Assembly (NCBI GenBank): GCA_943789275.1
Contig: CALSTM010000002.1
Location: forward strand, 150,001-182,000
Direction of reading: 5' to 3'
Origin: Candidatus Poseidoniaceae archaeon
GTDB lineage: Archaea; Thermoplasmatota; Poseidoniia; Poseidoniales; Poseidoniaceae
DNA length: 32,000 nucleotides
Shown: positions 1-32,000 of the stretch, piece after piece
Layout of the letters: the number at the start of each line of letters is the position of its first letter
How positions within the stretch are numbered: the stretch's first letter is position 1
Made by a program: the position numbers and the translations under genes
The notes under the pieces: model-generated
Told to the model about the DNA's origin: nothing
Seen by the model: only the letters and a program-made list of their open reading frames with translations
Database searches by the model: none

Positions 1-849
1 ACCTTCCGAATGCTCGGCTCTGAAGTGACCGTCGTTGAAGCAATGGACAGCGTTCTACCAATTTTTGACAAAGAACTTCGAAGACCGTTGGAAATTGCCA
101 TCAAGAAGCAAAAAATCAAGACGCACCTCGGTGTTTTTGCTAAAGGTGTTGAAACGACCAAAGACGGAAGATGTAAACTCAATTTCATCGACAAGAACGA
201 GAAGGACGAGAAGAAAATGCAAAACGTCGTTGTCGACAAAGTTCTGGTCACTGTTGGACGCAAACCGAATTCAGCAGCACTTGCACCGACCGGTGTAGCA
301 CTCGATGAACGTGGTTTTGTCAAGGTCAACGACCGATGTGAAACCAACATGCGTGGAGTCTATGCCATTGGCGATGTCTGCGATTCTGGCGAAATGCTTG
401 CACACGTAGCATCGTTCCAGGGTGAAATGGTAGCGGAAATTATTGCGGGCCACAAGCGTGCATACGACCCCGTTGCCGTTCCTGCAATTGTCTTTACCGA
501 ACCAGAGATTGTATCGGTCGGACTCTCACCAGAAGAAGCCAAGGCTGCAGGTCATCCAGTAATCACTGGAAAGTTTCCACTCGGTGCCAACGGCCGTGCT
601 CTTACCCAAGAGGCTGAGAAAACTGCTGGATTTATCCGAGTCTGTGCTCGTGAAGATGATCACCGAATCCTTGGAATCCAGGGCGTTGGAACGCACATCA
701 GTGAATTGGTTGGTGAATGGACCCTTGCACTTGAGATGGGGGCGTTACTCGAAGACATTGCTGGTACAATTCATGCTCACCCAACCATGACGGAAATGAC
801 CCATGAAGGTGTGCTTGCAACACTCGGTCATGCCATTCACTCAGCTTGA
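1..849 (+). CDS. lpdA: dihydrolipoyl (dihydrolipoamide) dehydrogenase E3, C-terminal part; 5' end lies outside the window
   Basis: Frame 1 is open from base 1, so the ATG at 10 is internal. The translation shows GVYAIGDV, the interface domain and the HAHPT..E active-site motif typical of E3 flavoproteins. Confidence 0.9.
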   Translation, partial: TFRMLGSEVTVVEAMDSVLPIFDKELRRPLEIAIKKQKIKTHLGVFAKGVETTKDGRCKLNFIDKNEKDEKKMQNVVVDKVLVTVGRKPNSAALAPTGVALDERGFVKVNDRCETNMRGVYAIGDVCDSGEMLAHVASFQGEMVAEIIAGHKRAYDPVAVPAIVFTEPEIVSVGLSPEEAKAAGHPVITGKFPLGANGRALTQEAEKTAGFIRVCAREDDHRILGIQGVGTHISELVGEWTLALEMGALLEDIAGTIHAHPTMTEMTHEGVLATLGHAIHSA

Positions 850-982
850 GTGAAAAGGTGCCTACGAGCAAGGAAAAGAAGCGTGAGACTAAGCAACGCA
901 CTCAGGGCCTTACCCGTAGGGCTTGAAACCCCCGAGTAAGTTCTTACTTATTCGAGACTGTATAAAGTTCAACCAACTGTAA

Positions 983-3376
983 TCATGAACCGCAACTTAG
1001 GCAGTCATCAGGAGTATCAAGTGAACAAGCAATTGCTTCAAGACTCGAGATGTCTTCAGCACGCTCTGCAAGTCCACCAACTGTTTGGTCTTCAGACTTC
1101 TTGGCTTCAACAGTGAATTGAATTGCATCTGCTGCTGCCTTCGTTCGCAGATAGTACATTCCTGTTTTCAGTCCCTGCTTCCAGCCGTAAAAGTGCATGG
1201 AAGTGACCTTTGCCGGGTTTGCATCCACCATGTGAATGTTCAGTGATTGGCTTTGGTCGACGTACGCTCCACGGTCGGCTGACATGTCAAGGACGTGACG
1301 TTGCTTGATTTCCCAAGTGGTTTTGTACAAATCTTTGATTGAATCGGGGATTCCTGAAATGTTTTGAATCGAGCCCTTGTGACGAAGGATTTCGTCTTTC
1401 ATTTCAATTCCCCAAAGACCGAGTTCAATGAGGTCACGAACCAAGTGCTTGTTGAGAACAATGAACTCACCTGAAAGTGTTCGTCGAACATAGAGGTTCG
1501 AAGTGAAGGCTTCGAAACATTCGTTATTACCCAAAATCTGAGAGGTTGAGGCAGTAGGCATTGGTGCAACAAGCAGAGAGTTGCGCATTCCATTATCAAT
1601 AATTTCTTGCTTCAAAGAAGTCCAATCCCAACGGCCGCTGTGATCGTTCATTCCCCAAAGGTCGAATTGCAGTTCACCACGGCTTGCAGGTGAGCCTTCA
1701 AAGGTCGAGTAAGGACCTTCAGCAATCGCTGCATCTTTGGAAGCGGTACAAGCTGCAAAGTAAATGGTTTCAAAAATTTCTTTGTTGAGTTTTCGTGCTT
1801 CAGGACTTTCGAAAGGCAACTTGAGGAGAGCAAATGTATCTGCAAGACCCTGTACACCAAGACCGATTGGCCGATGGCGCATGTTCGAGTTTCGAGCTTC
1901 TTCGACAGGATAGAAGTTGACATCAATGACACGGTTCAAATTCCCAGTAGCGTGATACGTCACATCGTACAGAAGTTGGTGATTGAACGATTGGTTCTCA
2001 ACATCGACGTACTTGTTAAGGGCGATCGACGCAAGATTACAAACTGCAACTTCATCCTTAGCAGTGTATTCCATAATTTCAGTGCAAAGGTTCGAGGAAC
2101 GGATTGTTCCAAGGTTCTTTTGATTCGACTTTTCATTTGCAGCATCCTTGTACAACATGTAAGGCGTTCCAGTTTCAATTTGTGACTCAACGAGCTTATC
2201 CCAAACCACGCGAGCAGGGAGAGTTTCACGAGCCAATCCTTGGGCTTCATAGGATTCAAAGAGTTCTTTGAATTCTGCTCCATACGAATCTTGAAGGCCA
2301 GGGCATTCATTCGGGCAGAAGAACGACCAATCTGCATTTTGCTCAACACGTTCCATGAACAAGTCAGGAGTCCAAAGGGCATAGAACAAATCACGGGCAC
2401 GGAGTTCTTCCTTGCCGTGGTTCTTTCTCAAATCGAGGAATGCAAGGATATCTGGGTGCCATGGTTCGAGGTAGATGGCGATTGAACCCTTTCGCTTGCC
2501 GCCGCCTTGGTCGACGTAGCGAGCAGTATCGTTAAACACACGAAGCATAGGAACAATACCATTGCTCTGTCCATTGGTTCCTTTGATGTACGAACCCTTG
2601 GAGCGGATGTGATGAATCGAAAGTCCGATTCCACCGGCTGACTTTGAGATAAGAGCACATTGTTTGAGCGTGTCATAAATTCCGTCAAGCGAATCGTCCT
2701 GCATGGTGAGCAAGAAACAGGAAGACATCTGAGGTGTAGGAGTTCCAGAATTGAACAGCGTAGGGGTAGCGTGAGTAAAATATCCTTGGCTCATTAAATC
2801 GTATGTCTCCAAAGCTTTGCTGATGTTGTGATGATGAATACCAACTGCAACTCTCAAGAGCATGTGTTGCGGTCGTTCAGCAATTTCTCCGTTCAATCTC
2901 AAAAGGTACGAACGTTCCAAAGTTTTGAAACCGAAGTAATCGTAGTTGTGGTCACGTTTGTAATCAATATGGTTGTTGAGAATCTCAGCGTTTTCCATAA
3001 TGATGGCAAAGACTTCCTCTGAGATGAGAGGTGCGTGCTTACCGGATTCAGGGTCAATGTATTCGCGCAGATCGGTAATGACATCGGTAAAGGTCGATTT
3101 GGTTGAACGATGGAGGTCGTCAACACAGATGCGAGCTGCGAGGCGGCTGTAATCAGGATGTTGAGAAGCAAGGGAGGCAGCAGTCTCAGCAGCGAGTTGG
3201 TCGAGTTCACGTGTGGTGACTCCGTCGTATAGTCCTTCAATTGTCAACTTTGTAACGTGTCCTGGGTCAATCCAATTTGGATCAAGACCATAGGTTAATG
3301 TCTTCAATTTATCATGTATGGCATCGAACCGTACATCTTCTCGTTCTCCTTTTCTGTTTACGACTTGCATTGTCAT
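983..3376 (-). CDS. nrdA: ribonucleoside-diphosphate reductase class Ia large subunit (R1)
   Basis: 797-aa ORF with an N-terminal ATP-cone ([16 protein letters not shown]). Core motifs [17 protein letters not shown] and [10 protein letters not shown] are present, as is a C-terminal CLSCGS redox tail. GGAGGA lies 6 nt upstream of the ATG (rc of 3383-3388). Confidence 0.95.
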
Positions 3377-3435
3377 TTTTCTTCCTCCATGTGTTCATCG
3401 TGAATTCGCAGTAAGTTCCTATAATTGAATACGGT

Positions 3436-4482
3436 TCAAAAGTCTTCGTCTACAGAGAACCGCTGTTGGACGCTTCCGAGGTTCCCGCCGTCTTTGACAC
3501 CGGCTTTCTGATATTCGCCAACTCTCTTTTCAAAGAAATTGGTTTTACCTTGCATCGAAATCATTTCCATCCAAGGGAACGGATTGGTCGCGTTGTACAA
3601 CTTACTGGCCCCAAGAGAGACCATCAAGCGGTCTGCAACGAAACGAATGTATTCTTGCATAAGTTCTGCATTCATTCCAATCAAGGAGACTGGAAGAGCG
3701 GATGTCACGAATTCAATCTCGATATCGACTGCTTCTGAAATGATTCGGTGAATCATGTTTTCACCAGCACCACGGTTCAGTTTATTGTGAAGCAGGCAAG
3801 CAAAGTCACAATGAAGGCCTTCGTCTCTTGAAATGAGTTCATTCGAGAAGGTGAGGCCGGGCATGAGGCCACGCTTCTTGAGCCAGAAAATAGCACAAAA
3901 AGAACCTGAAAAGAAAATACCTTCGACAGCAGCAAAGGCGACCAAGCGTTGAGCGAAGGAGCCCTTCTTACGTGAGAGCCAGCGCAATGCCCAGTTTCCT
4001 TTCTTCTTCACAGATGGAACAGTTTCCAATGCGTTAAACAAGTGGTCTTTTTCATTCGCATCTGTAATGTAGGTATCAATAAGCAGTGAATAGGTTTCAG
4101 CATGGATGTTTTCCATCATGATTTGAAAGCCGTAGAAACAACGAGCTTCAGCCCATTGGACTTCGTCTGCAAAGTTCGTAACCAAGTTCTCGTTAACAAT
4201 CCCGTCACTGGCAGCAAAGAAGGCGAGAACATGCTTGAGGAAATGTCGTTCATTATCGCTTAGAACTTTCCAGTCTTTGGCGTCTTCAGCCAAATCGATT
4301 TCTTCAGCGGTCCAAAACGATGCTGCATGCAATTTGTACATTTCCCAAATTTCTGCCTGTTGAATTGGGAACAATACGAAACGGTCAAGATTTTCTTGGA
4401 GCATTGGCTCAATATGTTCTTGTGAAAGATCCAATTCAAATCCATCGCTCTGGCTCGATTTATTACCGTGTTCTATGACCAT
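3436..4482 (-). CDS. nrdB: ribonucleoside-diphosphate reductase class Ia small subunit (R2)
   Basis: 348-aa ORF with diiron/tyrosyl-radical R2 motifs ([17 protein letters not shown]) and the C-terminal R1-binding tail FSVDEDF. It sits directly upstream of nrdA on the same strand (59-nt spacer). A GAGGGGGATGA SD-like run precedes the ATG. Confidence 0.95.
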
Positions 4483-4739
4483 GACTCATCCCCCTCGTTT
4501 CTTTCACGCGCTGGAATTTATTTGCCCTCCGAGGAAGTGTATAATGTTCTCCCCCAAATCGCGATGCGAGATATGGTTTTCAAGAGGTTTTACCCGTTGC
4601 TAAAAAGTGGCTCAGTTGTCTGTTATTCCTATGTTTTATCCATAGACTATAAAGGCCGGTTTTTGAATGTAAAATCTACACTACCTCAAGGTGTGTTTCC
4701 ACTCCAACTCGGCAGAAATTTTGAGCCCAAGAGAGAAAC

Positions 4740-5120
4740 TCAGTTCTTTGGTTGAGATGAGCGATGTTGCGTAACCCAAGATGCGTAGAGTTCAGAAGAC
4801 TCTGCTGACAAACAAACCACTTGCGGGACGTCGTAAGGATGGTGGAGATTCAAAGCCTCCAAGAGGGTTTTCTTTGAAAGAGGTGATAATTTGAGTTCCA
4901 GTTTCCACTCTTTGGAAGAGGTTATTCGCCCATCCCAGTTGTAGATCGATTGAATGGAAGAATATTCGACGCAAGCAGCACCAGACTCTATGAGAAGTTG
5001 AGCAAAAGAGCCTACACGATAGTCTTCCCAATCTCCTGGGAGAGTTGTAAGAACGATTAACAGTTCATCGGACATAAACAGGGATGAGGGCTTAAAGTCC
5101 TCAATACTTGTTATGTTCAT
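4740..5120 (-). CDS. cutA: divalent-cation tolerance protein CutA
   Basis: The CutA1 fold signature is readable (LIVLTT.. [17 protein letters not shown]...EWKLELK ...HPYDVP). The ATG at 5120 overlaps the csp stop (ATGA). An internal ATG at 5075 ([11 protein letters not shown]) is an alternative start. Confidence 0.85.
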
Positions 5121-5308
5121 TCAACTTTACTGACGCTGACAGCGTTCGGTCCTTTCGGACCTTCGCCGACTTCGAAGTTGACGGTATCTCCGTCCTGAAT
5201 TTCTCCTTCAACTTCGGAGATGTGTACGAAAAGGTCGTCTCCGCCCTCTCGTTCAATGAATCCGTATCCTTTTGTTTGGTTAAACCACTTTACTGTACCT
5301 TGTGCCAC
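5117..5308 (-). CDS. csp: cold-shock domain protein (CspA family)
   Basis: [30 protein letters not shown] carries RNP1/RNP2-like motifs. I place the start at GTG 5308 ([10 protein letters not shown], 63 aa). The octamer ATAATATA (rc of 5330-5337) lies exactly 21 nt upstream, consistent with a leaderless mRNA. The ORF-track start (TTG 5431) would add a non-homologous 41-aa extension. Confidence 0.9.
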
Positions 5309-5329
5309 GACTCGTGCTTCAACAAGTGG

Positions 5330-5337
5330 TATATTAT
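5330..5337 (-). promoter_or_regulatory. TATA-like box for csp (ATAATATA on minus strand)
   Basis: A/T octamer 21 nt upstream of GTG 5308. The same 21-nt spacing recurs at several other first genes in the window. Confidence 0.45.
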
Positions 5338-5445
5338 GTTGAGTGCTGAAGTCCCACTCAAATCTATGTTTCACAGAGAGTGTGGTTTGGCCGGTAACGG
5401 TTTGAAATGCGATGAATTGATAATTCAACAACTGCAGCCCCGCCT

Positions 5446-6078
5446 GTGACTCGGCACGATAGCAGGTTGGGAATCGTTGAGTTCAAACCACATTTTGAAA
5501 AGACGTGCAAGGCATTGTTTCCAAATGATGATGGTTCCTGGAAGCTTCACGATGTCATTTCGAGTGAAGGCATCTATTGGCTCGAAGTAACGTGCACTTC
5601 ATTCTACCGTCCCGACCAACCCGTTCGTATTGCGACCAGTGGGTTTTCACAACACGATGTCATTGCCTGCTGTCAAAAAGAAAACGGTGCATGGGGGGTA
5701 CTGTTCCACGGAAACGGATGGGAGGAAGTACCCTCAATTGCCAATATGCTCAACCCAAAATTACCTTTCGATCCCAACCTCATCTCCACAGCGCACAGAA
5801 GAAGAAGCAAGACCTATACTGCGCGTGAAATATGCGAGTATTATGGTTCCACACAAGAAGAGGTTCGTGAAGAGTTTGGAGAGCCAAACCAAATTTGGAA
5901 CGATTCAGGGAAATTGTGTTGGACCTACTTCGCACTCTGCAAGAGCCCGGGTCAAAAGATTGCATCGCACAGTATTTTTTGCTTCGATTCACATGGCACT
6001 GGTAGTGGATTTGACTACGATTACGTCATGATGCCTTCAAAATGGGACATATTTTGGCATGATTATCCTCACAAGTGA
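5446..6078 (+). CDS. hypothetical protein (no recognisable domain)
   Basis: 210-codon ORF with a GTG start and no internal Met until residue ~100. TTGATAAT (5417-5424) lies 21 nt upstream of the GTG. It is divergent from csp. Confidence 0.5.
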
Positions 6079-6211
6079 AGAAATACTTGAAAGAATCGAA
6101 CCGCAGATGATACGAGAAGAAATGTACGATTCGCTTGTGACCAAGTGGCAAAAGATGAACATCGTATAATAACGGAGCAAGTTTCAATTAATCCGGCATC
6201 AAATACGGCAC

Positions 6212-6367
6212 ATGGCCGTTGAACCACTGTTGCCGCTAAGTCATGTTGCCGATGCCGTTGGAGGGTTTATGGATGCCGAAGAAAACAGTTGGTGGGTTCG
6301 GCCACTAAAAGCACTCATCTACATCGGTGTATTTTCTATTATTCCGCTTTACTTTTACTTCGCTTGA
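6212..6367 (+). CDS. candidate small tail-anchored membrane protein (51 aa), below the ORF-track size cutoff
   Basis: Translated by hand: MAVEPLLPLSHVADAVGGFMDAEENSWWVRPLKALIYIGVFSIIPLYFYFA*. It has an acidic N-terminal half and a C-terminal 20-residue hydrophobic helix. It lies in an otherwise unexplained 311-bp convergent spacer, with CAATTAAT about 19 nt upstream. Confidence 0.25.
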   Translation: MAVEPLLPLSHVADAVGGFMDAEENSWWVRPLKALIYIGVFSIIPLYFYFA

Positions 6368-6389
6368 TCGGAAAAGATTGAGCCAACAA

Positions 6390-7304
6390 TTAGAGCTCAT
6401 CTTCCTTGGCAAGACCGGACTTGAATTGGACGATTTGAGAAACCCATAGAATGAGCACAAGGCTCCCAAGAGCCAGATTATACGATACGAGTTCACTCCC
6501 AAGCCATAATCCAAGATAGAAAATGGAAATCGCACCTGCCAACCCAGATTGCAGGAATGGAGCGAACTTCAATCGCGGGTCGATAAAACCGTAGACGTAG
6601 TATCCTCTCCAACAATAGGCAAATGGATATGCAAAAGCGGCATAGATTAACCCGAGGAACAATCCAAACAGAGCGAATTCGGGTTGCAAATAAGGCTGTG
6701 CCAGTATGATTTCGATGGTGAGAAAGACTGCAGCAAAATTATGCATAATCTGGTTGTGAAAGAGAAATTGATGATCATGGTTCCTGCGTTGACGAACTTC
6801 ACCTGGCAGGATGACGAAACGTACAATGGTCGAAGTGAGAAAGGCCGCACCTAAGGCCGTTGAAAACACGGCAACTTGGAATATTTCCAGCCATTGCGGC
6901 ACATTCTTCCCAACCATAACCAGGTATGTGCCGGCAGAAGCAAGAACAAAGTAAGTGAAATTCGACAGAAGCGTCCAACTGCTGAATGTTACGAACTTTT
7001 CGGATTTCACTGGATGAGTCATCCGTTCACTGCGTGACTGGTGGTCGATAACAATCATCTTTCCCGTCTCCATTCGGTACATGTAAACAATTGCACTTGC
7101 GCCAATCAACAAACAAAACAACCTCCAAAGAAGAACCAGAATCAGTGGGAAAGTCGATGAATGAAAGGAAGGGAAAGATTCAATCAGTAAATCGTTCATA
7201 TCCCATCGAAACAACAGGAAAACGCTGAGCGAAGCAATCACGAAAAGAGTGGCCAAACTTTGAGGTGTTGAGTCTTTCTCGCCGTAGCCAAGAAGGTCAA
7301 CCAT
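6390..7304 (-). CDS. polytopic integral membrane protein (about 8 predicted TM helices), function unknown
   Basis: Long hydrophobic segments run throughout. I prefer ATG 7304, which has TTTCAAAT (rc of 7326-7333) 21 nt upstream. The ORF-track start at 7436 is a TTG that adds 44 hydrophilic residues. Confidence 0.7.
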   Translation of the reverse strand: MVDLLGYGEKDSTPQSLATLFVIASLSVFLLFRWDMNDLLIESFPSFHSSTFPLILVLLWRLFCLLIGASAIVYMYRMETGKMIVIDHQSRSERMTHPVKSEKFVTFSSWTLLSNFTYFVLASAGTYLVMVGKNVPQWLEIFQVAVFSTALGAAFLTSTIVRFVILPGEVRQRRNHDHQFLFHNQIMHNFAAVFLTIEIILAQPYLQPEFALFGLFLGLIYAAFAYPFAYCWRGYYVYGFIDPRLKFAPFLQSGLAGAISIFYLGLWLGSELVSYNLALGSLVLILWVSQIVQFKSGLAKEDEL

Positions 7305-7492
7305 AAACTCTCCCGCATGTCGGTCATTTGAAAACTCTTTCACATTGTGCACCCCTGCCCTATCCCCCTGTTTGATGGATAAGTTGCTTGCAATCGCCTC
7401 ATAGAAACGACTCCGTTCCGAACAGATGGCATTCAACCCCGCTCATCGTGTATTGAGGCATTTGGCTAAATTTTGTCTCAGGAAAGCCAAAG

Positions 7493-7500
7493 TTATTATT
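7493..7500 (+). promoter_or_regulatory. TATA-like box (TTATTATT) 21 nt upstream of ATG 7522
   Basis: Same octamer-to-start spacing as csp, ubiX and the DUF1996 gene. Confidence 0.35.
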
Positions 7501-7521
7501 CAAGGGTTCAGAGCATTCGAT

Positions 7522-7668
7522 ATGAACCGCCGAACCGCTCAGAACCAACGTAAAGTTCGTATGCCATCGATCATTCGCCGTCGTCCAAAGAAAGTAGTTC
7601 CCGAGAAAGCAGTGGTAGAGACGTCTGAGGCATCGTGCCAAACCACTGGCTGCGGCTGTGGAAACTGA
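7522..7668 (+). CDS. candidate small basic protein (48 aa) with Cys-rich C-terminus
   Basis: MNRRTAQNQRKVRMPSIIRRRPKKVVPEKAVVETSEASCQTTGCGCGN. It sits in a 250-bp spacer between two minus-strand genes, and a leaderless-type A/T box lies at the canonical distance. No homology is recognisable by eye. Confidence 0.3.
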   Translation: MNRRTAQNQRKVRMPSIIRRRPKKVVPEKAVVETSEASCQTTGCGCGN

Positions 7669-7688
7669 ATTGGAAACACACGTTGGTT

Positions 7689-8567
7689 TTAACGAAGTTT
7701 CTCGACAAAGAATGCGCGTGCACGCACCATGGAATCTGCACGCGCTGCAGGATTTCCCTCAACGTGAGCCCCCCTGTTTCGTAAAATGCGAATCACCCAT
7801 CGCCGTTGCCAGCGTTGATTCAAAGGCCATCGAATACCGAGGAATAAATTTCCAGACATGTGCCCGTTCTTATCAATTCGTGCAGTTCGTTTGTTCAGAT
7901 GAACCGCTTTTGGCAGTAAGGCATATTCCAGCTCACTGTCAAAGGAATGATGTGCCCCGGAATACGTATGCAAGTGTGCATTCGGCAGTTGCGGCATCAA
8001 ACTCTCGACGAAGTGCAATGGGGTCCAATCATCAGCATCTCCGTGAAGAATAAGCATTGGCGAATCCGTCCATTTTTGGATTTCCGGACGGAGATGGGCT
8101 GCTGGATAAAAGGGTAAATGAGCATCAAATGGTGTTCCTAAAACATCACAGAGAGGTAACCAGGACGAATAGAGTGCTACGGTACCTCCAAGACTCCAAC
8201 CGGTAATTCCAACCTTTCCAATTCGAGAATCTTGTTCAAGCACTGAGCGGGTGCGAAAAGCGTCAACGAGCATCATTGCATGCGTGACGGTAAGTTGGTC
8301 GTCAACTGTAGAATCAACTGAGCGTGAAGTGAAGGAATGAATTTTGCAAACGGCGAGACCTTCAGCGAGCCAACCATTGATGTGGTCCTGGTGATGAGAA
8401 GCCCAACCCATGCTTCCATGAAGAGCAATCACGCACCCGAACGGACCTTCTCCTTTGGGAAGAAATAATTCCGCATCTACCGTGGTCTCCGAAGTATTTT
8501 CCAAGCCGGTGAGTATGTGATGAATTTCAAAAGGAGAGCGGGAAAGTACACGGAATCGCTCGCCCAT
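7689..8567 (-). CDS. alpha/beta hydrolase, dienelactone-hydrolase-like
   Basis: Nucleophile elbow GWSLGG, then LILHGDADDWTP (Asp) and GAHHSFD (His), in the order expected for a DLH-type catalytic triad. Confidence 0.8.
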   Translation of the reverse strand: MGERFRVLSRSPFEIHHILTGLENTSETTVDAELFLPKGEGPFGCVIALHGSMGWASHHQDHINGWLAEGLAVCKIHSFTSRSVDSTVDDQLTVTHAMMLVDAFRTRSVLEQDSRIGKVGITGWSLGGTVALYSSWLPLCDVLGTPFDAHLPFYPAAHLRPEIQKWTDSPMLILHGDADDWTPLHFVESLMPQLPNAHLHTYSGAHHSFDSELEYALLPKAVHLNKRTARIDKNGHMSGNLFLGIRWPLNQRWQRRWVIRILRNRGAHVEGNPAARADSMVRARAFFVEKLR

Positions 8568-8895
8568 GGTTTTGGGAAAGCATGTGACACTTCAAATGTG
8601 CTTTTGTAAATCAAATGTATAAGCTTGTGAGGAACAACCACAAGGGCTACTCCAAAAAATACCCTTGTGAAGATGCGGATCGTGTACAAGGGTGTTTAGC
8701 AAAACCCTCGTGAACAGAAGTAAATCACTTTGGTTGGCCCGCTTTGCTTGTTGTAGGAACAGCGTTGATTATCTTTGCAGCAACAAGATGGGCGAAGAAA
8801 TAGGGTCTATCCGAATACCCATTGAAACGGATTTACAATTTCAAAGGGCTTTCAATCTGTCCTTCGACAGGCTAATCTCAAAAACCGATCTACAC

Positions 8896-8964
8896 AAGGG
8901 GCCCCCTCGTAGCCGTATACGTGTACAACCGTACCGTTGAAGCGTATACGAACAAAGGGGCCCC
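8896..8964. repeat. structured repeat copy A (left island boundary)
   Basis: The 40-nt core 8896-8935 is AAGGGGCCCCCTCGTAGCCGTATACGTGTACAACCGTACC. The self-complementary blocks GGGGCCCC (8898-8905 / 8957-8964) and CGTATACG (8914-8921 / 8943-8950) can nest into a hairpin of about 67 nt. Confidence 0.8.
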
Positions 8965-8982
8965 TTATGTTTGTTCGAAAAT

Positions 8983-10044
8983 TCATGTATTCAATGACTT
9001 TAATGCATTGACGATTCTAGAAGATCTTAATCTCTTCAAATCCTTTTCATTTAAGACTTCAATTACAAATCTTCTGCTGTATAGGTTGCGTGTTGCCAAT
9101 TCATCCTTAATGTCAAAATACGTTATTTCTTGAAAACCCGGTAAGTTGCAAACAAAATCTTGATCTGAAAAAGATTGTTTTTCTTTAGTAGACTCCTCAA
9201 AGGCATAAAAATGGTTATCATCAAACCCAACAACCAACAATGGCTTTTCCTTGTTATCTGCAAGACAAACAATTTTCCCGACAAGTGATGGATTGTTAGG
9301 CTTGCCTAGTTCACCCTTGTTATCTTTTGAAAATTTGATATGCGGAAGTTCTCGAATTTTACTTATATGGTCTTCAGAAAGCCTGCCGATGACAGAATTA
9401 ACCTGTTCCGATGATATAGTGATTGGTTTTGATTCAAGACTTAAATGAGTAATGTCATTTGATGGGAGTTCAGATGAAAAAAAAGTCAAACTGTTTAGAG
9501 AACCGTCAAGTATATCACACTCTGGTAAGATCAGTAAATTACCATTTTTCAACTTCCCAACAATTACGCCTAAGTTTAAATCTTCCAATCCGATATGTAT
9601 ACTAGAATCATGTTCATTCCTAACCCAACATATCAAGTCCCATCGACTAGCATTGTTTTGCTCTGTTCTATCTGAAGAAAACCATGACCTCATTGCACAC
9701 CTTGCTAATAAGTCCTCCAACCTATCTGGATTGAGTCGCCCTATTCTAGATTTAATCTTATCAGATTTCACTCCCTTAACAATTTCCAGTTGGAAATATG
9801 TTTCGTGTTTGATTGTTCTTGCATTCTCATGCTCAATGCAATACGGAGAAACTTCAAATGAGGTGAACATCTCATTCCTAACCAACAAATGTTCCGGAGT
9901 TGGATATGATGTACCACTTAAAACAGCAATAATTTCGTCTTGGTCTTCTAGCACAATTGCGGGATGTAAAGTGCCTTTCTCATCATTCTCAAATTCAAAA
10001 TCTATCCAAACCAAGTCACCCAAATCAAAGTCATCTTCCCGCAT
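8983..10044 (-). CDS. hypothetical protein with three tandem PemK/MazF-like (SH3-fold toxin) repeats
   Basis: Repeat 1, GDLVWIDFE..GTLHPAIVLE..IIAVLSGTS...IGRLNPDRLEDLLAR, parallels the MazF pattern GDI.W.DF..G.E..+.RPA.VLS...V.PITS...IG.L....L..I. Repeats 2 and 3 keep the terminal motif (VIGRLSEDHISKIRE; VIEVLNEKDLKRLR). ATG 10044 is preferred over TTG 10059, and TTTATGAAAA lies just upstream. Confidence 0.7.
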   Translation of the reverse strand: MREDDFDLGDLVWIDFEFENDEKGTLHPAIVLEDQDEIIAVLSGTSYPTPEHLLVRNEMFTSFEVSPYCIEHENARTIKHETYFQLEIVKGVKSDKIKSRIGRLNPDRLEDLLARCAMRSWFSSDRTEQNNASRWDLICWVRNEHDSSIHIGLEDLNLGVIVGKLKNGNLLILPECDILDGSLNSLTFFSSELPSNDITHLSLESKPITISSEQVNSVIGRLSEDHISKIRELPHIKFSKDNKGELGKPNNPSLVGKIVCLADNKEKPLLVVGFDDNHFYAFEESTKEKQSFSDQDFVCNLPGFQEITYFDIKDELATRNLYSRRFVIEVLNEKDLKRLRSSRIVNALKSLNT

Positions 10045-10327
10045 ATAATCATCTTCCAATTTTCATAAACCAATTCCAGGACCAGTCTACGGGGGGAACC
10101 TCAACCACGTGATCTGTATGCTAGTATCAGCCTTCCACTGCCGATAGTACTTAAAGAAATTGATAAGCATATTATAACAATTCACAAGGGGTTCTCCATA
10201 ACACCCACTGATTCATCCTGCCCATACACATGACCTTGCTATGGGCCATATTGAACCCTAGCGTTGTATAGGACGGACATTAGTTGGAAATGAGAAAGAT
10301 TATGTTGACCTTAGCATTGAGAATAGT

Positions 10328-11188
10328 ATGGCCGCAACCATTTCTCTGGCTAATTTGGCAATTGGCGTTCTCACTGGTACAGAAGATGTGCCTGGAAATA
10401 TTCTAGAACACATCAATCAAGAGAGCGTCTCAAATCTCGATTCGGCAGGGATGGTGTGGTTACTCAAATGGGTCACGGCATTCCCGGCCTCAAACGATAT
10501 AGAACATATTTTTCAGCACCATTTTTCACAGTACCTTGAGCAAACAGAAGATCCACATGTTCTAGCTCACATGTTGTTATATGCAGATACGGTTCATGAA
10601 AATCCTTCATTAAAGACAACGATTGAAAGGAGAATAAAACACACTAATCTTCAGCACAATCAACTAATTCAATCTGCTCGGCGCTCTATTGTATTAGACC
10701 GGAGGTTTGAAGACCTTTGTGATTCAATGCCTCCACCCGATGATAATGAGGGGTATGTAGAAGATTTGAAATGGTATTCAAATAATGATGATCCATTATT
10801 CATTGGTCCATCCTATCACAGACTTATTTCTTCAGCAATATGCCAGGCACTGAGTAAAAAAATTGTTTCGGATGAACACATCGATGCACTGGAAAACATT
10901 TCATCAACTGGAGTTGAAAACGCTCTTTGTGTTGCGCAATTGCATTATTGTAACCACAATCAAACTAGATGTTTTGAAATCATTCAAGATGTAATTGATA
11001 CTGTGCATGAATTGCCTAACAATGATTCAAGTCAAAAATATGCCGAGGATTTTCGAAAAGAATGGAGGTTGGCTCATAATAATCATCTTTCAACTCTGTG
11101 GCATCCTCGAAATTTACCATGGATGAAATCAAGGCCCATTGGATACTGGAGATTGGTTTTGGATTTGGAGGTTGCGAATAATGAGTAA
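10328..11188 (+). CDS. hypothetical His-rich, predicted all-helical protein
   Basis: 286-aa ORF with an ATG start. GATTATGT-like A/T box about 21 nt upstream. Its stop overlaps the start of the downstream nuclease gene (ATGAGTAA, 8-nt overlap). Confidence 0.65.
   Translation: MAATISLANLAIGVLTGTEDVPGNILEHINQESVSNLDSAGMVWLLKWVTAFPASNDIEHIFQHHFSQYLEQTEDPHVLAHMLLYADTVHENPSLKTTIERRIKHTNLQHNQLIQSARRSIVLDRRFEDLCDSMPPPDDNEGYVEDLKWYSNNDDPLFIGPSYHRLISSAICQALSKKIVSDEHIDALENISSTGVENALCVAQLHYCNHNQTRCFEIIQDVIDTVHELPNNDSSQKYAEDFRKEWRLAHNNHLSTLWHPRNLPWMKSRPIGYWRLVLDLEVANNE
11167..11172 (+). promoter_or_regulatory. Shine-Dalgarno GGAGGT for the GIY-YIG gene
   Basis: GGAGGT lies 8 nt upstream of ATG 11181, inside the 3' end of the preceding ORF. 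This fits translational coupling. Confidence 0.6.
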
Positions 11189-12260
11189 AAAATCACGTAA
11201 GATCCCAACTTGCGGAATTTGTGGGGAATCAGGCCATAGATCGCCCACCTGTCAAAAAGTAAAATCAATCATGTTAAAATGGGAGAAATTTGCCAGTGTT
11301 GAAGATTTTATAAAAGATCAATATCTTCTCAGCCCTATTAAAAATACCTCGAAATCGACGAAGGTTGGAGGAAAACGTGAAACACTGAGGTTTGGCAAAT
11401 GTCAAGGTTGGTACTCATTAGAAAGTGATTCTGGAGTGCATTACATTGGATTGGTTGGAGAAGTCAGCTCCAAAACGAAAATTCAGTCTAAAAACTCATT
11501 TTATGAGCGTTGGTTGGGCCACTACACGGATAGTAGAAGAAGCTGGCATGATAAGGGCGGATTTGGTGCAGGAAACAATGGAACTTGGCCGAGTGACCAT
11601 CTGAAAGATGGGAAATTACTTTCAAAAAATAAATACCAATTGTTGATTAGTAAGGTGAATAATATGGCAATTGATTACGATGAAACAAGGAAGAGAACTC
11701 CAAAGCCGAAATTTATTGTCCCAGGAGTTGAACAAGCTGCGCTGATAACAAATGTAGAACAATACATGATACATCGTTATGCAAATAATCCCGCCACTCG
11801 TAAGTTTAACAAAGATACTCCAAGCGTACTAGTTGATTCAGAGGGCACTAAAGTGAGTTTCAAACCAGATAAAGAGATTTTATTCAACACCAGTAACACC
11901 AAAACCATAAATAAAACACCACCTAATATCAGAGTCAGTATTTCGCCGAAAACTGGAGTAAACATGTCCCACTTGTGCGAATTAAACGATGAAGAGAGGA
12001 CAATGAACGATTACAAAAAGACATACAAAAAAGATCTAAAAAAGCCAGCAGCGGCTGAGAAAGCACCAGCAAAGAAATCACCAGCAAAGAAATCACCAGC
12101 AAAGAAAGCAATCAGTTCGAAAAAGAAAAATTTAACCAAAGTCCAAACTTTGCGAAAAGCGAGAGAAAAGAAACAGGATACTTGGTCTTGGAACGGAAAA
12201 AGAATGGGGAAAGTGGCTAATTATGTCATCAAGAAGGGGAAAAGAGTTGCAAAAAAATAA
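11181..12260 (+). CDS. CCHC zinc-knuckle / GIY-YIG nuclease (I-TevI-like) / AKKSP-repeat basic-tail protein
   Basis: CGICGESGHRSPTC fits CX2CX4HX4C. GWY-x9-YIG is followed by FYERWLGHY (compare I-TevI FEKRWKRHF), with later acidic residues (VEQAALITNVEQ). The C-terminus is KKPAAAEKAPAKKSPAKKSPAKK. I use ATG 11181 with its SD rather than the ORF-track start at 11139. Confidence 0.75.
   Translation: MSKKSRKIPTCGICGESGHRSPTCQKVKSIMLKWEKFASVEDFIKDQYLLSPIKNTSKSTKVGGKRETLRFGKCQGWYSLESDSGVHYIGLVGEVSSKTKIQSKNSFYERWLGHYTDSRRSWHDKGGFGAGNNGTWPSDHLKDGKLLSKNKYQLLISKVNNMAIDYDETRKRTPKPKFIVPGVEQAALITNVEQYMIHRYANNPATRKFNKDTPSVLVDSEGTKVSFKPDKEILFNTSNTKTINKTPPNIRVSISPKTGVNMSHLCELNDEERTMNDYKKTYKKDLKKPAAAEKAPAKKSPAKKSPAKKAISSKKKNLTKVQTLRKAREKKQDTWSWNGKRMGKVANYVIKKGKRVAKK
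12064..12108 (+). repeat. 3 x 15-bp tandem repeat CACCAGCAAAGAAAT inside the nuclease gene
   Basis: Copies lie at 12064-12078, 12079-12093 and 12094-12108, and the last base of the third copy differs. They encode the (S)PAKK repeats. Confidence 0.9.
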
Positions 12261-12265
12261 TTGAA

Positions 12266-12294
12266 TCTGTCTTTTTTAAAAAGCAAATCACAGA
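12266..12294 (+). terminator. putative terminator: T6 run within hairpin/palindrome
   Basis: TCTGT (12266-12270) pairs with ACAGA (12290-12294) around the palindrome CTTTTTTAAAAAG (12271-12283). It starts 6 nt after the stop at 12260. An oligo-T tract is the usual archaeal termination signal. Confidence 0.4.
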
Positions 12295-12366
12295 CTAAAA
12301 GTTCCTTCTTCAACAGTCCCTGTGTATGTATACGAAGCCATGAGTAGACTCAAACATGAGTGTTAA

Positions 12367-12437
12367 AAGGGGCCCCCTCGAAGCCGTATACGTGTACAAC
12401 GGTACCCATGTGAATGCAGACGTGCATAAGGGGGCCC
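12367..12437. repeat. structured repeat copy B (right island boundary)
   Basis: The core 12367-12406 is AAGGGGCCCCCTCGAAGCCGTATACGTGTACAACGGTACC. Next comes an ATGCA-GACG-TGCAT hairpin, then AAGGGGGCCC (12428-12437), which can pair with the first GGGGCCCC block. Confidence 0.8.
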
Positions 12438-12479
12438 GTTGTGTATAATGTTTGAATTTGACAATCTGGGATTGATATC

Positions 12480-13595
12480 TCACTCTACTTCTTGAAGTCG
12501 TGTGCCGTCTCCAAGAAGGCCAACACTGCAATCGTACCCGGGATTAATGCAATTGTTGATGATGAGGTCCATGATGTCCGGGTCCCATCCATTCATCCAG
12601 TCGCCATGCAAAGATGAGCCGCTCGGGTGTGATGCATTCATGTCTGATGAGAGATACCATGTGTCCGATGGACCGGTCTCTTCCGTGACCCAGAATGCAA
12701 ATTTGTACGATATTTCAGGAATGGCTACGGGGTGTGAGTCCGGGCAATATCCCGTGCCTGTGTTTGGTGCCTCAGCGAGGATAGGATAGGACATGTGGCT
12801 GCGCTGATTTTCTGAGGTGAGATTTTGTCCATCCCAACATTGTGGAAAAACGACCCTAAACTCGAGTAATTCACCTGGTTGACATTCAGGCAAATACGGC
12901 ACATGATCCATTGGATCTCCCTCATCGAATTGAGGAGAAGGAGCCTCCCAATGTTCGCAACGATACTTCGCACTTATCACGTCTTGCGGTTCTGGTCTGT
13001 CATGACCTGCAATCATCACCAAGCCTTCAGGTGGGGCTTGAATAAGCTCCGCAGGAATATGGTAGCCGCTTTTGTAGTAAAAGAGAGGTTCAACATATTC
13101 CAGCCTGGTTCCATCTGCTGAAAACAATGATGGCACCCAATAAGCGGCTTGATTCAAAGCCACTCCTTCGCAAGTCGTTTGATCTGTTGCGTTCCTCAGT
13201 TGTTCCGTCGTGGTGTTTGCATCCGTTTCAGGGAATCCAAAGAAAACATGCTCGTGAGCAGCCCCTGTTTGTCCGGGATATACGAGAGGGTCGTCATTGT
13301 TGACATGGGATTCTGTGCAGTGTGTACGAAAATTCCCGGTTCCGTCTTCGTTGATGTAGATGTTTTCATCAGAATAAATTCTGCCTGGCTGTAGGTCGAT
13401 CTCAGGAGGGGGGTTCGTCTTTACGAGATCGCTTTCATCCTCACCATCTTCGTCTCCCTCAAACCAATCGAAGGCATCAATGGCGATGATGCTTGCAACA
13501 ATCATTAGAAGAATAGAAAAGGACGTGATTTTGGTGCCGAAGAACTTCGCTGACGTAGCAACATCGACTTCTCGGAAATTCTCAGTTTCCTCCAC
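12480..13595 (-). CDS. DUF1996 domain protein with N-terminal membrane anchor
   Basis: The TM segment is ITSFSILLMIVASIIAIDAF. The motif FRTHCTESHVNNDDPLVYPGQTGAAHEHVFFG matches the DUF1996 signature (sH...DDPIv.PG....H.H.FFG). The start is GTG, with TTATCAAT (rc of 13617-13624) exactly 21 nt upstream. Confidence 0.8.
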   Translation of the reverse strand: MEETENFREVDVATSAKFFGTKITSFSILLMIVASIIAIDAFDWFEGDEDGEDESDLVKTNPPPEIDLQPGRIYSDENIYINEDGTGNFRTHCTESHVNNDDPLVYPGQTGAAHEHVFFGFPETDANTTTEQLRNATDQTTCEGVALNQAAYWVPSLFSADGTRLEYVEPLFYYKSGYHIPAELIQAPPEGLVMIAGHDRPEPQDVISAKYRCEHWEAPSPQFDEGDPMDHVPYLPECQPGELLEFRVVFPQCWDGQNLTSENQRSHMSYPILAEAPNTGTGYCPDSHPVAIPEISYKFAFWVTEETGPSDTWYLSSDMNASHPSGSSLHGDWMNGWDPDIMDLIINNCINPGYDCSVGLLGDGTRLQEVE

Positions 13596-13616
13596 GAGGC
13601 TCCCTCGTGTTGGTTA

Positions 13617-13624
13617 TTGATAAG
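13617..13624 (-). promoter_or_regulatory. TATA-like box (TTATCAAT on minus strand) for the DUF1996 gene
   Basis: 21-nt spacing to GTG 13595. Confidence 0.4.
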
Positions 13625-13790
13625 GTATCGTACATCTTGATTTCAGAATCAAGGAAATCAAAATTCCAACATAAGTTTCATGAAAATTGTTCATTAGCAT
13701 AATCCCGATATTGAGGATTTTCATTTGCCAATCTCCAAGGGCCTCTTCACTGACCCACGGAGATAAGATTCGAATTCACAAGGGTTCGCA

Positions 13791-13828
13791 GTGGGTCGTG
13801 TTCGACGCTAGCGTCTAAAATGACCCAC
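13791..13828. repeat. 38-bp imperfect palindrome GTGGGTC-N6-GACGCTAGCGTC-N6-GACCCAC
   Basis: The outer 7-mers and the central 12-mer are perfectly self-complementary; the 6-nt spacers are not. A third GACCCAC lies at 13752-13758. Confidence 0.85.
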
Positions 13829-13840
13829 GCAAAGCCCATT
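13809..13840. repeat. left arm of 32-nt inverted repeat flanking the lipoprotein gene
   Basis: TAGCGTCTAAAATGACCCACGCAAAGCCCATT matches the reverse complement of 15139-15170 at 31/32 positions. 13809-13833 is perfect against 15146-15170. Confidence 0.9.
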
Positions 13841-13961
13841 CAAACAGCATTCGCATTCGCATGGGTATTCGGATGAACCCTTACGAATTATCCGATTCGA
13901 ATTATTTGATACATTGAAATTAATAGAAACAACTAATTGATTAACTCACTAAAATTAATCT

Positions 13962-15116
13962 ATGCAGAAAATACCACTGATAATTTTTTTAATGATGATG
14001 GCCGTATCCCTTTCCGGATGCATTGGAGGAGAAGTTGAAACCAGCGATGGAGAAGAACTCATCTTGGAAGATACCGATGATTGGCCAACCTACCTTGTTC
14101 CAACTTCCGGAGATCTACCAGCCTGTGACGCGACCACACTCGGAAGGTTGTATTATGTTGAAGCAGAAACGAGTTTTCAAGCTTGCAGTTCATCTGGTTG
14201 GAACGTTATTGACTTTTCAACTCCCCTGAATCAAGCACCAAGAATTTCAGCAACCATCATGGCAGATGATGACGGACATAGCTTCTCGGAGGATTTGTCT
14301 GCAGAATGGATGTATGTTGGACAGTTGACTTGGTCTGCAGTTGACCCCGAAGGGGAAGCCGTTACGGTCGGAGTGGACCATGACCGAGACGGTACTGCCG
14401 ACATCATGCTTCCAAGAGCAGAGGGCTCAATAGTTGATGTTGCAGGCGGAATGCTGACGGTGCCATGGAACGGAAGTATTGTCAGCGAGAGGCTGGAGTT
14501 CCCCAACAGTTGTTACTTGGCGTTTACAAGAATGATCGATGTGATTTCAACAGATGCTTCAGGCATCTCAGCGTCGTACACCGTCCAAACCGGTGCCATA
14601 TCCTCAAATAATATATTCAGCAACATGTATTCTGCTGAAGATGTTGATTGGGTTGAAATGCTCTTTGAAAATTATGTTTCCCAAGACGATCTTGATTGGC
14701 TTGATGGAACTGCTACAGACTCGAATTGCGAGGCGGACTCTAACTCAGGACCCCAACTTAGCGTTTATGATTTCACAGCACAGGACTCCGGCGTTGCAGT
14801 GAGTTCAGCATCTGATGATGTTCTCTTTAGCATAACCTATCAACAAGGAAGCAGTTTAGGTTCAGAATTTTTGAAAATTACGCTTTCTGTAAATGGAAAT
14901 CAACCCGTGAACTGTTATGCATCTACGGGAATGGGGGATTGCAGCTATGAACTTTCAACTACAGGTGAAACGTTTTCCGTTGGGGCTTCAATCGTTGTAT
15001 CCGAGGATGGTACTGATCTATGCAATGAAGGTCATGACCCTTGCGAAATTTCCATTACGTTGGTAAACTCCGACACCAATGAAGTATTGGATAACATCAC
15101 CGTTGAAGTTGAATGA
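13962..15116 (+). CDS. secreted acidic lipoprotein / surface protein, function unknown
   Basis: The signal peptide carries a lipobox (MQKIPLIIFLMMMAVSLSGC). The mature part is very Asp/Glu/Ser/Thr-rich with paired Cys residues. Confidence 0.75.
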   Translation: MQKIPLIIFLMMMAVSLSGCIGGEVETSDGEELILEDTDDWPTYLVPTSGDLPACDATTLGRLYYVEAETSFQACSSSGWNVIDFSTPLNQAPRISATIMADDDGHSFSEDLSAEWMYVGQLTWSAVDPEGEAVTVGVDHDRDGTADIMLPRAEGSIVDVAGGMLTVPWNGSIVSERLEFPNSCYLAFTRMIDVISTDASGISASYTVQTGAISSNNIFSNMYSAEDVDWVEMLFENYVSQDDLDWLDGTATDSNCEADSNSGPQLSVYDFTAQDSGVAVSSASDDVLFSITYQQGSSLGSEFLKITLSVNGNQPVNCYASTGMGDCSYELSTTGETFSVGASIVVSEDGTDLCNEGHDPCEISITLVNSDTNEVLDNITVEVE

Positions 15117-15138
15117 AACGATATATTGTAGATTTTGC

Positions 15139-15170
15139 AATGGGTTTTGCGTGGGTCATTTTAGACGCTA
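15139..15170. repeat. right arm of 32-nt inverted repeat
   Basis: AATGGGTTTTGCGTGGGTCATTTTAGACGCTA, the reverse complement of the left arm with one mismatch. Confidence 0.9.
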
Positions 15171-15267
15171 CCCTTTGCTAGAGGCATAAGCAACGCCGCC
15201 ATGCACCAGCAGTAAATACAAAGATTCCAACAACAATTCTCAAAAGCCGTCTTTCATTCGTTGATGC

Positions 15268-15720
15268 ATGGATAGAGTCCGACTTAACGTTCAATTTGCC
15301 CGGCTCGACGATGAAGCACGACTTCCGACCCAAGGCTCTCCGCAAGCTGCTGGTTGGGATTTGTATGCACTTGAAGAGACAAGGGTCACCAAACAAAAAA
15401 GTTCCATGATTCGAACTGGACTTGCTGTAGCCATTCCAGAAGGATGGGAAGGGCAGATCCGATGTCGCTCCTCGCTTGGAAAAAAGGGCATGATCATGCC
15501 AAACGGTATCGGTACCATTGATTCTGATTACCGTGGAGAACTGATGGTTTTAGCGACATGGATCGGAGAAGGAAAGGAATTCATCGTGGCAAAAGGAGAA
15601 CGAGTTGCACAACTGCTTTTTGCTCCTGTACCACTGGTCACGATTCAAGAAACGAGCATGGAACAACTTGGTCAAACTGAGCGTGGTGTTGGCGGATTCG
15701 GTTCAACCGGCAAATTCTAA
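15268..15720 (+). CDS. dut: dUTP diphosphatase (trimeric dUTPase)
   Basis: Motifs AAGWDLYA, GTIDSDYRGEL, RVAQLLF and RGVGGFGSTG. Confidence 0.9.
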   Translation: MDRVRLNVQFARLDDEARLPTQGSPQAAGWDLYALEETRVTKQKSSMIRTGLAVAIPEGWEGQIRCRSSLGKKGMIMPNGIGTIDSDYRGELMVLATWIGEGKEFIVAKGERVAQLLFAPVPLVTIQETSMEQLGQTERGVGGFGSTGKF

Positions 15721-15754
15721 CGAGGCATGAATTGATGCTACAGTTCCGACTGGA

Positions 15755-16399
15755 ATGCACATGAGCGGAGAGCGAGGCGTCGATGTCCGCTTGTTGGGCA
15801 GTGTACCCTACGCTGATGCACTTGAATTGATGAAAGAGTTGCAAAAGCAGAGAATAAACGATGAAATCAACGACACCTTACTCATACTTGAGCACCCGGA
15901 AATAGTCACAGTAGGACCGCGTGCCCGCCATGATGGCATTGCACCGCCTGAAGGTTATGCATCGTATCCGGTGGACAGAGGTGGCGGACTCACCTGGCAC
16001 GGTGAAGGCCAAATTGTGGCTTATCCAATATTCAAATGGGACCTTGAGGGGGAAGTTTCAGTCGCTGCTGTAATCTCTTTACTCGAATTATGGATTCTCA
16101 AGGCACTGAAAAAATGCAATATAGAGGGGCATCTGGACCAAAGAATGCAAGGCGTATGGGTCAATGAAAAGAAAATCTCGAGCATCGGCCTCTCCTTTTT
16201 GCGTTGGACTTCTCGTCACGGTTTTACCATCAACTATGACACTCCAAAAGGTCGCGTCGAAATGCTTGCTGGGTGCGGGTTAGATGAAAACACCACCACT
16301 TCACTGGCTGGAGAAGGTTTTCACGTTCAGCGAGAGGAACTGCTCGAAGCACTCTATGCCACCATGTTTGAATCCATAGGCCGTGAGAGAATCCATTAG
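15755..16399 (+). CDS. lipB: lipoyl(octanoyl) transferase
   Basis: ILEHPEIVTVG, VDRGGGLTWHGEGQIVAYP, KISSIG and SRHGFTINYD are LipB hallmarks. ATG 15761 is an alternative start. Confidence 0.9.
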   Translation: MHMSGERGVDVRLLGSVPYADALELMKELQKQRINDEINDTLLILEHPEIVTVGPRARHDGIAPPEGYASYPVDRGGGLTWHGEGQIVAYPIFKWDLEGEVSVAAVISLLELWILKALKKCNIEGHLDQRMQGVWVNEKKISSIGLSFLRWTSRHGFTINYDTPKGRVEMLAGCGLDENTTTSLAGEGFHVQREELLEALYATMFESIGRERIH

Positions 16400-16451
16400 C
16401 ATCGTTCTATAGAGGATTTCGAACACGAAAGGGTCATTGTGAAAACAAGTG

Positions 16452-16459
16452 CATAAAAG
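16452..16459 (+). promoter_or_regulatory. TATA-like box (CATAAAAG) for ubiX
   Basis: Exactly 21 nt upstream of ATG 16481. Confidence 0.4.
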
Positions 16460-16480
16460 GCAGAACCCTTACCTTGCAAC

Positions 16481-17053
16481 ATGGGCGAAGTCGTTGTAGG
16501 AATCTCCGGAGCATCCGGTGCCATTTATGGTCAACGCTTGGTTGAGGTACTAACCTCGAAAAAGATTCCAGTCCGATTGGTTGTTACCAATGCTGGAGAA
16601 ATTACACTCAAGCACGAATGCAATACCACAAAAGAAGAACTTTCTGAACAGACCGGAGCATTGCTGGAGAACGACAAGAACATCGGCGCTAAATCGGCTT
16701 CTGGCTCTGCGAACATCGATGCAGTCGTACTGTGCCCTTGTTCCGGCACCACCCTCGGTAAGCTCGGCGCAGGAATCGGTGATAATCTCATCACTCGTTC
16801 AGCCATTGTTGCTCTCAAGGAGCGCAGAAAACTCATCATCGTACCTCGCGAAGCACCTTATGCAACCGTACACCTTGAGAACATGCACAAATTATCGCAG
16901 TGGGGAGCAATTGTAATCCCTGCATCTCCCGGTTTTTACAACCATCCGAAAACCATCGATGATATGGTCGACTTTGTCGTCGCTAGAATCCTCGACCATA
17001 TTGGTATTGAGCACAAACTCGGCACACGTTGGACGGGCGACGAAATCGACTGA
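16481..17053 (+). CDS. ubiX: flavin prenyltransferase UbiX
   Basis: VVGISGASGAIYG, CPCSGTTLGKLGAGIGDNLITR and LIIVPREAP are typical of UbiX/Pad1 flavoproteins. Confidence 0.9.
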   Translation: MGEVVVGISGASGAIYGQRLVEVLTSKKIPVRLVVTNAGEITLKHECNTTKEELSEQTGALLENDKNIGAKSASGSANIDAVVLCPCSGTTLGKLGAGIGDNLITRSAIVALKERRKLIIVPREAPYATVHLENMHKLSQWGAIVIPASPGFYNHPKTIDDMVDFVVARILDHIGIEHKLGTRWTGDEID

Positions 17054-17098
17054 ACTTTCAACCAAGGCATTCTTGAACCATAACCGGTTGAGAGATAT

Positions 17099-18886
17099 AT
17101 GGACGAGACGCAACTGTCCCAGAATTCCGTCGCAGAACTCAAAGAAATGCTGCGCAGTAAAGGATTACCTGTCAGTGGACGCAAGGCGGATTTAATCGCT
17201 CGGCTCAGCGAATCTTCATCAGAAACAAAACAGATCTTGGACGGTGCATTCCCCTCAGAAAGAACCGTTAATCTCGAAGACGAGGAGGAACAAGCAGGCG
17301 ACTTAACGTTCAAACAACGATTGGGTGTTCAAGTCTACGGGCCCCTCAACGTTGGCGCTCTTATCGCTATTGCAATGGCTGTCATCATGGTTACAGCAAC
17401 AATTCTCGTTTTCAAGCCGACTTGGTTAGGTTTTGAACGTCAGTACGATTATGAATTGATTGATTTTGACCAAGACCAAACTCGAAATTTCGCTCAAGAC
17501 CTTGTTAACCTTGGACATCCAGATTGGGAAGGTCGAATGAGTGGAACAATTGAGGAAACAAATACCTCACAATACATACTTGGCAAGTTGCAAGACATGG
17601 GATACACACCCGAAAACAACGAGTTTCAAGTGCCAATGCATCATGTGAATTCTGAACCCAGTTTTAGACTCTGTGTCCGTGGTGTGTTAGGCGATAGCTC
17701 ACCCTGTGAAGGGTTTTTTGCGGCCGGCTCTCAAGTGACGCCTTTCCAACACCGCTCTGATTATGTCATTCAGGGATTCTCAGGCCAATCCGAATACATG
17801 TTCAATGAAGACATCATAGTCACGGACTTGGGTAACGGAACCGATGAAGCATTGTGGCAAACAGCGACTGGAACCATCGGCTATGTTCGAGGTGACAGTT
17901 CCAAGGTTGGAAACACAGAATTGTACAGCAATGCTGCAATCAACGACCTGGCAGGACTCATCAGCGTCAACAAAAACTACCAGTGCGGAAAAATTGAGGG
18001 CAACGATTGCGTACCGATTTTCAAGGGGACAAACTACGACGCCTTGGTTGAGGCAAACGGTGGAAGCCTTCCAACAGACATCCCGTTTATCTCGATGTCA
18101 AAAGATGCTGGAGATATTTTTGAAGCAATGGTCATCAACTCAAGTGAGCCTGCTTCTATAGAACTCATCATAGACGTCACCAACGACCAAGAAAGGACCA
18201 TCTATGTGCCCTGCGGTAGTATTCAAGGTCGTACCTCTGAAGTCGTGATCGCCGGTGGTCACCACGATACTGTCTACCATGCACAAGGCGCAGTGGATGA
18301 TTCCTCTGGAAGCGCAAGCATCCTTGAGATGGCTCGACAAATTGCTGAAGTCATCAATGAAACCGGAACGCCAGAGCGTACGATTCGATTCTGTACATGG
18401 GGCGGTGAAGAAGAAGGCCTGTGGGGGAGCCGAGCATATGTTGAGCAGATGCAATCCAGTCTGCGCGATAATTTGAGACTGTACATTAACCTCGACATGA
18501 ACCACGTCGACGCAGATTTTGCAAACCGTGGCAATTCACTAACATTGTTCACCAACAACCAAGACGATTATGGGCACATCGTGCGAATTACTGACCTCTA
18601 CAAACAGGAAAGAAGTGAGATTGCTGACAAATACGATATTCAATTCAGTTTACTTGATGGAGCGCAAGGCGAACCCGACCAAATGCCGTGCAATTCCGAT
18701 CACTGTCCTTTTGTCTATGACTTGGGTGGCAAGAACGGACGAGCAGTTGTGTGTTACGGCAGCGGCAGTTGGGAATACCACACGTACCTCGACACCATGG
18801 ATCGATTCAATGAAGAATCACTGGCTGTTTCAACGACTGTGTATGGGACTTACATGCGGTTGCTTGCCTACGACCTAGATGCTTGA
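17099..18886 (+). CDS. membrane-anchored M28 family metallopeptidase with N-terminal SAP domain
   Basis: The SAP motif is SVAELKEMLRSKGLPVSGRKADLIARL and the TM segment is VGALIAIAMAVIMVTATILVF. M28 zinc ligand motifs are GGHHDTV, VDDSSGSA, GGEEEGLWGS, INLDM and SDHCPF. Confidence 0.85.
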   Translation: MDETQLSQNSVAELKEMLRSKGLPVSGRKADLIARLSESSSETKQILDGAFPSERTVNLEDEEEQAGDLTFKQRLGVQVYGPLNVGALIAIAMAVIMVTATILVFKPTWLGFERQYDYELIDFDQDQTRNFAQDLVNLGHPDWEGRMSGTIEETNTSQYILGKLQDMGYTPENNEFQVPMHHVNSEPSFRLCVRGVLGDSSPCEGFFAAGSQVTPFQHRSDYVIQGFSGQSEYMFNEDIIVTDLGNGTDEALWQTATGTIGYVRGDSSKVGNTELYSNAAINDLAGLISVNKNYQCGKIEGNDCVPIFKGTNYDALVEANGGSLPTDIPFISMSKDAGDIFEAMVINSSEPASIELIIDVTNDQERTIYVPCGSIQGRTSEVVIAGGHHDTVYHAQGAVDDSSGSASILEMARQIAEVINETGTPERTIRFCTWGGEEEGLWGSRAYVEQMQSSLRDNLRLYINLDMNHVDADFANRGNSLTLFTNNQDDYGHIVRITDLYKQERSEIADKYDIQFSLLDGAQGEPDQMPCNSDHCPFVYDLGGKNGRAVVCYGSGSWEYHTYLDTMDRFNEESLAVSTTVYGTYMRLLAYDLDA

Positions 18887-18924
18887 TAGCGAGACTTTCA
18901 ATAACTGAAGCAAGTGGCTTGTGC

Positions 18925-19212
18925 ATGGTCGCTCCCAGTGCATGGGCATCTCATATTTTGGTCACATCCAAATCTGAGGCTGTTCAAATAAAAGACAAGG
19001 TGAACAAGTTGAAAGATTTTCAGAAACTTGCACGCAAGAAGAGTTCCTGTCCGTCAAGCCAAAAAGGAGGAGACCTCGGCTGGTTTCGCAAGGGACAAAT
19101 GGTTCGAGAATTCGAAGAAGCAGTATGGAGTATTCCAGTTGCAAGCGTATCTGAACCGGTAAAAACCCAATTTGGATATCATCTGATATGGGTTCACGAG
19201 AGAGACGAATAG
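18925..19212 (+). CDS. parvulin-type peptidyl-prolyl cis-trans isomerase (PpiC/PinA-like)
   Basis: ASHILV..., CPSSQKGGDLGWF, FEEAVW and TQFGYHLIWV. ATG 18925 gives the usual ~95 aa. The ORF-track start at 18883 is a TTG overlapping the upstream stop. Confidence 0.85.
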   Translation: MVAPSAWASHILVTSKSEAVQIKDKVNKLKDFQKLARKKSSCPSSQKGGDLGWFRKGQMVREFEEAVWSIPVASVSEPVKTQFGYHLIWVHERDE

Positions 19213-19220
19213 GTGATTGG

Positions 19221-19583
19221 ATGACGTTTCGCGTAGCCTTAGAATCCTACACGGTCATGGCAAAACATGGATACTTTAGCTATGAGCATGAAAACGAACA
19301 ACCGTTTGTATTCAGTGTATGGACGACACTGACTGAACAACCCATCGAGGAGAATCTCGAGAACACATTGAATTATGCCGACATTCAAATCGCTATAGAC
19401 AAAGTGATGTTAAAGTCAGAAAGGCCCATCCTCCTGTTGGAAACTATGGCCAATCGGGTTGCTGAAATCCTGAAATTAAAATCCAACGTCGCAACCATTC
19501 ATGTTCGAATAGAAAAACCAGATGCCCCACTGCCGCATCCAGGTGGATTAGCAGTTGTTGAACTCGAATGGAGTCGAAACTGA
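19221..19583 (+). CDS. folB: dihydroneopterin aldolase
   Basis: It aligns by eye to E. coli FolB: GYFSYEHENEQPFVF with GVYDWEQTIEQKLVF, LNYADI with LSYADI, and LLETMANRVAEIL with LVERVAEEVAELL. ATG 19221 is preceded by AGGTGA. Confidence 0.8.
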   Translation: MTFRVALESYTVMAKHGYFSYEHENEQPFVFSVWTTLTEQPIEENLENTLNYADIQIAIDKVMLKSERPILLLETMANRVAEILKLKSNVATIHVRIEKPDAPLPHPGGLAVVELEWSRN

Positions 19584-19619
19584 GCGAGCCTTGAAACACA
19601 ACAACAGCCACGGTACCTC

Positions 19620-20147
19620 ATGGCGGATGAAGTTCAACGCGTGTTTGTACCGTCTGCTATCGAGGAAGGTGGAGGTTCAATCGCCCTCGGTTGTTTCTCG
19701 AGTGAAGAGACAGCATGGCAAGTCCTCCGTAGTTTTCTCAAAAAAAGCGACCAAATGCTGCTGGTGTCCTCTTCAGTAGTTGTGTGGGACATCGACGTCA
19801 TTGGAGAAAACGGTATCACCGTACTCTCGACAATGGAGTGCAAAGACTGTCCAGTTTGTGGACGACGCACGTTTTGGTTGGATTTAGATAACTTCTCTGC
19901 ACTTTGCCACGGTGATGCTTGCGCTGCTTGGGTCGAGGAAAGTACGGTAGAACCCGGAGTCATCGACTGCGGTTGGCCACCGATTCGATTCCTCAAACAA
20001 GCGAAGGACATCGAAGAAGCGTTCAGTGAATTGTTCAAAATTGGAGACCAAATGAAAGCCGTATCCCGTGTCGATTCACTCGGTGAACAGCAGCCTCAAG
20101 CTATGATGGATGAATTCGAAAACGCTGAAGGCAACGAATCAAAGTGA
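19620..20147 (+). CDS. hypothetical protein with putative zinc ribbon (CKDCPVCG...CHGDAC)
   Basis: 175-aa ORF with an ATG start and an acidic C-terminus. Its 3' end overlaps the convergent gene by 9 nt. Confidence 0.55.
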   Translation: MADEVQRVFVPSAIEEGGGSIALGCFSSEETAWQVLRSFLKKSDQMLLVSSSVVVWDIDVIGENGITVLSTMECKDCPVCGRRTFWLDLDNFSALCHGDACAAWVEESTVEPGVIDCGWPPIRFLKQAKDIEEAFSELFKIGDQMKAVSRVDSLGEQQPQAMMDEFENAEGNESK

Positions 20148-20417
20148 TCGAAGCACAATTGGTCCTACAAAACTGAAGGCAAACAAACCAAGGAACACAA
20201 ACATCCAAATTCGCATTTGTTTCTGATTTCTTTCATCTCGACTGTTCTTATCAATGCACTCTTGGTCTTTACAAACTCGAGGTTCAGCGGACATTTTGAT
20301 GGGCGTAAAACAAACGCGGCAGTGTTTGTGGGGTTGCACTTTCCCAGTCGAGAGCGAACCTCGAGCCTTGTTGGTCATCTTCGCAATGTTTTCTTTGACT
20401 TTTGATGCATCTACCAT
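20139..20417 (-). CDS. DUF2116-like Zn-ribbon protein with C-terminal TM helix
   Basis: PHKHCRVCFTPIKMSAEPRVCKDQECID, then a basic linker and the hydrophobic tail IWMFVFLGLFAFSFVGPIVL. GAGGTGA lies upstream of the ATG, and the gene starts 9 nt downstream of pyrH. Confidence 0.7.
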   Translation of the reverse strand: MVDASKVKENIAKMTNKARGSLSTGKVQPHKHCRVCFTPIKMSAEPRVCKDQECIDKNSRDERNQKQMRIWMFVFLGLFAFSFVGPIVLRSL

Positions 20418-20426
20418 TTGTTCACC

Positions 20427-21131
20427 TCATTGAATCAATGTGCCCTCAAACGATTGGCCGTCCAACGCCTGTTCAAGGCGCAGCGTATCCCTTCCATCAA
20501 GAACTGCGAGTGTAATTGCTGCGTCTTTTGCCCAACCAACTGCAACGGGGTCGATAACTGCTGAAGCACCAGGGGAAAGAGGTTCTCCAATCCCAGTTAT
20601 TTCTGCCAATTGGTCAAACGTCATCGTACTGAATGATTCAGCATCATCATGCTTTCGTGGGTCTTTGTCAAAGACATGCGACACGTTCGTGGCGATGATG
20701 CAGTGCCCTGCGCCAGCGTCCCGTGCGAATGCCACAGCGACAGCATCGGTCGTATGACCGGGAGTGGTACCGCCCATAATGACCAAATGGTGTTGGTCCA
20801 AAAGTTCCGCTGCTTGCTGAGTAGAGGTTGGTATGACTGGTGCCACATCGCAGCCGATGTCGAGAAGAACTTGTTGAATGATGGTCGCATTAAGTCGAGT
20901 TGCTGCAATACCTACTTCATCGAGTCGGTGTGCATCACTCACCATGGTCTTTGCCAAATCAATACCTTCCCGGGCGGGAAGACCGCCTCCAACAACAATC
21001 CCAAGATGGCGACCGTTACCTTCGATGTGAACGGCCAGTTGGCGTAACTGCCCAAACCATGCCGTTCGCTGTTCCGATTCTTCCGGCCGCAGTAGACTAC
21101 CTCCTAGAGCAACAACTTGGCGACGGGTCAT
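20427..21131 (-). CDS. pyrH: UMP kinase, archaeal type
   Basis: VVALGGSLL, IVVGGG and VIMGGTTPGHTTDAVAVAFA..ATNVSHVFDKDP. ATG 21131 gives ~234 aa, the usual archaeal size. The 34-aa upstream extension in the ORF track is not homologous. Confidence 0.9.
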   Translation of the reverse strand: MTRRQVVALGGSLLRPEESEQRTAWFGQLRQLAVHIEGNGRHLGIVVGGGLPAREGIDLAKTMVSDAHRLDEVGIAATRLNATIIQQVLLDIGCDVAPVIPTSTQQAAELLDQHHLVIMGGTTPGHTTDAVAVAFARDAGAGHCIIATNVSHVFDKDPRKHDDAESFSTMTFDQLAEITGIGEPLSPGASAVIDPVAVGWAKDAAITLAVLDGRDTLRLEQALDGQSFEGTLIQ

Positions 21132-21281
21132 CAAACAACCCTCTCGCGTCCATACTTTGAGACTATCCCTGTGAAAAGACCGAGCAAGCACATCCTGCAA
21201 GCAAAAACTTCTGTCGAAATGATTCGGCGGCATAAGAGAGTTGAAGACCCCTCAACGGTGCCGTTAGGTTGAGGCCACCCT

Positions 21282-22529
21282 ATGTCTGACGAAGCAGTTC
21301 TAGCAACGCGCAGACTTCGACTTAAGATGGCGCTTGAAGACCTGCGTGAAATGAAGGGGTTCGGCACAGAACTGGTGACCATCATTATTCCACCCGACCG
21401 ACAAGTCTCCGATGCCCGTTCACTTCTGCAAAACGAACACGGCCAAGCCGCCAACATCAAGTCAAAAGGTACGCGGAAGAATGTACAAGGAGCTATTGAA
21501 TCTGCACTTTCAACGCTTTCGAAGTACAAGAATGCAGGCGAAAACGGAATCGCTTTATTCGTCGGCTCAATTATCATCGGTAACAATAAAAATCGAATGA
21601 TCAATGTTGTTGTTGAAGAACCTCCACAACCTTTGATTTCCTTCCGTTACCGTTGCGACTCAGTGTTTGAATTAACCCAACTTGAGGATATGTTGGTCGA
21701 CAAGAAGTCGTACGGACTGTTTGTCATCGACCGTTCTGAGGCAGCGTTTGGAATTGCATCGGGTAAAAGAATCCACGTCCAAGAACACCTGGTCTCAAAC
21801 ATCATGGGCAAGCACCGTCAAGGTGGTCAGTCTGCTCAACGTTTCGAACGGCTCATCGAAGAAGCGGCTCACAATTTCTTCAAACGAGCTACCGAACACG
21901 CTTCATCGTATTGGCTGCCAAACCTCGAAGACATCCAAGCGATCATCGTTGGAGGACCTGGGGCGACCAAAGATTTCGTCGTGAAAAACGATTATTTCCA
22001 TCACGAAATAGCGAAGAAAATAGCCAAAACTACATTTGACGTTGGTTATTCAAACGACAGCGGGGTTCGTGAATTGGTCGAAAACGCTGGCGCAATGATG
22101 GGTGAAATCGAACTTGACGCAGAACGGCAAGTGATGAATGTGTTCTTGGGAGAACTCGTGAAGTCAGCACCGAAAGCCACCTACGGTGAAAAGATGGTTC
22201 GACAAGCACTCGACCAAGGTGCAGTCGGAAGACTTCTCATCTCTGAAGCGTTGAGAAAGAATTCTCTAACCCTTCAATGCGGTTCATGCAATCACGAATG
22301 GGATGTGAGCATTGGTCGAAGTGAACCAATACCAGATTGTCCATCTTGTAAAGCCTCAGGAGACAACGCCAAAGAATTGAAGAATGTCCCACTCATTGAT
22401 GAATTGATTACCATGGCTTCGAAAAGCAATACAGAAGTTGTCTATATATCAGTCGATACCGAAGAAGGCTCTCAACTCCTTTATGGATTTGGTGGCTTGG
22501 CTGGTATTTGTCGATACCCAATGATGTGA
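21282..22529 (+). CDS. prf1: peptide chain release factor aRF1
   Basis: The NIKS stop-codon recognition motif (ANIKSKGTRKNV) and the GGQ motif (HRQGGQSAQRFERL) are present. There is also a C-terminal Zn-ribbon-like insertion CGSCNHEW...CPSC. Confidence 0.95.
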   Translation: MSDEAVLATRRLRLKMALEDLREMKGFGTELVTIIIPPDRQVSDARSLLQNEHGQAANIKSKGTRKNVQGAIESALSTLSKYKNAGENGIALFVGSIIIGNNKNRMINVVVEEPPQPLISFRYRCDSVFELTQLEDMLVDKKSYGLFVIDRSEAAFGIASGKRIHVQEHLVSNIMGKHRQGGQSAQRFERLIEEAAHNFFKRATEHASSYWLPNLEDIQAIIVGGPGATKDFVVKNDYFHHEIAKKIAKTTFDVGYSNDSGVRELVENAGAMMGEIELDAERQVMNVFLGELVKSAPKATYGEKMVRQALDQGAVGRLLISEALRKNSLTLQCGSCNHEWDVSIGRSEPIPDCPSCKASGDNAKELKNVPLIDELITMASKSNTEVVYISVDTEEGSQLLYGFGGLAGICRYPMM

Positions 22530-22538
22530 GGTGAATTC

Positions 22539-24317
22539 ATGTACATGCTTAGGGAAGTACTCGAACCGTTGCTCGAGCAGGTTCTCGTCTCTATCGGCGT
22601 TGCCAACGAACATTGGAAAAACATGCTTGTTCGCTCCCGTGAGCACGATCAAGGTGACTTGTCGCTTCCTTGTTTCCCGTTCGCTAAAGAACTCGGTAAA
22701 TCTCCTGTAGACATCGCTCAACAAATTGCTGATTCACTTGCATCGCATCAGGCCATAGGAGAAGTCAACGCCGTTGGTGGATACCTCAACATCAAAGCAA
22801 ACCCGTCATGGTTGGCCCAACAAGTCATGAACGATGCAATTCGAATAGGAGATGCTTATGGGAAAAAACCAGCAAATGACACCCACATTCTGATTGAACA
22901 TACATCAGCAAACCCCAATGGTCCGTTCCATGTTGGACGTGCTCGCAATGCGATTTTGGGCGACACATTGGTCCGATTGCACCGTCTTTTCGGCAACAAC
23001 GTTCGTGCCGAATACTATGTGGACGACATGGGGAAACAAGTCGGCGTTCTTGCATGGGCGCTGGAACATTTGGGGAAAGCAGAAGTTGAACAAACGCTCT
23101 GTGACCGTGAACCAATAAACGAGAAATGGCAAGGTAAAGCCGACCATGAACGAGTACGATGGTACCAAGCGGCTCAAGCAATTCGTCAAGAGCGCTCAGA
23201 CAAAGAAGAGATTGAGAAGGAAATTGGCCGTATGGTCCATGCCAGTGAACACGGTGATGAAGTCGTCCTTCAAGCGTTCCAAGACGCTTACCAACCCGTA
23301 TTGGATGGAATGCTCTTGACTTTGAAACGGCTGGGAATTGGTTTCGATACATTCACCAAAGAATCCATGTTTGTCACAAACGGAGATGTCGCTGAACTCA
23401 TGGAGAAATTCAAGACGTTTGAGATTCATGGGACTGCAGACAACGGTGCTGAATTCCTCGACCTTGGAGCTCGTGGCTTGAAAGGAAAAACGGAGTTCTT
23501 CTTTAGAAGAGGCGACGGCTCATCTCTCTATGCCACACGGGATATCGCATACCACATTTGGAAGTGGAAACAATGTGACCTCTTGATCAATGTGCTTGGA
23601 GAAGACCATAAATTGCAAGCAAAGCAAGTTGGTATGACGCTCAGTGAACTGGGAGAAAAAGTACCTGATGTCTTGTTCTACTCGTTCATTAAACTTCCAG
23701 AAGGGAAAATGTCAACCCGCAAAGGGAATGTCGTTTACATGGACGATTTGTTGGAAGAAGCGCAGGCCCAAGCCGCTGCCGTCGTTGGGGATATCCATCC
23801 GGATTACTCACAGGAAATGGTTGAAAAAATTGCAGAGGCCGCTGGAACGTCAGCTGTACGATTTAACATCATCAAGGTGAGTCCGGATAAAGGATTCACG
23901 TTCCGTTGGGAAGAAGCCCTTGCCTTCGAAGGTGGCTCAGCACCATTCATCATGTACAGTCACGCAAGAGCATGTTCTATAGCGAGGAAGTGTGTTCAAG
24001 CAGGCATCGATACTGCTGCTGCATCTCAATCCAGTGCCGATATACCGGACTCCATGCCGAAAGGTATGATCGAATTGCTGAGGACAATCTGTGTCCACCA
24101 GGATGTGCTGAGCAAGGCAGTGACTGACCGCAGACCTCACCTTTTTGCGAACCAATTGTTGCAATTAGCGACTTCATTCAACGCTTTTTACCGTGATTGT
24201 ATGATTCTGCAAGAAGGAGAATTGAATGTGTTTAATTTCCAACTCTCCGAGCTGGCACGAAATCTAATGCGAACCAGTATGGAAGGGCTTGGAATCGTTC
24301 CAGTAGAACAAATGTGA
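22539..24317 (+). CDS. argS: arginine--tRNA ligase
   Basis: HTSANPNGPFHVGRARNAILGD (HIGH region), the MSTRKG (KMSK-like) motif and a C-terminal anticodon-binding domain ending in ..VEQM. GAGGTGA lies 4 nt upstream of the ATG. Confidence 0.95.
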   Translation: MYMLREVLEPLLEQVLVSIGVANEHWKNMLVRSREHDQGDLSLPCFPFAKELGKSPVDIAQQIADSLASHQAIGEVNAVGGYLNIKANPSWLAQQVMNDAIRIGDAYGKKPANDTHILIEHTSANPNGPFHVGRARNAILGDTLVRLHRLFGNNVRAEYYVDDMGKQVGVLAWALEHLGKAEVEQTLCDREPINEKWQGKADHERVRWYQAAQAIRQERSDKEEIEKEIGRMVHASEHGDEVVLQAFQDAYQPVLDGMLLTLKRLGIGFDTFTKESMFVTNGDVAELMEKFKTFEIHGTADNGAEFLDLGARGLKGKTEFFFRRGDGSSLYATRDIAYHIWKWKQCDLLINVLGEDHKLQAKQVGMTLSELGEKVPDVLFYSFIKLPEGKMSTRKGNVVYMDDLLEEAQAQAAAVVGDIHPDYSQEMVEKIAEAAGTSAVRFNIIKVSPDKGFTFRWEEALAFEGGSAPFIMYSHARACSIARKCVQAGIDTAAASQSSADIPDSMPKGMIELLRTICVHQDVLSKAVTDRRPHLFANQLLQLATSFNAFYRDCMILQEGELNVFNFQLSELARNLMRTSMEGLGIVPVEQM

Positions 24318-24319
24318 AA

Positions 24320-25435
24320 TCATTGGTCTCTGCGATACCAACCCTCTGGTAATTCCAGAGGATTATTTGGACGAGCAACTCGAACGCGGCGGACAATTTC
24401 AAGACGCATTGAGTCCATTCCTACGAATTCTGTTGCAGACATCGTAACTCTGCCCTGAGGGTCGTACAGCAACGGCAATTGTGGCTCACCTTCCGAGCCT
24501 TCATCTCTCCATTCTTGTTCGGCTGCATTGACTTCATCCCACATCTCGGGAAGAGGTGTGAGAAGGTCAGCCTTCGATGTAACAACCATCAAGTCCGTGC
24601 CCGGTAGGAGTTCTTGGACATCTTCCAGAAGGTGCTTCTGCTCTTCAATGGAAGTTCCACAGGCCTCACTCTCATCCATCAAGAACAACACCAAAGAACC
24701 GATGTTTTCCAAAGCGGCAATGGCTTGCAGTTCAATGGCGTTACGCTTATCCAGCGGCCGGTCAAGAAGACCAGGCGTGTCGACCAGTTGGAATTGTAAA
24801 CGCCGGTGAGTGAAATGGCCCACGTGTATTTGTTTCGTCGTGAAAGGATAATGATTAACTTCCATGTTTCCAGAACTCAGCGCAGAAATGAAGGCGGATT
24901 TTCCAACGTTGGGTGCACCACACACAACAATGCACGGTAGAAGTTGGTCGATGGTTGGTAGGCGCTTGAGAACTTCACGTGCTTCGCTTAACCATGCCAA
25001 TGAAGGGCCCACTCGGCGCATGATGGAGGAGATTCTCCCATATGCTTCACGACGAGCATCATGCATTAATTCTGTACGACCAGTACGAACAATCTTCTTG
25101 CTGTTCTGACCTGCGATGTTGATCACCTGCTTGCTGCCCCATTGCAGCATCGAAAGGTGATGGCGGTAATCGTCGCAACCAACGCATGCATCAATCATAG
25201 AAACATCGAACTGCGGTGATTGGTCGAGAGATGGCCACATGTTGACCATGTCTTGAAAAGTAGTCGAGATGATGTCTGCTGCCGTTTGGACCATCCGGTT
25301 CATTTGCTTGCGAACACGGAATACTCGGTCGGAGTCGTCTACTCTGTCCGCGGCCTTTTTGGCTCGAGAGAAGGCTTTATCCAAAATTTCCTCTTCAAGA
25401 AGAACGGTTGGAAGTGTTCGCCACGAGACTTTCAT
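24320..25435 (-). CDS. NOG1-family GTP-binding protein
   Basis: G1 is GAPNVGKS, G2 is FTT, G3 is DTPG. An N-terminal NOG1-type helical domain is present. GGGGAGAAGGGT lies upstream of the ATG. Confidence 0.85.
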   Translation of the reverse strand: MKVSWRTLPTVLLEEEILDKAFSRAKKAADRVDDSDRVFRVRKQMNRMVQTAADIISTTFQDMVNMWPSLDQSPQFDVSMIDACVGCDDYRHHLSMLQWGSKQVINIAGQNSKKIVRTGRTELMHDARREAYGRISSIMRRVGPSLAWLSEAREVLKRLPTIDQLLPCIVVCGAPNVGKSAFISALSSGNMEVNHYPFTTKQIHVGHFTHRRLQFQLVDTPGLLDRPLDKRNAIELQAIAALENIGSLVLFLMDESEACGTSIEEQKHLLEDVQELLPGTDLMVVTSKADLLTPLPEMWDEVNAAEQEWRDEGSEGEPQLPLLYDPQGRVTMSATEFVGMDSMRLEIVRRVRVARPNNPLELPEGWYRRDQ

Positions 25436-25503
25436 ACCCTTCTCCCCGTTCTAAGCCGGTCGCCCACCCTTCAAGAAGACATCCGTTCAACTTGTCTTCA
25501 ACA

Positions 25504-26007
25504 ATGGTTTCATTGGAGTCGAGGAGCGAGGTTCAAGTAGCCTCGGCTCTTGAACGGTACATGGCCGCTAAGAAAAAGCAGAAAATCTCGCTCCCTGACT
25601 GGGCAACACCCCTTTGGGAAGACATGGGCTCTCCAGACCTTACGAAATTTGAAGATGTCCATAACGGCGACTTACTTGAGCGAAGACACGGTCTTCGCCG
25701 TGATGATTTAGTCGAGATTCTACTTGATTCACGTTCGACACCATCCGATGGTGAATCGTGGATGAGAGGTCGACTGCTTGCCTCAGGGAAATCCAACATT
25801 GAACTGCTCACCGATGATGGGAGAACTGTATTTCTTGCACGGGACATTATCGCACAGATTGTTTTAATCGCCCACACACGCCCAGCATACATCGACGACA
25901 AAGCTCTTCTTGCGTTTGAAAGAGCCGATATGAAGCGACGCTCGAAACTCCACGAAAAGGTGGAGAAAGAAAGCCAAGGCAGCGATGACGCTCATCTTTG
26001 GGGATGA
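25504..26007 (+). CDS. hypothetical protein (start uncertain: ATG 25504 or 25561)
   Basis: The ORF-track start at 25408 would overlap the divergent NOG1 start, so I prefer the first non-overlapping ATG. A possible Sm-like stretch is GRLLASGKSNIELLTDDGRTVFLARDIIAQIVLI. Confidence 0.5.
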   Translation: MVSLESRSEVQVASALERYMAAKKKQKISLPDWATPLWEDMGSPDLTKFEDVHNGDLLERRHGLRRDDLVEILLDSRSTPSDGESWMRGRLLASGKSNIELLTDDGRTVFLARDIIAQIVLIAHTRPAYIDDKALLAFERADMKRRSKLHEKVEKESQGSDDAHLWG

Positions 26008-26260
26008 GATCTTGGAAGCCCCCAAAGGCTGGGAACTGATTGAAGGCCGGCTTATGGCTGAGTACAAATTCCTTGACTTTGCATCTGCAAAACAATTTGT
26101 CGACGCAGTATCTGAACTGTCCGAGAATGAAAACCATCACCCAGAGATTCACTTTGGATGGGGGTATGTCGTCATCGAACTGTTCACCCACGACCAAGAA
26201 AAAGTCACTGAACTTGACTATCAACTTGCCGAGAAAATCTCATTTCTCAAACCGGAGTGA
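25985..26260 (+). CDS. phhB: pterin-4-alpha-carbinolamine dehydratase
   Basis: The PCD/DCoH signature is W....L...F.F.DF..A..F...V....E...HHP.....W..V...L.TH, seen here as ENENHHPEIHFGWGYVVIELFTHD. Confidence 0.85.
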   Translation: MTLIFGDEILEAPKGWELIEGRLMAEYKFLDFASAKQFVDAVSELSENENHHPEIHFGWGYVVIELFTHDQEKVTELDYQLAEKISFLKPE

Positions 26261-26607
26261 GCACTGTGCCCAACGACCCGAAAGGACGAACAGAGCCAGG
26301 CTATCAACGGCACGTGTTTGTGTGCGGACATGAACGACCTGAAGGTGCATCAAGACCGTCTTGCTCAAACCGTGGAAGTCTTGACCTCATGCGCATGTTG
26401 AAAATGTCTGCGAAAAAGGCTGGAATCAAAAATGTTCGAGTACAGAAATCTGGATGTCTCGACTTCTGTGAATTCGGAACGACTTGTGTGGTTTACCCCG
26501 AAGGAGTATGGTACTCCCTTCCTGATGAACAATCAATTGAAGATGTTCTTGAACACCTCAAAACGGGTAAAGTCGCCAGGCATCTCATGCTTGATTTAAC
26601 CCAATGA
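26257..26607 (+). CDS. thioredoxin-like [2Fe-2S] ferredoxin domain protein
   Basis: The Cys pattern is VCGHERPEGASRPSC ... GCLDFC (C-x12-C ... C-x3-C). GTG 26257 overlaps the PCD stop (GTGA). GTG 26266 is an alternative start with GGAGTGA upstream. Confidence 0.8.
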   Translation: MSTVPNDPKGRTEPGYQRHVFVCGHERPEGASRPSCSNRGSLDLMRMLKMSAKKAGIKNVRVQKSGCLDFCEFGTTCVVYPEGVWYSLPDEQSIEDVLEHLKTGKVARHLMLDLTQ

Positions 26608-26608
26608 A

Positions 26609-27019
26609 TCAGAGTTTGACCGGCCGTGTTGCGCCGCATGCTTGACACTTGAGCAGAGTGGTTCGGTCTTGCTTGATGAAGTGCGTATCAGGCGCAGAGC
26701 ATTGACTGCACTTGATGAATGAATTGACGTAGTTGACAATCGTCTTCTTAATCCTCTTCGGAGGAATCCGTCCCTTAAACCGTGCACGAGGTCCGTCCCT
26801 GGAGCCAGATGTTCCAAGTTCATTCAACAGGTATTGATAGACGTGATTGTCGTCTCGCTCCATCATTGAGACGACTTCATTGAAGTTTCGAAAAATAGTG
26901 TTTTGACCCTCAATCATGATTTGAGGTTCAGGCAAGCGCCATCTCGAACGTGAAGAGATTTCTTGAGGAATGTTTTCCCGTGCCCGGTCGAGCAGGGACT
27001 CGTAATCAAAGTCGCTCAT
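26609..27019 (-). CDS. eif2b: translation initiation factor aIF-2 beta subunit
   Basis: YESLLDRA, the central domain, and a C-terminal zinc ribbon CSQCSAPDT...CQACGA. ATG 27019 gives ~136 aa. The TTG 27094 extension is not homologous. Confidence 0.9.
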   Translation of the reverse strand: MSDFDYESLLDRARENIPQEISSRSRWRLPEPQIMIEGQNTIFRNFNEVVSMMERDDNHVYQYLLNELGTSGSRDGPRARFKGRIPPKRIKKTIVNYVNSFIKCSQCSAPDTHFIKQDRTTLLKCQACGATRPVKL

Positions 27020-27134
27020 GGTGTTGCCCTGTATCGCTCTTTCTTGAAGCCTTTGGAGAGGTTCATCCGGTTCTTCGACATACGAGAGAGACAAAGGGTT
27101 GATGAGTTAGTGGCCTTACCCACGTTTGAGAACA

Positions 27135-27719
27135 ATGGTATCGAGTATTGAAGAATTACGTGCCCAAGCGTTTGGACTGAGGAAAGAAGGCTTGAATTCC
27201 CAACAAATTGCGGACGAACTCTCCCTTTCGCAAGACACTATTTCTTGGTTGCTTGCTGGTGGCGAATCAAAAGACAGACCTACTGATGTCCGAATCGGAT
27301 GGCGCAGCATCGGCGTTCGACCTGAACGCATTGCAGCAATTGGCACAATCATGGCAGATGTGGCTGACGAGGAACTCGGCCTCAGTGACATCGATACCAT
27401 CGTCGGAATTTCCATCAACGGAATCAGCTTTGCGCACGAAGTAGCCCGTTGTTTAGGCTCAGAATACACCATTTATCGCAATGTCGATGGAGACGATGGC
27501 CATGGTGTTCTTTCCAACAAATATGGACAAGTCGCTGGAAAGAAAGTCGTCATCGTTGACGATGTACTCTCCACTGGAACGACAATGGGCCGCACAATTG
27601 ATTCCATTCGTGCCGCCGGTGGAGAAGTCGGACTCGCCATCGTATTGGTCAATAAATCAACTCGAAATGAAATCAACGGTGTTCCGCTGCGTGGAATCAT
27701 TCGTGCCGTCCCCGTTTGA
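27135..27719 (+). CDS. PyrE-like / GfcR-family protein (HTH + phosphoribosyltransferase domain)
   Basis: The N-terminal HTH is GLNSQQIADELSLSQDTISWLL and the PRTase PRPP loop is KKVVIVDDVLSTGTTM. Divergent from aIF-2 beta. Confidence 0.85.
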   Translation: MVSSIEELRAQAFGLRKEGLNSQQIADELSLSQDTISWLLAGGESKDRPTDVRIGWRSIGVRPERIAAIGTIMADVADEELGLSDIDTIVGISINGISFAHEVARCLGSEYTIYRNVDGDDGHGVLSNKYGQVAGKKVVIVDDVLSTGTTMGRTIDSIRAAGGEVGLAIVLVNKSTRNEINGVPLRGIIRAVPV

Positions 27720-27728
27720 GGTGAGAGT

Positions 27729-29336
27729 ATGCACTGGGCAGATGTTGCAGCGCAGTCTCTCTCCCACAAAGGAAAGAAGCATATTGTATCCACTGGAATA
27801 ACGCCAAGTGGTGAATTCCACATAGGTCACCTGCGTGAAATCCTTACCGGAGACATGATCGCTCGAGCAGCTCGAAATGCAGACCTCGATGTTGATTTCG
27901 TTTTCATTATTGATAGTGCTGATCCGCTTCGGAAAGTCTATGATTTCCTTGGATCTGACTACGAACAATTTGTTGGAAACCAACTCGGCGCAATTCCTGC
28001 CCCGAAAGAGGATGGAAGTCCAGACTGGGAACGTTTTGAGAACGAAAATTGGACGTATGCAAACCATTTCCTTGAACCGTTTTTGAAAGCGCTCAATGAA
28101 ATTGGTGTGAATCCTCGGCTCATCGACAATCTGGAATCCTATAGAAGCGGACGTTTCGCAGAACTTTCCAAGGTCGCATGCGATAAAGCCGATGAGATAA
28201 GAGAATGTATTGAGCGCATTTCAAGCCGAGAATTACCGGACGATTGGTTTCCATGGAGCCCACTTAATTCGAAGAAAGGATTGGACAAGGTCAAAGTGAC
28301 TGGATACGAATATCCATTGGTACATTGGAAAGATGAATACGGCGAAACGGGTTCCTCGGACATCACCAAAGGTGAAGGGAAACTGCCATGGAGAATTGAT
28401 TGGCCGGCAAAATGGGGATGGATTGGCGTCACGTGTGAGGCTTTTGGAAAAGACCATGGCGCTGCGGGTGGTTCCTACTCGACCGGACGAGAGATTTCCC
28501 AAATACTCGGCCATGAGCCACCTCAACCTCTCGTGTATGAATGGATCAGCCTCAAAGGCCAAGGTGCTATGTCTTCTTCGACTGGAAATACAGTAGGGCC
28601 AATAGAAGCACTCGAATTGGTCCCACCGGAAATTCTCCGATTACTCATTGCGAAATCCAAGCCAAACAAGGCGATTGAATTCGACACAGGCATGGGCCTG
28701 GTGACACTGGCTGACGAATATGAACGTCTAGCTGCTCGAGATTTCGAGAACGAACTCGCCAGTGAAGAACTCAGTCGACGTCAACGCGTTCAGATTGAAG
28801 ATGCTGCCGGAGCCATGCGAATGGCGAGTACGGTATCTGGCCAAGAAGCTCATGCGGCTGCCGTCACATTCAGACACCTCGCACTGTTGGCTCAAACGAA
28901 AAAGAACGATGAAGACGTTTGGTCAAGTCTTCAATCCTCGGGTGCGGTTGACTCGGTCACCTCTCAATTGCAAGACCGATTAAACCGAATGCGCCACTGG
29001 ATTCAATCGAAACATTTCCCCGGAGAAATGAAAATAAACATTCTTGAGCAACCGAACGAGCAAATGCTTCAACGGCTGGATGCCGAGGAGAAGAAGATTT
29101 TAGCGAATATGACGGCTGCTCTGGAAGCATGCGAATGGGAAGCAGCAGCCATAGGCGCAAGTATCCCACAAGCCGCTCGAGACCTTGATCTATCACCTCG
29201 CAGTGCATTCAAAGTAGCATATGCTGCTCTCATGGGAACAGAGAAAGGTCCTCGCCTGGCTCCAATATTGGCGGAAATGGAAAAGGTGGAAATCATTGAG
29301 TTACTCCATTCCTGCCTTCGGTGCATTCCTGAATGA
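27729..29336 (+). CDS. lysK: lysine--tRNA ligase, class I
   Basis: TPSGEFHIGHLRE (HIGH) and GAMSSSTGN (KMSKS-equivalent), with a length typical of archaeal class I LysRS. GAGGTGA lies 4 nt upstream of the ATG. Confidence 0.95.
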   Translation: MHWADVAAQSLSHKGKKHIVSTGITPSGEFHIGHLREILTGDMIARAARNADLDVDFVFIIDSADPLRKVYDFLGSDYEQFVGNQLGAIPAPKEDGSPDWERFENENWTYANHFLEPFLKALNEIGVNPRLIDNLESYRSGRFAELSKVACDKADEIRECIERISSRELPDDWFPWSPLNSKKGLDKVKVTGYEYPLVHWKDEYGETGSSDITKGEGKLPWRIDWPAKWGWIGVTCEAFGKDHGAAGGSYSTGREISQILGHEPPQPLVYEWISLKGQGAMSSSTGNTVGPIEALELVPPEILRLLIAKSKPNKAIEFDTGMGLVTLADEYERLAARDFENELASEELSRRQRVQIEDAAGAMRMASTVSGQEAHAAAVTFRHLALLAQTKKNDEDVWSSLQSSGAVDSVTSQLQDRLNRMRHWIQSKHFPGEMKINILEQPNEQMLQRLDAEEKKILANMTAALEACEWEAAAIGASIPQAARDLDLSPRSAFKVAYAALMGTEKGPRLAPILAEMEKVEIIELLHSCLRCIPE

Positions 29337-29423
29337 TGGAATTGTCCATGAACATGGGATTCGACCTGTTTTAGCCCGTTCCGACCGTCACACTTGAAAA
29401 GTAGTCGGTAACCATTGCTCTTC

Positions 29424-30695
29424 ATGGCGGGAGTCTACTGTCCAACTTGTGAAGCAGGTGTTGAGGCTGCAGCCAAATTCTGCCTCTCATGTGGCCACGA
29501 CCTTACTGGTCAAGGACCAATCACGGCAACAGGTCACGATTTGAACCAATTGAAAGAGGTCATTCGCATACGAGATGACCTCTCAATGGCAGAAAAATTC
29601 GACATGATTGCTAAAATTGAAGATGGTGCAAATCCAATCGTTCTCGGCATTGCCGCACCGGCGGAGGGTGAAGATGTGGACCTGTCCGATGCCTTTGCCA
29701 GCGAAACTCTTCAATCACCGTCAAGTTCCGTATACGCAAACCATGAATGGGGGCAATCACCAGCAGCAAACGCTGCTGTTCGAGCGGTCGTTCAAGGTAC
29801 GAATGGTTGGGAACTTATCCAAGCCGGAAAATTGAACCTGAAGGAGGGAATGTTCCGAGAAGCAATGGACAACGGTATGGAAGCATCAACGCACATCCAC
29901 GATGTAGCAAGCGGTGAGCACGAAGGTATCGATCCAGAAGCAATGCGAGCGATTCCAGTTCTCAAACCTCCAAAGCGTAGTTTTTGCCCGAAATGTGGTT
30001 CTGATATTCACGCCAACACAATGCTGCAATGGCGCAAGTGGAGAGACTCTGCCGGCGAAGTTGTTTCTATGCAATTAGAAGCGTCGATGGAAACATCACT
30101 CATTCAAGTCGCTGCACACTACATCAACGTCATGCAAGCCATGCAAGACGAACGTGATGATGCTCTCGAAAAACTTGCAAAGGGCGACCCTGCTGCTTTG
30201 GAAAGCAAAGTTCGAAGTCAACTGGAAAAGAGTATCCGAAGTGAACTTGAGAAAGAAATTCGTGCTGAACTCGAAGAGGAATTCAAGGGTCGTGGCGCTG
30301 CAAGCAATTCAAAAACAAAGGCAGCAAAATCAACTTCTCAATCAAAGCCAAAGAAAGACACGACCAAGGCCGCTGCCTCAAAGGCCGCCGCCAACACGCA
30401 GAAAAAGAAATCAAGCGGCATGTTTGGCCCAAAGAAAATCAAAAAGACATACGAAGGCGAGCCTGGCGGAAAAGCGGAATGGTTCCTATCCGATGCATTG
30501 GATACCGTCTATGACCCGCATGGAACGGGTAAAGCGGTTAAACCGGCTACAATTCTTGCTCGCTCAGCACAAGGCAACGTTCGTGTTCGAGATGTTGTTC
30601 GAATTTACGATGTTGAGGGTGAAGATGGCATCAGTGAACTCGCTTGGACAAGCCCTCTTACCAAATACATCATCGAAGCATACGACGCTTGCTGA
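29424..30695 (+). CDS. hypothetical protein: N-terminal double zinc ribbon, coiled-coil and Lys/Ala-rich linker, conserved-looking C-terminal domain
   Basis: CPTCEAGVEAAAKFCLSCGHDL and CPKCGSDIH, then SIRSELEKEIRAELEEEFK and a KTKAAKSTSQSKPKKDTTKAAASKAAA stretch. ATG 29424 has TGAAAAGT 21 nt upstream. The ORF-track start at 29415 is a TTG. Confidence 0.6.
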   Translation: MAGVYCPTCEAGVEAAAKFCLSCGHDLTGQGPITATGHDLNQLKEVIRIRDDLSMAEKFDMIAKIEDGANPIVLGIAAPAEGEDVDLSDAFASETLQSPSSSVYANHEWGQSPAANAAVRAVVQGTNGWELIQAGKLNLKEGMFREAMDNGMEASTHIHDVASGEHEGIDPEAMRAIPVLKPPKRSFCPKCGSDIHANTMLQWRKWRDSAGEVVSMQLEASMETSLIQVAAHYINVMQAMQDERDDALEKLAKGDPAALESKVRSQLEKSIRSELEKEIRAELEEEFKGRGAASNSKTKAAKSTSQSKPKKDTTKAAASKAAANTQKKKSSGMFGPKKIKKTYEGEPGGKAEWFLSDALDTVYDPHGTGKAVKPATILARSAQGNVRVRDVVRIYDVEGEDGISELAWTSPLTKYIIEAYDAC

Positions 30696-32000
30696 TCAGT
30701 AGTGGACCGTCAATCTACGAGGCTCGAGAGGCCCACTTAACCGTGCTTTACTCGCAGCCACTTCCATTTTAGCGCCACGCAGTGTCGTGACAAAAGGAAT
30801 GTTCAATTCAACGGCGAGACGACGCATCATGTTACCATCTCGAACCGCACCACCAGAAACAGTAGGCACATTCACGATAAACGAAACTTCCCCTTTATGC
30901 ATCAAGTCAAGTGCATCCGGATGATTCTTGTCTGCGATTCTATAGGCAACACTCACTGGAACTCCTGCATCTCGAAGTGCATCACATGTACCTGGTGTAG
31001 CAAACAAGTTGAACCCGAGTTCGACCAACTCTTGAGCAATTGGAATCAGGCCCTCCTTGTCTTCATTTCGAACGGTAAGGTAGGCGCCTCCAGATGTAGC
31101 CACAGGCACTTCAGTAGCAAGTCGAGCCTTGAGGTAGGCTTTGTCTGCAGTGACATCAGAACCGTAGACTTCTCCAGTCGATTTCATTTCTGGCCCGGGG
31201 GCTGGGTCGAGTCCTCGAAGTTTGATGAATGGGAAAACGGGGGCTTTCACGCAAATTTGGCCGGAAGTTCTTCGAGGAATCTCTTGCTCTGAAAGGGGAA
31301 TCCCAATGGTAATGTTCGCTGCAATCCTTGCCATCGGCAGTCCTGTTGCCTTCGCTACGAACGGCACAGTCCGAGAGGAGCGCGGGTTGACTTCAAGCAC
31401 ATACAAATCATCCCCTTGTAATGCAAACTGAATGTTGTAACAACCCTTGATCTTGAGACCTAAGCCAATAATTTTCGTCTGCTCAGCAATCTTAGCCAAC
31501 ATTGATTCGGAGATGTTTTGCGCAGGAATAAAACAAGTCGAGTCACCGGAGTGAATTCCAGCCTCTTCGAGATGTTCCATAATGGCACCAACCAGAACAT
31601 CGGTGCCATCGCAAGCTGCGTCCACGTCAATTTCTGTAGCATGACCAAGGTAATCGTCGACCAAGAGGGGTTTGTCAGGAGCCAGATAGGCTTCTTCAAG
31701 ATAGGCGTTCAACTGTTGCTCGTTGGAAAGAATCTCCATACCCCGTCCACCAAGAACATACGATGGTCGTATCAAGACTGGAAAGCCGATGTCCATTGCA
31801 GCATTACGGATATCTTCAGCACTGGTACCTGTTGTTCCGTTGGGCATTCGTAATCCTGAACGCTTAGCAAAGGCCTCAAATCGCTCACGATCGCTTGCTT
31901 CATCCACAGCGTCGCACGAAGTACCCATAATGGAAAGGTCGAGACCCATCGGTTTGAGGAGCGGTAAACGCTCACTCAACGGCAGTGCAAGATTGATGGC
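30696..32000 (-). CDS. carB: carbamoyl-phosphate synthase large subunit, C-terminal half; 5' end lies outside the window
   Basis: The frame stays open to base 32000. A second ATP-grasp domain (VLIRPSYVLGGRGM, LEVNPRSSRTVPF) and a C-terminal MGS-like allosteric domain are present. Confidence 0.9.
   Translation of the reverse strand, partial: AINLALPLSERLPLLKPMGLDLSIMGTSCDAVDEASDRERFEAFAKRSGLRMPNGTTGTSAEDIRNAAMDIGFPVLIRPSYVLGGRGMEILSNEQQLNAYLEEAYLAPDKPLLVDDYLGHATEIDVDAACDGTDVLVGAIMEHLEEAGIHSGDSTCFIPAQNISESMLAKIAEQTKIIGLGLKIKGCYNIQFALQGDDLYVLEVNPRSSRTVPFVAKATGLPMARIAANITIGIPLSEQEIPRRTSGQICVKAPVFPFIKLRGLDPAPGPEMKSTGEVYGSDVTADKAYLKARLATEVPVATSGGAYLTVRNEDKEGLIPIAQELVELGFNLFATPGTCDALRDAGVPVSVAYRIADKNHPDALDLMHKGEVSFIVNVPTVSGGAVRDGNMMRRLAVELNIPFVTTLRGAKMEVAASKARLSGPLEPRRLTVHY

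Follow-up and report, generated by a model that had tools for sequence, protein, structure and literature searches.

The window (the whole 32,000-nt stretch that was analysed) contains an AT-rich island of 3471 bp, which extends from the TA dinucleotide at 8932/3 to that at 12403/4, between a DLH gene and a gene encoding a DUF1996 protein. The island, its borders and the neighbouring segments comprise the following features ("arm" denotes one half of the symmetric sites described below):

8889..8933, minus strand: resident arm B', on the side of the DLH gene, holding the left copy of a 40-nt repeat (nhmmer arm model, E = 1.7e-7)
8932..8933, no strand: left junction TA, presumed crossover dinucleotide, on which two arms start
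8932..8971, plus strand: terminal arm B of the island, TA-CCGTTGAAGCGTATACGAACAAAGGGGCCCCTTATG (nhmmer arm model)
8983..10059, minus strand: cargo gene 1, 353/358 aa, with an N-terminal PemK/MazF-like domain and about 240 unmatched C-terminal aa
10328..11188, plus strand: cargo gene 2, 286 aa, the exact protein being present on 54 contigs
11181..12260, plus strand: cargo gene 3, 359 aa, with a CX2CX4HX4C zinc knuckle at its N-terminus and an AKKSPAKK tail rich in Lys
12363..12404, minus strand: terminal arm B'* of the island, right copy of the 40-nt repeat (nhmmer arm model)
12403..12404, no strand: right junction TA, exact insertion point of a 3431-bp serine-recombinase cassette in the sister contig L013
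12403..12448, plus strand: arm A, end of the DUF1996 cassette, identical up to the TA in 15 of 15 loci
12405..13808, minus strand: DUF1996 cassette (gene 12480-13595, arm F' 13773-13810)
13809..15170, plus strand: third cassette, with a gene (13962-15116) for a 384-aa signal-peptide-like protein and 32-nt inverted arms (13809-13840, 15139-15170)

A sequence-only reading of this DNA had described an AT-rich island bounded by direct repeats, and this description was borne out. The recomputed copies, at 8896-8935 and 12367-12406, have the same orientation and are identical at 38 of 40 positions, with the weaker similarity that had been noticed beyond them extending up to a second GGGGCCC block. 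The longest exact repeat in shuffled windows did not exceed 17 nt, and GGGGCCCC occurs three times in the window against 0.21 expected. Minus-strand ORF stop codons lie immediately upstream of each repeat unit, as reported, at 8983-8985 and 12480-12482. The local G+C counts given for AT-richness (18 in 9001-9060 against 34 in 8401-8460) are exact. From TA to TA (8934-12402) the G+C content is 0.382, compared with 0.474 (sd 0.014, minimum 0.445; z about -6.6) in equal-sized windows taken outside the cassette array, and the tetranucleotide L1 distance is 0.397 compared with 0.158 (sd 0.015, maximum 0.193), both values lying outside the range of the controls. The left repeat unit, in which arms B and B' pair, forms by a wide margin the strongest hairpin of the window (-51.7 kcal/mol, z -8.7). 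No tRNA genes were found in the window.

None of the three island genes has a housekeeping identity, in agreement with the earlier reading. The PemK/MazF-like domain of the first is supported by Pfam PF02452 (E = 5.3e-5, 23.8 bits for a cutoff of 23.1), by a PHROG MazF-like match (6.5e-6) and by homologue clusters bearing the same Pfam tag; its AF2 model is poor (pLDDT 39.6). The second has no Pfam, PHROG, PADLOC or NCBIfam match. The third, which has only about 10 relatives among 1.8e9 representative proteins and whose tail holds a 15-nt tandem repeat (12064-12108), had been called GIY-YIG-like. It carries a GIY-YIG-like motif set (GWY-x9-YIG, FYERWLGH, VEQY, YAN), and the assignment, which depends wholly on these motifs, is a candidate one. 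The cargo may contribute to stabilisation or defence of the cassette.

Arms, junctions and alternative alleles

Each repeat copy corresponds to one arm of about 45 nt of a dyad, and the breakpoints all fall on its central TA. Cassette ends consist of two such arms facing inward between two TA dinucleotides, and wherever two arms meet, either cassette to cassette or cassette to chromosome, a dyad-symmetric site of about 90 bp centred on TA is formed. Outward from this TA, the arm consensus is TA-SSGTYG, followed by a stretch of about 12 nt often containing CGTATACG and then by RAGGGGNCCCCTTGTGTA; resident arm B' reads TA-CGGTTGTACACGTATACGGCTACGAGGGGGCCCCTTGTGTAG. Among 40 plus-strand arms detected by nhmmer with a minus-strand arm at most 60 nt away, 30 start on the same TA as their partner; a further 33 have no minus-strand arm within that distance. 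A TA start is seen in 60 of 61 unique arms, detected with a model itself seeded with TA. A regular expression for the core dyad is enriched (29 occurrences where 3.3 are expected, and 19 where 0.7 are) and shows no enrichment in unrelated loci (8 against 28); across 0.89 Mb of unrelated loci, the arm model gave no match at E<1. Arms can be recognised to either side of nearly all junctions examined, and no junction falls at an arbitrary TA; the one-sided case is the outer edge of the array beside a dUTPase, where the outer flank has no recognisable arm. The bases flanking the TA differ between partner arms (GG/CC, GC/GC, CG/CC). In addition, the arms are not uniform among copies of a given cassette: their inner 5-25 nt vary, and in one copy an entire arm is swapped.

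The island is polymorphic. Of 21 contigs with an identical DLH protein, three carry it, two carry a fatty-acid-hydroxylase cassette between the same two TAs and 16 lack it. The flanks are 99.95-100% identical among the compared contigs, with the alignment breaking at 12403/4 and at about 8933-8939. The island-free alleles are therefore the majority form (flanks 99.95% identical), but the commonest is unclean, retaining a 24-nt arm fragment; neither an excised circle nor a precise A-TA-B' empty site was found. The neighbours of the island vary (at least three left and at least four right contexts), its ends are constant and the joins are always at TA. Homology with other contexts ends at the left junction TA (8932..8933). 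Arm B'* is constant in 10 of 10 contexts examined, the inner part of arm B is variant in eight other contexts, and resident arm B' also adjoins other cassettes in L014, L015 and L013. Six of the 10 island contexts displayed, and likewise L153, adjoin a cassette encoding a 265-aa recombinase paralogue.

These observations alter the interpretation of the repeat. It had been taken for a duplicated att-like core, a candidate that was rejected: only the central TA is common to both junctions, and the repeat is composed of the island's own arm (12363-12404) and a related resident arm (8889-8933). Whatever the context, the two mismatches accompany the island copy. Of the proposed foreign insertion at a hairpin downstream of the DUF1996 gene, the insertion and its site stand, but the hairpin is not a 3'-UTR structure specific to this locus, since arms drawn from different sites fold together equally well, any two giving about -41 kcal/mol. 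Nor are the flanking genes simply chromosomal, as had been supposed: the DUF1996 gene (Pfam DUF1996, 2.3e-43) lies within a 1.4-kb cassette with the same kind of arms, present in at least seven unrelated contexts, and this is a second cassette of the island's array. Past the TA of arm A, the sequences downstream of DUF1996 diverge among the 15 loci. The copies of this cassette in L005 and L007 are 99.7% identical, while the core genes are only 67-71% identical.

The same behaviour is seen in other cassettes. The third is bordered by TA at 13809-13810 and 15169-15170, and its inverted repeat (I1) is 97% complementary; L003 provides its exact empty site with a single TA (AAAGGG TA GCGTCGAAC), and L009 has other genes in its place. 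The hydroxylase cassettes of L014 and L015 are exact reverse complements between the same TAs, and the window is itself the exact empty site for the L013 recombinase cassette. Arm types differ between the two ends of each of the DUF1996, hydroxylase and recombinase cassettes. The AT-rich island is thus a real mobile gene cassette. It comes from a marine archaeon of the Poseidoniaceae (Marine Group II) and is one among many cassettes that insert at the central TA of symmetric sites of about 90 bp. No description of this TA-centred cassette system was found in the literature.

A serine recombinase on sister cassettes

Pfam and tblastn searches revealed no integrase, transposase or resolvase in the 32-kb window. 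The earlier statement that no integrase is present is therefore correct for the window but not for the system, since a serine recombinase is encoded on sister cassettes that share these arms. That of L013, on the cassette of about 3.4 kb at the island's right-hand TA, is a 262-aa CcrB/TP901-like protein with a Pfam Resolvase domain (7.9e-30) and a partial Recombinase domain; its best NCBIfam match is CcrB (5e-23) and its best PDB match the catalytic domain of TP901-1 integrase. Residues Y16, R18, S21, D93, R94 and R97 are invariant among 25 sequences. Recombinase genes in marine metagenomes are bordered by the same arms: of the 16 close-clade loci whose downstream sequence extends for 925 nt or more, 15 have a closing arm, and arms occur once per 2.1 kb in close-clade loci compared with once per 16.6 kb among loci of the 60-70% clade. 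The recombinase is followed by a Pfam-supported GIY-YIG/zinc-knuckle gene in 13 loci, and only one of these lies outside the 31-locus close clade. The serine recombinase is the only recombination enzyme bordered by these arms.

It seems somewhat likely that the island belongs, as non-autonomous cargo, to a site-specific cassette system based on a serine recombinase, and cassettes are probably moved by the small serine recombinase encoded on sister cassettes. We infer that a circularised cassette with one dyad site would recombine with a resident site, the cut falling exactly at the TA and exchange occurring by a 2-bp stagger. The catalyst would be a serine recombinase of about 262-265 aa supplied in trans from same-armed sister cassettes, and cassettes could be inserted either way round, accumulate in arrays, flip and be lost again. 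As TA is its own complement, exchange would have no polarity and either orientation would be possible. In serine integrases such as Bxb1 and phiC31, polarity is set by the 2-bp overlap and is lost when that overlap is palindromic, a rule which fits the occurrence of cassettes in both orientations. Action in trans must be assumed, because neither the window nor most cassettes have a recombinase; moreover, the recombinase gene, being itself on a cassette, is possibly a mere passenger. Other observations also argue against the proposal. Besides the failure to find an excised circle or a precise empty site and the 24-nt remnant of the common island-free allele, the inner-arm differences and the whole-arm swap are unpredicted by a pure 2-bp crossover, and the conserved outer palindrome, 27-45 bp from the TA, is farther than the expected reach of a recombinase whose DNA-binding domain is only partial.

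Alternative routes of cassette movement

The presence of TA on both sides of every cassette, the complementary terminal arms of the island and of the 384-aa cassette, and insertion in either orientation would also be expected of TA-duplicating cut-and-paste units (MITE/MIC-like, with cargo and with TIRs of about 45 nt) whose mobility would be due to an IS630/Tc1-mariner-type DDE transposase acting in trans from another place in the genome. This is unlikely. The roughly 300 kb surrounding the arrays yielded no DDE transposase, annotated or otherwise, arms flank nearly every junction on both sides (the dUTPase edge excepted) rather than an arbitrary TA, the DUF1996, hydroxylase and recombinase cassettes have unlike arm types at their two ends, and the sole arm-bounded recombination enzyme is a serine recombinase.

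Spread could instead be driven by a nuclease in a homing-like manner, a GIY-YIG enzyme cutting the central TA of the dyad or of a cruciform, with joining by ligation or arm-templated repair. GIY-YIG nucleases typically leave 2-nt 3' overhangs. The GIY-YIG/zinc-knuckle gene behind the recombinase in 13 loci and the motif set of the island's third gene are consistent with this route, and the inner-arm polymorphism, arm swap and 24-nt remnant resemble repair products more than clean site-specific exchange. However, most cassettes, including many recombinase cassettes, have no GIY-YIG gene, and the GIY-YIG fold of the island protein is putative. Classical homing also requires long flanking homology, whereas the cassettes share with their contexts only arms of about 45 nt of differing sequence. 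We regard this explanation as quite improbable.

The chance is slighter that the dyads are the substrate of a tyrosine recombinase of the host, either XerA-like or some other integrase encoded elsewhere, as pdif modules of Acinetobacter plasmids are of XerC/D. The architecture matches (inverted-site-bounded modules, either orientation, many contexts), and variation of a few bases beside the TA could reflect a 6-8-bp overlap region. Nevertheless, such an overlap depends on homology and would poorly tolerate TA-flanking bases that differ between partners; the sites are about three times the dif-type length, and the surroundings of the arrays yielded no tyrosine recombinase. Very improbably, there is no dedicated machinery and general homologous recombination reshuffles cassettes between repeated 3'-UTR/terminator hairpins, as the position of arms 17-100 nt past stop codons at most cassette ends examined, the folding of any arm pair and a 40-nt direct repeat able to support deletion might suggest, but joined arms are often dissimilar (A and B'*, type 1 and type 2) with the junction always at the same TA, both repeat mismatches segregate with the island, inversions are exact and arms also occur at gene 5' ends.

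Relationship to known cassette systems

The serine-recombinase cassette system proposed here shares with staphylococcal cassette chromosome (SCC) elements (CcrAB/CcrC) a serine recombinase, which here matches CcrB best in NCBIfam, circular cassettes using a specific site, tandem arrays, terminal inverted repeats and recombinase-less cassettes (pseudo-SCC) presumed to be mobile in trans. However, Ccr proteins are large serine recombinases of 440-560 aa with a zinc-ribbon and a coiled-coil, compared with 262 aa and the N-terminal half only here, and SCC integrates directionally at a single attB in rlmH, in contrast to the many sites per genome, symmetric TA core, both orientations, arms of about 45 nt and archaeal host of the present system. 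Tn4451/Tn4453 (TnpX) and Tn5397 (TndX) are flanked by a GA crossover dinucleotide, have targets that resemble their joined ends and form a circular intermediate. The proposed system has these features in common with them, its dinucleotide being TA, but those transposons each carry the gene for a large recombinase of their own and insert singly, unlike the mostly recombinase-less cargo stacked here at shared sites.

Integrons (IntI/attC) also form arrays of small cassettes with one imperfect-palindrome site per cassette, and constitute a flexible gene pool with cross-lineage spread. The Poseidoniaceae arrays differ in having no IntI tyrosine recombinase and no attI/Pc platform, in placing the junction at the palindrome centre rather than at G|TT of the R' box, and in cassettes that may carry several genes with their own upstream regions in either orientation. 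Thermoplasmatota and Poseidoniales are unmentioned in the archaeal integron paper (PMC9668308). The pdif modules of Acinetobacter plasmids (XerC/XerD) likewise hold cargo, in many cases toxin-antitoxin or accessory genes, between inverted recombination sites; they occur in both orientations and in numerous settings, with a recombinase acting in trans as proposed here. Their sites, however, are 28-bp Xer sites served by tyrosine recombinases of the host, instead of dyads of about 90 bp and a serine recombinase family with the same arms. Hin/Gin/Mpi invertases and shufflons have a small serine recombinase and a central 2-bp exchange in dyad-symmetric sites, with segments seen in both orientations; there fixed segments are inverted, while in the present case they are acquired, lost and transferred from one genome to another.

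Charybdis elements occur in the same host group, Poseidoniales. They are circular and virus-like, of about 4.6 kb, with a conserved structural module, and their integrated copies are reported to bear a gene with an integrase/recombinase annotation; the terms palindrome and inverted repeat are unused in that paper (bioRxiv 10.1101/2025.08.03.668216). Possible counterparts here are modules of about 5-6 kb, made up of small uncharacterised ORFs, that contain relatives 66% identical to the recombinase.

Island-free alleles and contexts of the island

The descriptive part of the sequence-only reading proved correct once repeats, composition, ORFs and absent enzymes had all been checked. The 40-bp repeats at 8896-8935 and 12367-12406 have the same orientation and match at 38 of 40 positions, and weaker similarity beyond them reaches a second GGGGCCC block; three copies of GGGGCCCC are present in the window, where 0.21 would be expected. 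The island, described as AT-rich, has a G+C content of 0.382 from TA to TA (8934-12402), compared with 0.474±0.014 (minimum 0.445) in windows of equal length elsewhere, and its tetranucleotide composition departs further from the remainder of the window (distance 0.397) than that of such windows does (0.158±0.015). It contains three ORFs (353/358, 286 and 359 aa). As had been stated, the window contains neither integrase nor transposase, and no resolvase homologue was found anywhere in it (tblastn, Pfam).

An NCBI protein with the label Candidatus Poseidoniaceae archaeon has exactly the sequence of the window's dUTPase; this label is also carried by LipB proteins in the 90%-identity cluster of the window's LipB, and the DUF1996 protein is WP_338174507.1 (Candidatus Poseidonia alphae). 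On related contigs the nearby genes are archaeal informational genes (eRF1, EF-1α, fibrillarin/Nop5, SRP19 and a family-B polymerase). Long contigs of the same population were found by exact-protein look-up, and 21 of them encode an identical DLH protein. In 16 of these the DUF1996 gene is directly followed by DLH, so that island-free alleles, expected in relatives if the island is an insertion, do exist; three contigs carry the island and two have a fatty-acid-hydroxylase cassette in its place. The flanks of the island-free allele and the window are 99.95% identical, and the alignments end at 12404 and 8939. The view of the island as an inserted element was right in outline, but its mechanism differs in important details from the one first proposed.

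The middle (286-aa) protein of the island is encoded on 54 contigs and the adjacent core dUTPase on 149. The ends of the island are constant in the ten contexts displayed and in one JGI contig, and its neighbours vary, with three different ones on the left and four on the right. Long flanking homology among these contexts is absent, several unrelated contexts having only the arms (the ~45-nt halves of a ~90-bp site) in common. The contexts thus do not show spread of the homing type, into a cognate empty allele via long homology. An assembly artefact is ruled out, since the same junctions are found in long-read ENA assemblies and in independent JGI short-read contigs. An island at a tRNA or tmRNA attachment site was rejected, as the window holds no tRNA and no integrase. 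A viral origin was likewise rejected: IMG/VR contains no trace of the arms or of the perfect outer palindrome, no relatives of the 359-aa island protein and no close relatives of the recombinase, those present being at most 37% identical.

TA-centred sites and the cassette array

The repeat had been interpreted as a duplicated att core. When 15 DUF1996 loci are aligned, the downstream sequence is the same up to …CTGCATTCACATGGG-TA in 13; in one locus (L001) the bases just before the TA differ from those of the others. Beyond this TA the loci diverge completely, and on the upstream side divergence starts immediately before TA-GCGTCGAACACGACCCACTGCGAACCC. Because the loci diverge at TA, each repeat copy is one arm of a ~90-bp dyad site, with the breakpoints on the central TA. 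In every context, both mismatches of the 40-nt repeat go with the arm that belongs to the island, which places the exchange at the centre of the site and not inside the repeat. Each junction has one 2-bp TA inside a dyad-symmetric site, and a single TA is left where a cassette is absent.

Junction TAs and cassettes of the window
8932/3, 12403/4, 13809/10 and 15169/70: junction TAs
8932/3 to 12403/4: cassette 1, the island
12405-13808: cassette 2, DUF1996, 1.4 kb
13809-15170: cassette 3, 384-aa signal-peptide-like protein, 1.36 kb, with 32-nt inverted arms that are 97% complementary and a TA on each side

The DUF1996 gene, previously regarded as chromosomal, is itself a 1.4-kb mobile cassette, found in at least seven unrelated contexts (loci L001-L010). 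The 384-aa cassette is precisely absent from one related contig (L003), where exactly one TA is kept, and is replaced by other genes in another (L009). A third contig, L013, corresponds to the window with an additional 3431-bp cassette, whose insertion point is precisely the right-hand hairpin's TA. In L014 and L015, which belong to the same population, the hydroxylase cassette lies at the two TAs of the island as exact reverse complements. There is high confidence that the island forms a discrete mobile cassette and that its exchange takes place at the TA of dyad sites.

An nhmmer model of the arms, built from 20 and then rebuilt with 61 unique arms, matches only around such cassettes. Sixty of the 61 arms start with TA, the model having been seeded with this dinucleotide. 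Among the plus-strand arms, 40 have a minus-strand arm within 60 nt, and 30 of these pairs have the TA in common; a further 33 have no such partner within this distance. Outward from the TA, an arm consists of an inner core SSGTYG (forming the dyad CRACSS-TA-SSGTYG), a variable stretch, often with CGTATACG, and an outer motif of one of two types: half of the perfect palindrome CACAAGGGGCCCCTTGTG (type 1), or GACCCACTGCGAACCCTTGTGAA followed by a short hairpin partner (type 2). A loose pattern of the core dyad occurs 29 times in the DUF1996/DLH loci against 3.3 expected and 19 times in the recombinase loci against 0.7 expected, and shows no enrichment in unrelated bacterial loci (0.89 Mb; 8 against 28 expected). 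Since arms differ by indels, a palindrome scan that allowed no gaps did not detect the sites.

The striking hairpin of the window (-51.7 kcal/mol, z -8.7) is a by-product of this common arm architecture. A locus-specific RNA hairpin as the selected feature was rejected, real dyads (-40.9 kcal/mol) folding no better than chimeras that combine arms of different dyads (-42.3 kcal/mol; p = 0.69). A known RNA family or attC-like model was also rejected: no Rfam family is found in the window and there is no Rfam match at the gathering threshold or at E≤1.

A candidate serine recombinase and a proposed mechanism of exchange

The additional cassette of L013 carries the gene of a 262-aa serine recombinase, followed by that of a small GIY-YIG/zinc-knuckle protein. 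The recombinase includes a full Resolvase catalytic domain (Pfam, 7.9e-30) and the first half only of the "Recombinase" domain of large serine recombinases. Its best curated matches are CcrB (5e-23), XisF and CcrC/A, and the nearest solved structure is the catalytic domain of TP901-1 integrase. Residues Y16, R18, S21, D93, R94 and R97 (the catalytic Tyr/Arg/Ser and Asp-Arg-x-x-Arg) are invariant across 25 relatives. Serine recombinases with the catalytic Ser/Arg set lie inside cassettes with the same sites in L013, in the recombinase loci L087 and L093 and in others.

Marine metagenomes are very rich in this family, with 1417 clusters at E≤1e-10. The contigs concerned are mostly 1-5 kb long, a size to be expected of repeated DNA. 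Of 80 metagenomic recombinase loci collected with the family profile, 43 have an arm match at E<1; the 0.89 Mb of unrelated loci give none, the only matches of the scan being in recombinase loci. In the close clade (≥74% identity), a closing arm follows the recombinase gene by 0.6-3.6 kb in 15 of the 16 loci with ≥925 nt downstream, and in several loci the first arm model also places an opening arm, of type 2, 0.7-1.0 kb upstream of the gene. The close clade has one arm per 2.1 kb, and the clade of 60-70% identity one per 16.6 kb. The typical autonomous unit, of 2.2-3.8 kb, is composed of a TA, a type 2 arm, a divergent gene for a Cys-rich membrane protein, the recombinase gene, often a GIY-YIG/knuckle gene, a type 1 arm and a TA. 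The island frequently adjoins a cassette encoding a 265-aa recombinase paralogue (60% identity) and a PLD-family protein.

Serine recombinases make a 2-bp staggered cut, and the polarity of their sites comes from the overlap dinucleotide only. As TA is self-complementary, both orientations of a cassette would be allowed, as is seen. A serine recombinase is predicted from these sequences, with moderate confidence, to be the mechanism of cassette exchange. The island, which encodes no recombinase, would be a non-autonomous cargo cassette. Its circular form would carry a dyad site made of its left-end arm B, the TA and its right-end arm B'*, the joint reading …GGGGCCCCTTTGTTCGTATACGCTTCAACGG-TA-CCGTTGTACACGTATACGGCTTCGAGGGGGCCCC…; this site would recombine with the one resident downstream of the DUF1996 cassette by exchange at the TA, the precise empty site being …CTGCATTCACATGGG-TA-CGGTTGTACACGTATACGG…. 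Circular contigs representing excised cassettes were not found among the loci collected.

Several junctions are not predicted by a clean 2-bp exchange and keep other routes alive: crossover at second points, gene conversion between the arms, or nuclease action followed by repair. In the commonest island-free allele (L002/L011, around 11190-11216), 24 nt from the inner part of another arm lie between the TA and arm A, the end of the DUF1996 cassette. A stretch of 16 nt is missing from one neighbour arm, cassette copies that are otherwise 99-100% identical vary in the inner 5-25 nt of their arms, and in one island copy a whole arm is replaced. Besides L002/L011, the loci with imprecise junctions are L185 (9072) and L183 (5599).

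Exchange in trans by a TA-duplicating DDE transposon (IS630/Tc1-mariner-type, MITE/MIC) may also be considered, given the flanking TAs and the complementary terminal arms of the island and the 384-aa cassette. However, no transposase domain is present in any locus collected, although a copy acting in trans may lie elsewhere, and the DUF1996, hydroxylase and recombinase cassettes have two different arm types at their ends. Moreover, nearly all insertions lie between two arms and not at ordinary TA sites, the exception being the dUTPase-side edge of the array, whose outer flank has no recognisable arm. An Xer-like tyrosine recombinase acting on the dyad sites and plain homologous recombination between repeated hairpins share with the DDE transposon the difficulty that either no associated enzyme is found in ~0.3 Mb of array-bearing sequence or the junction data conflict.

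Nuclease-type cargo (HNH, PLD, GIY-YIG) seems to be common in the arrays, and HNH-motif proteins are encoded in cassettes directly beside recombinase cassettes (L087, 2981-3847; L093, 125-1069).

Related systems, spread and cargo

By analogy, the nearest functional counterparts of these cassettes are the SCC elements, which share Ccr serine recombinases, tandem arrays and recombinase-less cassettes, and Tn4451/Tn5397, which share a flanking crossover dinucleotide and targets resembling the joined ends. Integron arrays and Xer-dependent pdif modules are similar in architecture. Unlike all of these, the Poseidoniaceae cassettes combine a miniature recombinase that has neither the zinc-ribbon nor the coiled-coil domain, three-part dyad sites of ~90 bp whose TA core is non-polar, and multiple chromosomal hot spots in an archaeal host. 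Integron attC sites have R''-L''/L'-R' boxes with the boundary at G|TT of R', whereas here the boundary is the central TA of a palindrome. An integron also has an IntI tyrosine recombinase with an attI/Pc platform next to its array. Since Phage_integrase (IntI) was matched neither by the window ORFs between 6.4 and 16.4 kb nor in the Pfam tables covering ±10 kb in 25 loci, the system is not an integron. Literature searches gave no account of dyad sites centred on TA, or of serine-recombinase cassettes, in Poseidoniales, an absence that does not prove novelty. The cassette system appears to be undescribed and to belong among the site-specific recombinase cassettes.

Charybdis integrating elements were described in the same hosts in a 2025 preprint, in which the terms palindrome and inverted repeat do not occur (bioRxiv 10.1101/2025.08.03.668216). 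Recombinase relatives of 66-70% identity lie in modules of ~5-6 kb (L076-L083, L084) made of small ORFs without assigned function (76, 315/326, 307, 104, 151 and 157 aa). A second resolvase paralogue is present in the modules of L076-L083, and L076 has 49-nt inverted repeats including a CAACGGGTA core. These modules might be integrated Charybdis elements of Poseidoniales.

The DUF1996 cassettes of two contigs, L005 and L007, are 99.7% identical over 1411 bp, whereas the aminotransferase and DNA polymerase genes next to them reach only 67-71% identity, and homology stops at the cassette boundaries. Cassettes therefore move between distinct lineages. In addition, Flavobacteriaceae MAGs (CALSTH01 and CALTAJ01, loci L020-L024) carry, in two to three copies per genome, a DUF1996 gene whose identity to that of the archaeon is 77-78%. 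A different conserved repeat of ~70 nt, …CACCAATGGATACAATCCAAATCC…ATTGATATCATTGCC…, is found on both sides of the gene in four of the five loci and is absent from L024. The bacterial copies and their own repeat suggest cross-domain transfer and a separate bacterial cassette mechanism.

To our knowledge, Marine Group II is uncultured. It is conceivable, if somewhat short of probable, that the Poseidoniaceae, and perhaps Marine Group II more widely, have their own integron-like cassette exchange, based on a miniature serine recombinase of ~262 aa, long three-part dyad sites and a non-polar TA crossover. Arrays would occupy several chromosomal hot spots, identical cassettes would pass between lineages whose core genes are ~70% identical, and the GIY-YIG/zinc-knuckle and Cys-rich proteins would be accessory site-binding or cleavage factors. 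If this model holds, its defined components, the ~90-bp site and the 262-aa enzyme, would provide a concrete and testable mechanism by which genes are gained, lost, inverted and passed between lineages in a group described as the most abundant planktonic archaea of surface ocean water (PMC6461757). Builders of recombinase tools would also be interested in such an enzyme, a small serine recombinase acting without polarity on a long modular site. For annotation, chromosomal-looking genes such as DUF1996 are here mobile cargo, and the system accounts for the breaks at the arms in short-read assemblies of Marine Group II genomes.

Among the cargo of the island itself, the 286-aa protein has no match in any library tried (Pfam, PHROG, PADLOC, NCBIfam), and the defence-system libraries of PADLOC gave no match. 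The 353/358-aa protein barely passes the cutoff for PF02452 (PemK/MazF; 23.8 against 23.1 bits, residues 14-120 of 358) and has a MazF-like match in PHROG (6.5e-6); no antitoxin was recognised beside its gene. The 359-aa protein had been called a GIY-YIG homing-endonuclease-like nuclease. It has a zinc knuckle of the retroviral type, a tail rich in lysine, and a resemblance to GIY-YIG proteins that lies in a set of motifs: GWY-x9-YIG, FYERWLGH (compare FEKRWKRH of I-TevI), VEQY and YAN are kept across seven sequences. The fold, however, was confirmed neither by Pfam, which gives no GIY-YIG match, nor by a PDB profile search, which finds the zinc knuckle only, nor by hhalign against I-TevI (E 0.02-0.03, probability ~2%), exhaustive HMMER searches or AlphaFold. 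The AF2 models of this protein and of the PemK-like protein (pLDDT 30.7 and 39.6, respectively) are too poor to justify fold searches.

Within the gene of the 359-aa protein, a 15-nt tandem repeat (12064-12108) codes for the AKKSP units of the lysine-rich tail; the number of units varies among homologues, with one extra in P0001 and P0003. The PemK-like fusion protein has homologues of 462-464 aa that are 48-58% identical to it (P0150-P0152), and several contexts of the island (L180, L183-L186) have ORFs of 462 aa at a distance of a few kb from it.

Follow-up and report, generated by a model that had tools for sequence, protein, structure and literature searches.

Three neighbouring genes of a Marine Group II archaeon as the probable cargo of two adjoining mobile cassettes

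The three genes found at positions 8983-12260 of the DNA analysed here (a stretch of 32,000 nucleotides, referred to as the window) raise the question of whether a MazF/PemK-like protein, a protein of no recognisable fold and a zinc-knuckle protein constitute one module, as the original prediction had it, or whether they only lie next to each other. The genes reside on a 3.47-kb insertion in the chromosome of a Poseidoniaceae archaeon, a member of the Marine Group II archaea, which are among the most abundant planktonic archaea. Our sequence comparisons suggest, with a probability of about 0.75, that p1, p2 and p3 are not a three-gene module and that the region consists of two adjoining, independently mobile gene cassettes, the first half of a four-cassette array. 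The p1 gene (8983-10044, minus strand) encodes 353 aa, p2 (10328-11188, plus strand) 286 aa and p3 (11181-12260, plus strand) 359 aa. All three reading frames were present as predicted, but the starts of p1 (frame 8983-10059) and p3 (frame 11139-12260) were moved, on the basis of homologues, to the ATG codons at 10044 and 11181, respectively.

The suspicion that the region is a horizontally acquired island was borne out by its low GC content (0.37-0.39, against 0.46-0.48 in the flanks) and by the existence of island-free alleles. The insertion hotspot lies between the DLH and dUTPase genes; among 21 related contigs carrying the DLH gene, the island is precisely missing in 16, and this island-free allele is the commonest form. 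Two further contigs match the window and three have different cassette sets: either the window's genes plus a recombinase cassette, or a fatty-acid hydroxylase cassette, accompanied or not by a 369-aa gene. In two island-free alleles (L035 and L042) window position 12404 is joined to 8939; the allele is not a simple excision product and holds 17-22 extra nt that resemble the inner half of another arm. The array itself is contiguous from 8933 to 15169, with cassettes A and B coming first. Cassette A (8933-10259, minus strand) contains the p1 gene and about 215 bp of its upstream DNA, and cassette B (10260-12403, plus strand) the p2 and p3 genes and a 3' arm. Cassette C (12404-13809, minus strand) carries a DUF1996 gene (12480-13595); at 99-100% identity, it was found in no fewer than six genomic contexts unrelated to one another (L034, L037-L041), and each of its ends falls at a core. 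Cassette D (13810-15169, plus strand) carries the gene for a 384-aa secreted protein (13962-15116) and ends at the core GCT-ACC (15167-15172; the hyphen marks the middle of a core). The evidence for cassette D includes an inverted repeat found by repeat search (I2, 97% complementary) and its absence from L036, whose joint retains a shared arm of 32 nt.

The junctions between these units are palindromes of about 75 bp (GGGGCCCC...CGTATACG...GGTACC...) or hybrid half-sites. A cassette-end arm has about 35 nt and typically consists of ACAAGGGGCCCC, about 8 nt, CGTATACG, about 8-10 nt and a 3-nt half-core (G/C)(G/C)T, two arms meeting at a 6-bp core such as GGT-ACC. The window contains exactly two strong sites, one at each edge of the island. 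The left site (8892-8970, core CGT-ACC at 8930-8935) is an imperfect palindrome of about 75 bp and a hybrid, in which one arm is chromosomal and the other belongs to the p1 cassette; no other 90-nt stretch of the window folds into a DNA hairpin as stable as this one (-20.4 kcal/mol, z -4.4), its arm-complementarity score of 37 is the highest among the 47 cores (null 10+-4), its nhmmer E-value is 6e-17, and homology with the island-free allele breaks at 8939. The right site (12367-12445, core GGT-ACC at 12401-12406; nhmmer E=3.8e-20) shows breakpoints at 12396-12404 in seven loci, and its positions 12367-12406 are a 40-nt direct repeat of 8896-8935 at 95% (repeat search, family D1). The site between C and D (13779-13840, core GCT-AGC at 13807-13812) has the second-highest arm-complementarity score (25.5) and breakpoints at 13795-13813. 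At the middle junction (10257-10262, core CCT-AGC), BLAST alignments of the A unit stop at 10264-10274 and those of the B unit start at 10276. This hybrid site is weak and devoid of GGGGCCCC boxes; its right arm, '..ATAGGACGGAC', is also found upstream of B in L010, and the end arm of cassette A, '...TATGGGCCATATTGA(A/T)C', sits before the cores CGTAGC or GCTAGC in L003 and L006. On its own this junction is not significantly palindromic (score 14; fold z +0.4), and A and B may therefore currently move as one composite.

Among population contigs, cassettes are individually present, absent, inverted or relocated, and independent assemblies end exactly at cores (both ends in L002, one end in L053). 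The hydroxylase cassette lies in both orientations between identical flanks, with the junctions GGT-AGG...GGT-ACG one way and GGT-ACC...CCT-ACG the other, exactly those predicted for a central 2-bp exchange. The half-cores (GGT, CCT, CGT and GCT) stay with their own arms, and TA alone is common to all junctions. As far as junction sequences reveal it, cassette breakage and rejoining is thus shown to be precise, conservative and orientation-independent, with the exchange point within the central TA of the 6-bp core. An exchange limited to this dinucleotide points to a serine recombinase, and we infer that such an enzyme, small, of the resolvase type and 262-265 aa long, acts on these sites; its symmetric 2-bp crossover would account both for the two orientations and for the half-cores moving with their arms. 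No recombinase gene was found in the 32-kb window; sister cassettes in L001, L002, L044 and L047 encode recombinases that match PF00239 with 100-104 bits, in two variants that are 60% identical.

The p2 and p3 genes of cassette B were predicted to form a two-gene operon, and this description proved accurate. The p2 and p3 genes overlap by 8 nt (ATGAGTAA), a GGAGGT lies 8 nt upstream of the p3 ATG as its own Shine-Dalgarno sequence, and the arrangement is kept in homologues of only 30% (p2) and 37-39% (p3) identity; the operon is genuine and translationally coupled. The p2 protein has conserved motifs (DLxWYxxNxxPLFxGPSxHRL, ALExxSSTG and VAQL) and no credible match in Pfam, PDB or PADLOC, nor detectable relatives outside its own family; its close relatives amount to only two clusters in 5.8 billion proteins. 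It had been called a His-rich helical protein, and its His content is indeed 5.9%, but the His-rich stretch is not kept in the homologues at 30% identity, which are encoded in L051 and L052 ahead of the p3 homologues.

In p3, a CCHC zinc knuckle is combined with a probable GIY-YIG nuclease core and with a tail rich in Lys (38% K+R) that carries KKSPAKK repeats. The knuckle pattern C-x2-C-x4-H-x4-C is exact, with C11, C14, H19 and C24 invariant in close relatives, and it is also kept in P0026 and P0027; the CCHC model (PF00098), on the other hand, scores 11.5 bits, below its cutoff of 20.8, and the best PDB profile matches for the knuckle are retroviral nucleocapsids at E of about 1. For the nuclease assignment of the original prediction, the residues agree but the profiles do not. 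The residues of the GIY-YIG catalytic motif are conserved and in order in the p3 family, whose members (39-100% identity) share invariant W77-Y78 (GWY78), Y88-I89-G90, R110, E193 and N202, and weak hhalign alignments in the catalytic register give P values of 0.03 against I-TevI, 0.037 against the GIY-YIG protein of L044 and 0.005 against P0022. Searches of p3 and six relatives by Pfam, PHROGs and PDB profile returned no GIY-YIG domain (PF01541), nor did NCBIfam for p3 itself, in contrast to the neighbouring L044 protein, which scores 34.1 bits. The AlphaFold model (pLDDT 36.5) is too poor to use, and the succession of two strands, a helix, a strand and a long helix is loosely compatible with a GIY-YIG fold. 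Like I-TevI-type homing endonucleases and Slx1, p3 shows the motifs in the order GxY...YIG...R..H...E...N, together with a zinc-binding element and a basic extension for DNA binding, and like Slx1 with Slx4 it has a dedicated partner, p2. It differs from these GIY-YIG nucleases in having its zinc knuckle, of the retroviral CCHC type, at the N terminus, in a long insert between YIG and Arg and in an obligate upstream partner of no recognisable fold. The p3 protein is a probable zinc-knuckle, GIY-YIG-like, basic-tailed DNA nuclease.

A nuclease of this kind could itself be the mobility enzyme of its cassette. According to this explanation, p3 together with p2 would cut empty or cruciform palindromic sites as a homing-type or structure-specific enzyme, repair would copy the cassette in, and nuclease-free cassettes would be mobilised in trans. 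Three different GIY-YIG/CCHC families do ride in cassettes, one such gene lies 40 nt downstream of a recombinase gene, a palindrome follows p2-p3 even at 37% identity, and p3 and P0022 share a 316-bp 3' module, 88% identical, that ends at the core. Nevertheless, we regard this explanation as unlikely, since the joints are precise, reciprocal and at TA between non-homologous arms, which is more in keeping with conservative recombination than with break repair, most cassette alleles have no nuclease at all, and the GIY-YIG assignment of p3 is itself tentative. As cargo, p2 and p3 are most likely a co-evolving pair that forms a conflict module (defence or addiction), a role that, judged from sequence, is plausible for the cargo; this conserved orphan nuclease pair deserves a test.

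The first reading of the locus took all three genes as one system for defence or addiction, made up of a MazF-like toxin and a nuclease operon; on such a view, the divergent promoter region would serve as shared control. The three genes are indeed found side by side, 97-100% identical, in three or more flanking contexts (window/L043; L001/L047, with a serine recombinase on the p1 side; L002/L044, with a recombinase cassette on the p3 side), and nucleases are common in neighbouring cassettes (PLD/DrmC-like, REase-like and GIY-YIG). The single system is nevertheless distinctly unlikely, as other lineages carry each unit alone. The A unit (8944-10274) occurs at 85-90% DNA identity in other contexts (L003-L009) in which p2 and p3 are lacking, and next to p1 relatives of 84% and 75% identity neither gene is present. 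The B unit (10276-12404) recurs at 89-94% DNA identity in L010-L019 and L048-L050; p2-p3 stands apart from p1 in L010 and L051, where the flank is long enough to judge, and the shorter contigs L011-L019 likewise show no p1. In L051 and L052 the pair is kept (p2 at 30%, p3 at 37-39% identity), followed by a GGTACC palindrome, again with no p1. The cassette junction also falls inside the supposedly shared intergenic region, and the genes across it from p1 vary between loci, as in L006 and in L003, where a REase-like protein of 476 aa is encoded. The divergent orientation of the gene pair was confirmed, but it is incidental, because cassettes insert either way round. Two outcomes had been named as fatal to the prediction: that the genes never co-occur elsewhere, and that they belong to a virus or plasmid core-gene set. 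The first largely applies, as all three occur together only in 97-100% identical copies of one two-cassette array; the second does not, as a search of IMG/VR returned no relatives. Neither the three proteins nor their relatives matched any PADLOC-DB v2 model (E<=0.1), which argues against a single defence system and agrees with the statement that no described system with this domain combination is known. The supposed three-gene defence module thus dissolves into two unrelated cargo units and should therefore not be catalogued as a system.

The properties of p1 itself bear on its supposed role as a toxin. Residues 14-120 match PemK_toxin (Pfam PF02452) at the borderline (23.8 bits against a cutoff of 23.1; 23.0 bits for the N-terminal domain in isolation), p1 matches the 'MazF-like' phrog_1936 of PHROGs with E=6.5e-6, and the top five matches of the PDB profile search are all E. 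coli MazF (E 0.1-0.5). The N-terminal domain has the signature GDLIWVDF...(R/H)PAIVL...GTS of MazF/PemK type II toxins. Two further beta-rich repeats follow, and the claim of a triple MazF-like repeat holds for the first domain only at borderline significance and lacks Pfam support for the others: D2, D3 and DX have no Pfam match at E<=10, and only profile-profile comparison links them to one another and, weakly, to D1 (hhalign P=1.7e-4 for D2-D3, 2.7e-5 for DX-D3, 1.7e-3 for D1-D3 and 0.05 for D1-D2). Some relatives have four repeats, and the whole family comprises only 17 clusters. The AlphaFold model (pLDDT 39.6) is too low to use; the secondary structure, beta-rich with a C-terminal helix three times over, is loosely compatible with an SH3-like barrel. 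Unlike the MazF/PemK toxins, whose homodimer subunit has about 110 aa, p1 is 353 aa long and has two or three additional degenerate repeats, an invariant His at the position of E. coli MazF Arg29 and no antitoxin gene beside it. A search of the conserved p1 unit (8944-10274) for a small antitoxin-like reading frame found only p1, as had been noted from the outset, and p1 thereby lacks the adjoining, co-transcribed small antitoxin gene that defines a type II toxin-antitoxin system. Only its first domain is demonstrably MazF/PemK-like, and p1 is probably a stand-alone RNA-binding or RNA-cleaving protein.

It could also be argued that there is no dedicated system at all, and that the palindromes are REP-like elements or terminator hairpins and the cassette patterns arise by homologous or illegitimate recombination between dispersed repeats. 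The palindromes sit just downstream of genes, as terminators do, those of L025 have ordinary genes between them (for an ABC transporter and a wHTH regulator), and the island-free allele contains extra bases. This is very unlikely, given that exchange occurs only at the core TA with half-cores staying with their arms, that partner arms are often dissimilar, that copy number is low (two strong sites in the 32 kb; one pattern match per hit locus) and that geometry is constant, at about 75 nt, over 18 distinct full sites. All alternative cassette contexts were drawn from metagenome assemblies and contig ends frequently fall at the sites, yet chimeric joins at repeated sequences are a scarcely credible source of the differing contexts, since contig names indicate independent studies and assemblers with the same breakpoints (contig_/scaffold_ of 0.2-1.6 Mb, k141_, NODE_, JGI Ga) and the alleles are internally consistent, with identical flanks and the cassette present, absent or inverted.

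Cassette exchange by central crossover invites comparison with known systems. Archaeal integrons have been reported (PMC9668308). The arrays described here resemble integrons (IntI; attC) in their small, mostly single-gene cassettes at a chromosomal platform, in cassette ends that are imperfect palindromes with structure and geometry more conserved than sequence, and in a cargo mostly of unknown function. In contrast to attC, where crossover occurs at the 3' edge (G-TT of R'), exchange here lies at the palindrome centre within TA; moreover, these cassettes occur in either orientation with their own upstream DNA, and only serine recombinases are found in the arrays. No IntI or other tyrosine recombinase was annotated and no attI was seen in any examined locus, and inspection by eye for attC-type RYYYAAC/GTTRRRY cores (R''/R') found none. 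Integron identity was therefore rejected on the grounds of the missing tyrosine recombinase, the central crossover and the two orientations. The pdif sites of Acinetobacter plasmids measure 28 bp, including a 6-bp spacer, and serve the XerC/D tyrosine recombinases of the host. Modules of that type are also discrete units, often with toxin-antitoxin or resistance genes, that have short recombination sites at their ends, vary in context and orientation and mostly carry no recombinase gene; the sites here differ in being about 75 bp long, with an exchanged overlap of <=2 bp. The serine-recombinase systems (Tn3/gamma-delta res, Hin/Gin invertases and SCC/Ccr) likewise cross over at a central dinucleotide between inverted half-sites, and in them a symmetric dinucleotide allows both orientations. 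SCC elements with Ccr recombinases also form tandem cassette arrays at one chromosomal site, and the recombinases found here match PF00239 strongly. The present system is different in being archaeal, in its much longer, symmetric sites with several self-complementary boxes, in many hotspots per genome and in cassettes of only 1.3-3.5 kb. No published description of it was found, and the cassette-shuffling system is apparently undescribed.

Taken at its broadest, with somewhat less than even odds, we tentatively propose that Marine Group II archaea possess an integron-like but mechanistically distinct, previously undescribed form of cassette exchange, in which 1-3.5-kb cassettes bounded by multi-box palindromes of about 75 bp would be exchanged at many chromosomal hotspots by a small serine recombinase acting at the central TA, with GIY-YIG/zinc-knuckle nucleases such as p3 and their partners such as p2 as accessory or selfish components. 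The evidence, at nucleotide resolution, is for an active, orientation-free exchange of small cassettes at defined palindromes in wild populations of a globally abundant, uncultured archaeal lineage, and it offers a concrete mechanism for the building of the Marine Group II flexible genome. The candidate recombinase and its site are a compact pairing that may serve as a genetic tool, and the searchable site motif may allow the mobile gene pool of Marine Group II to be catalogued. The recombination-site family is in all likelihood lineage-specific: across 185,579 species genomes the half-site pattern had 14 matches, 13 of them in Poseidoniales MAGs.

The three genes predicted from the sequence were recovered as open reading frames at 8983..10059 (-), 10328..11188 (+) and 11139..12260 (+), hereafter p1, the MazF/PemK-like gene, and p2 and p3, a two-gene operon on the opposite strand. 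Homologue alignment places the start of p1 at ATG 10044, giving a protein of 353 aa, and that of p3 at ATG 11181 (359 aa). The expected 8-nt overlap of p2 and p3 (ATGAGTAA) was also found, as was the own SD of p3, GGAGGT, located 8 nt upstream of its ATG. GC content over the three genes is 0.37-0.39 compared to 0.46-0.48 in the flanks, where genes for aRF1, class I LysRS, ArgRS and ribonucleotide reductase indicate an archaeal chromosome. Since tRNA and Rfam scans found neither tRNA genes nor Rfam matches in the 32-kb window, the low-GC island between 8933 and 12403 is not tRNA-targeted. In the conserved flank outside the island, an M28 peptidase at 17099-18886 has, unusually, a SAP domain (39.5 bits) at its N terminus.

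The original prediction that these genes constitute one three-gene module was not borne out, since p1 and the p2-p3 pair are each found separately elsewhere in the comparative data, all of which are metagenome assemblies. The contigs carrying the p1 relatives of 84% and 75% identity share only 8944-10274 with the window and lack p2 and p3 homologues, the neighbour across the junction being a REase-like protein of 476/534 aa or another gene. The p2-p3 unit (10276-12404), in turn, recurs in many contigs with 89-94% DNA identity, and p1 is absent beside it where the flank suffices to judge (L010, L051). In two more distant loci (L051 and L052), a p2 homologue (30% identity, E=7e-29) lies upstream of, and overlaps, a p3 homologue (37-39% identity), and p1 was not found on the 6.3-kb contig of L051. 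The maintenance of the pair at this divergence with p1 missing indicates that p2-p3 is a genuine co-evolving operon and that p1 is independent of it. Copies of a single array, 97-100% identical, are the only places in which the three genes are together (window/L043, L001, L002, L044, L047). The middle junction, at 10257, could be taken as a decayed site inside a single fused cassette, but this is countered by cassette-end half-sites (arms) shared in L003, L006 and L010, which argue, with some uncertainty, for a weak but real junction.

Residues 14-120 of p1 match the Pfam family PemK_toxin with 23.8 bits (cutoff 23.1) and the PHROG family 'MazF-like growth inhibitor' at E=6.5e-6. A PDB search with the p1 family profile gave E. 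coli MazF as its sole match, a weak one (E 0.1-0.5), in an alignment that covers GDLIWVDF...(R/H)PAVVL; the family has an invariant His where MazF has Arg29. A repeat architecture, as in the description of p1 as a triple MazF-like protein, is thus plausible, with unit 1 alone demonstrably MazF-like; Pfam gave no match for the remaining two thirds of the protein, units 2 and 3. Profile-profile comparison (hhalign) related the repeat unit D2 to D3 (P=1.7e-4 over 83 columns) and, weakly, D1 to D3 (P=1.7e-3), and three relatives of 462-464 aa (P0015-P0017) have an extra 108 aa between repeats 2 and 3, a fourth unit (DX) related to D3 at P=2.7e-5. Judged by these profiles, the family is one of three or four repeats. 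The structure predicted from a 16-sequence alignment reached a pLDDT of only 39.6 and was unusable. No p1 relative was present in the species-representative genomes scanned, and no description of multi-domain MazF proteins was found in the literature searched. We propose p1 to be a MazF-like repeat-domain protein that stands alone, without an antitoxin, and most likely binds or cleaves RNA as an effector; its extra degenerate domains would most likely take the place of the usual homodimer partner or serve as a built-in regulator.

The p3 protein had been described as a zinc-knuckle GIY-YIG nuclease. The knuckle follows the CCHC pattern exactly (C-x2-C-x4-H-x4-C), and the residues of the GIY-YIG motif are invariant in the family (GWY78, Y88-I-G90, R110, E193 and N202, at 39-100% identity), but neither profile libraries nor the PDB profile recognised a GIY-YIG domain in any family member. 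Three independent hhalign alignments set these invariant residues in catalytic register (P 0.005-0.04); the part that relies on I-TevI and UvrC reference sequences is a lead and not a test. A GIY-YIG nuclease core in p3 is likely but unproven. Lys and Arg make up 38% of the tail, which has KKSPAKK repeats. Searched exhaustively with phmmer, residues 1-280 added only three new true relatives and CCHC-only matches, PDB profile searches returned nothing useful, and the structure predicted from seven sequences (pLDDT only 36.5) was unusable. The p2 protein is an orphan: 5.8 billion proteins yielded two close clusters, and Pfam, PADLOC and PDB gave no credible match. A kinesin coiled coil, the sole match in the PDB profile search, was spurious, and an assignment to dUTPase_2 (E=0.03) fell below threshold and was not reproduced with the 30%-identity homologue. 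The C-terminal two thirds of p2 form its conserved core, and the His-rich stretch, part of its original description, is not conserved in 30%-identity homologues.

The island is flanked by a 40-nt direct repeat of 95% identity (8896-8935 and 12367-12406), each copy of which sits within an imperfect palindrome of about 75 nt. Around a GGTACC-like core, the palindrome is composed of self-complementary boxes (GGGGCCCC, CGTATACG and TGTACA). No hairpin in the window is more stable than the left palindrome. Sites were detected by folding and gapped arm scoring; with indels in the arms, an ungapped palindrome scan came up empty. Among 47 core-like hexamers, the top three in arm complementarity are three mapped junctions, at 8930, 13807 and 12401. 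A site HMM aligns 18 distinct sites with constant geometry, and its only matches in the window are the two sites at the island edges (E 1e-17 to 1e-20). The half-site pattern occurred at 14 loci among 185,579 species-representative genomes, 13 of them in Poseidoniales MAGs, which identifies the host lineage and a lineage-specific element. The sole non-archaeal match (L026, in a MAG labelled Yoonia sp.) may be a mis-binned Poseidoniales contig or chance. In IMG/VR viral contigs, neither relatives of p1 or p3 nor matches to the site pattern were found.

Contigs carrying exactly the same flanking proteins, 21 in all, provided alternative alleles of the locus. The island is missing in 16, window 12404 being joined to 8939; two match the window, one has an extra 3.4-kb cassette that encodes, besides a serine recombinase, a GIY-YIG/CCHC protein confirmed by Pfam, and two carry instead a fatty-acid-hydroxylase cassette in opposite orientations, one with an additional 369-aa gene. 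In the island-free allele, the two flanking arms are separated by 17-22 extra nt (GTTGTGGTCGCCCGCATATACA; L035 9193-9209, L042 7612-7628) similar to the inner half of a different arm type, and this allele is therefore not a simple excision product. The next two genes behave as cassettes too, and the window therefore holds a four-cassette array. The 1.4-kb cassette at 12404-13809, with a DUF1996 gene (12480..13595, minus strand), has both ends at site cores and recurs with exactly the same protein and 99-100% DNA identity in at least six unrelated Poseidoniaceae contexts; that at 13810-15169, encoding a 384-aa secreted protein (13962..15116), is missing from L036, and a 32-nt arm repeat (97% inverted repeat, 13809-13840 and 15139-15170) marks its ends. 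Nuclease-like proteins, PLD/DrmC-like (PF13091, 40.5 bits) or with weak type II REase-like matches, are encoded in nearby cassettes (L047 2049-2756; L003 1709-3139; L004 125-1729) and give the arrays a defence-island look. The small circular Charybdis elements of Poseidoniales were unrelated to the cassettes.

In the junction sequences each arm has a 3-nt half-core of its own (GGT, GCT, CGT or CCT), and joints always fall at T|A. The hydroxylase cassette reads GGT|AGG...GGT|ACG in one orientation and GGT|ACC...CCT|ACG when inverted, as expected from breakage and rejoining within the central TA. This pattern implies, at the sequence level, that exchange is conservative and reciprocal, works in either orientation and involves an overlap of no more than 2 bp, and it fits a serine recombinase. 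Tyrosine recombinases need 6-8 bp of overlap homology, so that such a short overlap argues against them, and none was annotated in any locus examined. Homologous recombination between the repeats is excluded by the junction pattern, because partner arms are often dissimilar. No recombinase gene lies in the window; sister cassettes in L001, L002, L044 and L047 encode PF00239 serine recombinases (262-265 aa, 100-104 bits, 60% mutual identity), which would act on the palindromic sites. In L002 (54-1683) and L044 (1063-2410), the recombinase gene is followed after 40 nt, on the same strand, by a Pfam-confirmed GIY-YIG + zf-CCHC_5 gene, and the two may form an operon.

Since GIY-YIG/CCHC genes recur in cassettes, one of them at that position, a role of p2-p3 in cassette mobility is possible; most likely, we predict, the pair is a nuclease with a dedicated partner for defence or addiction. 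PADLOC recognised none of p1, p2, p3 or their relatives, in agreement with the original reading, which knew of no described system with this domain combination. The 3' end of p3 (12088-12403) and that of P0022, a different GIY-YIG protein whose upstream partner (320 aa) differs from p2 (L053 2241-2556), have in common a 316-bp module of 88% identity comprising the tail-coding region, 3' UTR and arm, which suggests modular exchange of cassette ends; the L053 contig stops exactly at the core GGT.

The closest known systems are integron cassettes, Xer/pdif modules and serine-recombinase systems (res sites, invertases, SCC), from which the Poseidoniaceae cassettes differ in where the crossover lies, how the sites are built, the freedom of orientation, the domain of the host and the probable enzyme. 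No description of the sites or cassettes was found in the full-text literature searched, which is not proof of absence, and this site-specific gene-cassette exchange is apparently undescribed. As a separate observation, the heptamer ACAAGGG is enriched in the window (11 observed vs 3.7 expected; 0/100 shuffles reach 11), clustering in intergenic DNA around the cassettes (8640-8730, 10184, 13778), where its copies form short CACAAGGG...CCCTTGTG hairpins, and cassettes in L010-L022 likewise have the segment 8661-8730 next to them.

Follow-up and report, generated by a model that had tools for sequence, protein, structure and literature searches.

The gene and its island

The window analysed here, a 32,000-nucleotide stretch of a contig from a Candidatus Poseidoniaceae archaeon, carries on its minus strand a coding sequence (CDS) that occupies exactly positions 8983-10044 and encodes 353 aa plus stop. 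In the ORF list, the ATG lies at 10044-10042 and the stop codon at 8985-8983. The mechanical ORF is longer, reaching up to a TTG at 10059, whereas the ATG (MREDDF...) is where all homologs begin. A sequence-only reading of this locus had proposed a single polypeptide made of three tandem PemK/MazF-like repeats. Indeed, the gene is real and kept full-length across about 25 metagenomic protein clusters, and all peptides quoted in that reading are found in the 353-aa protein: GDLVWIDFE (aa 9-17), GTLHPAIVLE (aa 24-33), IIAVLSGTS (aa 38-46) and IGRLNPDRLEDLLAR (aa 101-115) in a first module, hereafter module A, VIGRLSEDHISKIRE in module B and FVIEVLNEKDLKRLR in module C. The modules are alike in length (A, 122 aa; B, 122 aa; C, 109 aa), as is module D (110 aa), which is carried in addition by four-module relatives. 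With 353 aa in three modules, or 462-501 aa in the four-module relatives, these proteins do not have the format of a small single-domain MazF. The features of the locus are the following:

8892-8970, no strand: inverted repeat with arms 8892-8910 and 8952-8970, each containing GGGGCCCC (repeat search)
8927-12404, no strand: low-GC (0.36-0.40) 3.5-kb island holding the gene (composition, blastn, neighbour comparison)
8983-10044, minus strand: complete CDS of the three-module, MazF-derived protein (ORF list, homolog starts, full-length conservation, AF2)
8986-9312, minus strand: module C, aa 245-353, degenerate and putatively MazF-like, paralogous to module D (hhalign, secondary structure, dN/dS)
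9313-9678, minus strand: module B, aa 123-244, degenerate and putatively MazF-like, without the catalytic motif (hhalign with controls, model, dN/dS)
9679-10044, minus strand: module A, aa 1-122, best conserved of the modules, a divergent MazF/PemK domain (Pfam, PHROG, hhalign)
9907-9918, minus strand: SGTS, aa 43-46, holding the Thr equivalent T45 (hhalign, family alignment)
9949-9975, minus strand: GTLHPAIVL, aa 24-32, equivalent of the MazF 'G-x-R-P-x-V-V' strand (hhalign, family alignment)
10045-10263, minus strand: conserved upstream region travelling with the gene (blastn identity blocks, alignment)

The architecture, already suspected to be unusual, is extremely rare: 12 representatives were counted among 1.84 billion proteins, and a search across 185,579 species met it in 1 genome. 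The gene family occurs only in a few lineages of Marine Group II archaea (Thalassarchaeaceae), where the gene forms a solitary cassette, consisting of the CDS and about 220 nt upstream, in variable islands. In the window, the left boundary of the island was placed at 8927-8953 by blastn, and the island holds the three-module gene, the gene of a 286-aa protein without assigned function, and that of a zf-CCHC protein with a Lys-rich tail, an L002 relative of which displays a weak GIY-YIG match. The island is 98-99% identical in two other contigs with different flanks, with serine recombinases nearby (blastn). The inverted repeat lies directly past the stop codon and spans the left edge of the island, making it a candidate terminator or recombination site.

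Across all contexts, only the CDS, about 220 nt upstream and about 40 nt downstream are common, while the neighbours differ; in the window, the upstream neighbour is transcribed divergently. No antitoxin gene was found among the small ORFs or the conserved neighbours across contexts, and hence the adjacent, co-oriented and conserved antitoxin gene that defines a type II system is absent. A 44-aa ORF at 8852-8986, which overlaps the stop codon, was considered as an antitoxin and rejected because it lies mostly outside the conserved cassette. The upstream region contains a TATA-like TTTAAGTA at 10148-10155, a putative promoter, and a nearly invariant leader of about 85-100 nt, the fold z-score of which (+1.6, less stable than shuffled sequence) indicates that it is not structured. 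Type III toxins such as ToxN/AbiQ have a Kid/MazF-like fold and are neutralised by upstream RNA repeats. The present gene resembles them as an RNase-fold toxin relative with no protein antitoxin and with a conserved upstream non-coding region. Unlike in ToxIN-like systems, however, this region holds no tandem repeat array (0 arrays by TRF, no direct-repeat families in the leader), no terminator-like site and no stable RNA structure, nor does it match Rfam, and ToxN gave no sequence or fold match to the protein.

Module A and its pocket

The proposal that the first repeat is MazF/PemK-like is borne out by four independent measures. Pfam PF02452 (PemK_toxin) matches aa 9-115 over 102 of its 109 profile positions, at 23.9 bits versus a cutoff of 23.1, and is matched by 17 of the 25 family members at E<0.01 (best E, 1.9e-6). 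The PHROG 'MazF-like growth inhibitor' matches aa 2-115 (E, 9e-6). Compared with 24 natural MazF/PemK sequences by hhalign, module A aligns over 101 columns with 95.6% probability (P, 1.2e-8). These profiles support assigning module A to PF02452, marginally by Pfam and solidly by profile-profile comparison. An HMM built from 24 MazF sequences and run with hmmsearch did not pick up the protein, which was removed by the HMMER filters. Finally, the best 50 Foldseek hits of the protein in the PDB are all MazF/PemK (prob 1.0, TM to target 0.52-0.74); these hits are assigned to no particular module, and the MazF/Kid fold, an SH3-like barrel with a C-terminal helix, is thus present in at least one of them. 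A fold search of BFVD was likewise topped by PemK/MazF proteins. PADLOC returned no match for the three-module protein, and the NCBIfam search nothing useful. Module A is acidic (pI 4.4-5.6), as opposed to reference MazFs (median pI 9.0). The low pI counts less, however, since acidity is also seen in the host proteome and in the active MazF of B. subtilis.

The replacement of the MazF Arg by His, noticed from the sequence, holds in the profile alignment, in which H27 pairs with the catalytic R29 of E. coli MazF, the equivalent of R25 in B. subtilis. The catalytic Arg of MazF is therefore missing, with His in its place. Module A retains the equivalents of Glu, Pro and Thr, with E22, H27, P28 and T45 corresponding to MazF E24, R29, P30 and T52, respectively. 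H27 and P28 hardly vary within the family and are also kept in a bacterial branch, P0027. In the alignment, T45 takes the place of the catalytic Thr (T52 in E. coli, T48 in B. subtilis); Ser is found at this position in P0018, P0028 and P0029, and there is almost no variation in SG(T/S)S as a whole or in S43, G44 and S46 individually.

We know of no characterised His-type MazF. In characterised MazFs, the Arg is essential and R-to-A mutants lose activity (PMC10893535). That every member of the family is devoid of it would be expected of a catalytically dead pseudo-toxin, a MazF-derived scaffold that binds RNA or another partner and was domesticated for regulation or sensing, in which the invariant His-Pro and SGTS would serve binding or folding and not catalysis. 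The acidity of module A points in the same direction, a non-toxic protein would need no antitoxin, and exaptation of solo toxin homologs to other roles is common (PMC2701414). By contrast, the most conserved residues are those of the pocket, including the Glu and Thr equivalents, and the mobile, rare and island-borne pattern resembles a conflict gene more than a housekeeping regulator. Moreover, in many RNases, His serves well as general acid/base. We regard a pseudo-toxin as possible, though somewhat unlikely.

The loss of the RNase Arg could also hint at another activity, namely DNA-gyrase poisoning, as CcdB shares the superfamily fold with MazF. A CcdB-like gyrase poison instead of an RNase is, however, scarcely credible: the CcdB family (PF01845) gave no Pfam match at E<=1 although a CcdB control reached 112 bits with the model of its own family, none of the best 50 Foldseek PDB hits is a CcdB chain, and the MazF-specific motif positions are kept in module A.

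Relatedness and evolution of the modules

The AlphaFold (AF2) model of the 353-aa protein has a pLDDT of 83.3 and a pTM of 0.78, the latter suggesting a defined packing between modules. An input of 16 close homologs yielded a pLDDT of 37 and the contiguous-piece family alignment the value of 83.3; a PDB probe with module C from the pLDDT 37 model returned only noise. In the confident model, the order of strands and helices is MazF-like and common to all three modules, and module B, with a pLDDT of about 80-90, follows the same order as module A. Under the profile alignments, secondary-structure agreement reaches 0.62-0.79 versus about 0.36 in slid controls; for C versus A, it is 0.79, compared with a slid maximum of 0.56.

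Whether the chain contains internal repeats, as claimed, depends on the level of comparison. Pairwise Smith-Waterman alignments between segments are unconvincing, with z values of 3.1 for A-B (terminal strand and helix only), 0.7 for A-C and 1.2 for B-C. Profile-profile comparison of the family module alignments is convincing. Using hhalign, C and D match over 101 columns (P=4e-15, score 84), B matches CD (P=2.6e-6), C (P=1.6e-5, 90 columns) and D (P=1.9e-4, 99 columns), and A matches CD (P=9.5e-5, 99 columns) and C (P=2.4e-4). All these alignments are in register, and their scores (28-38, C-D 84) compare with 11-12 +/- 2.3 for column-shuffled profiles (maximum 19) and 12-18 for reversed ones. 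The direct A-B comparison is within noise (score 17, P 0.037), and the A-B link is therefore transitive. In addition, the HMM of each module weakly re-detects the corresponding strand-helix in the other modules. The two further segments of about 110-120 aa are thus real modules under selection. Profiles as well as the secondary-structure order of the model relate them to one another and to module A, and the profiles argue for an internal tandem repeat of one ancestral module. The terminal IGRL motif that the sequence-only reading had extended to all three segments is a real element shared by A and B; in C, only the equivalent strand-helix position is found.

Does this relationship reach back to MazF for all modules? 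Library searches taken by themselves would confine the likeness to the first module, as that reading had considered: Pfam, NCBIfam, PHROG and PADLOC see the module A region only (aa 2-120), and scanning modules B, C, D and the P0035 modules as single sequences against Pfam gave no meaningful match. Measured directly against the natural MazF profile with hhalign, B, C and D score 14-20 versus a shuffled maximum of 14.5-18.4, which is borderline for C, D and CD and falls short of significance for B. Together with the weak Smith-Waterman scores, and with module A being alone in common with the bacterial P0027 branch, these data would fit a protein in which only module A derives from MazF, and in which B and C are unrelated beta-rich domains that are alike in size and helix-ending by chance. 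This scenario appears distinctly unlikely to us, since the A-CD, B-CD and B-D matches are in register, near full-length and far above shuffled and reversed controls, the order of secondary-structure elements agrees in the confident model, and a 'GD(I/V)-x...P-x-(L/M)-VV' beta1-beta2 signature in C and D aligns with 'GD...RP-x-VV' of MazF. MAFFT placed the 'IGD' start of C/D onto the 'LGD' of module A. A MazF ancestry of B, C and D would hence rest on the transitive chain MazF ~ A ~ C/D ~ B and on the predicted order of secondary structures.

Conservation declines from A to B to C. In module A, the mean pairwise identity is 0.49 and 21 columns are at least 90% conserved across lineages, while the tail modules outpace this head by far in both divergence and recombination. 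All modules are under purifying selection, with dN/dS values across modules of 0.24-0.59 (B, 0.45-0.59; C, 0.24-0.35). For the same gene pair, the dS of module C is about 7 times that of A and B, demonstrating a recombination history separate from theirs. The gene is a mosaic, the modules of which are exchanged by recombination.

A proposed single-chain MazF derivative among known systems

MazF toxins are small, act as homodimers and are restrained by a separately encoded antitoxin. Module A shares with the MazF/PemK/Kid family (PF02452), which provides its best sequence, profile and fold matches, the beta1 'GD-hydrophobic-W', the '(R/H)P-x-V-V' strand, the Thr-bearing strand and the C-terminal helix. 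However, MazF/PemK/Kid is a homodimerising monomer of about 110 aa, whereas the present protein is one 353-aa chain of three modules, four in relatives, is acidic, has an invariant His for Arg, and is encoded without an adjacent MazE/PemI-type antitoxin gene. Solo MazF without antitoxin has been discussed for Myxococcus xanthus (PMC2701414); there too, no cognate antitoxin gene adjoins the MazF-family gene, but the solo MazFs known so far consist of one domain and carry the canonical Arg. Our literature search found no prior description of tandem or fused MazF-domain proteins, or of MazF in Marine Group II archaea. With three modules in one chain, no antitoxin gene and His for Arg, this architectural variant of the MazF toxin family looks new.

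How could such a protein work? The reading that we favor, giving it about an even chance of being correct, is that of an RNase-like protein derived from MazF, in which a single catalytic-type module is joined in one chain to two or three degenerate partner modules. The protein would be a single-chain, multi-module member of the MazF/PemK lineage of the CcdB/MazF superfamily. Module A, with its MazF fold and conserved pocket (E22, H27-P28, S43-G44-T45-S46), would be the effector, and would most likely bind and cleave single-stranded RNA, His acting as general acid/base. Modules B and C, and D in the four-module relatives, may have arisen by internal duplication of a MazF-like module, followed by loss of the catalytic motif. 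They most likely replace the partner subunit(s) of the MazF homodimer, yielding an asymmetric pseudo-oligomer with one active site, and probably also tune substrate choice or restrain the enzyme. Such a restraint by B and C would explain why there is no separate antitoxin gene. A role in conflict, defence or addiction would fit a solitary mobile cassette with recombination-reshuffled modules.

The restraint could be taken further, to a fused toxin-antitoxin in which B and/or C would block the RNA groove of module A in cis, the block being released upon proteolysis, phage infection or another trigger. The missing antitoxin gene, the tight inter-module packing implied by the pTM of 0.78, and the fast divergence and recombination of the tail modules, as expected of a sensing or regulatory part, are in agreement with this model, but B and C look MazF-type and not MazE/AbrB-type or like other known antitoxin folds, the linkers do not resemble the acidic tails of MazE, and no protease site or trigger is known. 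We consider it quite improbable as a separate explanation, although it overlaps with the single-chain, MazF-derived RNase and does not exclude it. A bolder version, rather unlikely in our view, is an antitoxin-free, single-gene conflict system, in which a His-type MazF nuclease head is fused to two or three degenerate modules that would assemble into a pseudo-oligomer within the chain and serve as a built-in, rapidly recombining sensor or inhibitor. If true, toxin, partner subunit and regulator would be united in one polypeptide, a new organisational type of MazF-superfamily toxins from uncultured marine archaea.

The single-chain architecture raises the questions of whether a His-type pocket, the sole catalytic-type pocket of the chain, cleaves RNA, of how a MazF-like activity is controlled without an antitoxin, and of whether pseudo-oligomerisation provides an asymmetric single active site with a new specificity. 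In the Marine Group II archaea, which are abundant but uncultured, few conflict-type genes have been characterised, and this one would join them. As MazF enzymes are currently sought as sequence-specific RNases for use in RNA analytics (PMC13107127), a single-chain variant could have practical interest.

Related proteins in bacteria are the uncharacterised P0027/P0034/P0035 proteins (438-440 aa). Their N-terminal module is a homolog of module A (98.2% by hhalign, P 3e-14) and keeps the His, whereas the SGTS motif is not conserved. Their long, beta-rich C-terminal extension of about 310 aa showed no link to B, C, D or MazF; the P0027 family was tried as a bridge to B/C/D and failed, its module 1 alone being linkable. 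Their genes are solitary in the chromosome, between an ABC transporter gene and mutS.

A rare family of multi-module proteins

The gene begins at an ATG at position 10044 (MREDDF...), which is the start in all homologs and whose Met opens our residue numbering; the mechanical open reading frame reaches farther, to a TTG at 10059.

8983-10044, minus strand, MazF-like coding sequence, 353 aa

All the peptides quoted by the sequence-only reading, which had proposed three tandem PemK/MazF-like repeats in a single polypeptide, were found in the translated gene. Searching 5.8 billion clusters by word index recovered 17 relatives, and 25 were obtained with a profile, all metagenomic and without names, while HMMER, run exhaustively over 1.84 billion representatives, yielded only 12 at E<=0.001. 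Among 185,579 genomes (one per species) only one carries the gene, a Candidatus Thalassarchaeaceae MAG (Marine Group II/Poseidoniales). These counts agree with the earlier remark that a covalent three-domain MazF is unusual. Our literature searches found no description of natural multi-MazF-module proteins, although this is not proof of absence.

Conservation spans the full length of the family members, and an extra module of ~110 aa, hereafter D, lies between the second and third segments of the homologs P0015-19, P0028, and P0029 (462-501 aa). P0013 (278 aa, on a 3.3-kb contig) is a 98%-identical copy that leaves the family mid-module B, after ...VIVGKLKNG, for an unrelated Asn/Lys-rich tail, and is probably a disrupted or rearranged allele.

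Relationship of the modules to MazF and to each other

The family alignment was split into modules A (residues 1-122), B (123-244), C (245-353), and D, and the corresponding profiles were compared by hhalign. The MazF reference profile comprised 24 non-redundant sequences: four textbook sequences, checked as full-length PemK_toxin matches (85-131 bits), and natural homologs from viral contigs. Module A is MazF-like, as the sequence-only reading had claimed for its first repeat. It matched Pfam PemK_toxin with 23.9 bits (cutoff 23.1) over 102 of 109 profile positions, a match found in 17 of 25 family members (best E 1.9e-6), as well as the PHROG "MazF-like growth inhibitor" (E 9e-6) and the MazF profile (probability 95.6%, P 1.2e-8, 101 columns). 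Among PDB sequences, it is nearest to E. coli MazF and ChpBK.

Smith-Waterman comparison between the segments gave weak signals (A-B z=3.1, other pairs about 1), and each module's HMM weakly re-detected the equivalent terminal strand-helix of the others, the element that holds the "IGRL...L" motif of the sequence-only reading. Profile comparison gave alignments that were in register throughout.

Table. Module-versus-module hhalign comparisons (CD, C and D together).
C-D: P 4e-15, 101 columns, score 84 (pair outside the shuffled and reversed controls)
B-CD: P 2.6e-6, 42 columns
B-C: P 1.6e-5, 90 columns
A-CD: P 9.5e-5, 99 columns
B-D: P 1.9e-4, 99 columns
A-C: P 2.4e-4, 42 columns
A-B: P 0.037, 32 columns, score 17, within noise

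For the six controlled pairs, column-shuffled profiles scored 11-12 +/- 2.3 (maximum 19) and reversed profiles 12-18, against observed scores of 28-38 except for A-B. Since five of the six pairs exceed their controls, A, C/D, and B are linked, A and B only transitively, and with this qualification the three tandem repeats are upheld.

AlphaFold2 supplied with 16 close homologs reached a pLDDT of 37. With a second alignment of 32 rows, to which divergent members and contiguous module pieces were added, the mean pLDDT rose to 83.3 (pTM 0.78), with B and C mostly at 76-91. The elements of this model follow one order in all three modules, from beta1 through a long beta2, beta3, short elements, and two to three further strands to two C-terminal helices, so that segments 2 and 3 are predicted to keep the beta-rich layout ascribed to them. 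DSSP agreement under the profile alignments was 0.79 for A-C, 0.68 for A-B, and 0.62 for B-C, versus ~0.36 on average (maxima 0.47-0.56) for slid alignments. When the whole model was used as the Foldseek query, the best 50 PDB matches were all MazF/PemK toxins (E 6e-5 to 2e-3, probability 1.0, TM normalised to target 0.52-0.74, 109-130 aligned columns), consistent with the MazF fold anticipated from the sequence. The best matches in the BFVD viral library were likewise PemK/MazF toxins. A CcdB-like gyrase poison is a very improbable identity for this protein. Several phage "PemK-like proteins" of 220-266 aa among the BFVD matches aligned over about half their length and may represent other multi-domain PemK architectures.

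The claim that segments 2 and 3 are themselves MazF-like is supported with a caveat. In its favor are the profile links to A and to each other and the shared order of elements; against it, B, C, and D scanned singly had no Pfam match, and B was not significant against the MazF profile (14.3). C (15.1), D (20.4), and CD (18.1) only just exceeded the shuffled maxima (14.5-18.4), in alignments that were near full-length and in register, with "GD(I/V)" on "GD", "P-x-(L/M)-VV" on "RP-x-VV", and the terminal helices paired. A MazF derivation limited to module A seems unlikely to us, and MazF ancestry of B and C is supported, with the caveat that it is drawn from transitive profile links and the congruence of predicted secondary structure. 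In a distant bacterial branch (P0027, P0034, and P0035; 438-440 aa), the N-terminal module matches A (98.2%, P 3e-14) and MazF (93.7%), and no link of the remainder to B, C, or D was found with these three sequences only.

A solitary gene in a variable island

G+C content is 0.36-0.40 in the 3.5-kb patch that holds the gene, against 0.45-0.50 across most of the remaining window, with archaeal housekeeping genes around it (aRF1, NOG1-type GTPase, class I LysRS, ArgRS, and ribonucleotide reductase).

~8927-12404, low-GC island of 3.5 kb with three genes, 98-99% identical to the contigs L001 and L002 (one other sample)
10328-11188, plus strand, 286-aa protein, transcribed divergently from the MazF-like gene, no family match, weak dUTPase_2 (E 0.03)
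11139-12260, plus strand, likely start near 11271, protein with a weak zf-CCHC knuckle
12480-13595, minus strand, DUF1996 protein (149 bits) with an N-terminal membrane anchor, next to the island
8892-8910 / 8952-8970, arms of a 19-nt inverted repeat (84% complementary, 41-nt spacer), each with a GGGGCCCC palindrome

The flanks of the island in L001 and L002 differ from those in the window and include serine recombinases (Resolvase). In L001 the island forms the end of a 574-kb contig; repeated mobile DNA is often found at contig ends. The 286-aa protein is 100% identical in L001 and L002 and does not adjoin the MazF-like gene in other contexts. The zf-CCHC gene may be homing-endonuclease-like, as its relative in L002 has a weak GIY-YIG match; its product carries a Lys/Ala/Pro-rich, histone-H1-like tail (KKPAAAEKAPAKKSPAKKSPAKK...) and has a pI of 10 amid an acidic proteome. 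In L003-L006, the part in common with the window is limited to the coding sequence, ~220 nt upstream, and ~40 nt downstream, and the genes beside it are unrelated, coding for a giant CARDB protein and for proteins that lack a Pfam match. In L011, a more distant homolog adjoins a glycosyltransferase gene, with a radical SAM gene on the same contig, and P0035 is solitary on a Firmicutes-like chromosome, between an ABC transporter gene and mutS. A 76-nt match (91%) between window 13805-13880 and 425-499 of L006, the Thalassarchaeaceae MAG, shows that the cassette there directly abuts the homolog of window ~13805, and that about 3.5 kb of the window (10265-13804), the DUF1996 gene among them, are additional to what that genome has. 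The inverted repeat lies 13 nt beyond the stop codon, spans the left boundary of the island, and may serve as a terminator or as a site of recombination.

No conserved small co-oriented ORF, as expected of an antitoxin, was found beside the gene in the window or the homolog contexts. A covalent toxin-antitoxin fusion, which overlaps our preferred reading, is quite unlikely in our estimate. Upstream, ~100 nt 5' of the ATG (10045-10150, minus strand) are nearly invariant between the window, L003, L006, L010, and L011, whose proteins are only ~50% identical. This leader has no tandem repeats and no Rfam match and folds less stably than shuffled sequence does (z = +1.6), so neither a ToxI-like RNA nor a riboswitch is present. 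The archaeal TATA element may be represented by a TTTAAGTA box at 10148-10155; the leader also includes a tiny uORF (ATGAAAATTGGAAGATGA) and a Shine-Dalgarno-like GGAAGATGAT stretch.

Its conservation may simply reflect recent recombination of a "leader plus module A" head. Synonymous divergence varies several-fold between modules within one gene pair: dS between the window and L003 is 0.09 for A, 0.07 for B, and 0.59 for C, and against L010, A has a dS of 0.13, with saturation in B and C, the 93%-identical DNA block of L010 being limited to the leader and module A. The gene is therefore a mosaic with a conserved head and recombining tail modules. Selection maintains all modules, as indicated by dN/dS values of 0.24-0.59 per module (window, L003, and L006).

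A histidine at the MazF arginine position

Alignment by hhalign places E24, R29, P30, and T52 of E. coli MazF on E22, H27, P28, and T45, which confirms the Arg-to-His replacement noticed in the sequence. Characterised MazFs depend on both the Arg and the Thr, and cleavage is lost in the R29A mutant (PMC10893535). An inactive binding scaffold is therefore a serious, if clearly less favored, alternative to a nuclease. H27-P28 and S43-G44-(T/S)45-S46 are nearly invariant within the family, and even the distant bacterial branch retains the H27 equivalent. Conservation declines along the chain: lineage representatives share a mean pairwise identity of 0.49 in A, 0.36 in B, and 0.29 in C, with 21, 6, and 4 columns conserved at >=90%, which marks module A as the functional core.

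The reading we prefer, at about even chances, is that of a single-chain MazF-derived protein. Module A would be a His-variant RNase-type effector, while B and C (and D) would be degenerate duplicated modules that fill the role which the canonical dimer gives to its partner subunit(s), and that tune or hold back activity; variable islands of Marine Group II archaea would carry the gene on its own, as a mobile cassette. Canonical MazF is a small homodimeric single domain with a catalytic Arg, whereas the window protein has His and several modules in one chain, and its gene lacks the operon arrangement that defines type II systems. We therefore place it in the MazF/CcdB superfamily as a variant of new architecture rather than as a MazF toxin proper. 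What the sequence-only reading observed is confirmed and its interpretation supported, with the caveat stated for B and C.

Module A is acidic (pI 4.4-5.6, against a median of 9.0 in the reference MazF set), and several lineages have basic C and D modules. The low pI of A is not decisive, since the host has an acidic proteome and B. subtilis MazF is active with a pI of 5.1. An M28 peptidase (17099-18886, plus strand) elsewhere in the window carries an N-terminal SAP domain (E 3.9e-10), unusual for an archaeal peptidase, SAP being a mostly eukaryotic DNA-binding motif. In one lineage, P0029 (L011 10001-11506) has a ~40-aa extremely acidic insertion (...DYNEDDDDDDIYCEDDYEELNEDYTDYD...) within module A, a possible mimic of nucleic acid or of an antitoxin tail.

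Follow-up and report, generated by a model that had tools for sequence, protein, structure and literature searches.

What is a gene that joins a retroviral-type zinc knuckle, a GIY-YIG-like hairpin and a histone-like basic tail doing in the chromosome of a marine archaeon? The question is raised by an open reading frame (ORF) at positions 11181–12260 (+ strand) of a 32,000-nucleotide stretch of DNA, called here the window. The archaeal host supposed for it by the first-pass annotation is borne out, and is a member of the Poseidoniaceae (Marine Group IIa), since the aRF1 protein is 98% identical to that of Poseidoniaceae metagenome-assembled genomes. Marine Group II archaea are abundant, uncultured ocean heterotrophs and, to our knowledge, their defence and mobile-element biology has remained almost unknown. 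The reading that we favour on balance, with modest confidence, is that the ORF is the second gene of a conserved two-gene operon carried as cargo by a mobile cassette, and that it encodes a divergent GIY-YIG nuclease at work in a defence or addiction module.

The ORF is translated without interruption into 359 amino acids, from an ATG at 11181 which is shared with its homologs (MSKK...) and overlaps the stop codon of the preceding ORF (ATGAGTAA). The product is modular (11181–12260, +): a CCHC zinc knuckle is followed by a GWY-YIG core, a linker, a lysine-rich tail and a basic C-terminal module. The three-part architecture first proposed for it (knuckle, core and tail) is thus real, all of these features being present in the one ORF. 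The combination of an N-terminal retroviral-type knuckle, such a core, a tail of repeats and a helical partner that never fails is absent from the Pfam catalogue. Lysine makes up 17% of the protein and 32% of its last 77 residues (283–359). Among close alleles the dN/dS ratio is high, a point against the reading favoured here, at 0.64 for the whole gene, 0.4–0.6 for the core and about 1.3 for the N-terminus. Elsewhere in the family, N-terminal modules of a different make, basic or rich in beta strands, take the place of the knuckle and the C-termini are swapped, a pattern typical of nucleases that add on DNA-binding modules.

The knuckle (CGICGESGHRSPTC, residues 11–24; 11211–11252, +) fits the retroviral-type pattern CX2CX4HX4C claimed for it, including the usual CxxCGxxGH. 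The pattern occurs nowhere else in the six-frame translation of the window, and in none of 20,000 shuffles of the 359-aa protein (expected 2e-5). Its two first cysteines, histidine and last cysteine are retained in homologs that are merely 38–46% identical (P0007, P0008 and P0012), and the four ligands are conserved in P0002–4 as well. In five members the Pfam zf-CCHC model (PF00098) stays below its gathering threshold, at 11.5–12.8 bits against 20.8; this model has 18 positions, on which a lone knuckle that lacks aromatic residues can score but little.

The lysine-rich tail (KKPAAAEKAPAKKSPAKKSPAKK, residues 287–309; 12039–12110, +) consists of (A/S)PAKK repeats, three of them as (S/A)PAKK in the 359-aa protein and APAKK in its homologs. 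At the DNA level it corresponds to a 15-nt tandem repeat (12058–12110, 3.5 copies with 94% matches) whose copy number differs between alleles. The SPKK or histone-H1 type assigned to it at first therefore holds only in part: a basic repeat tail is present, but its unit is (S/A)PAKK and not S/T-P-K/R-K/R. Short repeats of lysine, alanine, proline and serine are shared with the PAKK/AKKA tails of HupB/Hlp and Rv3852 and with the histone H1 C-terminal domain and its SPKK motifs, from which the window tail also differs by its DNA-level repeat of allele-variable copy number; the likeness is compositional and not evidence of common descent. The NCBIfam model Rv3852_fam matches the tail as low-complexity sequence (E=1.3e-4), far under its cut-off. 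Beyond the tail lies the basic C-terminal module (..KKNLTKVQTLR..TWSWNGKRMGKVANYVIKKGKRVAKK; 12111–12257, +), which is about 85% identical in P0005 and P0006, proteins that are otherwise distant. Subfamily 2 has an N-terminal “KKWQW.KW” domain whose kinship with this C-terminal “TWSWNG” module was considered and dropped (hhalign E=0.29); a Sul7d/Cren7-like nature of these modules would be no more than a conjecture. Knuckle, variable repeat and small C-terminal module would together provide non-specific nucleic-acid binding.

The stop-start overlap ties the ORF to its partner gene (10328–11188, +), which encodes a helical, weakly TPR-like protein of 286 aa. This coupling is a property of the whole family: at every locus with upstream sequence, the family gene is preceded by another that overlaps it or lies directly against it. 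In the two main subfamilies that gene is homologous to the partner found in the window; the partner of P0005, from the third subfamily, shows no detectable similarity to this partner family. A dimeric dUTPase or MazG-like identity was also considered for the partner and rejected, the Pfam dUTPase_2 match (E=0.032 in two of nine members) being too weak. The same cassette holds a divergently transcribed MazF/PemK-like gene (8983–10059, −; 353–358 aa), recognized by Pfam PemK_toxin with 23.8 bits (cut-off 23.1) and by a MazF-like PHROG (E=6.5e-6). Across the family loci, the neighbours include the MazF-like gene, McrBC/AAA_5, RmuC and an AAA_15/AAA_21 ATPase.

These three genes (partner, 359-aa ORF and MazF-like) form a low-GC mobile cassette of 3.48 kb (8927–12410), with a GC content of 0.36–0.40 against about 0.47. 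The inserted island of the first-pass annotation is indeed found, with the 40-nt repeat on both its flanks. The cassette recurs with 99.8% identity in another genomic context (loci L003 and L006), the flanks being wholly different between the two, and an empty site is present at a further locus (L107:10170–10260). The left junction (8891–8970) is an imperfect dyad, GGGGCCCCC..CAACCGTACCGTTG..GGGGCCCC, that includes the direct repeat at 8896–8935. The right junction (12362–12445), GGGGCCCCC..CAACGGTAC/CCATG..GGGGGCCC, includes the direct repeat at 12367–12406; it is also the start of a neighbouring DUF1996 cassette and, at locus L002, the point where a second cassette has inserted. The dyad core is CAACGGTACCGTTG, and cassettes are joined in the middle of dyad sites, at GGTACC or GCTAGC cores, forming hybrid sites. 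The DUF1996 cassette has the same type of junction and is as mobile as the 3.48-kb cassette: it consists of a single gene, contains no nuclease and recurs, with an identity of at least 98.8%, in 8 or more unrelated contexts. Adjacent cassettes carry small serine recombinases (262 and 265 aa) that share 60% identity. Neither the recombinase nor the junction site gave a match in IMG/VR, and Rfam identified no RNA family in the whole window.

The center of the protein is its conserved core (about residues 66–245; 11376–11915, +), delimited by invariant columns, hhalign and AF2 secondary structure, which probably adopts a divergent GIY-YIG-like fold. As described at first sight, GWY-x9-YIG is followed by FYERWLGHY: the hairpin runs from G76-W-Y78 through nine residues to Y88-I-G90 (11406–11450, +), with QGWY-x-L-x7-YIGLVG as the family signature, and F107-Y-E-R110-W-L-G-H-Y comes next, its FYERW being encoded at 11499–11513 (+). 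When the protein was shuffled 20,000 times, the pattern G.Y-x9-11-YIG turned up in 3 cases. Among 16 aligned members from two subfamilies, the whole of G76-W-Y78 and Y88-I-G90 is invariant, and AF2 places strands at 77–82 and 85–91. Q75, L80, L91, V92, G93, Q102, R110, W111, H123, D124, P137, K145, L154, Q185, I189, E193 and I197 are equally invariant in these members, and the third subfamily (P0005) carries a literal, canonical GIY..YIG motif. R110 and E193 (codon 11757–11759, +; within NVEQYMIH) align with the catalytic R27 and E75 of I-TevI, which carry the mutations of PDB entries 1ln0 and 1mk0; the catalytic Arg and Glu equivalents on which the first-pass annotation had staked its assignment are therefore present. 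As for the Asn of I-TevI (N90), the aligned N210 (in KFN) is not conserved, N202 (in YAN) is restricted to subfamily 1, and N236, 43 residues past E193, is nearly invariant.

The same annotation had also staked its assignment on a significant GIY-YIG profile match, and here it fails: PF01541 matches none of the 16 members, even at E<=10, and profile searches of PDB sequences with the family give no GIY-YIG match. In direct profile-profile comparison against I-TevI-type GIY-YIG sequences, hhalign returns E-values from 5e-4 to 0.012 with probabilities of 4–32%; these p-values are uncorrected for a database-wide search, the hypothesis having been prompted by the visible motif, and the best probability (32%) is below the usual acceptance level, making this evidence suggestive only. 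I-TevI alone scores 19.9 (E=0.012), a value reached by 4 of 400 shuffled I-TevI sequences. When the 27-sequence family is set against an 8-sequence phage GIY-YIG profile the score is 26.5 (E=8.6e-4), which none of 600 column-shuffled phage profiles attains (maximum 25.9; 99.5th percentile 18.7), and with a profile of 22 sequences drawn from three GIY-YIG families it is 28.3 (E=5e-4, the 32% case). The score thus climbs with profile enrichment, from 19.9 through 22.4 and 26.5 to 28.3. With the same set-up, two bona fide GIY-YIG families reach merely 17.6–21.9 against each other. The I-TevI-type alignments keep one register, in which Y78 corresponds to Y6, Y88 to Y17, R110 to R27 and E193 to E75. 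UvrC (11.0) and the UPF0213-type PF01541 alignment (13.3) give scores at background level. The P0005 subfamily matches the core with E=5.8e-5 and UvrC with E=0.013, its Glu falling on the catalytic Glu of UvrC.

Structure prediction has been of limited help. The AF2 model of the 359-aa protein is weak (pLDDT 56, pTM 0.53), and one built from 5 close homologs was unusable (pLDDT 31). In the former, which must be read with that low confidence in mind, the elements follow each other as strand 77–82, strand 85–91, helix 107–116, strand 153–158 and helix 183–202, and this predicted beta-beta-alpha..beta..alpha order fits a GIY-YIG fold. Foldseek searches of PDB and BFVD with the low-confidence model returned no fold match. 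One PDB profile search proposed a C-type lectin (CEL-I, through a “WIGL”-like stretch; E=1.4), a candidate rejected as not significant, which was lost with a broader profile and whose lectin cysteines are absent from the family.

The GIY-YIG assignment of the core is, from these alignments, plausible but not proven, and we consider it fairly likely that the approximately 180-residue core is a highly divergent nuclease of this type. Tyr78 and Tyr88 of the hairpin, Arg110 on helix 1 and a metal-binding Glu193 on the last helix would then be the catalytic residues, in a core carrying two family-specific insertions. Like the I-TevI-type homing endonucleases (PDB 1LN0/1MK0; PF01541), the protein has a G-x-Y...Y-I-G hairpin with 9–10 residues between the motifs, an F-E/Y-x-R-W on the next helix and a Glu on a later helix, in register by hhalign, and it is modular, with a small catalytic core and separate nucleic-acid-binding modules attached through linkers. 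Unlike them, it has no significant Pfam or HMMER match; it has 12 extra residues (91–102) separating YIG from the Arg helix and a further insertion of about 35 residues (GGFG..NGTWP; about 117–150) ahead of strand 3; its family lacks a conserved Asn at the N90 position and has invariants of its own (Q75, W77, LVG and H123-D124); and it is neither lodged in an intron or intein nor free-standing in a phage, but accompanied by an obligatory upstream partner.

Such differences invite the reading that the core is an undescribed fold, enzyme or binding domain, whose hairpin and “F..RW” helix came to resemble I-TevI by convergence; the protein would even so remain a nucleic-acid-binding cargo acting with its partner. 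The silence of Pfam, PDB sequence searches and Foldseek points this way, as do the background-level hhalign scores for two of the three GIY-YIG reference families, the odd spacing of the Arg (20 residues past G90, against 8 past YIG in I-TevI), the missing canonical Asn and the extra invariants that have no GIY-YIG counterpart (Q75, W77, Q102, W111, H123-D124, P137 and Q185). What makes us regard convergence as rather unlikely is that the hhalign score grows steadily as both profiles are enriched and is matched by no shuffled profile, that the four catalytic positions are invariant and in register, that the P0005 subfamily forms a bridge to UvrC, and that the order of secondary structure agrees with GIY-YIG.

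If the core is taken as a GIY-YIG nuclease, what does it cut for? The first-pass annotation had offered “mobility or effector nuclease” of the island, and only the second term stands as the best reading. A mobility enzyme would be a homing-type or site-specific nuclease whose target is the 40-nt repeat or else the empty site. In favour of it, selfish genes are known in which a GIY-YIG homing endonuclease has gained DNA-binding modules, no recombinase is encoded on the cassette itself, and the direct repeat does flank it. Homing by flanking homology is nevertheless excluded by the wholly different flanks of the two contexts, and dyad-centred hybrid junctions are the signature of a site-specific recombinase rather than of double-strand-break repair, with related serine recombinases close by in the neighbouring cassettes. 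The DUF1996 cassette moves as well with one gene and no nuclease; elsewhere, members of the family are paired with the partner gene and have no visible association with dyad or repeat sites, and a strictly conserved partner is not expected of a free-standing homing endonuclease. The protein is thus cargo, given a cassette in two contexts, an empty site and an equally mobile nuclease-free cassette, and is unlikely to be the mobility enzyme of the island, a role to which we attach very little probability. No more credible to us is a regulator, or a protein associated with nucleoid or chromatin, that lacks catalysis and whose basic modules would bind DNA or RNA around a structural or protein-interaction core. 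The lysine content, the resemblance of the tail to low-complexity tails of bacterial histone-like proteins (the Rv3852_fam match) and the lack of an enzymatic family match would suit it. However, conservation culminates in polar and aromatic residues of the core in a catalytic-like pattern (Y, Y, R, H, D, E), conservation is lowest in the basic modules, which are swapped between subfamilies and show the dN/dS of about 1.3 at the N-terminus, and a rare, strain-variable, cassette-borne family is not what a chromatin protein would lead one to expect.

The 359-aa protein is thus probably an effector, the nuclease half of a gene pair that serves defence or addiction. In this operon, the helical, weakly TPR-like partner is encoded ahead of the “GWY-YIG” protein and may restrain the nuclease or sense a trigger; the pair, cargo of the 3.48-kb cassette in the Poseidoniaceae chromosome, would form a toxin-immunity-like or defence module and not a cassette-moving enzyme. 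The defence role that we infer is read from gene neighbourhoods, and genes without a defence function, such as DUF1996 and glycosyltransferases, are found on other cassettes of the array. The pair resembles known two-gene defence or toxin-immunity modules, in which a nuclease effector is joined to a helical-repeat partner, by its tight coupling, strain variability and mobile setting, and by family neighbours such as McrBC, RmuC, the AAA_15 ATPase and the MazF-like gene. It differs from them in that its partner has no NTPase domain and in that no PADLOC model matches it: PADLOC-DB 2.0 gave no match for the 359-aa ORF and a non-significant one (E=0.3) for the partner.

A broader and more tentative reading may also be put forward: the pair could be an undescribed two-gene archaeal defence or addiction system built on a new deep branch of GIY-YIG, and carried by an undescribed cassette system devoid of an integron integrase. 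The cassettes, single- or multi-gene, would be bounded by dyads of about 80 nt with outer motifs ..ACAAGGG..GGGCC.. or GGGGCCCC and cores such as GGTACC, GCTACC or GCTAGC. They would be shuffled among many chromosomal positions in Marine Group II, probably through the small serine recombinases that some cassettes carry. A literature search found no paper on such cassettes or on the 359-aa protein in Poseidoniales. Should the core prove to be a GIY-YIG nuclease, the superfamily reaches well past what current profile libraries detect, and the two-gene nuclease module is a concrete Marine Group II candidate for study in heterologous hosts. The cassette array, in which identical genes recur across contexts, junctions lie precisely in dyads and an empty site can be identified, may be the more important lead, suggesting a route by which flexible genes are shuffled within natural Marine Group II populations.

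The family itself is very rare, with about 25 clusters (a few dozen) among 5.8 billion proteins, distributed in three subfamilies. Within the assembly collection, contigs from 45 blocks encode the exact 359-aa protein, which was not found in the GTDB species genomes. Its description as “eukaryote/virus-flavoured” does not hold: IMG/VR, searched with the protein, with a subfamily-2 member and with the motif pattern, yielded no relatives, and wherever a member of the family can be assigned a place, its surroundings are of Poseidoniales type. The Penelope-like element endonuclease combines a GIY-YIG nuclease with a CCHC-type (Cys/His) zinc finger, and the likeness lies in this combination: the window locus has an archaeal host and no reverse transcriptase, and its knuckle is a separate N-terminal CX2CX4HX4C unit, not one embedded in the nuclease domain.

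A second GIY-YIG and CCHC protein occurs at the same chromosomal hotspot in another strain, in a cassette adjoining the one described here (172 aa, L002:13804–14322; PF01541 with PF00098/PF14787). It has the same domain combination and a CX2CX4HX4C knuckle, but the order is reversed, the knuckle being C-terminal there and N-terminal in the window protein, and it has neither a partner gene nor a lysine-rich tail. Its GIY-YIG domain is canonical, with a Pfam match and PDB 1zg2 at E=6e-5, and shows no detectable similarity to the window core (hhalign 13.3, not significant). The virus-flavoured idea suits this protein, which, unlike the window family, has many giant-virus relatives: IMG/VR holds 43 related proteins, of which over 20 come from GVMAG giant-virus contigs.

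The protein encoded at 11181-12260 on the forward strand is modular: a conserved core is combined with exchangeable basic modules, and the gene is strictly coupled to that of a helical partner and carried on a mobile cassette. Translation gives 359 uninterrupted codons, the ATG overlapping the stop of the upstream ORF 10328-11188 (junction ATGAGTAA), and the start is placed at 11181 because homologs also begin with MSKK. The three elements quoted by the first-pass annotation, a zinc knuckle, GIY-YIG-like motifs and a basic tail, are all found in this ORF. The CCHC knuckle CGICGESGHRSPTC (residues 11-24, CX2CX4HX4C spacing) has a pattern that is matched nowhere else when all six frames of the window are translated and that never arose when the protein was shuffled 20,000 times, and it keeps all four ligand residues in relatives of just 38-46% identity; it scores 11.5-12.8 bits against Pfam zf-CCHC, where the cut-off is 20.8. 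The core carries G76-W-Y-x9-Y-I-G90 followed by F107-YERWLGHY. As for the tail, KKPAAAEKAPAKKSPAKKSPAKK derives from a 15-nt tandem repeat at 12058-12110, and because its unit is (S/A)PAKK, it does not qualify as a strict SPKK motif. Copy number depends on the allele (about three in the window, most in locus L101), and slippage of the 15-nt repeat is suggested as the way in which this basic linker varies in length.

Searches of Pfam, PHROG and PADLOC give the protein no assignment, and NCBIfam gives no meaningful one. An initial search of 5.8 billion clustered proteins yielded only six relatives, and a core profile brought more. Ten metagenome loci matched a validated degenerate DNA pattern for QGWY-x-L-x7-YIGLVG; in IMG/VR the pattern had no match. 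Three subfamilies can be recognized. In subfamily 1 (the window protein, P0001-4, P0007-9 and P0012), the knuckle precedes the core. In subfamily 2 (P0011, P0013-19), a beta-rich or basic N-terminal module and a K/S linker lead to the core and then to a different C-terminal domain. Subfamily 3 (P0005, P0006) is distant, with a literal GIY..YIG motif, and aligns with the core at hhalign E=5.8e-5 across 150 columns. Invariant in 16 sequences are Q75, G76, W77, Y78, L80, Y88, I89, G90, L91, V92, G93, Q102, R110, W111, H123, D124, P137, K145, L154, Q185, I189, E193 and I197. Variability is concentrated in the terminal modules, and between close alleles residues 1-65 have a dN/dS near 1.3 and the core one of 0.4-0.6, the value for the whole protein being 0.64. 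The final stretch of some 50 residues (window 12108-12257; KKNLTKVQTLR..TWSWNG.RMGKVA.YVI.KGKRVAK) is about 85% identical to that of P0005/P0006 (L015:1238-2413), the cores of which are just distantly related to that of the window protein; this indicates that the C-terminal module was recently exchanged by recombination.

An overlapping or abutting gene lies directly upstream in every family member having upstream sequence. In subfamilies 1 and 2 it encodes a protein of 283-393 residues homologous to the window's partner (286 residues), with the conserved C-terminal motif E-W/F..LPW..R..YW..V, while similarity between the gene upstream of P0005, in subfamily 3, and this partner is undetectable. 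The partner contains no Pfam domain, and its profile matches the TPR repeats of TTC21B at E=5.7e-4. In other genomes the pair neighbours McrBC/AAA_5, RmuC, or an AAA_15/AAA_21 ATPase with a downstream gene; in the window, that of a Poseidoniaceae archaeon, a MazF/PemK-like gene (8983-10059, reverse strand) lies next to it and is transcribed divergently. Its product, 353-358 residues long and thus roughly three times as large as MazF, has its PemK domain at residues 13-119, followed by what appear to be more beta-rich repeats; at locus L005 the gene is broken into fragments of 85 and 145 residues, the downstream pair being intact. PhoX at a subfamily-2 locus is 75% identical to PhoX of a contig sharing the window's DUF1996 cassette.

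Mobile cassettes form an array in this region of the window, and limits could be set for three units: 8927-12410, 12400-13810, and from 13810 to about 15150. GC content falls from about 0.47 to 0.36-0.40 between 9 and 12 kb of the window, and a 40-nt direct repeat stands at 8896-8935 and 12367-12406. The first unit, 8927-12410, recurs at 99.8% identity in a wholly different context (L003, L006), where its neighbours are a PLD-like gene and a serine recombinase, and the empty site, in which DLH adjoins DUF1996, is found in L107 and 12 similar places. At L107:10170-10260 (minus strand view), window position 8939 is joined to 12404. Since about 17-20 nt of filler, GTGGTCGCCCGCATATACAC, is missing from the occupied site, insertion was not a simple one-crossover event at a single point. 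The second unit carries a single gene, DUF1996 (12480-13595, minus strand), and occurs at 98.8% identity or more in at least eight unrelated contexts on long metagenome contigs (L106, L108-L113, L115); a protein identical to the window's DUF1996 is present in 188 blocks of the assembly collection. The third, cassette-like unit contains a 384-residue ORF (13962-15116, forward strand) without Pfam match, and is missing from other strains (L108, L114).

Every junction lies centrally in an imperfect dyad site (window 8891-8970, 12362-12445, 13791-13828 and 15151-15170; L002:14618-14700; L003:7700-7790; L106-L115 around 8786 and 10196), with cores such as GGTACC, GCTACC and GCTAGC; ACAAGGG..GGGCC or GGGGCCCC are the outer motifs, and the junctions of different strains give rise to hybrid sites. 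The array resembles integron cassettes and pdif modules, but differs from them in its central crossover and in the absence of an integron integrase nearby. In L002, a second cassette, of 3.4 kb, interrupts the right-hand site precisely at its GGTACC core; it encodes a canonical GIY-YIG+CCHC protein and a small serine recombinase of 262 residues. This recombinase (L002:12975-13763) and one of 265 residues (L003:6164-6961; also L005, L006 and L098), both with a Resolvase domain and 60% identical, lie in cassettes directly adjoining that of the pair in two contexts, and are candidate enzymes for cassette shuffling; the IMG/VR search returned no relative. The second cassette also includes an ORF fragment, …MELDVFLPERNLALEYQGRQHY… (L002:11478-11648, reverse strand), which may come from a Vsr/DUF559-type endonuclease; if so, the array would include one more selfish-nuclease-like gene.

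For the GIY-YIG reading of the core, the first-pass annotation had asked for a significant GIY-YIG profile hit. That test comes out negative: no family member matches Pfam PF01541, even at E<=10. PDB sequence searches with the family came back empty. Two structure predictions reached pLDDT 31 and 56; the elements of the latter, beta(77-82), beta(85-91), alpha(107-116), a low-confidence insertion, beta(153-158) and alpha(183-202), are predicted in the order expected of a GIY-YIG fold, and Foldseek found no significant match to the predicted structure. Because the Pfam, PDB and Foldseek searches were negative, calibrated profile-profile tests were run, with the I-TevI sequence of PDB 1ln0/1mk0 except for their R27A and E75A mutations. 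Against I-TevI alone, the family core (15 sequences) scored 19.9 (E 0.012, probability 3.5%), a value attained by 4 of 400 shuffled I-TevI sequences, and the extended family (27 sequences) 22.4 (E 0.004, 8.4%). With seven phage relatives added to I-TevI, the extended family rose to 26.5 (E 8.6e-4, 24%), attained by none of 600 column-shuffled phage profiles (maximum 25.9, 99.5th percentile 18.7), and a 22-sequence profile of three GIY-YIG families gave 28.3 (E 5e-4, 32%). Bona fide GIY-YIG families score 17.6-31.6 against one another in the small-profile set-up and 32.7-38.4 against the phage profile. The family core stays at background level against UvrC (3 sequences; 11.0, E 0.44, 0.1%) and against the UPF0213-type PF01541 alignment A6 (13.3, E 0.17, 0.3%).

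In the I-TevI-type profile runs, Y78, Y88, R110 and E193 align with Y6, Y17, R27 and E75 of I-TevI; against the GIY-YIG reading, the Arg spacing is odd and no canonical Asn is identifiable. Taken together, the probable reading of the core is a domain of GIY-YIG type that has diverged very far and stays below the usual criteria of membership; a new fold unrelated to GIY-YIG is an unlikely alternative. We lean slightly towards a mechanism in which the knuckle, the tail and the C-terminal module would bind nucleic acid, and the core would cut it by the one-metal GIY-YIG mechanism through Tyr78/Tyr88, Arg110 and Glu193; the partner would restrain or trigger the nuclease, and the pair would serve as a defence or addiction module. 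A DNA-binding protein without catalytic activity is improbable. The same low credence is given to a mobility or homing nuclease, the first of which had been proposed for the island: cassettes that carry no nuclease at all are equally mobile, so the ORF is a passenger of its cassette and does not encode the enzyme that moves it.

By mechanism, the closest known relatives are the I-TevI-type GIY-YIG endonucleases. The literature searched yielded nothing on the protein or on the cassette array. The protein belongs to an undescribed family with a new two-gene arrangement, probably a divergent branch of the GIY-YIG nucleases. By architecture, the closest are the small canonical GIY-YIG+CCHC proteins of IMG/VR and of the adjacent cassette of the same array in another strain (L002:13804-14322, 172 residues, PF01541 with CX2CX4HX4C), although their domain order is reversed and relatedness to the window family is undetectable. 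For these reasons, and since the family has no viral relatives in IMG/VR, the earlier label "eukaryote/virus-flavoured" does not suit the ORF. For the 172-residue protein itself, IMG/VR contains 43 relatives at 30-42% identity (L123, L125 and 41 other loci), and over 20 of these lie on giant-virus contigs of the GVMAG set; the knuckle was confirmed in both relatives that were translated. Gene flow may thus link the cassettes of Marine Group II with giant viruses.
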